A program made the translations under genes and the position numbers. Shown one piece after another: positions 1-64,000 of a stretch of DNA of 64,000 nucleotides (position 1 is its first letter; each line of letters starts with the position of its first letter). The notes below the pieces were generated by a model. It was not told the origin of the DNA. It made no database searches and worked only from the letters and a program-made list of their open reading frames with translations. The DNA is from Eledone cirrhosa (Eukaryota). The stretch is from the NCBI GenBank assembly GCA_964016885.1, contig OZ024741.1, positions 271,374,001 to 271,438,000 of the forward strand, in the 5' to 3' direction.

Positions 1-1687
1 CTGCCGATCCAAGAGAGTTATTTGAACGCCATTGGGGAATTATGGCTGATGATTTGAGGCATCATCTTCAGGTCGATGATGCACATTTGATGAAGGCTAT
101 TGTTTTGCTCAATATTGAGCAACTGCTTGAAGTTCATTTGAAATGTTTAACAGATTTCAATTTGCCAATTCCTGATGAAGAAATGCGGCAACGTGTCTTA
201 GCATTGAACATGAGATTGCAGCTTAGACGGTTGCCACTCGATCGGAGGGAACTATTCCAGTTTGATCCACTGGAACAGCAACGTATTGTGGATGAACGTA
301 TGCCAATGTTGACCCAATCTCAGAGAGAATTGGTCGATGGCGTTCTCCACTCGATTTCCACTAATGAGCAACTTTGTGCTTTCATAAATGCTCCAGGAGG
401 CACCGGAAAGACATTCTGTTTCAACACTATGTTATCGGCAGTCAGAGCTCAGAGGAAGATTGCTCTCCCTGTGGCCACCAGTGGGATCGCTGCCACTTTG
501 CTGAGTGGTGGAAGGACCTTCCACTCATGCTTCAAGGTTCCATTGGCTCCGGATGAGTTGAGTGTCTGTAACATTACAGGGCAAAGTGAACTCGCGGGCC
601 TTATACGCAATACGTCTCTGATTATTTGGGACGAGGCTCCAATGGCACACAGATATTTGCTGGAGGCATTGGACAGAACTTTGAGAGATATCTGCGGTAG
701 TGACCTGCCATTCGGTGGTAAGACTATCGTTCTTGATGGCGATTTCAGGCAGGTGCTACCAATTGTTAGGAATGCTCAAAGAGCGCAAATTGTCGATGCT
801 TGTCTGAAAAAGTCCCCGTTGTGGCGCAATTTCAGAGTTTTGCGATTACACGGTAATATGCGACTTCGTATGTTCGGGCAAAACGAAGAGGCTGAGACAT
901 ACGGCCGATGGTTGATGCAGTTGGGAAACGATGAATTGCCACACGTTGCTGATAATCAGAATGTAAGAATCCCAGACCATTTGGTCATGCCACTGGACCG
1001 CCAAGCATTGATTGACTGGGTGTTCCCTAATTTGAATGCTTTTTGGCAGAATATCTCCTGGATATCGGAACGCGTTATTCTAACTCATACGAATGCAACG
1101 GTCGATGAAATAAATTCACAAGTACCCGGAATGTTTCCTGGAGAGGAATGGTTGACCGTCAGTGCGGATGCAATGAAGCCTAATCAGCAGAATAATATGG
1201 ATGTTCCGACTGAGTATCTGAATTCACTTCAAATACCCGGACCCCCCCCCCCCCCCCCTCACATATTTTGAGGCTGAAAAAGGGTATGCCGATTATATTG
1301 CTTAGAAATATCAATCATAAAATGGGTCTTTGCAATGGTACCAGATTGATTGTTGAGAGATTGATTAACGGAAGAGTTTTAGAAGCTAAACTCCCAGGCT
1401 GAGAGGAATCGGTTCTTATTCCGAGGATCATGCTGAGACCAAGTGAAGATCTGCTGCCATTCATTTGGCAAAGGAGACAGTTTCCCGTCAATTTGGCCTT
1501 CTCCGTGACTGTCAGCAAGGCACAGGGACAGACTTTCAAGCGAGTCGGTGTCTACTTGAATGATCCAGCATTCAGCCATGGGCAACTGTATGTTGCTGCA
1601 TCTCGAGTGTGCGATCCTGATGGTGTAAAATTTGCAATTGATACCACTAACAGAGGAACAACCCTTCTTATTATTAATTTTTCTTAA
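1..1687 (+). pseudogene. Helitron RepHel C-terminal PIF1-family helicase, disrupted, 5' end outside window
   Basis: PIF1 motifs APGGTGKTF, ATSGIAATLL-GGRTFHS, IIWDEAPM, GDFRQVLP, LLRNI..MGLCNGTRL, RRQFPVNLAFSVTVSKAQGQT, FSHGQLYVAASRV. Intronless. Frameshift in the poly-C run at ~1242-1258 and an in-frame TGA at 1400-1402. Confidence 0.9.
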
Positions 1688-1879
1688 TATTAATCAACAT
1701 TTGAAAAGATGGCTTTTGCAGACCCATCGAAACCGGTCATTTTTTATACCCTTTATTATTTCCTTACCTTATAAAATTATATGTTTTTTCACAAAAAAGT
1801 ATTGTCTCTTATATATTCCATGTGCCATTACCAACCTCAATTTTCTCTATAACCTTCGTTTTGTGTAGTAAATTACACT

Positions 1880-2365
<486 letters not shown>

Positions 2366-3009
2366 GACTGAGTATTGACGTACTCCCATGTACGTCAATA
2401 CTCATCTTTTTCCATTTCTCCGAGGGTTCTTAACCCCACTATCAGGCTAAATAATTTCTTTAATTTCTTTAATCAAAATACGGCGATAGCTTACATTTCT
2501 AATAATATATATATATATAAGGTAAGTTATTCCGGGTTTTAAGAGAAATATGACAATAATGATTGACACCCAATATTTTGAACTGGTTTATAGAATTCTC
2601 TTGGCCTTTGTCACTCTAAGTAGAGCTTTAAAGAATTAGCTTTTAAAGAATTTCCCTTTTCTTTAAATCGTTCAACCATGACCGACCCACAACCATCTTA
2701 TAGACACCTGAAATATAGGCATTGTTAGCTTAAGAGAAACTTAAAAATAAGGAGTGGTACTCCATTCTGAACCTGTTTATAGAATCCTTTCTGCCTTTGT
2801 CACTCTAAATATAAAATATAGCCTTAAAGAATTAGCTTTTAATGAATTCCCTTTTCTTTCAACCAATGACCTCCCCCCATCCCACTCCCCACCCTCTCCT
2901 ACCACCTGAAAAGATATAAATACCACTACATTTATTTTTGGATGATTATTTCCTGATGATTTCTAAAGAATGAAACAGTTCTAGTCCTGTAGAATCTCAT
3001 CGATATTAA

Positions 3010-3147
<138 letters not shown>

Positions 3148-3202
3148 TGCTTTCAGCTCCCATATATATATATATATATATATCTTCTAATTCCTTTTTT
3201 AA

Positions 3203-3241
<39 letters not shown>

Positions 3242-3256
3242 GAGCTGAAAGCAGAG

Positions 3257-3288
<32 letters not shown>

Positions 3289-3472
3289 CATAGATAGATA
3301 GATAGAGAGAGAGAGAAAGAGGGAGAGAGAGGGACAGAGCGAGAGTCTGCTTTCGTGAGACTATTCATGGGGACTTTCTCAATGCATGGAGAGAGGCAAA
3401 ATTAGTATAGAGATAAATTCTCGACCGCTTGGCGCTGCGGTCACGATGTTACCTCTCTCTCTCTCTCTCTCA

Positions 3473-3541
<69 letters not shown>

Positions 3542-3807
3542 CATAATGGTACTTTTCATTGGTCAGTGTCGGTCTTTCCTGGAACAGCGCAACCGGATGT
3601 TCCTCATTATGACGTCATTGTTGCCGCTCACGCACTTACATAATTGGGTGGCAATGTAAACTGTCTATCTGTCTGTCTGTCTGTCTGTCTCTCTTTCTTT
3701 CTTTCTCTCTTTCTTTCTCCCTCGCCTGGTTTTACAAAAGAAAGCCCTCCCGACATAACAATACCCGTTTGACGGCACTCCTACAACTCCATAAGAAGTT
3801 ACAGGAT

Positions 3808-3997
3808 CGGTGGATTGGCCGTATCAGTAGAGGGTCGGACGCCATGCTTTTCAGCACGGAGTTACGTCCCTTTAGGATCTGAGTTCAAATCCCGCCGAGG
3901 TTAACTTTGCCTTTCATCCTTACTAGGTCGATAAAATGAAGTACCAGTAATGCACTGGTATAATTGCTGGCCTTGTGCCAAAAGTAGAAACAATTAA
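3808..3997 (+). mobile_element. tRNA-derived SINE (abundant family)
   Basis: B-box-like GAGTTCAAATCC, core gcctttcatcct..ggtcgataaaat.aagtaccag, 3' end ttgtgccaaaagtagaaacaatta. Near-identical pieces recur at ~7625-7775(-), 21180-21300(-), 27577-28450(-), 45265-45700(-), 63496-63660(+). Confidence 0.8.
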
Positions 3998-4009
3998 TGA
4001 AACCTTTAC

Positions 4010-4240
4010 TACCGCGTGTTTAGGGTGTTCGGTTTACAATCTTAAGGACACGAGTTCGATTCCCGCCGGATAGTTCGTTGTATCCTTGAACAAGACTTTA
4101 ATTCATGTTGTTCTATAACATTCCACTCAACTCGGAAATAAATGTGTTGTACCTGCAATTCAAAGGGCCACTGTTTCACACTGAATCTCCCTGAGAACTA
4201 TGTTCTGGGTTCACGTGTCTGAGGAATGCTCAACCACTTA
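4010..4240 (+). mobile_element. Second tRNA-derived SINE family
   Basis: B-box gagttcgattccc, then tccttgaacaagac, and 3' ctgaatctccctgagaac..cacgtgtctg..gaatgctca shared with 9200-10665. Confidence 0.65.
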
Positions 4241-4517
4241 TACTATAATATCAGATGGACTGTAGTTGTAATTTAAAGGGACAGCTTTGTCATACATTGT
4301 GTCACACTGAATCTCATTCCTGATAATTATATTATGGGAGCACGTGTCTGAGAGAGAGGAAGATAAAGAGAGAAGGGGAGAGAGAGGGAGACAGTCAGAG
4401 ACAGAGTGACAGAGGGACCGAGAGGGATAGGAGAGAGTGAGAGACAGAGAGAGACAGACCGACAGAAAGACAGAGAGACAGACAGAGAGACAGACAGACA
4501 AACAGAGAGAGAGAGAG

Positions 4518-4571
<54 letters not shown>

Positions 4572-4814
4572 TGCGAGATGGAAGAAAAAAGTACTGGGAA
4601 GAAGAGAAGCGAAGTAAGAAAGAGATATAGAGGAAGTATCTACCCCAGAAGTGTAACGGTACTTTATTAATCGACCACGAAAGGATGATAATAAAAAATG
4701 ACCTCGGTGGGATTTTGATCTCAGAGAGCAGAGAGACAGGTCACATCTACTCTCTTTAACGACTCAGAAAACCAAACATACATCTGCCATTGGTCCAGGA
4801 CAGCTGTAAGGTCT

Positions 4815-5635
4815 GTTATGTCATCTGTTGTGTCGTCTGCCGTATCGTCTGTTATGTCGTCTGTTGTGTCCTTTTTGTGTTATCTGTTGAGTCATCTGCT
4901 CTGTCATCTGCTCTGTCGTCTGCCGTATCGTCTACTGTGTCATCTGCTCTGTCGTCTGCCGTATCGTCTACTGTGTCATCTGCTCTGTCGTCTGCCGTAT
5001 CGTCTACTGTGTCATCTGCTCTGACGTCTGCCGTATCGTCTACCATGTCATCTGCTCTGTCGTCTGCCGTATCGTCTGCTGTGTCATCTGTTGTATCGTC
5101 TACCGTATCGTCTACTGTGTCATCTGTTGTGCCGTCTGCTGTATCGTCTGCTGTGCCATCTGCTCTGTCGTGTGCCGTTTCGTCTGCTGTGTCATCTGCT
5201 CTGTCGTCTGCCGTATCGTCTGCCATGTCATCTGTTGTGTCGTCTGCTGTATCGTCTACTGTGTCATCTTCTCTGTCGTCTGCCGTATCGTCTGCCATGT
5301 CATCTGCTCTGTCGTCTGCCGTATCGTCTACTGTGTCATCTACTCTGTCGTCTGCGATGTCATCTGCTCTGTCGTCTGCTGTGTCATATGCTGTATCGTC
5401 TGCCGTATCGTCTGCCATGTAATCTGTTGCGTCGTCTGCTGTATCGTCTACTGTGTCATCTGCTCTATCGTCTGCTGTATCGTCTACTGTGTCATCTGCT
5501 CTGTCGTCTGCCGTATCGTCTGCTCTGTCATCTGCTCTGTCGTCTGCCGTATCGTCTGCTGTGTCATCTGCTCTGTCGTCTGCCGTATCGTCTGCTGTGT
5601 CATCTGCTCTGTCGTCTGCCGTATCGTCTGCTAAG
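4815..5635. repeat. 12-bp-based minisatellite (TCTGCTGTGTCA / TCTGCCGTATCG variants, 36-bp higher order)
   Basis: Direct reading; open in several frames only because the unit is a multiple of 3 and lacks stops. Confidence 0.9.
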
Positions 5636-6012
5636 TCATGAATTATCGCAAGACAAATGTTTTCATATCAGATTCATCTGATACACTAATGAATCATCGA
5701 AAGTGAAAGTTCGTTCTCGTTAATGACTTTTCAGCTTCTATCATCTGATTAACGAGACAAACATGAAACTGAATTTCAATTAAGTAACATTTACATGCAC
5801 GGAGCCACACACTTATTATACAAACACATACACACTTACATAGACACTGGCATACATACACACACTTACACACATACACACACACACACACACACACATA
5901 CACACATACACACACACACAGACACATGCTTATTTATATAAACACACAGATACACTTACATAAACTGACATACATACACACACTTACATAGACACTGACA
6001 TACATACACACT

Positions 6013-6051
<39 letters not shown>

Positions 6052-6457
6052 ACACACACACAGACACACAGGCACATGCTTATTTATACAAACACACACA
6101 CATACACACACATACAGACACACACAGTTACACACACATACAGACAGAGACAGTTACACACAGACACACACACAGATACAGACAGTTACATACATATAGA
6201 AACAAATATAGACACACATACACACACTCATACAAGCACACAGTTACACACACACACATACAGTTACACACACACACACTCACACATTCACCGTTTTAAT
6301 GGCGTTAGTTCATTGTTTCATACATTAGCGGAATAAATGTCATATTTTATACTTAGATACTTTGTATGCTCATGTGTGTGTGGATGTGTGTGTCTATGCA
6401 AGTGTCTGTGTATGCATATGTGCATGTATGGATCTGTGTATTTTATATGCATATATG

Positions 6458-6502
<45 letters not shown>

Positions 6503-6537
6503 GTGTGTGTATGTATATATGTATATATATATACATA

Positions 6538-6632
<95 letters not shown>

Positions 6633-6664
6633 TATATTTATATGTATATATGTATATATAATAT

Positions 6665-7269
6665 GTCAGGTCACCAGTTGGTGCTACTGGTAACATGTAT
6701 CCCAGTACAACCTGTCTCATGGTCGGGTCGTTGGCGACTAAACTGGCAACCCCACCAAGGTTTCTTGGTGAGGAAGGTGACTTTGGACATCCTGCAGGAC
6801 TAAAAAGAAAATCTGTCAAAGGGCAAAGGAGCTCTTAAGAGTCAATGGCCATCCAAAATCACTGGGAGAGATGACCCCTTAGCCTTTGTCAAGGCAGAAT
6901 TCTAGGAGAAGGAAAACTCTGATATAACACCTGCAACTCTGATGGTATCCAATGATGTTGACTTGTTCTTCTTTTTGGTAAATATCATCTTGGTTAAGAG
7001 AGTGGGACTGGCTTTGTGCAGTGCCTTTGCTCACTATAAAACTTCACGGCACAGGCATTGCTATTTATCTGGAGATCTCTCTGCACTTGTCATCACATGG
7101 TACCATGGGCCCAGCACTATGTGTCAATAATTGTCACAAGTGTAGTGTTTGTACCAGAGTTTTCAAGTCGCTGGCTGGACTAAAAAGTCACACTCGTTCA
7201 ACGCATCAGTAGGGGTTCTTCTACATGGATATAAAGTAGTGGCCGTACTCGAAAACGAGTTGGCAGCCA

Positions 7270-7273
<4 letters not shown>
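6665..7273 (+). mobile_element. ~600 bp non-autonomous RTE-derived retroposon with C2H2 zinc-finger remnant
   Basis: Near-identical copies at 18244-18829(+), 29268-29877(-) and partial 30320-30501(-). The 3' part reads CHKCSVCTRVFKSLAGLKSHTRSTH, followed by ggcagccaccat and a (TA)n or (TATG)n tail, as in RTE 3' ends. Confidence 0.75.
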
Positions 7274-7332
<59 letters not shown>

Positions 7333-7484
7333 TATATTCATCTAGGTTTGTTGGTTCACCACTGGATAGAACTGGTCATTCCGTATAGTCATCCGTGATG
7401 TAATATTAGGAAAAGCATTCGACGTTATGCAACGCATCCATCTTCGTTTACCCTTATTCCTTTATTATATAACCTTTATACAAT

Positions 7485-7546
7485 AAACATCTGATGATGT
7501 CACCAGGATCCTACGGAACTTAGTCATTGAAATATGCATAGTGTTT
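7485..7546 (+). ncRNA. Putative minimal type I hammerhead ribozyme
   Basis: aaacat-CTGATGA-(imperfect stem II)-GAAA-tatgca-TA-gtgttt; stem I aaacat/gtgttt. Degenerate relative at ~36016-36075. Confidence 0.5.
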
Positions 7547-7798
7547 GCTATAGTAAATCTTTGAAGGAATTTCACCAGTCCGGCCTCCTGTCATTTTACT
7601 CAATAATAATAATAATAATAATAATAATAATTGTTTCTACTTTTGGCACAAGGCCAGCAATTACCCAGTGCATTACTGGTACTTTATTTTATCGACCTCG
7701 TAAGGATGAAAGGCAAAGTTAACCTCGACGGGATTTGAACTCAGACCATAAAGGGCCGTAACTCTATACTGCAATAATATATATATATATATGCATTA

Positions 7799-7864
<66 letters not shown>

Positions 7865-7876
7865 TTATGTATGTAT

Positions 7877-8392
7877 GTCAGGTCTCTCTCGGGTGCTACT
7901 GTTAACATGTAACCCAGTACAACCTGTCTTATGGTCGGGTTTTCGGTGATTAAACCGGCAACCCTACCAAGCTAGCTTGGTGAAGAGGGTGAGATTTGGA
8001 CACCCTGCGGGATAAAATAGAAGACCCAGTAAAGAGAGGAGGAACCCAGCAGAGTCAACGGCCATCCAAATAGTACTAGTACTTTTTTTTACCTGGGAGT
8101 GAAAGGCCCCCAGTTGTTGTTTCTAGGAGAGGGAAACTATGAAAAAAAACCTGCGGCTTCGGAAGCATCCGATGATTTTGACCAGTTATCCTTTTCGGGT
8201 AGTGTTTTTGATGCTCAAAGCGTGGGATTGATCGAGTACAAGGCCTTTCCCAACTTAAAAAATCTTCAAAGCGCAGGCATTGCTTGTTCAGGATCTGTTA
8301 CAGGTTTGTGTGGCTGGCCGTAGCCTAAAAGTACACCAAACTCAACAATCTGACAAGCAATTGCAGTACTCTTAGCAGAGTTCGCAGCCATC

Positions 8393-8393
<1 letters not shown>
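7877..8393 (+). mobile_element. Diverged subfamily of the RTE-derived retroposon
   Basis: Colinear with 6665-7273 (gtcaggtc...aacatgta.cccagtacaacctgtct.atggtcggg...gcagccatcat) with a (TATG)n tail. Another relative at ~19447-19983. Confidence 0.65.
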
Positions 8394-8425
<32 letters not shown>

Positions 8426-8491
8426 TGTATGTATGTATGTATGTATGTATGTATGTATGTATGTATGTATGTATGTATGTATGTATGTATG

Positions 8492-9125
8492 TTCTTCTGG
8501 TTTTATAATTTCACAAATTTTTGCCAATAGAGAGTCGGTTTCTAACATAGATACAAGACTCTCTCATTGAATTTACACAACATCAACTAGGTAGATATGT
8601 CTGCATGCCTGCGTGCATGCGTGTGTGTGTGCAAGTGTGGATGTTATTGTTTGTGTGGATGTGTATGGTTTGAGTTGTATGTGTGCATGTGCATACGCGT
8701 ATCTGTACATGTGTATATGCAGTTATTAGATGCAAAATTTTTGGAATGTTTTACATATTCTTACTGTTCCATTAATGGATTGTACTTGTAATTTCCTAAC
8801 TAGTTGTGTTTTTTCTGTTCCTGTGAAGCCTAGCTTCTCAAGATTTGTATTGAGGCAGTTACTAACATATCCCAGTGCCCCAATAATCACAGGTATAAAT
8901 CTGAAGATATAGTCAGGGTTGAGTATCTGCAGATTTCTCATTAGTTCTGCATAGATATTCTCCTTTTCGCTAATCTTTGATATTATATTGGCATCTGTTG
9001 GGTAGCTAACTTCCACTACTGAGCATGCCTTCTTTTCTCTCTCCCATACCATTAAATCTAGTCTGTTATTCCTGAATTTTATTGGGGTTTTGACTGGAAC
9101 ATTCCACCAGTACTCTTTCATATTA
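8492..9125 (-). mobile_element. 3' end of an RLE-type (R4/Dong/NeSL-like) non-LTR retrotransposon
   Basis: ORF 8726-9121: R(P>L)DLMVWE..CSVVEVS.P.D..KENIY..L..FIPVIIGALG (restriction-like endonuclease) plus a 3' UTR. Flanked on both sides by (TATG)n. Confidence 0.8.
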
Positions 9126-9256
9126 TGTATGTATGTATGTATGCATGTATGTATGTATAGAATTGTAGAGGTTGTAAAGATTAGCTTATTAGTTGTTAGT
9201 TTTCGGCCGGCAATCCACAGGTCGTGACTTCCATTCTAGACGGATGTCCACGTGTC

Positions 9257-10565
9257 GTGTTCTTGAACAAGACACTATATTTCACATTGTGTTCTTGAAC
9301 ACGACACTATATTTCACATTGTGTTCTTGAACACGACACTATATTTCACATTGTGTTCTTGAACACGACACTATATTTCACATTGTGTTCTTGAACAAGA
9401 CACTATATTTTACATTGTGTTCTTGAGCAAGACACTATATTTCACGTTGTGTTCTTGAACAAGACACTATATTTCACATTGTATCCTTGAACAAGACACT
9501 ATATTTCACATTGTGTCCTTGAACACGACACTATATTTCACATTGTATCCTTGAACAAGACACTATATTTCACATTGTGTCCTTGAACAAGACACTATAT
9601 TTCACATTGTATCCTTGAACAAGACACTATATTTCACATTGTGTCCTTGAACAAGACACTATATTTCACATTGTGTTCTTGAACACGACACTATATTTCA
9701 CATTGTATCCTTGAGCAAGACACTATATTTCACATTGTGTCCTTGAACAAGACACTATATTTCACATTGTGTTCTTGAACACGACACTATATTTCACATT
9801 GTATCCTTGAGCAAGACACTATATTTCACATTGTGTCCTTGAACAAGACACTATATTTCACATTGTATCCTTGAACAAGATACTATATTTCACATTGTGT
9901 CCTTGAACAAGACACTATATTTCACATTGTGTTCTTGAACACGACACTATATTTCACATTGTGTCCTTGAACAAGACACTATATTTCACATTGTGTCCTT
10001 GAACAAGACACTATATTTCACATTGTGTTCTTGAGCAAGACACTATATTTCACATTGTATTCTTGAGCAAGACACTATATTTCAGATTGTGTTCTTGAGC
10101 AAGACACTACATTTCACATTGTATTCTTGAGCAAGACACTATATTTCACATTGTGTTCTTGAGCAAGACACTACATTTCACATTGTGTTCTTGAGCAAGA
10201 CACTATATTTCACATTGTGTTCTTGAGCAAGACACTATATTTCACATTGTGTTCTTGAACAAGACACTATATTTCACATTGTGCTCTTGAACAAGACACT
10301 TGATTTCACATTGTGTCCTTGAACACGACACTATATTTCACATTGTGTCCTTGAACAAGACACAATATTTCACATTGTGTCCTTGAACAAGACACTATAT
10401 TTCACATTGTGTTCTTGAACAAGACATTATACTTCACATTGTGTCCTTGAACAAGACACTATATTTCACATTGTGTGCTTGAGCAAGACACTTTATTTCA
10501 CATTGTGTTCGTGAACAAGACACTATACTTCACATTGTGTCCTTGAATAAGACACTTTATTTCAC
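9257..10565. repeat. 31-bp minisatellite (~42 copies) expanded inside a SINE
   Basis: Unit gtgtccttgaacaagacactatatttcacatt. Both flanks match the SINE family at 4010-4240. Confidence 0.9.
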
Positions 10566-11121
10566 GTCACTCTAATCCACAAAGCTAGAAAAACTAGTGT
10601 TACGCTGAATCTCCCTGAGAATTACGTTAAGGGTACACGTGTCTGTGGAATGCTCATCCACTTACAATAAAGTTCCAGTTAAGTACAAGTGAAGTACTAG
10701 TGTCGATTTAATCGACTTTCCCTTTCCCCTCAAAATTGCAGACGTAAATTAAAAATCAATATTGAGAGGGTAAAGAACGATATTTTGGCAGAATCGGTAG
10801 AGCGTCATGTAAAATGCCATTGTGGTTTTGACTTTTTACATTCTGAGTTCGAGCCTCACCGAGGTCAACTTTGCCTTTCGTCCGGGGTCGATAAACTAAA
10901 ATACCACTCATATCCTGGAGATGATATAATCAACTTTCCCCCTTCCGAAAATATGCTGACCTTGTACCAAAAATAAAAATCACCATTTAGAAGGGGTTAA
11001 AATGCTGTTTAGGTAAGTCTTCTCTCTTTACATTCTGAGTTCAAAGCTTGGTTAACTTTGCTTTTCGTCCTTTCAAGGTCATTGAAAAAAGTATCAGTCT
11101 AGTACAGGATCTATACCTCCT

Positions 11122-11173
<52 letters not shown>

Positions 11174-11203
11174 CTCTCTCTCCCTCTCTCTCTATCTCGC
11201 TCG

Positions 11204-11323
<120 letters not shown>

Positions 11324-11418
11324 TCTCTCTCTCCTTATTTGAAAACAATCAAAAATTAGCAGTCCATACATACATTACGAAACACACACACGCACACGCA
11401 CACATACACATACATATA

Positions 11419-11479
<61 letters not shown>

Positions 11480-11506
11480 TTCACACATATATACATATGT
11501 GTATAA

Positions 11507-11592
<86 letters not shown>

Positions 11593-11595
11593 ATG

Positions 11596-11670
<75 letters not shown>

Positions 11671-12011
11671 TGTCAGTGTATTATATACTGACAAAAAAAA
11701 ACCCAGCCCGGAGAGCGTCGGTTTTTCAGCCAGTTACTAATAAAATGTGGAATGTAACCGTAAGAACAACAACAACAACATCAACAAAAAACTGAGAAAG
11801 CAGAAGGTTTATTAAGTAAAGGTGCCTATTAGTTGCTGTCAGAGACATTCCTTAAGAGATAAGACTATGCGCTGTGACAGTTAACATCTTACATCGTTTG
11901 ACATTGTTCGCCATGTCTACTGACATATGAAATATTTAACAACAAATGGCGTTTGTGTCTATGAATGTCATGTATGTAGGTATGTATATATGTGTATATA
12001 TATATATTGTA

Positions 12012-12087
<76 letters not shown>

Positions 12088-12187
12088 ATATATATTGTAT
12101 ATATGTATGTGTGTATATATATATATACATACATATGTATAATGAAATAAATATGGTTTTATCAATATAGTTTCCATTTGTTAATAT

Positions 12188-12242
<55 letters not shown>

Positions 12243-12249
<7 letters not shown>

Positions 12250-12541
12250 TAACAGATTAAAGTTTAAGCAAAGAATCGCTGCTTTCACCCTTAACGGGAT
12301 CTTCTGAAACTAACAAAGTCAATATGTGAACGCGGAAGTGAATATTTCAAAAAACGTTGCAACCGGAGGAAGACAGGAAGGCGATACTTTGATTCGTAAA
12401 AACGTTCCCTGGCAAAGAACGGGAAAAAACGAATATAATACGTCATTATTTGGAGCGGTGAAAAACAATTACACGCAAAGACAAAACCACGTTTATGGTA
12501 TATAAGAAGTCGTAGACTAATATTCTATTAAGTGGTTCATA
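12243..12541 (-). mobile_element. Inverted copy of the PLE 3' terminal region (pseudo-LTR)
   Basis: Reverse complement of 15008-15147 and of ~21898-22130 (tatgaaccac.taatagaatattagtctacgac...taatctgttattttaat). Confidence 0.75.
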
Positions 12542-12579
12542 TTGTATATATAAATATGTGTGTGTGTATATATATATAT

Positions 12580-12667
<88 letters not shown>

Positions 12668-12808
12668 TATATATATATAGTAATAATAATAAATTTGAAG
12701 ACTAAAATCCAAAGAGGGCTCGATAAGGATAAATATATATCAAATATATAAGAACCGTAGAGCAAATATTTATTAAAATAACAGATTAAAGTTTAAGCAA
12801 AGAATCGC

Positions 12809-12897
<89 letters not shown>

Positions 12898-12980
12898 ATG
12901 CTTTGGGAGGGTCATGTTGCCAATAAAGAATCTTGCTAAACAAATTCAGAAACGAAATATATATATATATATATATATAT

Positions 12981-14581
12981 AGTACCCCCATTTGACGTGA
13001 GTATGGGCGCCAGCGATTCTGCGGAGGTTACTGATCTTATCGGCCTTTTCCTTCTTTTCTCTGTCAAGGAAGAATTCCCCAACGTGGGCGGTGGTTTGTA
13101 CCGTGATGATGGTCTTTTGACCATGACTAAGTGCGGCCCACGTGCTTGCGACAGGTTCAGAAAAGAACTCACAGCCTTCTTTAAAGGCTTCAACCTCTCC
13201 ATACAGGTTGAGGCCAACCTCTCGGTCGTTAATTACCTCGACGTTACCCTCAATTTATCGAATGGCTTGCAGTACCCGTATATAAAGCCGAATGATACGC
13301 TTAATTACATAAGTAAGCATTCTAACCATCCTGCCAGCATAACCAAGAACCTGGTAAGTAACGTTTCTTTGAGGCTTTCCCGTCTATCTACTAACGAGCA
13401 TATTTTCAACGACCATTCCACATATTACAATGAAGCTCTTGCTCGGAGTGGATTTGACGATAAGGTAGCATATACAGAGTACGAGAATAGACCTAGAAGA
13501 AATAGATCCCGACGCATTATATGGTATAACCCACCATATAATATGGAGGTGGCCACACCATTAGATAAGATCTTTCTCTCCCTTATTGTGAAGCATTTTC
13601 CCCTACACATAAATATAGTAAAGTTTTTAATAGAAATACTATTAAAATGTCTTACTCTACGACTCCTAATCTTGCACATAACATCACAGCTTCAAATTTA
13701 GCTAAACTACCTAGCCGTAGGAACACGTGCAACTCTGTAGTTAGTATTAACTGTAATTGTAGGAATCGGGTTGACTGCCCCCTATCCGGGAAATGCCCCT
13801 CTAGTAACATTGTCTACAAATGTAAGGTTGAAACACCCACATCCCGTAGGGCCTACATAGGGTTAACCGACAATAGATTCAAGCAGCGTCTTTACATGCA
13901 TACCCATTCTTTTCGTTACCCTTTAAGAAGGAATATGACGTCACTTTCAACTTATATCTGGAGTCTAAAAGACAACCACACCCAATACAAGTTACACTGG
14001 GAGATCCTAGCTAGGGCTAGATCGTATAACGGAAATAAAAGATCATGTGACCTCTGCGCCGATGAGGCCCTAGAAATACTCTACGCTCAAGACCACATCT
14101 TAAACAAAATATCTGAGGCAATTTCGGCTTGTAAACAAAAATTGTTCAAAACTTTCCTGTATTACAGCCCCACATTATACCCTAACGGATAGTACGAACT
14201 ATACGCAGATATTTTACGTCTTGATGTGGTAGCTAAGTATATGTTATGTTTATTCATTACTTATTTATATAGGTAAGTATATATTACCTGTATGTTTTGT
14301 GAAGGTACGTATACTTTCTCGTACGTATATTTGATTGTATATGTTATGGCGTATATATTATTTTTTCTGGTACATATGCTTTTGGTTATGTGTATACGTG
14401 AGTTTTGCGTCTGTGTGAGTATGCGGGTTCGTACATATGTAGGCCATGTGTATATGTGTACTTCGTGTTTTGGTTGACATCGTCTCCGAACATAAGTGTA
14501 TTTACATGTAGGTATGTGTGTGCGCTTGTTATATACGTATTTATTTATTTATATACGTTTATTTAATTATATGTATACACG

Positions 14582-14620
<39 letters not shown>

Positions 14621-15148
14621 TTTTAATATATATTTTTATATGTATTTGGTGTATACAGTCGTATGCGTGTGGGTACAGGCGGTGCGTGGGTTCTGTATGT
14701 GCCTGTAGTTATTTTTTTGTGTGTACGTGCGTGTATTTGTATACCTATGGCGAGTGTTTTCGCGTATGCTTGTGATTGTACGTATATGGATGCGTGTATT
14801 TATTTATTTATTTCATTTACCTCTCTATTTTATTTACTTTATTCTTAACACTGAAACCGAGAATCATTCGGTTTCCTAGTTTGAATTTTAGTCTACGACT
14901 CCAGTTATACTATTTACGTGGTTTTGTCTTTGCGTGCAATTGTTCTCCTCGTTCCACATATGACGTATTATCTTCGTTTTTTCCGCTCATTGCCAGAGAA
15001 CGTCTCTATGAACCACCTAATAGAATATTAGTCTACGACTTCTTTTATACCATAAACGTGGTTTTGTCTGCGTATAATTGTTTTTCAGCGCTCCAAATAA
15101 TGACGTATTATATTCGTTTTTTCCCGTTTTTAATCTGTTATTTTAATA

Positions 15149-15150
<2 letters not shown>
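12981..15150 (+). mobile_element. Penelope-like retroelement (Naiad-like), 5'-truncated, RT plus GIY-YIG endonuclease, one frameshift
   Basis: RT motifs MGA..SAEVTDLIG, GLYRDDGL, VNYLDVTLNL, SNHP, IIWYNPPY. Frameshift near 13605. Linker CNCRNRVDCPLSGKC (CxCx5Cx5C), NIVYKC..AYIGLT..FKQR, CDLC..E. Stop at 14192, long 3' UTR, (TA)n on both sides. Confidence 0.9.
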
Positions 15151-15222
<72 letters not shown>

Positions 15223-15677
15223 ATAATAGAAATGACTTCTACAGGACTAGAACTGTTTCATTCGAAGGAAATCATCAGGAAAGCTTTCCTGGTGATTTTC
15301 TAATGATTTTCTTCCAATGAAACAGTTACACTCCTGTAGAAGCCGTTCAAAATTAAGACGTTCAAAATCAAAAACTTTGTTCAGATACAGATGTCATACA
15401 GTTGTCATTGTCATAAATGGGTGAAGTCATATTCATTATGATCAGACACATATGTCATAGGCATATCATATAGTTGGGTGTGTCATAAATGAGTGAAGTC
15501 ATATTTTTTATTTGATGTATCTTGAATATAACCGCTATCTTTGTTTTCGGTTTATTTCTTATATTTATTTAATTATTTCTTATCTCTTGCGACGATCAAG
15601 ATGGTCAACGAAGGGTGTGTTGATGGATCTTAAGGGATAAGGATAACTGCATACACATACTCATACATGTATGTATG

Positions 15678-15711
<34 letters not shown>

Positions 15712-15944
15712 TGTATGTATGTATGTATGTATGTATGTATGTATGTGTGTATGTATGTATGTGTGTATGTGTGTATGTATGTATGTATGTATGTATGTAT
15801 GTATGTATGTATGTATGTGTGTGTGTATGTATATATGTGTGTATGTATGTATGTATGTATGTGTGTATGTATGTATGTATGTATGTATGTATGTATGTAT
15901 GTATGTATGTATGTGTGTGTGTATGTATGTATGTGTGTATGTAT

Positions 15945-16660
15945 GTTCTTTTGGTTTCATAATTTCACAAATTTGTTCCCAATAGAGAGAGAGTCGGTTT
16001 CTAACATAGACACAAGACTCTCTCATTGGAATTTACCCAACATCAACTGGGTAGATATGTATGTATGCATGCATGTGTAGGTATGGATGTTATTGTATGC
16101 GTGGATGTGTATGTTTTGAGTTGTATGTGTGCATGTGTATATGCTTTGTATCTGTACATGTGTATATGCAGTTATTAGATGCAAAATTTTTGGAATGTTT
16201 TACATATTTTTACTGTTCCATTAATGGATAGTACGTGTAATTTCCTAACTAGTCGTGATCTTTCTGTTCCTGTGAAGCCCAGATTCTCAAGATTTGTATT
16301 GAGGCAGTTACTAACATACCCCAGTGCCCCAATAATCACAGGCATAAATCTGAAGGTGTAATCACGGTGGAGTATCTGCAGATTTCTCATCAGTTCTGCA
16401 TAAATATTCTCCTTTTCACTAATCTTTGATATTATATTGGCATCTGCTGGGCAGCTAATTTCCACTACTGTGCATGCCTTCTTCTCCCTGTCCCATATCA
16501 TAATATCTGGTGTTATGTCTGCATTTTATTGTGATTTTTACTGGAACATTCCACCAGTAAGTACTCTTTCATATTATGTACATGGATGTCTTCCACATTG
16601 CTGTAGCTTTTAATGTGTTTATTATCGGGGCTATCTTTTCTACGGATTGCATTTGTGTAA
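15945..16660 (-). mobile_element. RLE-type LINE 3' end (same family as 8492-9125)
   Basis: ORF 16175-16501 is nearly identical to 8726-9121; abuts (TATG)n at 15667-15944. Confidence 0.8.
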
Positions 16661-16773
16661 GTATGTATTTATGTATTTATGTATATTTTGGCTGGGCTAA
16701 AAAGCCACATTCGATCGCAGCACTGTTAATTGTTATCGTGTGTGTGTGTGTGTAGATACGTATGTGTGTGTGT

Positions 16774-16817
<44 letters not shown>

Positions 16818-17103
16818 GTCGTTATGTTTTTTTCGTGCAATTGCCATACTTGATAACGAGGGGGCAGCCATCATCATCTATCTATGTATGTATTTATGTA
16901 TGTATGTATACGTGTATATAGGTAGGTATGTATGCATGTGTATGTATATGTGTATGTCTATATACTCAACTCAAGTCTCTAATGTACGCTCTTCTTTTAA
17001 ACAGACTCACAGGAAGATTTTTCCACGATCAACCCTGAACCAACGTAGTCTAACAAAAAAAGCAGGTTTGGATGAGAGGAAGACGACTGCAGCAGGCTTC
17101 ACT

Positions 17104-17239
17104 ATGGATGTGTCGCATTCTAACAGCGTTGATGCCTCTTATAAAGTTCTGGTATTAGGGGAGACTTGTGTTGGAAAGACAGCCCTCATCAACTGTTTGG
17201 TAGGGCGAGAGTTTCGTACCAGCATGTTACCCACCATTG
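17104..17239 (+). CDS. Rab-family small GTPase (Rab8/13/15-like), first recognisable coding exon
   Basis: MDVSHSNSVDASYKVLVLGETCVGKTALINCLVGREFRTSMLPTI-G: P-loop GxxxxGKT and switch I PTIG; donor G|gtaagt at 17239/40. Start ATG uncertain because the frame is open upstream, with acceptors at 17004 and 17012. Confidence 0.85.
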
Positions 17240-17383
17240 GTAAGTTCTATTGACTAATCAAGTTTTCCCGTGGGGTGGAGGGCTGTTGTATGTTTGGGGA
17301 CATAGATATGATTCATAGGGGCTTCACCCAACCCGAGGGAGGCTGTTTTATGTTTGGGGACAGATATAACAGATTGGAGCTTT

Positions 17384-17833
17384 ACGGTCATATTTTACCG
17401 AGGCAACTGACTATCTGGATCGAGACCTTTGGCGCCATGCAGTTGTACAGAAGACCCGACTACCATTGCATACAAACCTACAGTCAGTAGGCACCTCTTA
17501 ACTCAATGTACCCCCCACCGCTCCACCCTACCCCACCGCCACACCCTACCCCACCCTCTCTCTCCCGTTCCGTCCACTGTGTCGATGACACACCAGTCCA
17601 CACTGTAAGGTGGCCGAGTAGGAGACACGGTGAAAAGGCTCCCAGTCCACACTGTAAATGTGGTTGGTGTTAGGAAGGGCATCCAGCTGTAAAAAAAAAC
17701 CTGCCAGAGACGCTTCGGTGCGAGCGAAACATGGTTTCCAGATCATTCCCGCATCAAATGGAACAAAACCGTCTAACCCATGCTAGCGTGGAAGATGGAC
17801 GTTAAACGATGATGATGATGATGATGATGATGA
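17384..17833 (+). mobile_element. Short retroposon with RTE-type 3' tail
   Basis: ggtgttaggaagggcatccagctgtaaaa...aacccatgctagcgtggaagatggacgttaaacgatgatgatg, shared with 32880-33052 and 21405-21530(-). Confidence 0.6.
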
Positions 17834-17834
17834 C

Positions 17835-18230
17835 TGCTCACAGTTTGATGAAGTCATCAGTAGTGGGACATGCAAATTCTGTCAGCGTGTACTCCTCTCA
17901 AAGGCTGATTATGTTAATCACCTGAAGTCACATGAAAAGATAACCACCCACAATACCACTCAACAAAGACCTGGCGAAACAACGTGCGTGACATGCAACA
18001 AAGTGTGTAGAACTAGTTCCGGACTAAAAAGACACATGGTGGTACATAAAGATTGGATCCCACAGGGTGACCGCACCGGTCCCGTGGAAAGCACAACTCT
18101 CTTCTGTCACCTGTGTTGTAAACCATGCAGATCTACAGCTGGCCTACAAAGTCATCTATGAAGTCATGGACTCAGATGGGATGACAATGAAGAATCAATA
18201 AGAGACGGCAATCGTCTGTGGAGACGATAT
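17835..18230 (+). pseudogene. Retroelement 3' fragment encoding three C2H2 zinc fingers
   Basis: From 17871: CKFCQRVLLSKADYVNHLKSH...CVTCNKVCRTSSGLKRHMVVH...CHLCCKPCRSTAGLQSHL*SH (TGA at 18159-18161), followed by an (ATGT)n tail. Confidence 0.7.
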
Positions 18231-18243
18231 ATGTATCTATGTA

Positions 18244-18829
18244 TGTAACATGTATCCCAGTATAACCTGTCTCATGGTCGGGTCGTTGACGACTAAACTG
18301 GCAACCCCACCAAGGTTTCTTGGTGAGGAGGGTGACTTTGGACATCCCGCAGGACTAAAAACAAAACCTGTCAAAGGGCAAAGGCGCTCTTAAGAGTCAA
18401 TGGCCATCCAAAATCACCGGGAGAGATGACCCCTTAGCCTTTGTCAAGGCAGAATTCTAGGAGAAGGAAAACTCTGATATAACACCAGCAACCCTGATGG
18501 TATCCAATGATGTTGACTTGTTCTTCTTTTTGGTAAATATCATCTTGGTTAAGAGAGTGGGACTGGCTTTGTGCAGTGCCTTTGCTCACTATAAAAACTT
18601 CACGGCACAGGCATTGCTTTATATCTGGAGATCTCTCTGCACTTGTCGTCACATGGTACCATGGGCCCAGCACTATGTGTCAATAATTGTCACAAGTGTA
18701 GTGTTTGTACCAGAGTTTTCAAGTAGCTGGCTGGACTAAAAAGTCACACTCGTTCAGCGCATTAGTAGGGGTTCTCCTACATGGATATAAGGTAGTGGCC
18801 GTACTCGAAAACGAGTTGGCAACCACCAT
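18244..18829 (+). mobile_element. RTE-derived retroposon copy
   Basis: Near-identical to 6665-7273; (TATG)n tail. Confidence 0.75.
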
Positions 18830-18889
18830 GTATGTATGTATGTATACATGTATGTATGTATGTATGTATGTATGTATGTATGTATGTAT

Positions 18890-19440
18890 GTTTATCTCTT
18901 TCTCTTAATTTCGAGTATATTTTTGACCGGCCACCTCCCTGGTGGCAAGGTTGTAAAAGAAAAGAAATTGTCATCCCTTGAATCGCAAGAATGTTTTGCA
19001 AATTTTGAAGGTGCCAGCTAACGCAGCCATTTGTAGACTATGAATTAGGGAGCTGCGCTCTTTGTCCGCAAATCCAAGTTCAGTTATACATTGGTCCAAG
19101 CGGGTTGGTATATAACCCGTAGCTCCAATAATGATGGGTATGAAGCTAAAGGTGTATCTTGGATACTGGATTTGTAAACTCTTCATCAATGGTCCGTAGA
19201 TGTCCTCCTTCTCCTGTATTTTTTCTGACAACGTTTACATCAAGTGGACAGCTGATCCCCACAACAGAACACGTTTTCAATGTGTGGTCCCAAACAACAA
19301 TATCAGGCCGGTTGTGCTTTAATTTGGTGGCAGTTTTTATTTTCAGGTTCCACCAGTATTCTTTAATGCCATCTGTCTCAATATATTCTTCCTCGTTTGT
19401 TTTTAATTTTGTTTTCCGAAGTGCGTTCCAGATGGTTCTA
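18890..19440 (-). mobile_element. RLE-type LINE 3' end, second family
   Basis: Minus strand reads HNRPDIVVWD..CSVVGISCPLD..KIQEKEDIYGPL..FIPIIIGATG. Confidence 0.75.
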
Positions 19441-20076
19441 GCTGTCGCATGGTCGGGTCGTCGGCGACTAAACTGGCAACCCCACCAAGTTTACTTGGTG
19501 AGGAGGGTGATTTTGGGTACCCTGCAGGACAAAAAACAAAACCTGACAAAGGGCGGAAGAACTCATAAGAGTCAACGGCCATCCAAAAATGTGTAAATAT
19601 GTATATACACATGTACATATGTATGTGTATGTATATGCGCGGGGACATAGAAATAGTCGGGCTGGATACCCGATCGCGCGGTTAAACCACTGGGAGTGAA
19701 GGACCCCTAGCCTTTGTCCGGGCATTCTTCTAGGGAATGTAACTCAGGAAACTGGGATAACTCCGACATAAAACCTGCGGTTCAGTAGTTACCGATGATG
19801 TTGATCTTTTCTTCTTTTCGGGTTATAGCTACTGTCGCTCAGAGAGTGGGATTGGCTCAGTGCACAGTCTTCACTTTAAAAAAATGTTTGCGCGCAGGCA
19901 TTGCAGGATGGAATTAATTAATAAATACTAATAATGGTATATCGTGCAATGGCCATACTCGATAACGAGGGGGCAGCCATCATGTATGTATGTTGTAAGG
20001 TTGTAAGGAATAAGAAACTTTCGTCATGCTTTCTTCACACACACACACCACTATATCGCTTGATCCTGTTTTGTAG

Positions 20077-20137
20077 GTGTCGACTTTGTTAAGAAGACCT
20101 TCAACGTTGACGGTGCCAGAATCCAGTTGGCTGTGTG
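20077..20137 (+). CDS. Rab GTPase exon 2 (61 bp)
   Basis: ttttgtag|GT GTC GAC TTT..GTG TG|gtaagt; (G)VDFVKKTFNVDGARIQLAV(W); phases match the flanking exons. Confidence 0.92.
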
Positions 20138-20211
20138 GTAAGTCTTTCGAGGTTCCACTGCACTTTCACATTTCGTAATTATCAAACACAATTCACACAC
20201 ACACACACACA

Positions 20212-20263
<52 letters not shown>

Positions 20264-21349
20264 ACATACATACACACATATACACACACAGATATACACA
20301 CACGCATACAGACATATACATATGCACACACACACACACACACATACATACGCGCGCATTCATTCACACACATACACACAAACGTATACATACACATACA
20401 TATATACACACATACACACACACACGCATACACACAAACACACATACACACAAACATGCACATATACATATATGCATATATACACACATACACACATACA
20501 CAAACACACATATACGCATGCGCACACACACATGCGCGTGCATACAAATACTTCCCTAAACGTGACAACATTTTTTAGATTAAATTAGTAAACCTAATTA
20601 CAATTATACGCTAATTAACATAATTAAAGATATATATATATCTCCATTGTAAAAATAGGCCCCTCCTCACCCCACCCTAGGTCTCTCCACTTTTTTAGAC
20701 TACGGAGCTCTCAGCATGTAGAGAGTTACATCGGATCGACCGGTTTCAGCATTCATTAAAACCTCGTCAAGCGTTCGCTTACTTTCACTCAAATGCTGTG
20801 AGAGAATGAAACAGTGATAATACTTGTGGAAACTGTGAACTAGATTAGAGCAGACCTGATCCTATCTACATACAAAACGTGAAGATAAAAGTCACTCTTC
20901 TTCTGGTGGAGTTGTAGAGGCACCGTTATGGCACACGGCGTCTTTTAGTCATTTTAGACCTGACACAATTTCTCAGATAAAGTTATTAAAAGTCCAAGAG
21001 ATCGGCTACAAAGTCCAAGACATGTTTGTTTATATTTAACAGCTGTTATTCAGCTATCTAATTTTAAATGTAAAGAGATATCACGATCCTTTCCTTGGTT
21101 TCATGGTTAAAAGCCGTCTTTAAGGGTAATTTTATAACCTATTTTATAGTTTCTCCGCGCATAAGCACACCACCTTTATAATAATTGTTTCTACTTTAGG
21201 CACAAGGCCAGCAATTACCCAGTGCATTACTGGTTCTTTATTTTATCGACCCCGTAAGGATGAAAGGCAAAGTCAACCTCGGCGGGATTTGAACTCGGAT
21301 AATAATGTTATCCCCTCAGCACTTCGTAAAAATCAGAGAGATCGGCTAC

Positions 21350-21408
<59 letters not shown>

Positions 21409-21658
21409 CATCATCATCATCATCATTATCATCGTCGTTTAACGTAAATCTTCCACGCTAGCATGGGTTCAACGGATTTGTTCCATTTGATGCGGGAATG
21501 GTCGGGAGACCGTGTCTCGCCCGTACGGAATATATATCTATATCTATATCTATCTATCTATCTATATATATATTAGAAAAGTGACAACGGAGGGGGGGGG
21601 GGATTACCAATAAATATTATTTAGAAAATGCGAGAGAAAACACAAGGACAATTCCCAT

Positions 21659-21726
<68 letters not shown>

Positions 21727-22518
21727 TGTATTTGCATGCATGGCGTGTGTTTTCGCGTACGCATGTGTATGTACGTATATGGATGCGTGTATGTATATAT
21801 ATAATTATTATTGATTTCAATAACCTCTGTCATTTTCGTTCTACTAATTTATTTACATTATTCCTAACTCTGAAGCCGAGAATCATTCGGTTTCCTAAAT
21901 AGAATATTAGTCTACGACTTCATTTATACCATAAACGTGGTGTTTTCTTTGCGTGTAATTGTTCTCTACGCTCCACATAACGACGTATTATCTTCGCTTT
22001 TTTCGTTCATTGCCAGGGAACGTCTTCACGAACCAAAGTATTGTCTTCCTGTTTTCCTTCGGTTGCAACGTTTTTCGAAATATTTACTTCTGCGTTCACA
22101 GATTGATTTTTTTAGTTTCAGAAGATCCCGTTATATGATAACCGGAAGTATTGACATTTGAAAATTTTAAAAGAAGTGAATGTTAAAATAATCATTATAT
22201 ATAAGAATATTTATGTTTAATCAACAGCTACGAAATTTAGTAGATAAATTATGTAATATTCATTCATTATTTATTCAAAGTAATAATTGTTTCTACTTCT
22301 GTCACAAGGCCAGCAATTATCCTAGTGTATAAAATAAAGTACCAGTAATACACTGGGATAATTGCTGGCCTTGTGCCAAAAGTAGAAACAATTATTTATT
22401 CAAAGTAATCCGACTTATTTTACTAACGGGATAAAAAAAATATATTGAGGGCATACTCCTCCCATTCTTATATTTTGATACTGATATCATAACTCCCATA
22501 ATTCCATTGTTGTTTCAG

Positions 22519-22579
22519 GGACACTGCTGGGCAAGAACGTTTCCGGTCAATAACAAAAATGCAATATCGTGGGGCACAG
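22519..22579 (+). CDS. Rab GTPase exon 3 (61 bp; G3 box, switch II)
   Basis: tgtttcag|G GAC ACT GCT GGG CAA GAA..GCA CAG|gtaagg; (W)DTAGQERFRSITKMQYRGAQ. Confidence 0.93.
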
Positions 22580-25500
22580 GTAAGGGTTGACATGTTTCTA
22601 CAATATGGTGGGACACAGGTAAGGGTTGACATGTCTCTACAATATGGTGGGACACAGGTAAGGGTTGACATGTTTCTACAATATGGTGGGACACAGGTAA
22701 GGGTTGACATGTTTCTACAATATGGTGACACAGGTAAGGGTTGACATGTCTCTACAATATGGTGGGACACAGGTAAGGGTTGACATGTTTCTACAATATG
22801 GTGGGACACAGGTAAGGGTTGATATGTTTCTACAATATGGTGGGACACAGGTAAGGGTTGACATGTTTCTACAATATGGTGGGACACAGGTAAGGGTTGA
22901 CATGTTTCTACAATATGGTGGGACACAGGTAAGGGTTGACATGTTTCTACAATATGGTGGGGCACAGGTAAGGGTTGACATGTTTCTACAATATGGTGGG
23001 ACACAGGTAAGGGTTGACATGTTTCTACAATATGGTGGGGCACAGGTAAGGGTTGACATGTTTCTACAATATGGTGGGACACAGGTAAGGGTTGACATGT
23101 TTCTACAATATGGTGGGGCACAGGTAAGGGTTGACATGTTTCTACAATATGGTGGGGTACAGGTATGGGTTGACATGTTTCTACAATATCGTGACACAGG
23201 TAAGGGTTGACATGTTTCTACAATATGGTGAGGCACAGGTAAGGGTTGACATGTTTCTACAATATGGTGGGACACAGGTAAGGGTTGACATGTCTCTACA
23301 ATATGGTGGGACACAGGTAAGGGTTGACATGTCTCTACAATATGGTGGGACACAGGTAAGGGTTGACATGTCTCTACAATATGGTGGGACACAGGTAAGG
23401 GTTGACATGTTTCTACAATATGGTGGGACACAGGTAAGGGTTGACATGTTTCTACAATATGGTGGGACACAGGTAAGGGTTGACATGTCTCTACAATATG
23501 GTGGGACACAGGTAAGGGTTGACATGTTTCTACAATATGGTGGGACACAGGTAAGGGTTGACATGTTTCTACAATATGGTGGGACACAGGTAAGGGTTGA
23601 CATGTCTCTACAATATGGTGGGACACAAGTAAGGGTTGACATGTCTCTACAATATGGTGGGACACAGGTATGGGTTGACATGTCTCTACAATATGGTGGG
23701 ACACAGGTAAGGGTTGACATGTCTCTACAATATGGTGGGACACAGGTAAGGGTTGACATGTCTCTACAATATGGTGGGACACAGGTAAGGGTTGACATGT
23801 CTCTACAATATGGTGGGACACAGGTAAGGGTTGACATGTTTCTACAATATGGTGGGACACAGGTAAGGGTTGACATGTTTCTACAATATGGTGGGACACA
23901 GGTAAGGGTTGACATGTCTCTACAATATGGTGGGACACAGGTAAGGGTTGACATGTTTCTACAATATGGTGGGACACAGGTAAGGGTTGACATGTTTCTA
24001 CAATATGGTGGGACACAGGTAAGGGTTGACATGTCTCTACAATATGGTGGGACACAGGTAAGGGTTGACATGTCTCTACAATATGGTGGGACACAGGTAT
24101 GGGTTGACATGTCTCTACAATATGGTGGGACACAGGTAAGGGTTGACATGTTTCTACAATATGGTGGGACACAGGTAAGGGTTGACATGTTTCTACAATA
24201 TGGTGGGACACAGGGAAGGGTTGACATGTTTCTACAATATGGTGGGGCACAGGTAAGGGTTGACATGTTTCTACAATATGGTGACACAGGTAAGGGTTGA
24301 CATGTCTCTACAATATGGTGGGACACAGGTAAGGGTTGACATGTTTCTACAATATGGTGGGACACAGGTAAGGGTTGATATGTTTCTACAATATGGTGGG
24401 ACACAGGTAAGGGTTGACATGTTTCTACAATATGGTGGGACACAGGTAAGGGTTGACATGTTTCTACAATATGGTGGGACACAGGTAAGGGTTGACATGT
24501 TTCTACAATATGGTGGGGCACAGGTAAGGGTTGACATGTTTCTACAATATGGTGGGACACAGGTAAGGGTTGACATGTTTCTACAATATGGTGGGGCACA
24601 GGTAAGGGTTGACATGTTTCTACAATATGGTGGGACACAGGTAAGGGTTGACATGTTTCTACAATATGGTGGGGCACAGGTAAGGGTTGACATGTTTCTA
24701 CAATATGGTGGGGTACAGGTATGGGTTGACATGTTTCTACAATATCGTGACACAGGTAAGGGTTGACATGTTTCTACAATATGGTGAGGCACAGGTAAGG
24801 GTTGACATGTTTCTACAATATGGTGGGACACAGGTAAGGGTTGACATGTCTCTACAATATGGTGGGACACAGGTAAGGGTTGACATGTCTCTACAATATG
24901 GTGGGACACAGGTAAGGGTTGACATGTCTCTACAATATGGTGGGACACAGGTAAGGGTTGACATGTTTCTACAATATGGTGGGACACAGGTAAGGGTTGA
25001 CATGTTTCTACAATATGGTGGGACACAGGTAAGGGTTGACATGTCTCTACAATATGGTGGGACACAGGTAAGGGTTGATATGTTTCTACAATATGGTGGG
25101 ACACAGGTAAGGGTTGACATGTTTCTACAATATGGTGGGACACAGGTAAGGGTTGACATGTCTCTACAATATGGTGGGACACAGGTAAGGGTTGACATTC
25201 TCTACAATATGGTGGGACACAGGTAAGGGTTGACATGTTTCTACAATATGGTGGGGCACAGGTAAGGGTTGACATGTTTCTACAATATGGTGGGACACAG
25301 GTAAGGGTTGACATGTTTCTACAATATGGTGGGACACAGGTAAGGGTTGACATGTTTCTACAATATGGTGGGACACAGGTAAGGGTTGATATGTTTCTAC
25401 AATATGGTGGGACACAGGTAAGGGTTGACATGTTTCTACAATATGGTGGGGCACAGGTAAGGGTTGACATGTTTCTACAATATGGTGACACAGGTAAGGG

Positions 25501-27577
25501 TTGACATGTTTCTACAATATGGTGGGACACAGGTAAGGGTTGACATGTTTCTACAATATGGTGGGACACAGGTAAGGGTTGACATGTTTCTACAATATGG
25601 TGGGGCACAGGTAAGGGTTGACATGTTTCTACAATATGGTGGGACACAGGTAAGGGTTGACATGTTTCTACAATATGGTGGGACACAGGTAAGGGTTGAC
25701 ATGTTTCTACAATATGGTGGGACACAGGTAAGGGTTGACATGTTTCTACAATATGGTGGGACACAGGTAAGGGTTGACATGTTTCTACAATATGGTGGGA
25801 CACAGGTAAGGGTTGACATGTTTCTACAATATGGTGGGACACAGGTAAGGGTTGACATGTCTCTACAATATGGTGGGACACGGGTAAGGGTTGACATGTT
25901 TCTACAATATGGTGGGGCACAGGTAAGGGTTGACATGTTTCTACAATATGGTGGGGCACAGGTAAAGGTTGACATGTTTCTACAATATGGTGGGGCACAG
26001 GTAAGGGTTGACATGTTTCTACAATATGGTGGGACACAGGTAAGGGTTGACATGTTTCTACAATATGGTGGGACACAGGTAAGGGTTGACATGTTTCTAC
26101 AATATGGTGGGGCACAGGTATGGGTTGACATGTTTCTACAATATCGTGACACAGGTAAGGGTTGACATGTTTCTACAATATGGTGGGGCACAGGTAAAGG
26201 TTGACATGTTTCTACAATATGGTGGGGCACAGGTAAGGGTTGACATGTTTCTACAATATGGTGGGACACAGGTAAGGGTTGACATGTTTCTACAATATGG
26301 TGGGACACAGGTAAGGGTTGACATGTTTCTACAATATGGTGGGGCACAGGTATGGGTTGACATGTTTCTACAATATCGTGACACAGGTAAGGGTTGACAT
26401 GTTTCTACAATATGGTGGGGCACAGGTAAGGGTTGACATGTTTCTACAATATGGTGGGACACAGGTAAGGGTTGACATGTTTCTACAATATGGTGGGACA
26501 CAGGTAAGGGTTGACATGTCTCTACAATATGGTGGGACACAGGTAAGGGTTGACATGTTTCTACAATATGGTGGGCACAGGTAAAGGTTGACATGTTTCT
26601 ACAATATGGTGGGGCACAGGTAAGGGTTGACATGTTTCTACAATATGGTGGGACACAGGTAAGGGTTGACATGTTTCTACAATATGGTGGGACACAGGTA
26701 AGGGTTGACATGTTTCTACAATATGGTGGGGCACAGGTAAGGGTTGACATGTTTCTACAATATCGTGACACAGGTAAGGGTTGACATGTTTCTACAATAT
26801 GGTGGGGCACAGGTAAGGGTTGACATGTTTCTACAATATGGTGGGACACAGTTAAGGGTTGACATGTTTCTACAATATGGTGGGGCACAGGTAAGGGTTG
26901 ACATGTTTCTACAATATGGTGGGACACAGGTAGCGGTTGACATGTTTCTACAATATGGTGGGACACAGGTAAGGGTTGACATGTTTCTACAATATGGTGG
27001 GGCACAGGTAAGGGTTGACATGGTTCTACAATATGGTGGGACACAGGTAAGGGTTGACATGTTTCTACAATATGGTGGGACACAGGTAAGGGTTGACATG
27101 TTTCTACAATATGGTGGGGCACAGGTAAGGGTTGACATGTTTCTACAATATGGTGGGACACAGGTAAGGGTTGACATGTTTCTACAATATGGTGGGGCAC
27201 AGGTATGGGTTGACATGTTTCTACAATATCGTGACACAGGTAAGGGTTGACATGTTTCTACAATATGGTGGGGCACAGGTAAGGGTTGACATGTTTCTAC
27301 AATATGGTGGGACACAGTTAAGGGTTGACATGTTTCTACAATATGGTGGGACACAGGTAAGGGTTGACATGTTTCTACAATATGGTGGGACACAGGTAAG
27401 GGTTGACATGTTTCTACAATATGGTGGGACACAGGTAAGGGTTGACATGTTTCTACAATATGGTGGGACACAGGTAAGGGTTGACATGTCTCTACAATAT
27501 GGTGGGACACAGGTAAGGGTTGACATGTCTCTACAATATGGTGGGACACAGGTAAGGGTTGACATGTTTCTACAATA
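22562..27577 (+). repeat. 39-bp tandem array (~129 units) built from the exon-3/intron-3 junction
   Basis: Unit caatatggtgggacacag|gtaagggttgacatgtttcta; the first unit overlaps the last 18 nt of exon 3. Occasional 37- and 38-bp units. Confidence 0.97.
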
Positions 27578-28450
27578 ATAATTGTTTCTATATCTGGCAC
27601 AACGTCAGCAATTTGAAGGGAAGGTGTGGCAGTTGATTAAATCCACCCCAGTACGTTACTGGTATTTGATTTTATCAAGCCCCTCTCCTGTGAGGATGAA
27701 AAGCGAAGTTAATCTCGGAGGATTTGAACTCAAATAATAATAATAGTAATAATAATAATAATTGTTTCTACTTTTGGCACAAGGCCAGCAATTACCCCAG
27801 TGCATTACTGGTACTTTATTTTATCAACCCCGTAAGAATGAAAGTTTACCTAGGCGGGATTTGACCTCAGACCGGAAAGAGGCGTAACTCTATGCTGCAA
27901 AGCATGGTGTCCGACCCTTTACCGATACTGCCAAGATTTCTGATTTAGGCCCAAGGCCAACAATTTTGGGGGGAGGGAGACGTGGATTAAATCGATCCCA
28001 GATGAAAGGCAAAGCTAACTTCGGTGGGATTTGAACTCAGAACTGAAAGAGCCGTAACTCTATGCCTTAAAGCATATTGTCCGACGCTCTACCGATTACT
28101 CTCAATCAACCATTAACAATAATAATAATGGCTTCTGATTTAGGCACAAAGCCAACAATTGAAGGAAAAAGGAAAGTCGATTAAATCGACCCCAGTTAGT
28201 TACTGGTACTTTATTTTATCAAAACCCGGAAGGATGTAAATAAAGCTAACCCCGGCGAGATTTGAACACATGCATCCATAATAATTGTTTCTACTATTGG
28301 CACAAGGCCAGCAATTATCCCAGTACGTTACTGGTACTTTATTTTATCGACCCCGTAAGGATGAAAGGCAAAGTTAACCTCGGCGGGATTTGAACTCAGA
28401 CCGTAAAGGGACGTAACTATGTGTCAAAGCATGGCCTCCGATGCTTCCAG
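27577..28450 (-). mobile_element. Cluster of about five tRNA-derived SINE copies or fragments
   Basis: Repeated ataattgtttctac..ggcacaaggccagcaatt..tactggtactttattttatcgac..aggatgaaaggcaaag..gggatttgaactc. Confidence 0.75.
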
Positions 28451-28664
28451 AACAATCTTGAACATTTAGTATTATATAATCTCTCTCTTCCATATACAGG
28501 AGACCCAAAGGTCACATTGCCATTTGAAGTGTATTTAGTGTTTATAATACATATACTATTTATAATACAATACCTACACTCTACTTTCCCAAGTGTCGAG
28601 TACTTAACTAAACATCGTCTTACTAGTCTAAACTGGTAACTCCTAATGTATATCTCTCTCTCCC

Positions 28665-28743
<79 letters not shown>

Positions 28744-28887
28744 GGTGATTTTAGGCATAATCTTTGTGTGTTGGTATCTTAACGATAGTTATAGCTCTGA
28801 TTTATCTGAATTATTGAGCCCTCTGCCACTCATTTCGGATTTGTTTATCGTAAATTCGTGAGCTGATTTTCCGATACTCGATTATTC

Positions 28888-28930
<43 letters not shown>

Positions 28931-29058
28931 CGTACATATATATGTATATATATATATATATACATACGTACATACATATATATATATATATGCACACCGA
29001 GATTGCATTCGTTAGCTTGGCTGCAACCAGAGCTTCGATGATGCTGTACTAAATTTTG

Positions 29059-29102
<44 letters not shown>

Positions 29103-29267
29103 TATGTATATAAGTAAATGGAGAATGTGATATCAATTTAACATATTTTTTCATTACACGTACTTCACTCGTGATTCAGGTCAAAATCTTAATACATCCA
29201 TCCATCCATCCATCCATCCATACATACATACATACATACATACATACATACATACATACATACATAC

Positions 29268-30289
29268 ATGGTGGCTGCCAACTCGTTTTCGAGTACGGCC
29301 ACTACTTTATATCCATGTAGGAGAAACCCTACCGATGCGCTGAACGAGTGTGACTTTTTAGTCCAGCGAGCGACTTGAAAACTCTGGTACAAACACTACA
29401 CTTGTGACAATTATTGACACATAGTGCTGGGCCCATGGTACCATGTGACGACAAGTGCAGAGAGATCTCCAGATACAAAGCAATGCCTGTGCCGTGAAGC
29501 TTTTATAGTGAGCAAAGGCACTGCACAAAGCCAGTCCCACTCTCTTAACCAAGATGATATTTACCAAAAAGAAGAACATGTCAACATCATTGGATACCAT
29601 CAGGGTTGCAGGTGTTATATCAGAGTTTTCCTTCTCCTAGAATTATGCCTTGACAAAGGCTAAGGGGTCATCTCTCCCGGTGATTTTGGATGGCCATTGA
29701 CTCTTAAGAGCTCCTTTGCCCTTTGACAGGTTTTGTTTTTAGTCCTGCAGGATGTCCAAAGTCACCCTCCTCACCAAGAAACCTTGGTGGGGTTGCCAGT
29801 TTAGTCGCCAACGACCCGACCATGAGACAGGTTGTACTGGGATACATGTTACTAGTAGCACCAACTGGTGACCTGACATACATACATACATACATACATA
29901 CATACATACATACATACATACATAGGAAATTACAAGTACAATTCATTAATGGAACAGTAAAAATATGTAAAACATTCCAAAAATGTTGCATCTAATAACT
30001 GCATATACACATGTACGGATACAAAGCGTATACACATGCACACATACAACTCAAAACACACATCCACACATACAATGACATCCATACCTACACATGCATA
30101 CATGCAGACATGTATACATATCTACCGAGTTGATGTTGGGTAAATTCCAATGTGAAAGTCTTGTATCTATGTTAGAAACCGGCTCTCTCTCTATTGGCAA
30201 AAATTTGTGAAATTATAAAACCAGAAGAACATATACATGCATACATACATACATACATACATACATACATACATACATACATACATACA

Positions 30290-30322
<33 letters not shown>

Positions 30323-30950
30323 GGTGGCTGCCAATTCGTTTTCGAGTACGGCCACTACATTATATCCATGTAGCAGAACCCTTACCGATGCGCTGAACAA
30401 GCGTGACTTTTTAGTCCAGCCAGCGACTTGAAAACTCTGGTACAAACACTACACTTGTGACAATTATTGACACATAGTGCTGGGCCCATGGTACCATGTG
30501 ACATACATACATACATACATACATACATACATACATACATACATACATACATACATACATACATACATACATACATACATACATGCTAGTAACTGCCTCA
30601 ATACAAATCTGGAGAATCTGGGCTTCACAGAAACAGTAAGAACACGACTAGTTAGGAAATTACAAGTACATTCCATTAATGGAACAGTAAAAAATATGTA
30701 AAACATTCCAAACATTCTGTATCTAATAACTGCATATACACATGTACAGATACAAAGCGTATGCACATGCAGACATACAACTCAAGACAAACACATCCAT
30801 ACATACAATAACATCCATACTTGCACACACATGCAGACATATCTACCTAGTTGATGTTGTGTAAATTCCAATGAGAGAGTCTTGTGTCTATGTTAGAAAC
30901 TGACTCTCTGTCTCTATCGGTAAAAATTTGTGAAATTATAAAACCAGAAC
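29268..30950. mobile_element. Nested cluster: RTE-derived retroposon (-) and RLE LINE 3' ends (+) alternating in (CATA)n
   Basis: 29268-29877(-), 29923-30230(+), 30320-30501(-), 30585-30950(+), each separated by (CATA)n. Confidence 0.75.
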
Positions 30951-31160
30951 ATACATATATACATACATATATACATACACACGCATACATATATATATAT
31001 AGAGAGAGAGGGGGGCGAGTGAGAGGGGAAGGGGGTTCTGTTGTGTTGAGACCACAAATCATGGGAGTACTCAATGCATGGGGAGATGCAGAGTTGTTGG
31101 TATAGAGATTGGTATAATCCCGTCCGCTTGGCACCGCGGTCGGGATTATACCTCTCTCTC

Positions 31161-31216
<56 letters not shown>

Positions 31217-31252
31217 CCTCTCTCTTCTGTCTCCCTTTCTCTCTCTCTCTCT

Positions 31253-31335
<83 letters not shown>

Positions 31336-31364
31336 TATGTATATATACACATATATATATATAT

Positions 31365-31842
31365 ATTGTTATGTTTGGGGAGGATCATATTGTTATATTG
31401 CCAGAAATAATAAGACGCAGTCACTGTTTGGTTTGGATTGGTTTTTGCTTCTGTATATTTCATATCCCTATAGCTGGCAATCAATGTTTATTATTGATTG
31501 ACCAACAGTTAAAAATATAGATATAAATATAGATATATTGTCTATCAAAGTTCTTTCTCGTTGTATACAACGCGAGGAAACAATAGTGCCACTGATGATG
31601 TCACAGATGTGTGATGAAAGAACTTTGATAGACTATATATATATTTATCTATATTTTTAACTGTCGATTGCCAGCTAAATTAAACATATGGATATAAAAT
31701 ATACAGAAGCTAAAAGCAATCCAAACCAAACATATTATTTCAGGCAATATTATAACAATATGACCCTCCCCAAATATAACAATATTTGTTTCAACACACG
31801 ATTCTATATCAAAAACCTTGCAAAACAAATTCATCGTCGTAT
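31365..31842. mobile_element. Fold-back PLE-derived element with hammerhead core
   Basis: Inverted arms 31365-31558 / ~31616-31784 plus tail. CTGATGA(31592)-tgtcaca-gatg-tgtgat-GAAA-gaactt-tgat. Confidence 0.7.
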
Positions 31843-33052
31843 ATGAAAGCAGGGACTAGAAAGAAGGAGTCTCAAAGTCAACCTGACAAAGACTATGGTC
31901 CACGTAAATAGACGAGAAAACAGAACCCAGATCCCCTCAGGGAAATGGCCTTTCTTAGTATCAAGGAAAGGTGTGGTAGAAATTCCATCCTCTGCCCCAA
32001 ATACAAACTATGGGTACACAAGAGATGTAGTGGGATCTCAGAAAGTTTAGTTAAGAATGTAGGCTTTACATGTAGCAGCTGCACCGGGACAATAAGCAGC
32101 AAACGGCCACAGGAAACAAGTGCTAGCAAACTCTGTGGGGGCTCTGTAGAAACAGTAGACAGCTTCTGCTACCTAGGTTACTGAGCAGCGGAGGTGCGTA
32201 TTCTGAAAGTACAGTAGCCAGGGTAAGAACGGGATGGAAGAAGTTCAGGGAACTACAACCACTGCCAGCTGCAAAAGGATTTTCCCTCAAAATGAAAGGC
32301 AGACTGTATGGTGCATGCGAACAGCAATGTTACATGATAGTGAGACCTGGGCACTGTGTGTACAAGACTTGCGTAGATTAGAAAGAAACGAAGCCTACAT
32401 GCTCCGGTGGATGTGTAATAGTAATATACGCGAACGGCAAATCATAAACGAATTGAGAGAGAGGCTAAGCATAAGAAGAATCAAACGCTGTGTGCAGGAG
32501 AGGAGGTTGCGTTGGTATCGACATGTGATGCGTATGAAAGATGACAGCTGCATAAAAAGGTGCAGAGCACTAAAAGTCGATGGAAGCCTTGGAGTGGGGA
32601 GACCCAAGAAGACCTGGAATGAGGTGATAAAAGCTGACCTTGCCCAATTGCACCTCTCAAAGGCGATGACACAGGACTGAGAGCTCTGGCTTTACGCAGT
32701 AAACAGAAGACCCGATTTCCCACGGGTACAAGCCGAAGCTGAAGCAAATACACAATATGCCCCCATCCCCTCCCACTGCAAAGTGGTCGTGGAGGTGCCA
32801 CGGCAAAATGTGCCCAGCCCACACTGTAAAGTGGTTGTGTAGGTGCCACGGCAAAAAAGCACCCACCACTCACTGTAAATGAGGTTGGTGTTAGTGAGGG
32901 CATCCATCTGTAGAAATCAAGCCAAAATCAGTTCCATATGAGCAAGGCATGTACCCTGACCTGGCATTGCCCACAACAGGACAACCCATCTAACCCATGC
33001 TAGCGTGGAAGAATGGACGTAAAACGGCGATGATGATGATGATGATGATGAT
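31843..33052 (+). mobile_element. RTE-clade LINE 3' portion, decayed
   Basis: LKVNLTKT, WVHKRCSGI, VDSFCYLG, GWKKFREL, SETWAL..RLERNE..MLRWMC, RLRWY.HV.RM, GRPKKTW; multiple frameshifts; (GAT)n tail. Confidence 0.85.
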
Positions 33053-33062
33053 GATATATATA

Positions 33063-33252
33063 TAACGAAAGAAGTGTGGTAAGGAACCAGATGGACCATA
33101 ATGCACCAGAGTACTCAATACTTAGAGTAGTAGAGTGGGTAATAGGAAAATGTTTGACCCCGACGGCAGAGCTCAAGCCGTTTCGACGGCTATTTCTGTC
33201 CAAAAATAGCCGTCGAAACGGCTTGAGCTCTGCCGTCGGGGTCAAACATTTT

Positions 33253-33256
<4 letters not shown>
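33063..33256. mobile_element. Short palindromic element containing a hammerhead 3' half (family of 6 copies)
   Basis: Near-perfect inverted repeat 33140-33256 plus a ~77 bp unique tail. Relatives at ~37629-37828, 44192-44357, 49146-49342, 49976-50172, 62403-62580. Confidence 0.75.
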
Positions 33257-33325
<69 letters not shown>

Positions 33326-33573
33326 GTATAGCTGCCCATACAACATGTTTCAGTGATCGATCGATGACGCACATAGATCACCCACATAGCCAAGATTAGT
33401 CATATGTCAGGTGTGGCTTAACATATGCTACCGACCAATATATTTATCCATATGTGTGTGTTATGTAAGTAAACCATTTTGAGAATCCATTAACGAAAGG
33501 AAGGTGATAATATTGATCGGCACAACAGGAGCAGTGCCGCGGTGGAGCTGTGCCATGGGACCATGCTAGTCTA

Positions 33574-33614
<41 letters not shown>

Positions 33615-33668
33615 ATGTATACATATATATACCTACATGCTTATATAATATACTTATAAGTTCGTATG

Positions 33669-33734
<66 letters not shown>

Positions 33735-33780
33735 TATATATTTATATATACATATGTATACATATATATTTATACATATG

Positions 33781-33874
<94 letters not shown>

Positions 33875-34279
33875 GTTAAATAAAAGTCAAATGTTTAAAA
33901 TTTAGCTTCGTTTATTACTGCTATATATATTTAGTGACAGCCATCTTTGGCTGTGACCTCTTCAGGCAGTTTGAATTAGTATGGTATAGACAAGTACATA
34001 TGTTGTTTAGGTGTATAATATTGTCAATACTCTGATATGCCCAGTTCCTTGTTGGGTTGTTAATTCACTGAGGAACTGGAGTCATATGAATTCAAACAAA
34101 CGAATTTCAGTGTCAAAGGTCCCCTTCTCCTCTCATTGGTCAGTTATTAGAACATTCCTCATTCCTCATTACACTACTCCGGAGTAACCAAACCAACCTG
34201 CGCACTTCGTCGAGTGCTCCAGCCTGCATACTGAGGTGTTGGTATACAACCAACATAAACTCAAAATCTATATGTATAT

Positions 34280-34979
<700 letters not shown>

Positions 34980-35010
34980 CGAGCGGGAGAGAGAGATTTA
35001 TGTATATGTA

Positions 35011-35050
<40 letters not shown>

Positions 35051-35308
35051 CACGCACGCACATACATACATGGATACTAATGATATATTCTACGTATGTG
35101 TGTGTGTGAAAGTATTCGATAATTAAGCTTTTATTGAATTTATGTGGCCATTCTATCAGAACATTAGCCCTGGCTTTCAGATCGATATATTTATATATTG
35201 TTAGTGTATTACAACAATGTCAACAACAACAATAACAACACCAATCCTACAGTAGCTATTTTAAGTGCATGTCAATGTGGTGTAATATCACCCACTCCAC
35301 CCACATAG

Positions 35309-35354
<46 letters not shown>

Positions 35355-35459
35355 TTTATATAGTAAGGTGCATTATTGGTTGTGTAAAATGGTCCAATAA
35401 CTTTATGTTACCAATATTAAGTTCTCCACGCTTTTGTATATCTCCAATTCCATTCAAGG

Positions 35460-35845
35460 GAACAGCTAGATGATGTAAAACGGAGTATAAGTATCAAAAT
35501 GAAAATCCGAAGGCAAGGTAAAATTCCAATCATTTAATCACGACACATGTTTCAATAAGAGATAGATCGATTGTGAAGCCATGATCGATTATCACTGATC
35601 TCATCAGGGGAAAATGAATTGTCTTCAAATTCTTGACATGAGGGAGATAAAATAACGATGAGGGAATGAATTCTGTGAGAGAACATCGTTATTTTTTCTC
35701 CCTCATATCAAGAATTTGAAGACAATTCATTTTCACCTGATGAGATCAGTGATAATCGATCATGGCTTCACAATCGATATATCTCTTATTTAAACATGTT
35801 TCGTGATTAAATGATTGGAATTTTACCTTGCCTTCGTATTTTCAT

Positions 35846-35848
<3 letters not shown>
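35460..35848. mobile_element. Fold-back element with long-stem-II hammerhead in each arm (each partly mutated)
   Basis: Arms ~35498-35665 / 35683-35848; combined-arm consensus tcac-CTGATGA-...-GAAA-catgt-GTC-gtga. Confidence 0.7.
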
Positions 35849-35919
<71 letters not shown>

Positions 35920-36119
35920 AGGGCGGCCGATCGAACTAGAAACTGCTAAATGGGTGGCCCCCTTCTTGTCACTCTGTTTTTCCGCTCCATGGATTATATT
36001 CCTTTGTTACATTTCGAATACCTGATGATGTCACCGGATTCATACTGAAGCCGGTCATTGATATGTTCATAGTATAATAAACCTTTAAGGAATTACACCA
36101 GTCCAGCCTCCTGTTATAA

Positions 36120-36814
<695 letters not shown>

Positions 36815-36815
<1 letters not shown>

Positions 36816-37430
36816 AATTTTCCGAAAGTTAAAATTTGCAGCTCCCACCCCCTAATCATGATTCAATCAACAAAAATACGTGATGTGCAAAATTTCAGCT
36901 CAATTGGACAACTGTTAAGTGACCCTCAAACGCCTTGAAGTCGGAACATACTATATGCTACGATTAATTCTGTTCAAAGGCGGTATACTGTTCCTCATCT
37001 CGACCATTTTCTTCTTCTTAGAGAAATTGATGTGAACACATCCAGGCAACCCCAGCAAATGTTTAAAAACGTTCTGAATCAAATTTACCAATAGTTAAGT
37101 TGAAAAATTCCTGAAATAACATGAAAAACAAATTGTTTCTCAGTTTCATCTTTTGTGAGAATGTTATTGTAATCCTGAATGAGTTTGACACCTCTTTCTG
37201 CAACATCATTCACAACTGTCTTCTCAAGTTTTTCAAGTCCACTTTTGTAACCAGATTTGAAGGGTCTTTGTCGAGGAAATCGGTGCTGATGGAAAATCTT
37301 GTGAAGAAAGTGTTTTGTACCGGGAGTTACAAAAGACGAAAACTCGATGTTTGTAAAGGAAGTAAAGTCATTTTGGTGCAGAATGTACCTCTTCAGTTGA
37401 TTCTTTAACCTTTGTCTGCTTCCAGCATAA
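36815..37430 (-). mobile_element. hATm-like transposase C-terminal remnant
   Basis: Minus strand ~37228-37121 reads LEKTVVNDVAERGVKLIQDYNNILTKDETEKQFVFH. The subterminal aattttccgaaagttaaaattt is shared with the element at 37903. Confidence 0.6.
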
Positions 37431-37589
37431 CTTGAGCAATATTTGCCTTAACCTCTCTTTGCTTTCCTTTTCTCATTCCTCTCCTTGCTTTCCTTTTATC
37501 CTTGCTCCCCCTTTCTTCTTATATCTATGTACTTGTTTATATAAACATACTATGAGAAAAGGGGAAAAATATGAAAGCAAGGATATGTA

Positions 37590-37633
<44 letters not shown>

Positions 37634-37902
37634 GAAGGAAGTGTGGTAAGGAACCAGATGGACCATAACGCACCAGAGTACTCAATACTTAGGGTAGTAG
37701 AGTGGGTAATAGGAAAATGTTTAACCCCGACAGCAGAGCTCAAGCCGTTTCGACGGCTATTTCTGGTCCAGAAATAGCTGTCGAAACGGCTTGAGGTCTG
37801 CCGTCGGGGTTCTGACTCTTTTCCCATATATATATATATATATTACTCAATACCGAGTACTCATTTCTCTCAGCTGTCAACCATATACGGATATATGTAT
37901 AT

Positions 37903-38227
37903 TAGGGTGGCCCTTGGCAATAGCTAATTTTCCGAAAGTTAAAATTTTGCTGCTCTCTCGGCGGAAAATAGGTGTTTGCCCTATACCTGCTCTCTGTCCC
38001 CCAGCTTTGCAAGTTTCCTTCCCCATTATATTTATTGCCACTTATCCTTCTAATACCAAGAATAAGTCTGAACAAGTTTCTAATTTAAGAGAAAATGATA
38101 TAAGAGATAAAAAAAGTGTTATCTGAAAAAATGACTTTCCGGGCGAAAACTTCAAACATTCACGATCGATGAGGCTCGCTTTGCAGTTGTTCGCTTTTAG
38201 AAAGTTGAAAAATAAGGGCCACCATTA
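37903..38227. mobile_element. Small non-autonomous hATm-like element (MITE)
   Basis: Termini tagggtggccctt ... aagggccaccatta (imperfect TIR). Confidence 0.5.
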
Positions 38228-38313
<86 letters not shown>

Positions 38314-39512
38314 TTAGCGAGAATCGCATTTCGGCGGGTAGAAATTAGCGAAACGCAACTTCCGTATTGTGCAGACAAGCGCTCAATGGATATGAAGATA
38401 TCAGAGCTATAAACATAAGTTTAAAAGGTCATACAAAACTGAGACGATGGTTAAGAAGCCATTAACCACCTAAGCCAAAAAACCGAGCAAGCTAAGCGGG
38501 TCAAACAAAATAAGATATGATTGAAATATTTACCCGGACCCCTTCGGGAATGATGGTAAAATCCGATATAGGGTTTCTGCGACACCTAAATCAATAATAC
38601 TGTCTGCTTATAAAAAATAATAAGCTTTTGGTATAATGATCGAACAAGGATATCACTTTCTCAACAGGCATTTTGTTCCGCGTGCGCCAGTATCTCACAG
38701 TGTTCGAAAGCACATGTGAACTCCAAAGGGGAAAAAAACCCTAGTTTTGGCCAGTGAATTCAGTATGTGTCGTCATTGCAAAAATTTGCAAAAATAGCAC
38801 AAAACGAATTAAGCTCTCGACCGAGTAGTTTTTGAAATAAACTTAAGCGATTAATCAGTCAATAGAATTAACTAAATAAATCAAAAGAATTAACTGGTTA
38901 ATTGCTAGACTTGGGAGATTAATACAAATATAAATTTAGCGAGAATCGTATTTCGGCGGGTATATATATATATATATATATATATGAAAAAAAGGAAAAG
39001 AATGGCTTCATTTGTAGTGTTAAAAAATGTTTGATTTAATTTTATATAAGTTGGTAGATCCAGATCTCTCTCTCTCAATATATATATATATAGAGAGAGA
39101 GGGGGGGGGGGTAGAGAAAGGGGGAGAGAGAAAGAGAGAGAGGGGGCGAGAGAGAGAGAGGAAAATAAAAGAGAAGCAACACTAAATATAGACTTGGAGG
39201 TGGTGATGGCGAGAGATGAGAGGCTCGGCTTCATTAATAACCCTTATCTATGTTCATATGTTCATATGTTGTTTGCTTGGGTAAGATACATCCCGATAAA
39301 ATTAGGACCTGGTCATTATTAAACATGAACTTATCTACTAAATGTTATATCCTGATAAATGATATTTATGTGTATGTATGTCTGACTGTCTGTGAGCTTG
39401 GATGGTTCTATGTGTTTATACATACACACACACACACACACACACATATACATATATATATATGTATCTATGTGTGTATATATATATATGTATATAAATA
39501 TATATATATGTT

Positions 39513-39563
<51 letters not shown>

Positions 39564-39746
39564 ATATAAATATATATATGTTTATATATATCTGTAAATA
39601 TATATATATATGTATATATGTTTATATATATATATATTTATATACATATAAAAATGCGGAAACTCCTCGTTAGAACAGCCGTTTAAACAGCCAAATGCTA
39701 CATACATACATACATACATACATACATACATACATACATACATACA

Positions 39747-39777
<31 letters not shown>

Positions 39778-40132
39778 GTGTATGTGTGTGTGTGTATAAG
39801 CGGTGTTTGAAGCATTGTATAAAGTGTAGTGTTTTGTTTGAAAGCTGCCAAAATGTGAATTAGATGGTAAAAGATAAAAATATGATAACGATGAGTCTGT
39901 GATTTTACATTGCAGTTTTTTATAAATCCTTATATTTCGGGATAAAATCCCCTCATCAAAAGATTGATAGACGAAACTAATTAAGCACGACAAAAATATA
40001 CAGCTCGGTACTAGGTTCAACAATTAATCTTTTGATATAAGGACCTATAAAGAACTGCACCTTTGTTGTATTTTAAATATTTTCCGTCCAATCCCCCCCC
40101 ACACACATACATACATACACACACACACACAT

Positions 40133-41132
<1,000 letters not shown>

Positions 41133-41146
41133 TTTCATCCCTTTTT

Positions 41147-41209
<63 letters not shown>

Positions 41210-41231
41210 AATATATATATATATATATATA

Positions 41232-41263
<32 letters not shown>

Positions 41264-41787
41264 CTGATTCTCCTTGAGTCACCCCCTACATTGAAGGTGA
41301 CGCATTCATTTTGCCTTTTCTAATGGCTAGTATGTATGCGGCTCACCACACAAATTTCTCATAGATTTCTCATAGATGTCTCCGTTAACTGGAGCAGTTG
41401 TGCCAACCCATTGTCGAATTAATAGTCAATCATCTGCAAAGCCCCTGGTATTTATGACACCAAGATAATCTAATTAAACGGATGATTGTCGCTACTGCTT
41501 ACTCTGAGATAAGCAAGATTTTTATCGTGGCTTACTCCTTTAGATCCGACCTGTTCTGCTAGACTATACTATGATGGTTATATTAGGTGCACCTCGTGTA
41601 GGATATGGCTGTTCACCAGACAAGTCAGCCATCGAAATGGGAGAGGTTAGGAGCTCAGTTTGAATGAGCATATATAGCACGTCATTAGTTCACTGACTGC
41701 CATGTTGATCAGACACTGGGACACAAGGGGCCACCACAAAATTCCATCCAGTGCCAACCAGTGAAATCTACTACCGCTCTGCACACT

Positions 41788-41859
<72 letters not shown>

Positions 41860-41871
<12 letters not shown>

Positions 41872-42438
41872 AAGGGAGGAGTGCGGGACAGCGTCCGTTT
41901 TATATTTTTTTTATCCCATTAGTAAAATAAGTTGGTTTACTTTGAATAAATAATGAATGAATATTATGTAATTTATCTACTAAATTTCGTAGTTCTTGAT
42001 TAAACATAATATTCTTATATATAAAGTATTGCTTATTTTAAGATTCACTTCTTTAAAATTTTCAAATGTCAACAAATCCGGTTAGCGTCCGTTATATTAT
42101 AACACTTATCACATCTCTTGTATAAGCGTTCATATATTTGCATCGTTATATAAGGTTTATATTTCCGGTACTAATTTTCTCCTTTTTCGTTTTCATAACA
42201 TTTTAGTTTATTATATAGGCAGTTTATATATATTATCGTCTTTTTTTAATGTATCATGGATTATTTTACTGATTGCAGAAGAGAGTGTAACACAGACTTC
42301 GTTCAATTTCTGTGTATATTGTCAATTACGATTTTATTTGACGTATCATATCTACATGCATATATATTTGCTTATAATATCAATATGCACACTACACATG
42401 CTAGCAGAAAACCACCCAAAGGGTAGTTTTTCTGCTAG
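41860..42438 (+). mobile_element. Non-autonomous Helitron-like element
   Basis: Starts (t)atatataatataaaggg; ends in hairpin ctagcagaaaaccaccc-aaa-gggtagtttttctg-CTAG|t. Internal part recurs inverted at ~22141-22282. Confidence 0.55.
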
Positions 42439-42439
42439 T

Positions 42440-42790
42440 ATATAATAAATAAGAGAGATGGTTTTATTCGTACATCTTCATTTTATTGTCTAATTCAATA
42501 TACATATTTCAAAGATGCAAAGATAGTTATATAATAACCACTTTGCACGTTTACTTCAGATGATTCGAGATGTGTTTTCATATCCATTGATATACTACGG
42601 GACAGCGAGGTTAACAACACATTAAACCAGTAGTATATCATTGAATAGAAAAACATATCTTGACTCATCTTAAGTAAACGTGTAAAGTGGTTATTATATA
42701 ACTACCTTTGTATCTTTGAAATACGTATAATGAATTAAACAATAGAATGAATATGTACGAATAAAACCGTCTCTCTTATTTATTATACTA
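42440..42790. mobile_element. Fold-back element with degenerate hammerhead arms
   Basis: Arms 42440-42580 / 42648-42788; tcat-CTGAAGT..long stem II..GAAA-tacgta-TA-atga. Confidence 0.65.
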
Positions 42791-42905
42791 AAACTCCGCG
42801 TGGTACCTTACAGAGAATATCCTAGGGAATACAAACCGTAGAGTGATACACGTCCGTTTACGAAAAGGTCGGCAGATTTTTGATCAACCAACTTTCATCA
42901 ACTGA

Positions 42906-42955
<50 letters not shown>

Positions 42956-43180
42956 GAATATACAAGAGAGATAAACACAAATATAAACATACATGTGTTC
43001 GAATTGTAAAGGACCAAGTTCACTAGCGTGAAAAAAATACTAACTATAACAATTCGAACACATGTATGTTTATATTTGTGTTTATCTCTCTTGTATATTC
43101 AATTATATTACACGGCTCAGAAAAACTTCTTTCTTGGAGCTATTTAATTGTAAGATACTATTTTTTGAGTTTCTAACTCA

Positions 43181-43212
<32 letters not shown>

Positions 43213-44127
43213 CGAGGTGTGTCAGAAAAGTTCTAGGACTGATGTCACAAAACATTTATTTCAAACCCAAACTTCACACTAAGAGTTTTCTCCTTCAAAG
43301 TAATTCTCCTGGAGTATGTAACTTTAATCTTAGCTCTCTGCAGCGATCAAACTTTTTTCTTCATAATTTTATATACATGTCCTCTGTTTCAGGTCGTCAA
43401 GCAATGAGCACAGAGCAACGAACAAACTTGAAGTTTCTGGTACCGTTGGGGAAAACTCCGTCAGAAGTACTGGGATTGCTGCAGCAAGTGTATGGAGATG
43501 AGACGATGTCACGCTCACGTGTTTTTGAGAGGGGCAAGAGGTTTAAAGAAGGACGCGAGGACGTGGAAGGTGACCCCAGGAGCGGAAGGCCCTCAACAAC
43601 CAGGACTGAGGTCAACGTTGAGCGCGTCAGGCAGATGGTGCGTAGCAATCGTCGGCTGACTGTTCGACTGATGGCAAATGAGCTGGGCATGAATCGGGAC
43701 AGCGTCTGGAAGATTCACACTGAAGATTTGACATGCGGAAAGTCTGCGCGAAGATGGTGCCAAAACTGCTGAACGATGACCAGAAGGGTCGACGCATGCA
43801 AGTGTGCCAGGACATCCTCGAGCGTTTTGAATCCGAACCAGACTTGCTAGGGACAGTCATCACCGGTGATGAGTCATGGATCTTCGAGTACGACCCGGAG
43901 GGGACCCGTTTTGAAGACGTGGACGACATCAAAAAGGCCGTGATGATGGAACTGCGGAGGATCCCGGAAGAATCCTTCCAGTAGTGCATGCAAGCGTGGC
44001 AGAAAAGGATGGAAAAGTGCATTAGACTCCAGGAGGATTACTTTGAGGGAGAAAACTCTTAGTGTGAAGTTTGGGTTTGAAATAAATGTTTTGTGACATC
44101 AGTCCTGGAACTTTTCTGACACACCTC

Positions 44128-44128
<1 letters not shown>
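43213..44128 (+). mobile_element. mariner-family transposon, internally deleted, with ~105 bp extended TIRs
   Basis: TA|CGAGGTGTGTCAGAAAAG...CTTTTCTGACACACCTCG|TA. HTH region (EQR..KF..LGKT..E..VYGD..SR..FKEGRE..RSGRP), KMVPKLL, TGDESWIFEYDPE fused directly to the C-terminal GTRFEDVDDIK..DYFEG. Frameshift near 43733. Confidence 0.92.
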
Positions 44129-44196
<68 letters not shown>

Positions 44197-44350
44197 AAAA
44201 GAGTCAGTACCCGACGGCTGAGCTCCGGCCGTTTCGACAGCTAGATACGGGGTCCTGACTCTTTTCCTATTACCCTCTACTACCCTAAGTATCGAGTACT
44301 CTGGTGCGTTATAGTCCACCTGGTTTCTTACCCCTTACCACGCTTTCTTA

Positions 44351-44423
<73 letters not shown>

Positions 44424-44492
44424 TATGAAGAGAGAAGAAACATTTAGATATAATTAGTAATAAAATGTATCATACCTAAACTGCTCCTAGAT

Positions 44493-44582
44493 TCCTCGAC
44501 TACGTAGTTTCGTGGCATAAACAAAAACAATACATCATAAAGATATACAGCCCTTGCGAGGTCTGCCGACTTATCAAGAGGA
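44493..44582 (-). ncRNA. Degenerate minimal hammerhead
   Basis: Minus strand: tcctc-TTGATAAG-..ggca..tgcc..-GAAA-ctacgtaG-TC-gagga. Stem I tcctc/gagga, palindromic stem III, two transitions in the core. Confidence 0.55.
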
Positions 44583-45137
44583 TACCTCGTTTTCTAGCTT
44601 CAAGAACGCGTCTACATGACGTGAGAAAGAATCCCAAAAGGCGGAGGGGGAGATAGTTACGCGATATAACGGTCGAGAAACAGAGCTAAGCCTCTTATAA
44701 CCCCGAAGAAAATACCACGGAGGCGGAGGGGGTATTTATATCGAAGCCGTAGAAGAGGTGGTGAGGGAGGCGAGAAGTATGAGTAATGGCAGCTTTCCAG
44801 CAGTCACCACACTTCAAAGATTACTCGACCAGAGGGAGTTATGAACAATATATTTAGAAACACACAGATACATGCGGACACACACATATACTGGTTCAGT
44901 CTAATTCAACCGGATTGGTCTGTCCCAGTCATTCATTGAGCAACATCGGTGAGGTTGGCACCATTAACTCACGGTTGGATGTGGATGCATTCATGTATAT
45001 GTGTGTGTCCGCATGTGTGAGACATGATATGAAGGTTAAAACACACTTGTGAATAGTGCAGTTTTAAATCAACATGATATGTTGATTTAAAACTGCACTA
45101 TTCACAAGTGTCTTTTAACCTTCATATCATGTCTCCC

Positions 45138-45208
45138 TATTTTATCTGACGAAAACGCAAATGTCATCGCATGATGATATTTGTTTTTGAAATGCGCATA
45201 ATAAAATA
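45138..45208 (+). ncRNA. Minimal type I hammerhead ribozyme, intact core
   Basis: tattttat-CTGACGA-aaacgcaaatgtcatc-gcat-gatgatatttgttttt-GAAA-tgcgca-TA-ataaaata: 8-bp stem I, long stem II, palindromic stem III, AUA site. Directly preceded by a near-perfect hairpin at 45019-45135. Confidence 0.8.
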
Positions 45209-45967
45209 CATGGAACTCTTTTAACCATCTTTTGATCTTATATTATATATATATATATATATACAATAATTGTTTCTACTTTTGGCACAAGGCCAGCAAT
45301 TACCCAGTGTATTACTGGTACTTTATTTTATCGACCCCGTAAGGATGAAAGGCAAAGTTGACCTCGGCGGGATTTGAACTCAGAATGGCAAAGGCTACAA
45401 TAATTGTTTCTACTTTAGGCACAAGGCCAGCAATTCACAGTACATTACTGGTACTTTATTTTATTGACCCCGTAAGGATGAAAGGCAAAGTTAACCTCGG
45501 CGGGATTTGAACTCAGACTGTAAAGGGACGTAACTATGCTAGAAAGCATGACGTCCAACCCTCTACCGATACAGCCAATTCAAGGCTACAATAATTGTTT
45601 CTATTTTAGGCACAAGGCCAGCAATCCCCCAGTACATTACTGGTACTTTATTTTATCGACCCCGTAAGGATGAAAGGCAAAGTCAACAAATTCAAGGCTA
45701 CAATAATGAGAGGTATACAGATATATGTGCATACATACATATACATGAATATATAAACATATATTTTTCACAAGTATGTGAGATTGTATGTTGTCGACCT
45801 TAACCAGTGTTACTCTATGATTATGAGAGACAAGATAATCGAAATAATTAAATTGACACAATATCAGAGTTATCTAAAATATTATAAAATAAGAAGGAAT
45901 AATAGACACAATATACCTATTTTTTTTTAAAATAGGTATATTGTGTCTATTATTCCTTCTTATTTTA

Positions 45968-46006
<39 letters not shown>

Positions 46007-46114
46007 ATACCCTCTGCGTGTCTCGTTTCAAAGTACATCAATTGCGTGATGGTTTGTTTTGCGTTTATCGATTTAAACACTAATCTTGGTCTTAAGAAGA
46101 AAACTACAGTGGCT

Positions 46115-46174
46115 ATTATTGTTGTTGTCGTTGCTGCTGCTGCTGCTGCTGCTGCTGCTAATTGTTGGTGTTGC

Positions 46175-46205
<31 letters not shown>

Positions 46206-47325
46206 ATAACTATTGCTGCTGCTGTTGCTGCTATTGTTGTTGTTGTTATTGTTGCTGTTGTTGTTGTTATTGCTGTTGTTGTTGTTATTGCTGTTGTTGT
46301 TGTTATTGTTGCTGTTGCTGTTGATTTTGTTTTTCTGTTTTTTAATCCGGTTATCCGATAATATCATATCGGGTTTAAAGTAAACAGGAAGACAAGGAGG
46401 AGGAGTGTATGGCGGGGGGGGGGGGGGGGATCTAAAAAGTAGGGACGAATAGGGTAATTGATGGAAGAGGAGGAGGAGGAGGAGGAGGAGGAAGAGGAAG
46501 ATGAGATCATCATTACCACCACTACCACAACACCAACACCACCAACACCACCAACACTACCACCACTACCACAACACCAACACCACCAAGACCAAGACCA
46601 ACACCACCAACACTACCAACACCACCAACATCACCAACACCACCAACGACACCAACACCACCAACACTACCACCACTACCACAACACCAACACCACCAAG
46701 ACCAACACCAACACCACCAACACGACCAACACCACCAACATCACCAACACTACCAACATCACCAACACTACCAACACCACCAACATCACCAACACCACCA
46801 ACACCAACACTACCAACACTACCAACACCACCAACACCACCAACACCACCGACACTAACACTAACACCACTAACATCACCAACACCACCAACACCAACAC
46901 TACCAACACTACCAACACCACCAACACTACCAACACTACCAACACCACCAACACCACCAACACTAACACTAACACCACCAACATCATCAACACCACCAAC
47001 ATCAACACTACCAACACCACAGCCACCAAAATCATCATCACCACCAACACCAACACCACCATCACAAAAATCGTCACTACCACAACCTCCGCCACCAACA
47101 CCACCATCACAAAAAACCATCACACCACCACCAACACCATTAACACCACCAACACCACCAACACCACCAACATCAATACCACCAACACCACCAACACCAC
47201 AGCCACCAAAATCATCACCACCACTACCACAACCTCCACAACCAACACCACCATCACAACAACCATCACACCATAACCACTTCACCTGATCATCACCACT
47301 ACCACCACCACCACCTCCACCACAT
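46115..47325. repeat. Compound trinucleotide low-complexity region: (GTT/GCT)n, (GAG)n, (ACC/AAC)n
   Basis: Direct reading. Confidence 0.9.
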
Positions 47326-47545
47326 ATTTTCTTGCTCCACACATAATGACATTTTTTTAAGTAGAAACTAAATAAAACAAACATTCTTTTATGTTCGTAA
47401 TCCTTTCCTACCTATATTTACCTTCCTGTAGGTTAATTACCTGTTCTTATTTACCTGTAGGCTACCTATATACATATCCCGTTTTTACCTCTCGTTCATT
47501 GGCTGGATTTATCATTACAAGAAATCATAAGTGTTACGTGACAAC

Positions 47546-47846
47546 CAGGGCCTGATTTAACGGGTTGCAACAAGTGGCTCCACCAGCGACGGCCCTGCCA
47601 ATTTATTTGTGCCCTCAGCTGGGCTTTTTAGTTTTAGGATGGTTAGCATTTTTTTAATTTAATACCTATAATGTATAGTTTTTGAATTCCAATAATGTTG
47701 CGCCAAGCTAACTTTGATATGTAAAATTGGGTGGAGGTGCGGTGGGTGTTTTGTGTATTCTATTTTTTTGTGTATGAGGGCGCCCCCTCCCCCCCCCCCC
47801 CAACCTGAAATGCTCCGGGTTCCGCTAAGGTCTACATCTAACCCTG
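47546..47846. mobile_element. hAT-type MITE with perfect 8-bp target-site duplication
   Basis: gtgacaac|CAGGG...CCCTG|gtgacaac (TSD at 47538-47545 and 47847-47854). Confidence 0.85.
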
Positions 47847-48175
47847 GTGACAACCATTCGTGTTAACTCTGACAAGGAAATCGTAATTTGATATCTTCCT
47901 CCCCCTATATACATTCTCTCTCATTCTCACTCTCTCTCTCACTCTCTCCCCCCTCTCTGTCTCAGACATATGTCTGCCGGCTGCACGAACAGAAGGACGT
48001 GTTTTGTCTGCCTGCGGCATATCACAAAATCGAATTTTATCTGAAGATACCGTTCTCATAACAACAACAAATGCATGAATTTCATCTTGGATTGCATGGG
48101 AGAACCGTTGAAATAATTATTATGAATAAATGATTTGTATAACATCGGCATCTGTCTTAATGTTATACTTATATA

Positions 48176-48218
<43 letters not shown>

Positions 48219-48220
<2 letters not shown>

Positions 48221-48484
48221 GATATTAACAAATGGAAACTATATTTATAAAACTATATTTATTTCATTATACATATTTCAAGGACACCAAGTTAAATTAT
48301 GGTGTGCTTTCATCAGATAAAATATAATATAGAGCAGTTTTATAAATAAATATTGACATACCCTTAAAGAATGCAACCATTATTGTTGGAAGCTCCCGGA
48401 TAGTGCAGTTATATCTTTAATTATACTATTAGGTAAGTTAGTATTGGATATTTTTAAATAAGCCGTTGGGTTACGGAGAAAGAG

Positions 48485-48516
<32 letters not shown>

Positions 48517-48965
48517 CAGAACAACAGAGAGGAAAAAAGAGAGAGAGAGAGAGAGGAGAAAGAGAAAGGAGAGAGAGCGAAAACTCTAAGTCATATCTTG
48601 TTGAATTATCTTAACATTTGAGATGAAATGAATAAATAAAATTAGAAATGTTAATAATCATGAATGGAAGATACATATATAATATGAGAAATTTAACTAT
48701 TGTTTAAATACGATTAAATGTTTAGTTAATCAGTTAAAATATTGAGATCAATAGAGCTTCCAACAGTAATGGTTGCATTCTTTAAGGGTATGTCAATATT
48801 TATTTATAAAACTGCTCTATATTATATTTTATCTGATGAAAGCACACCATAATTTAACTTGGTGTCCTTGAAATATGTATAATGAAATAAATATGGTTTT
48901 ATAAATATAGTTTCCATTTGTTAATATCGTATTTTTACTCCAATTATTTGTTGAGTGCTTTATAT
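48219..48965. mobile_element. Fold-back element with an intact hammerhead in each arm
   Basis: Arms ~48219-48395 / 48755-48931. ttttat-CTGATGA-aagcacacca..tggtgtcctt-GAAA-tatgta-TA-atgaaa at 48827-48887(+), mirror at ~48261-48321(-). Confidence 0.82.
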
Positions 48966-49012
48966 CAGTTATAAAAATATTTGCTTGTTGTATCCCAACA
49001 ATTTAAAAAGAA

Positions 49013-49130
<118 letters not shown>

Positions 49131-49353
49131 CATCTATATATATATATAGGAAAAGAGTCAGAACCCGGACTGCAGAGCTCAAGCCGTTTCGACAGCTATT
49201 TCTGGACTGAAATAGCTGTCGAAACGGCTTGAGCTCAGCCGTCGGGGTCCCACTCGTTCCTATTACCCACTCTACTACCCAAAGTATCGAGTACTCTGGT
49301 GCGTTATGGTCCACCTGTTTCCTTACCACACTTCCTTCGTTATATATATACGA

Positions 49354-49406
<53 letters not shown>

Positions 49407-49648
49407 TAAGTATTAATTTATACACTGCTCAGGGGATATTTTTTCCTCATTCGAGCTGATTCCATTGTAAAAGAATTCATTACCTTATTAATTTTAACTG
49501 CTCCTAGTTTGAGCTGCAAACCGTCCCATATATACGACTGTTATTTCTAGCAGTACGGTTATGAGACTAGTTAGCTACTGTAAAGCCATGTGCGCCACAC
49601 AGTCTTTTAAATTATTTAGAAGTGAAGCATATCAATTTGTCTCTGGAT

Positions 49649-49724
49649 GTTTACTGAGGAGAGCGGGACATGATATTCCTACACTTTTTTAACTCGAAAC
49701 ATATTTGGATCTTAAAGTCTAAAC
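49649..49724 (+). ncRNA. Putative type I hammerhead ribozyme
   Basis: gttta-CTGAGGA-gag...ctc-GAAA-c...GTC-taaac; stem I gttta/taaac. Confidence 0.65.
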
Positions 49725-50168
49725 TTATCTACGGAACAGGTTTGATTTTGAAATTTAAATGTGTCTAAACATCACGGCCTTTTGGCAATACAGTTCGCCT
49801 CCGTTGATTTATTATTTTAAATCGATATGGACAAACTGTAGTATAATAATTAGTATAATAATTAGTATACAATCTGGCTAAATTTTTCTTTTGCAATATA
49901 TATACAGATGTGTTGGTATCTGTGTTTCATCACTTACATATTAATTTAATTTATATATATATATATATATATATATAACGAAGGAAATGTGGTAAGGAAC
50001 CAGGTGGACCATAACGCACCAAAGTACTCAATACTTAGGGTAGTAGAGTGGGTAATAGGAACGAGTGGGACCCCGACGGCTGAGCTCAAGCCGTTTCGAC
50101 GGCTAATTCTGGAGTCCAGAATTAGCCGTCGAAACGGCTTGAGCTCAGCCGTCGGGGTCCCACTCGTT

Positions 50169-50795
<627 letters not shown>

Positions 50796-50918
50796 ATAAT
50801 GCCAGCACCAACAGTTTGCAAGAGATGTCAACATGAATGGACCTGTTATTTTTATCTAAAGACATTTTTTCAAATTCCATCCCGCCCGTCCCCTCAATCT
50901 ATTTTATTTCTCGTTCTT

Positions 50919-50954
50919 TCTTCTGATGAAGGACTAGCGTCCGAAACGTTAAGA
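50919..50954 (+). ncRNA. Minimal PLE-type hammerhead (dimer-dependent stem III)
   Basis: tctt-CTGATGA-a-ggac-tagc-gtcc-GAAA-c-GTT-aaga. Mutated minus-strand relative at ~54026-54061. Confidence 0.78.
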
Positions 50955-51053
50955 CCCTCTTCCTGCTATATCAAGCGTTAACTAATATATACCTTCCATA
51001 TACTGTACCGATTGTGTTGTTATTTCTGTTTACCTTTTACACACACACACACT

Positions 51054-51141
<88 letters not shown>

Positions 51142-51250
51142 TATTCATTTGGAGCATACACAAAGGAGTAATTTCCATACAACATCCCAGTCAGAGTCCT
51201 AAAGCAATGAAAATGTAATTATTGCATCGACGAATTAACATATGAAAAGC

Positions 51251-51306
<56 letters not shown>

Positions 51307-51433
51307 TATATACATATATATATACACACACACATGTGGCAGTCCATGTGCGTATGCATATGTAGATGTATATATGTCTGCATGTATATATGTATGTATA
51401 TGTGTGGGTGTGCGTATGCATGTAGGTTTTTTG

Positions 51434-51466
<33 letters not shown>

Positions 51467-51550
51467 ATGTCTGTATGTAATTTTGTGTACGTACGTGTAT
51501 TTTGTATGTATGTGTGTGCATGTGTGTATATATATGTGTATGTATGTATG

Positions 51551-51581
<31 letters not shown>

Positions 51582-52387
51582 ATATGTATGTATTTGTATT
51601 ATGTGTGTGTATGAGTGTGTGTATATATATAAATGTATATAAGGTTGTGCGTATGTAAGTGTGCGCGCGTATGTGTGTGTGTGTTTGTTTGCGTAGGCCA
51701 TGCTTGTCCGACCGGATGTATGGCGCGACTTAAGCAGCCGTTATAAGGCTTGTGGCGGTCTGTATCTAGAAGTGGGTGTGACTGGGTCCGTGGAAGTGAG
51801 GGAGAGCGTGTGTGTGTATATATACATATATGTATGTGGGGTGTGTGTGTCTAAGCATGTATGCGTACGTGTGTGTATGCACGAATGTGTCTGTGTGTGT
51901 ATATGTGTGTGTATATTCGTATGTGTGGGTGCTTACTCTGGAGTGTGAATAGACGTGTTAGATACTGAACCCAGCATGACTCCTTTGAAGTGTGTCGGAC
52001 GGAAAATGGCTGATAACCCGTGTAGCAGTAAATACTGACCAGAACTTATGATGACGTGGAGTAAAAACAGCCAATGGCATGACAAGAGTGGAAGAGGGTT
52101 TTTGAGGGTGTTTTTTTTTATGATAACACCCCAGAGATAAAATTTGCTCCGAACGTGTCTGTATGAACCTGCAGACGTAGAATCAGCCAGATCCATACAG
52201 GGACCATGTCTCGAGCTACCTGCCGGCGAAACAATTGTAACACGCAATAAATTAAGTCCAGATGCATCACTGATTTTTCGTTTTCTTTATATTATCTACA
52301 CTCTACTCTGCTGAATATCGAGTGCTAATTTTGGCATACCGCCTATGGAAGCACCATAGCTACCATTATACACAACTATATATATAT

Positions 52388-52499
<112 letters not shown>

Positions 52500-52645
52500 G
52501 TATATATATATGTATATATATATGTATGTATATATATATCGGCCTGCCCGCCCAGCCTGTGCGATGGCGTTATCTTATGGCTAAAACAGCACGGCGTGCT
52601 GTGACCAGCGGCGCCGATTGGTGCCCGACAGACTGGTCGGTCAAG

Positions 52646-52697
<52 letters not shown>

Positions 52698-52889
52698 CAA
52701 AGTAAAAAACAAAAACAATAACAAGAAGTGCAGTTACCAACAGTGTTGGTATTAGATTAACGCTTATATATATATACATTCGGTGGATATCTGTTGTTCT
52801 TGATAAATTACCCTAATCACCCATTGTATATTTTCATTGCTGTTTATTTATTTAATCATTTATTTAATCATGTTTGTATTTGTTGACAG

Positions 52890-52967
52890 GGAATAGTACT
52901 GGTGTACGATGTGACCAACCCTTCAACCTTCACACATCTTTCATATTGGATGAACAGCATAAACAAC
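52890..52967 (+). CDS. Rab GTPase exon 4 (78 bp)
   Basis: ttgttgacag|GGA ATA GTA..AAC AAC|gtaagt; GIVLVYDVTNPSTFTHLSYWMNSINN; phase 0/0. Confidence 0.92.
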
Positions 52968-53498
52968 GTAAGTTTATATACATGTGGCACCGCCTATGTT
53001 GCTACATTTTCTATAGCTGACCTTCTTTCGTTGAACATTACTACATGAGGGAGTTAGTTGCACTGTCGTCCTCATTTCTACGTCTTGACGTACTCTGGGT
53101 ACATCTAGGGTCTTATATAGCAGAATATACGGATGTGTCTTCAGAACTTCTACATCTATCCCATGTAAATCTCTCCCATTTTTTTGTTGTTGTTGTTTTG
53201 TTTTTGGTGGTGGTTGGGGGAGGGACATCATATTAAAGAGTTAGGGGCCGTTGAACTCCAAGCCATTGCAGAATTTGATCCTTACTCTAGATGTAGAGAA
53301 TATACTCGTCCCAATAGAGAAATCACCATGATAGTAGTTGATTACTATAAACAATAGTTAAGTAAGATATGTCTAGAGACAGAAAATCTTAACCGATTTT
53401 TCTCAATTGTTATTTCTAGTGGTCAACTATTATTAAGGTCATTTCTGCTTTGGGACGACTATATTTTAATATTCCAATCCTCCTTAAGTCAACAGTTG

Positions 53499-53621
<123 letters not shown>

Positions 53622-53756
53622 GGAGTGAAAGCAACTGGTGCGTGTGTTTCTTATTGGCAACATGACCCTCCCAAAGCATAACAATAACGGTTTCAACACA
53701 CGTTTTCAGATAAAGAATCTTGCTAAACAAATTCAGAAACGAAATATATATATATA

Positions 53757-53799
<43 letters not shown>

Positions 53800-53868
53800 A
53801 AATCGTGACCCTTTGGTATGGATCAAAGAGTGCTTCACTACAAAGGTAGGAGCCAAAGATCAGAATGG

Positions 53869-53932
<64 letters not shown>

Positions 53933-54276
53933 CTGTGTGCAAAAGTTTAACAGGAATAACAACACAAACGATACAGTAGATGGAAGGAATATATTAGTTT
54001 AATGCTTGAAATAGCCGGAAGAAGGTCTTAACGTTTCAGACGCTAGTCCTTCATTAGAAGAAAGAATTGAGAAATTTGAAAAATTAAAGGGACGGACAGG
54101 GCGAAATCAGAAAAATGTTTTTAGAAGGTTCAGTAAATCTATAGATTATACTAAAACTCCGGGTGATACCTTACAGAGAAAATCCAAAGGAATACAAATC
54201 GTAGAGTGTTACACGGCTGTTTACGAAAAAGTCGGCAAATTGTTGACCAATTAACTTTCATTAACTGAATATATAT

Positions 54277-54310
<34 letters not shown>

Positions 54311-54332
<22 letters not shown>

Positions 54333-56050
54333 CGTTTCTGAATTTGTTTAGCAAGATTCTTTATCTGAAAACGTGTCTTGAAACCGATATTGTTATGCTT
54401 GGGGGGGGGGGGGGTCATGTTGCCAATAAGAAACACACGCACCAGTTACTTTCACTCCAATTTATTATAAATTAAATTTATAAATTTAAGAATTTATAAA
54501 TTTCCGCTTGGTTGGTTGGTTCCACAACCAGATGATTGTTTATATATTGTCAAAGTTCTTTCGTCACACATTCTGTGACCTCTTCAGTGACTGGGGATTC
54601 TTTTCTTTGTTTTTGTGCCTCTCCTTTGTTCTGTCCTACGCCATCGTGTTTTTTTAGAAAAAAGAAAACAAGAAAAAAAAACAAGATGGCGTAGGACAGA
54701 ACAAAGGAGAGGCACAAAACAAAGAAAAGAATCCCCAGTCACTGAAGAGGTCATAGAATGTGCGACGAAAGAACTTTGACAATATATGAACAACCGTCCG
54801 GTTATGGAACCAACCAACCAAGCGGAAATTTATAAATTCTTAAATTTATAAATTTAATTTATAATAAACTAGCAGTAAAGCCCGGCGTTGCTCGGGGTCG
54901 CTCAGTAGCTGTGTTAAAGTTACAATGTTAAGTTTCTTTTTTGGCTTAAAAACTGTAGTGTCTACTGTGCAGACTTGCATGTGGTGTTTTTGATTAATAT
55001 TCCCTCAACCAACAATATGCCTTATGAAGTTAAGAAAACATAACGATAACCCGAATGTTATAACAAAAGAGGATGCTGGGGATAAAAACTGCACTGGTTA
55101 TTTATTAACAAAGATCGAAAATGTAAACACTGCAACGCAGAGAAAAACATTAGCGTAACCAAATTATCAGTTATGTCTGTCTGCACGCCTATATCACCTC
55201 TCTGCACGACTGTCTGTCTGCACGCCTATATCACCTCTCTGCAAGACTGTCTGTCTGCACGCCTATATCACCTCTCTGCACGACTGTCTGTCTGCACGCC
55301 TATATCACCTCTCTGCACGACTATCTGTCTGCACGCGTATATCACCTCTCTGCACGACTGTCTGTCTGCACGACTGTCTGTCTGCACGCCTAACGAAATT
55401 TACAGATACATATATTTTAAATAAACTTATATAATGTTTGCTTTTTTTTACGAAATATTTGCTTGTTTTACGTAGTCTTTAAATAGACTTGTCTTCAAGT
55501 AAAAATATTGTTTTAAAATGCTTTTAAATGGAAATGAAGCTTGTTTTACGTAGTCTTTAAATAGACTTGTTTTCAAGTAAAAATATTGTTTTAAAATGCT
55601 TTTAAATGGAAATGAAGCAAAACGGAAGCTTAGTGTTCGAACTGATGAATTTTGCAGGTCAATATTTTGCTGGCTCGACAACTGTTCGTGTATTGTGTTA
55701 ATGTCATTTTAAACGCTGAGAAAGCCAGCGTAATTTTTTACGTAAGACGCTCAATGTAAACAGAACAAAGGGAAATAACTGATAACTTACGCTCAAAAAT
55801 CGATACATTATATTCGATTTCGTCACATAGGGTGGGTCAATTTGAAATTTTTTTTTCCGATGTCTTCGCTAGGGCTCAATGTACAAGTATAGCAATTTCA
55901 GTGCAATTCCGTGAGAGATTCTAAGAGGAGATGTGTGCCAAAAATCGATAGACAGACAGACAACCACAGTTTTATATATATAGAGTGGAGTGAAAGCAAC
56001 TGGTGCGTGTGTTTCTTATTGGCAACATGACCCTCCCAAAGCATAACAAT
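54311..56050. mobile_element. Fold-back hammerhead element (34280 family) interrupted by a Helitron
   Basis: Hammerheads at 54549-54591(-) and 54738-54780(+). The right arm stops at 54868 and resumes at 55985. Confidence 0.8.
54869..55984 (-). mobile_element. Non-autonomous Helitron (~1.1 kb)
   Basis: Minus strand starts TCTATATATATAAAA with (GTCT)n and ends cccg-agcaacg-ccggg hairpin plus CTAG|t; no TSD. Internal 38-bp tandem repeat at 55175-55390 and a ~79-bp duplication at 55461-55618. Confidence 0.82.
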
Positions 56051-56314
56051 ATATATATACATGGGATAACAAGTTATCGTTTTAGGTAATCCAGTTAGAG
56101 GTTGTGAGTACTCTGTATTGTGGATAGTTTTAACGTACAGCGTTGTTTGACTCAACAAGAGGTTTCTTTAGTTAGGTGGCGAGTTTGCGAGAATTCCCAT
56201 GCAGGTTATTCTTGGAGTAATAATAGTGAAGGAGTGAAGAATAACATGGTAGGCTGTATAACAAGGGTTTAATTTACAGTATTAACAATTGTTTCATTGA
56301 TATTACATTAACAT

Positions 56315-56750
56315 ATGCGCGATGCAGCATGGTAGTGAGACATGGGCAGCAACTGCGAAGGATATGCGACGGCTGGAGAGAAATGAAGCAAGCATGCTCC
56401 GTTGGATGTGCAATATCAATGTGCGTGAACGACCAAGCATGGATGAGTTGAGAGAGAAACTGTGTATAAGAGGGATAAGTTGTAGTGTGCGGGAGAGAAG
56501 ACTGCATTGGTATGGACATGTGATGCGCATGTAGGATAACTGCTGGGTAAAGAAGTGCCAACAAATCCCAGTAGAAAAAAGACGCAGTAGAGGAAGACAA
56601 CGAAAAACATGGGCGGAGGTGGTGAGAGCTGATCTCAGATCGCTGAAGCTCACGGAGGACTGTGACAAGTGGAGAGATGCTGTACTTAATAGGACCCGCC
56701 CCACCCTTGCAAGCAGGGAAAAGCGGACGTAAAATGATGACGATGATGAT
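56315..56750 (+). mobile_element. RTE LINE 3' fragment
   Basis: HGSETWAAT.KDMRRLERNEASMLRWMC..RRLHWYGHVMRM; ggacgtaaaatgatgacgatgat tail. Confidence 0.8.
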
Positions 56751-57438
56751 ATGGTGTCATTAAAGTACAGTTGTTTCTCAGATACTTCGGCTTAATTTTG
56801 ACGTTATTTACACACACACAGACACAGACACAGACACACACACACACACACACACAAAACAAATAGAAGATAGACCCTGGCATAGCAGTTAAATTTCTAA
56901 TGTTTGTCTTTGTTTTCCTTTAAAACACCGAAGATTGCACGCAAGGTAAGTCATCAGTTTTGTTCCATGCAGTGTTGAGTAAAATTGATGTGTTACAAAC
57001 GTTTCGGCTTTATGTTACTTCATATTCATACGCCATATTGTGAACTATTTGTAGAAATCATTTATGATGTGAGAACTATTTTAGTTACATGCATCTAGAT
57101 TAAAACTTGGAATCCTGTCTAGTCTAAAGAAAGCAATATATAGATTGTTGTTGCTTTCTTTCCTTCTATAAAATTACAGAGTGTGATTTGAAAGAGAGAT
57201 TTTTGCTGTTATTTCTAGCAAGTCGAGTGACCACATAAAGGCTCCCCCATTGGTTTGTCCAATGTACTGTTGATATTGCAAATCTCAGGGGATGGGAGGA
57301 AATGGTGTTTAGTTACATCACTTTTCATTCCGAGTTGAAATCTCGCCAGTATTAAGTTTCTCTCTCGTTCTCCCTGGGTCGACAAATTAGTACCTGGCAA
57401 GTCTTTGTATTCCTCGCTGTCTAATATTAAAAACCGTT

Positions 57439-59245
57439 ACAGATGTTGTGGGATGTGAGATAGCAACGACGATGTGTAGCTCACCTTTACAGATGTTGTG
57501 GGATGTGAGATAGCAACGACGATGTGTAGCTCACCTTTACAGATGTTGTGGGATGTGAGATAGCAACGCCGATGTGTAGCTCACCTTTACAGATGTTGTG
57601 GGATGTGAGATAGCAACGCCGATGTGTAGCTCACCTTTACAGATGTTGTGGGATGTGAGATAGCAACGCCGTTGTGTAGCTCACCTTTACAGATGGTGTG
57701 GGATGTGAGATAGCAACGACGATGTGTAGCTCACATTTACAGATGTTGTGGGATGTGAGATATCAACGCCGATGTGTAGCTCACCGTTACAGACCTTGTG
57801 GGATGTGAGATAGCAACGACGGTGTGTAGCTTACCATTACAGACCTTGTGGGATGTGAGATAGCAACGACGGTGTGTAGCTTACCATTATAGCTGTTGTG
57901 GAATGAGAGAGAGCAACAGTGGGATGTAGCTTACCAATAGAGATGTTGTGAGATGGGAAATAGCAACAGTGGTGTGTAGCTCACCATTACAGATGTTGTG
58001 GGATGGGAAATAGCAACATTACTGTGTAATTCCCAGTTATAGATACTAAGGGATGTGAGATTGCAACGACGGTGTCTAGCTCACAGTTATAGATGTTAAA
58101 GGGTGTAAAATAACAACAACGGTCTTCTATCCCTTTATAGATAGCAACAGTGGTGTCTAGCTCACAGCTATATAGCAACAACAGCCTTCTAGCCCTTTAT
58201 AGATAGCAACAGTGGTGTCTAGCTCACATTTATATAGCAACAACGGTCTTCTAGCCCTTTATAGATAGCAACAGTGGTGTCTAGATCACAGTTATATAGC
58301 AACAACGACCTTCTAGCCCTTTATAGATAGCAACAGTGGTGTCTAGCTCACAGTTATATAGCAACAACGGTCTTCTAGCCCTTTATAGATAGCAACAGTG
58401 GTGTCTAGATCACAGTTATATAGCAACAACGACCTTCTAGCCCTTTATAGATAGCAACAGTGGTGTCTAGCTCACAGTTAAATAGCAACAACGACCTTCT
58501 AGCCCTTTATAGATAGCAACAGTGGTGTCTAGATCACAGTTATATAGCAACAACGGCCTTCTAGCCCTTTATAGATAGCAACAGTGGTGTCTAGCTAACA
58601 GTTAAATAGCAACAACGGCCTTCTAGCCCTTTATAGATAACAACAGTGGTGTCTAGCTCACAGTTATATAGCAACAACGGCCTTCTAGCCCTTTATAGAT
58701 AGCAACAGTGGTGTCTAGCTCACAGTTATATAGCAACAACGGTCTTCTAGCCCTTTATAGATAGCAACAGTGGTGTCTAGCTAACAGTTAAATAGCAACA
58801 ACGGCCTTCTAGCCCTTTATAGATAACAACAGTGGTGTCTAGCTCACAGTTATATAGCAACAACGGCCTTCTAGCTCTTTATAGATAGCAACAGTGGTGT
58901 CTAGCTCACAGTTATATAGCAACAACGGGCTTCTAGCCCTTTATAGATAGCAACAGTGGTGTCTAGCTCACAGTTATATAGCAACAACGGGCTTCTAGCC
59001 CTTTATAGATAGCAACAGTGGTGTCTAACTCACAGTTATATAACAACAACGGCCTTCTAGCTCTTTATAGATAGCAACAGTGGTGTCTAGCTCACAGTTA
59101 TATAGCAACAACGGCCTTCTAGCTCTTTATAGATAGCAACAGTGGTGTCTAGCTCACAGTTATATAGCAACAACGGGCTTCTAGCCCTTTATAGATAGCA
59201 ACAGTGGTGTCTAACTCACAGTTATATAGCAACAACGGTCTTCTA
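57439..59245. repeat. Compound minisatellite: 50-bp units grading into 62-bp units
   Basis: 50-mer acagatgttgtgggatgtgagatagcaacgacgatgtgtagctcaccttt to ~58130; then 62-mer agatagcaacagtggtgtctagctcacagttatatagcaacaacggtcttctagccctttat (~18 copies). Confidence 0.92.
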
Positions 59246-59749
59246 TCAATGCTAGAAACCAAGGAAGTAAGAATAGAAAGAACAATATATAGTTCAACTT
59301 CGGAATTCAAATTGCTTCTAAGTTCGATTACGTTTTTCATCTTTCTCTGGTCGATAAAACAAGTAACACTCCTATACCCCACTAACCCTCTCTCTCCCCT
59401 GTCCTTATAATACAAATGATGGACAACAGGCTTTCTTTGTATTTCCCCCATAAACATTTCTCATTGTGCTTTCCGTAAGACGATATTCTAATCGCTGCCA
59501 TACCAACGTTTAGTCTTTATATTACTTCATTATCATTTCTTTTTATCTTTTAATATTTATTCATCTATTTTAATTGCTTCTAAAATAATGAGTATTTTGT
59601 TATTCCTTATATTTCTTTCGTGCTTTCTCTGTTCTCTATATCTTTGTCTTTCTTTCTTTTTCACCCTTTTTCTGCATTTCATTATATATTTATTAGTCCG
59701 CCATTTTTTTATATTCTGCCTTTGTTTCTTAACTTCTGACTTTGTTAGG

Positions 59750-60144
59750 GTTTTCTTCCTTCCTCTTCTCTTCCCTTCATTTTCTCTTCTTTCTCTTCTT
59801 TTTCTTTTATTTCTCTCTTATTTCTTTTCTTCCCCTTCATTTATATTCTTTCTCTTCATTTCTCTTCATTTTCTCTTCTTTCTCTTCTTTTTCTTTTATT
59901 TCTCTCTTATTTCTTTTCTTCCCCTTCATTTATATTCTTCCCCTTCATTTCTCTTCATTTTCTCTTCTTTCTCTTCTTTTTCTTTTATTTCTCTCTTATT
60001 TCTTTTCTTCCCCTTCATTTATATTCTTCCCCTTCATTTCTCTCTTCTTTCTCTTCTTTTTCTTTCATTTTTCTCTTATTTTTTCCGTACCTTGTTTTGA
60101 TCCTTCTTACTTCTTCATTCTTTCTTTCTTTCTTTCTTTCTCTT

Positions 60145-60201
<57 letters not shown>

Positions 60202-60240
60202 TCTCTCTCTCCCTCTCTCCCTCTCTCTCTTTCTTTCTTT
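59750..60240. repeat. Polypyrimidine (CT-rich) low-complexity tract with internal duplications
   Basis: Direct reading. Confidence 0.85.
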
Positions 60241-60297
60241 CCTAGGATCACTTTTGTATGCTTTCTCTGCGTGTGTACGAAATACATGAATTCATGC

Positions 60298-60340
<43 letters not shown>

Positions 60341-60373
60341 TGCATGTATGTGTGTGTATGTGTGTGTGTGTGT

Positions 60374-60497
<124 letters not shown>

Positions 60498-60539
60498 ACT
60501 ATGATGTGTTGATATTATTTGTAAATGCTATATTGTGTA

Positions 60540-61230
60540 TGATGTACAGTATTATGGTAGAGAGAAATGTGCTGAAATCCATATCATGTTACAAGCTCAA
60601 GGCTGTATAATACAGTATATGGCATTTCTTTGCTAAAACAAGTTCGCATCCAGAATTTCTCTTTAGCTTCTTGTCTTGTATATGATTAAAAGATTGTGTA
60701 CCCTTGGACCTATTGTTGAAAGGGTGTTGATAAAGACGGTCTTTAAATGGGTTTTCATTCAGGTAGATTTATAATGTTGTTTTGTGACATTAACTCGGCA
60801 GTTACTGATTCTTTACAGATTTGAATAGTCTATGTGGAATTCTGTGGTTTCGAACTGTTGCATTGTTTCTCTTCAGTTATTATACTCGTTTTCGGTAATC
60901 TGGTTTATGTAATCTAATACAATTTTTAACAATGACATTATACTATAAGAAATGTTGACCTCGTTTTGTATCTGAACTGATGCAGTTTGTGGTTTTCTTC
61001 AGAATTACTTGTTTATTAGCGAGAAAAACAGCTTTCCTAATCTCGTCATAATATTCAAATTGAATGGTGGATTGTACTAAGTTACGGCGTTATTCTTGCC
61101 CCTAGTTGATTGGTAGTACATAGTTTTAGATGTGAAAGCTTTTGTTTCAATTTATGTTGCATATCAATTCCTGGTTGTAATGCTTCGCTGCCTTATAAGC
61201 TATGGTTGGTCTGATCCAAATGAGTTTGTT
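60540..61230 (-). pseudogene. Old, degenerate Penelope-like element fragment
   Basis: Minus strand reads *YNPPFNLNIMTRLGKLFFSLI..HKL..VNISYS and ENPFKDRLYQH, colinear with 13520-13900. Confidence 0.6.
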
Positions 61231-61764
61231 CGTTCACCTAGTGCAAATGTGACGTCCCTGGTGTTGTTGGTTGTGTCGTTGAATCACGTATGACACCATC
61301 TATCATTTTCAACTTCTGATTCTTTATCAAACAGATCTATGATTAAAGGCATTCCAGCCAGGGCCACCACATCTCATCTTTAATCACAATCTATCTAGGA
61401 TTCTATTGCCAAACGTATCGTCCATTTCTAAAGATGGTAGGATATTGTTTCATGTAAATTTGGCTGCTGTTTTTAACAGATCGATACTCCCTACGTGGCT
61501 CAGCTTTCAGGTCTTAATTGATCCCAGCAATTTACTCCCATAATTTGAAAAAGTGTTCTGCTTGAAATTCCGAAACGCACGTGAAGAAGGTCGGGAGTAA
61601 AAACAGCTGAAATGTGACTATAACAACCAAAACTGAGGACACTATGCTAAATAAATCCGTGTGTAATCTGTATAATAACAGCTCTTTACCGTTTTTATTC
61701 GCTAGTTATACGAACGCTACGCTCTGTCATGTTTTCTGCCAACGGCGATGATTCTCTCTCTCTC

Positions 61765-62379
<615 letters not shown>

Positions 62380-62892
62380 ATATATATATATATATATATA
62401 TATAACGAAGGAAATGTGGTAAGGAACCAGGTGGACCATAACGTACCAAAGTACTCAATACTTAGGGTAGTAGAGTGGGTAATAGGAACGAGTAGGACCC
62501 CGACGGCTGAGCTCAGGCCGTTTCGACGGCTAATTCGAAACGGCTTGAGCTCAGCCGTCGGGGTCCTACTCGTTCCTATATATATATATTCAAAATAGGG
62601 GGTGCACAGGACAAAGGAAGTGGAAAAAACAACGGAAAGACGGATAGTCCCACCCCCTCAGTCAACCTCGGCAAATCACTACGGTTTCGGTTCATTAAGG
62701 TTGATACCACTCAGTCCAGTGCACATTGGAACACAGCAAAACAGGCAAAGACAAGCTACGCAAATTACACAAATATAGAGTTAGCCAAAGGAGAAAAATA
62801 GTAAAACAGATATATAGATATATATATGTGTGTGTGTGTACGTATGTCCGTATGTATGCGCTTATACATGTACGTATATATATATATATATA

Positions 62893-62939
<47 letters not shown>

Positions 62940-63350
62940 TGTTATATTTGGGGATGGTCATGTTGCCAATATTGCCAATAGAAAGAAACACACGCATCAC
63001 ATAATTTTTACTTTCACTTCATCTTTTTTGTTCGTTATTCATTTGTTAATCAAAGTTCTTTCGTCACACATTCTGTGACCTCCTCAATGATTATCTGTTT
63101 AGTGCCTTCTTTTTCCTGGTCTTAAACTTCTACTCCATCTTGTCATTTTTTTTTCATATATATATATATGGGGGGGGGGGTGTACGTGTGTACACAACCA
63201 GAATCTATAAACATAGCTTCGTTACAATTTGGAGAAGAAAAGAACCAATATTTCTTATCCCGACCATAGAACAATGGATTATGTACTGATAGAAATCAAT
63301 TATCGATCTGTTATTTAGTTATATTTTTTTGTATATTTACCTTTACACAG

Positions 63351-63458
63351 GAAATATCTCACAGTCATAACCATTTGGAACCAGTACCTATTGTATTGAT
63401 TGGCAATAAGATCGATCTGACGGATCGAATTAAGGTGTCTACTAGCAAAGGTAAAAAG
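63351..63458 (+). CDS. Rab GTPase exon 5 (108 bp; G4 box NKxD); gene continues beyond window
   Basis: ctttacacag|GAA ATA..AAA AAG|gtaggt; EISHSHNHLEPVPIVLIGNKIDLTDRIKVSTSKGKK. Confidence 0.9.
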
Positions 63459-63788
63459 GTAGGTCCTTGATTTACTTACTTGTACTTGTGTTTATGGGGG
63501 AGGCGAGTTGTCAGAGTCGTTAGAACGTCAGATAAGATATTTTGTCGTAGTCGGTCCGGCTCTCTCGTCTCTGAGTTCAAATCCTGCCGAGGTCAACTTT
63601 GTCTTCGATCCTTTTTGAAGTCGATAAAAAAAGTACCACTCAAAAGCTGGGGTCGATTCTTCCTCTATATCTCTTTCTCACTTTGCTCTCTCTCTCTCCC
63701 ATACACACATACACTCTCTCTCACTCACTCACTCTCTCCCTCTCTCCCTCTCTCCCATACACACATACACTCTCTCTCACTCACTCTC

Positions 63789-63857
<69 letters not shown>

Positions 63858-64000
63858 CTCTCTCTCTCTCTCATTCTCTGGAAGAAATCGGCTCGTTCAG
63901 ACCTGGAAAGGGGATGTCCTCCGCCCGGTTTAAGGAGCCTGAGAATTGTGTCAGGACGCCACCCCTATGACTCCGCCATAAGTTATGGGTCCATACATAC

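What the first reader, a model, noticed from the sequence alone, without database searches (positions are those of the whole stretch)
22562..27577. A splice donor amplified ~129 times: tandem array of the Rab exon-3/intron-3 junction
Seen: the 39-bp unit is the last 18 nt of exon 3 plus the first 21 nt of the intron. Nearly every unit therefore carries CACAG|GTAAGG, identical to the authentic donor at 22579. The span from first to last donor (22579 to 27551), corrected for about nine 37-mers and two 38-mers, equals 128 x 39. The unit is a stop-free multiple of 3, so donors 2-4 would add 1-3 in-frame VRVDMFLQYGGTQ peptides right after switch II; a 37-bp unit near 22725 then shifts frame to a stop at 22742-22744. 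CAATA microhomology between exon and intron explains the origin. Inference: this could give a ladder of length isoforms, an NMD-coupled expression rheostat or a U1 snRNP sink. Strict use of only the first donor would itself need explaining.
Basis: partly seen in the sequence, partly recalled or inferred. Interest (0 to 1): 0.8.

Follow-up and report, generated by a model that had tools for sequence, protein, structure and literature searches.

The report
Splice-donor minisatellite in octopus Rab intron
A 39-base piece spanning the end of one exon of an intact octopus Rab GTPase gene has been copied about 129 times into the next intron, but the one transcript seen uses the original splice site, so it is likely a harmless repeat of a kind already known from human and lancelet genes.

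Summary
The array at 22562-27577 has 129 donor positions (117x39, 9x37, 2x38 nt spacings), and 113 of 129 read CAG|GTAAGG. It is one locus in the genome, and k-mer depth (about 61x against 65x expected) argues against an assembly artefact. The host gene is an intact 225-aa Rab (211/225 identical to Octopus bimaculoides Rab-13-like). The one spliced contig available (run X4, depth 3) joins the native first donor (22579) to 52890. Only donors 2-4 could stay in frame, and 0 of 19 homologues covering this site carry an insertion there. The arrangement is a known class: human F7, CBS, IFI6 and ABCA7 junction VNTRs (ABCA7 up to about 427 units) and amphioxus 'mirages'. First-donor use was tested experimentally in F7. 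Minisatellites occur about every 12 kb here, so junction overlap is expected by chance. This scan found the same kind before in at least 3 other genomes. The ladder, rheostat and U1-sink ideas are unsupported. Verdict: a large new member of a known kind, of low interest.

The parts
22562..27577 (+). 39-bp minisatellite, 129 donor positions, 20 distinct unit types; units 4-24 repeated exactly as units 44-64
22519..22579 (+). Third coding exon of the Rab gene (61 nt; DTAGQ...YRGAQ); its last 18 nt are the first unit's exon part
   Evidence: spliced in X4 contig
22577..22585 (+). Authentic donor CAG|GTAAGG, the one used in the spliced contig
22619..22698 (+). Pseudo-donors 2-4 (GT at 22619, 22658, 22697), the only ones that would keep the frame (+13, +26, +39 aa); use not observed
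22742..22744 (+). In-frame TGA after the first 37-nt unit; lies upstream of donors 6-129
27573..27735 (-). Dispersed SINE-like element whose tail abuts the array's right end; shares TGTTTCTAC with the unit
   Evidence: sequence; 9 copies of the tail motif on + in the window; SINE label inferred from a B-box-like motif (recalled)
17005..17239 (+). First coding exon (ATG at 17104; P-loop GETCVGKT)
20077..20137 (+). Second coding exon (61 nt)
   Evidence: its 3' end seen as loose end of X4 contig
52890..52967 (+). Fourth coding exon (78 nt), acceptor for the array-bearing 30.3-kb intron
56934..56945 (+). Predicted alternative 12-nt microexon (IARK), skipped in the X4 contig
   Evidence: IARK present in P0001, P0025, P0020 and absent in P0026
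63351..63458 (+). Fifth constitutive coding exon (GNKID); two more exons lie beyond the window at extended 64693-64812 and 78559-78672

Best explanation
This is a junction-spanning minisatellite: 39 bases across the exon/intron donor of an intact octopod Rab gene are repeated 129 times, the one transcript seen splices at the first, native donor, and the array is likely a tolerated, selectively neutral repeat. Shown: the unit's make-up, the intact gene, donor-1 splicing in one contig, and the presence of the array in sequencing data. Inferred: the first duplication arose by slippage between the two CAATA copies 39 nt apart, the intronic one possibly supplied by the tail of a SINE-like element inserted just behind the donor. 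The array then grew by slippage and unequal exchange (a 21-unit block is duplicated exactly). The first unit keeps the native codons because it is coding and lies at the edge. The spliceosome likely takes the most upstream of the identical donors, as tested for human F7, and any rare use of donors 5 and later would give premature stops.
For: Spliced contig (run X4, 330 nt, depth 3) joins exon 2 to 22519-22579, then 52890-52967, then 63351. Its letters before 52890 are the native exon end, not the array's. Gene intact: 225 aa, one stop, AG at all six acceptors and GT at all six donors, 211/225 identical to O. bimaculoides P0026 without gaps. Array k-mer depth 246.2 against 4.03 for a unique contig in run X1, ratio 61, expected 65 from the assembly. 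0 of 19 homologues covering the site have an insertion. The first 15 donors are all intact, so there is no sign of purging nearby pseudo-donors (0/15 against 16/114 altered, Fisher p=0.21). GT itself is broken in 3 units. 10 minisatellites in 124 kb, 5 inside this gene. Precedent: PMC1557585, PMC3087553, PMC3902484.
Against: RNA evidence is one contig at depth 3 from one sample of unrecorded library type. Treated as about three molecules, it bounds use of other donors only below about 63%, and contigs drop rare forms. CBS, IFI6 and ABCA7 do use downstream donors. 8 of 15 distinct substitutions fall in the 9-nt donor motif (p=0.011, post hoc and uncorrected; 0.025-0.038 when counted as events), a weak hint of selection against extra donors. 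I could not show another true exon-derived array in this genome: 0 of 8 donor-like arrays assessed had a clear exon upstream, and a ninth locus gave no array under my filter. Neutrality was not tested across individuals.
Confidence: 0.82

Rival explanations
1. Leaky pseudo-donors: donor 1 dominates, but donors 2-3 are used at a few percent and array length slightly lowers functional mRNA, as for the human CBS and ABCA7 VNTRs. This would be a side effect, not an adaptation.
For: Donors 2-15 have the same 9-mer as donor 1. Exons ending at donors 2-4 would be 100-178 nt. Two pseudo-sites are used in CBS and IFI6 (PMC1557585 introduction), and a one-unit retention isoform exists in ABCA7 (PMC5954066 passages). 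Weak excess of substitutions in the donor motif.
Against: No array-containing contig in X4 over 22582-22665. F7, LMNB2, PDGF and the amphioxus genes use only the authentic site.
Confidence: 0.3
2. Adaptive device: a ladder of Rab isoforms, an NMD rheostat or a U1 sink.
For: The first three spacings are 39 nt and stop-free. High unit identity keeps 113 of 129 donors intact.
Against: Only three in-frame forms are possible. The insertion would split YRGAQ from the following strand GIVLVYD, a site with no insertion in 19 homologues. A search with exon plus three inserts found no protein matching the insert (weak evidence). A frame-breaking unit within the first four has a 30% chance. High identity is what recent amplification gives. 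Tandem donor-like motifs number in the thousands genome-wide.
Confidence: 0.04
3. Assembly artefact: a short duplication inflated by the assembler.
For: Units 4-24 equal units 44-64 exactly. No read or contig spanning the array was seen. If single-copy depth in X1 is about 8 rather than 4, the depth implies about 60 units per haplotype.
Against: The collapsed 69-nt unit contig has depth 246 in X1. 20 unit types are arranged with positional structure. The window has no N.
Confidence: 0.03

Closest known systems
Human F7 intron-7 37-bp VNTR (Borensztajn et al. 2006, PMC1557585; read abstract, synopsis, introduction and discussion, not the results)
   Same: First unit spans the exon/intron boundary, so identical donors follow the real one; only the most upstream donor is used.
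   Different: 5-9 copies with 4 exonic bases in F7; 129 copies with 18 exonic bases here, unit a multiple of three, in a mollusc; mechanism tested in F7 but not here.
Human CBS intron-13 (15-20 units), IFI6/6-16 (25 pseudo-sites), LMNB2 and PDGF minisatellites (as summarised in the PMC1557585 introduction; CBS nomenclature in PMC2630376 passages; primary papers not read)
   Same: Junction-spanning units with a long exonic part (CBS: 24 exonic + 7 intronic by its name c.1444_1467+7).
   Different: CBS and IFI6 also use the next two donors; no such use was seen here at depth 3.
Human ABCA7 intron-18 25-bp VNTR (De Roeck et al. 2018, PMC5954066; passages)
   Same: Array includes the donor; very high copy number (about 12 to 427 units); use of a later donor gives an out-of-frame transcript.
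   Different: Unit starts at the GT with no exonic part; length polymorphism and splicing effects measured there, untested here.
Amphioxus 'mirages' in Adh3, TnC, globins BflGb6/9 and PGBD5 (PMC3087553, PMC3902484; passages)
   Same: Invertebrate tandem duplications of exon/intron boundaries; normal splicing retained; boundary units escape homogenisation.
   Different: 3-6 units of 150-160 bp in BflGb6; here 129 short units at 96% identity, in a cephalopod.

Membership tests
Junction-spanning minisatellite (F7-type VNTR / mirage) | Head-to-tail array with units of minisatellite length | tested here: met
   39-bp period, 129.1 copies
Junction-spanning minisatellite (F7-type VNTR / mirage) | First unit spans an authentic exon/intron boundary of a transcribed gene | tested here: met
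   Spliced contig leaves the genome at 22579; intact ORF
Junction-spanning minisatellite (F7-type VNTR / mirage) | Splice signal reiterated in the intronic units | tested here: met
   112 of 128 copies identical to the real donor 9-mer
Junction-spanning minisatellite (F7-type VNTR / mirage) | Normal mRNA still made from the authentic site | tested here: met
   One contig, depth 3
Junction-spanning minisatellite (F7-type VNTR / mirage) | Length polymorphism between alleles (the V in VNTR) | tested here: inconclusive
   RAD-seq runs X5 and X6 of other individuals did not cover the locus
F7-type strict first-donor selection | Downstream donors functional but silent | not testable with these tools
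   Needs deep RNA reads or minigenes
CBS/IFI6/ABCA7-type leaky array | Transcripts using donor 2 or 3 | tested here: inconclusive
   None assembled in X4, depth too low
Rab GTPase (host gene) | Ras-family domain with G1, G3, G4, G5 motifs and C-terminal cysteines | tested here: met
   GETCVGKT, DTAGQ, GNKID, ETSAK, CAC end; close homologue P0001 hits PF00071 at 7e-52; best solved relatives Rab3C, Sec4, Rab18, Rab8A
Rab13 subfamily proper | Orthology to vertebrate Rab13 | not tested
   Database names of homologues disagree (Rab-13-like, Rab-3C-like, Rab-8B-like, Rab-10); no tree built

The most novel reading that the evidence does not exclude
A SINE-seeded donor array in an octopus Rab gene is used in regulated fashion: donors 2-4 give Rab isoforms with 13-39 extra residues behind switch II in some tissues, later donors feed NMD, and array length tunes gene dosage between individuals. 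This would be a first functional junction minisatellite in a cephalopod.
Probability: 0.05. Interest if true: 0.6.

Novelty: new member of a known kind. Interest (0 to 1): 0.2.

Why it matters
As it stands it extends a known oddity to a cephalopod at high copy number. It is a natural test of whether the first-donor rule shown for human F7 holds in a mollusc with 112 identical competitors and a 30-kb intron. One paper search for a cephalopod case (octopus + minisatellite + intron + splice site) returned only a human repeat review (listing only), so it may be unreported for this group, but that is one search of an open-access library and supplements were not examined. It also matters for annotation: aligners and gene predictors can misplace this donor. 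It does not open a new mechanism.

Tried and rejected
(1) Run search with the first coding exon listed no holder on record as RNA; this is no evidence on expression. X4 was taken as RNA only because its contig is spliced at three exon junctions. Polymorphism is untested. (3) Search for proteins carrying the insert: 3 hits among 370 candidates, all fungal, matching only 34% of the query; weak negative. (4) Search for other exon-derived arrays in the genome: two donor patterns, only the first 100 places listed each. Nine loci fetched, 8 assessed by eye from translations, 0 with a clear coding exon. One looks derived from a LINE-like sequence on the other strand (L015, recognised from recall), one has a possible short exon (L016), and L020 gave no array under my filter. 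Inconclusive. A third pattern was not run. (5) X1 has no contig over 22465-22581; a hole proves nothing. (6) Introns of other cephalopods could not be fetched, so the age of the array is unknown. (7) No structure was predicted for an insert isoform. (8) PMC10078293 (passages) gave nothing on donor-reiterating repeats. (9) A resemblance of the unit to the G-rich human minisatellite core is recalled, untested and not used. (10) No earlier notes exist for this genome.

Full report
Observation. It holds 129 donor positions; the 128 spacings are 117 of 39 nt, 9 of 37 and 2 of 38. 113 of 129 read CAG|GTAAGG and 16 differ. The unit is the last 18 nt of a 61-nt exon plus the first 21 nt of the intron, with CAATA at both boundaries. 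A search of the 3.0-Gb genome with the junction found one candidate region; all 55 matches lie in this array.

Host gene. Motif scans and tblastn place seven coding exons: 17005-17239 (ATG 17104), 20077-20137, 22519-22579, 52890-52967, 63351-63458, and two beyond the window at extended 64693-64812 and 78559-78672. They give a 225-aa frame with one terminal stop, 211/225 identical to O. bimaculoides Rab-13-like isoform X2, without gaps. Homologues come from octopods, gastropods and bivalves under conflicting names. The best solved relatives are Rab3C, Sec4, Rab18 and Rab8A. The organism is therefore an octopod (inference), and the gene is not decaying.

Is the array real? In run X1, which may be the assembly's source, the unit collapses into one 69-nt contig of depth 246.2, against 4.03 for a unique 826-nt contig. 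The ratio is 61; the assembly predicts 65. If single-copy depth is really about 8, this means about 60 units per haplotype. Contig depth is a rough measure, but dozens to over a hundred copies exist outside the assembly. Units 4-24 recur exactly as units 44-64, as block duplication would give. Other individuals could not be checked: two RAD-seq runs missed the locus.

Which donor is used? Run X4 (another sample of the same study, library not on record) has one 330-nt contig of depth 3. It joins the second exon to 22519-22579, then to 52890-52967, then to 63351. The letters before 52890 are the native exon end, which occurs once in the array region and differs from the commonest unit at two bases. 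So the gene is transcribed and donor 1 is used. No X4 contig covers 22582-22665. This is thin evidence: three molecules would bound other donors only below about 63%.

What later donors would give. Donors 2-4 add 13, 26 or 39 residues in frame. Donor 5 shifts the frame to a stop at 63368, and donors 6-129 lie behind the stop at 22742. A ladder could have at most three extra rungs. The insertion point lies between YRGAQ and GIVLVYD. Of 21 aligned homologues, one lacks the region and one is the reference; 0 of the other 19 have an insertion there and one has a 1-residue deletion. Functional insert isoforms are therefore unlikely (inference).

Signs of selection. The first 15 donors are all intact, against 16 of the remaining 114 altered (p=0.21), so nearby pseudo-donors have not been purged. 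A frame-breaking unit among the first four has a 30% chance. Against my reading, 8 of 15 distinct substitutions lie in the 9-nt donor motif (p=0.011; 0.009-0.038 under other countings; post hoc, uncorrected). I note it as a weak hint only, because none lies where it would matter most.

Origin (inferred). CAATA stands 39 nt apart in the unduplicated state, which fits slippage. The right end of the array abuts the tail of a dispersed SINE-like element, and TGTTTCTAC is shared between the unit and that tail. Three other copies of the tail in the window are preceded by TACA. The element may have supplied the intronic CAATA. Both native bases of the exon end survive separately in internal units (6 and 30 units), so the array descends from this junction.

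Chance. The window and flanks hold 10 minisatellites in 124 kb, 5 of them inside this gene. The chance that one covers a donor here is about 2%. Extrapolated with an assumed 150,000-250,000 donors, 470-790 such cases are expected in the genome (rough). Tandem donor-like motifs are common anyway: 7,914 triple matches against 907 for the control with one pattern, and 15,564 against 11,581 with another. I could not confirm a second exon-derived array: 0 of 8 assessed.

Known cases. PMC1557585 (abstract, synopsis, introduction, discussion) describes the F7 37-bp VNTR, where only the most upstream of identical donors is used. It lists IFI6 and CBS, where two pseudo-sites are also used, and LMNB2 and PDGF, where only the authentic site is used. 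PMC5954066 (passages) describes an ABCA7 VNTR of up to about 427 units with an out-of-frame one-unit retention isoform, so neither the size nor the NMD idea is new. PMC3087553 and PMC3902484 (passages) describe amphioxus 'mirages' that do not disturb splicing; I was led to these by earlier notes of this scan, which list eight similar findings in other genomes. One search for a cephalopod report found none.

Verdict. A real, large junction-spanning minisatellite in an intact octopod Rab gene, with the native donor used in the one transcript seen. It is a new member of a known kind. Neutral repeat 0.82; minor leakage possible on top of that (0.3); adaptive function about 0.04. Interest 0.2.

Noticed in passing
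window 56934-56945 (+): A 12-nt AG...GTAAGT-bounded segment encoding IARK matches the 4-residue difference between O. bimaculoides isoforms X1 and X2 and is also in O. vulgaris and O. sinensis proteins: a likely conserved alternative microexon, skipped in the X4 contig.
   Followed up: partly
window 57433-58097 (+): A 50-bp minisatellite about 490 nt behind the microexon; about ten units contain AG + 12 nt + GTGAG, looking like pseudo-microexons, with no sequence likeness to the real one.
   Followed up: no
window 27573-28460: A chain of several SINE-like elements begins exactly at the array's right end.
   Followed up: partly
window 22290-22400: Two inverted halves of the same SINE-like tail form a near-palindrome about 120 nt upstream of the third coding exon.
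   Followed up: no
window 22420-22460: Part of a dispersed repeat with a related contig at depth 1329 in run X4; identity unknown.
   Followed up: no
window 4811-5639, 9257-10565, 55174-55372, 58110-59245: Four further minisatellites (36, 32, 37 and 62 bp) unrelated to splice sites as far as seen.
   Followed up: no
L016 (G000:C1:202750700-202753700), about 1850-2175: A degenerate 32-bp donor-like array preceded by a possible 28-nt exon after a pyrimidine-rich AG; a candidate older junction-derived array, unproven.
   Followed up: partly
G000, reverse strand: The triple AGGTAAGT pattern has 6,926 reverse-strand matches against 988 forward, suggesting one or a few very large satellite arrays.
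   Followed up: no
window 17005-17103: The frame of the first coding exon is open for 33 codons upstream of the ATG and the exon begins at an acceptor-like AG, so an upstream exon probably exists; not located.
   Followed up: no
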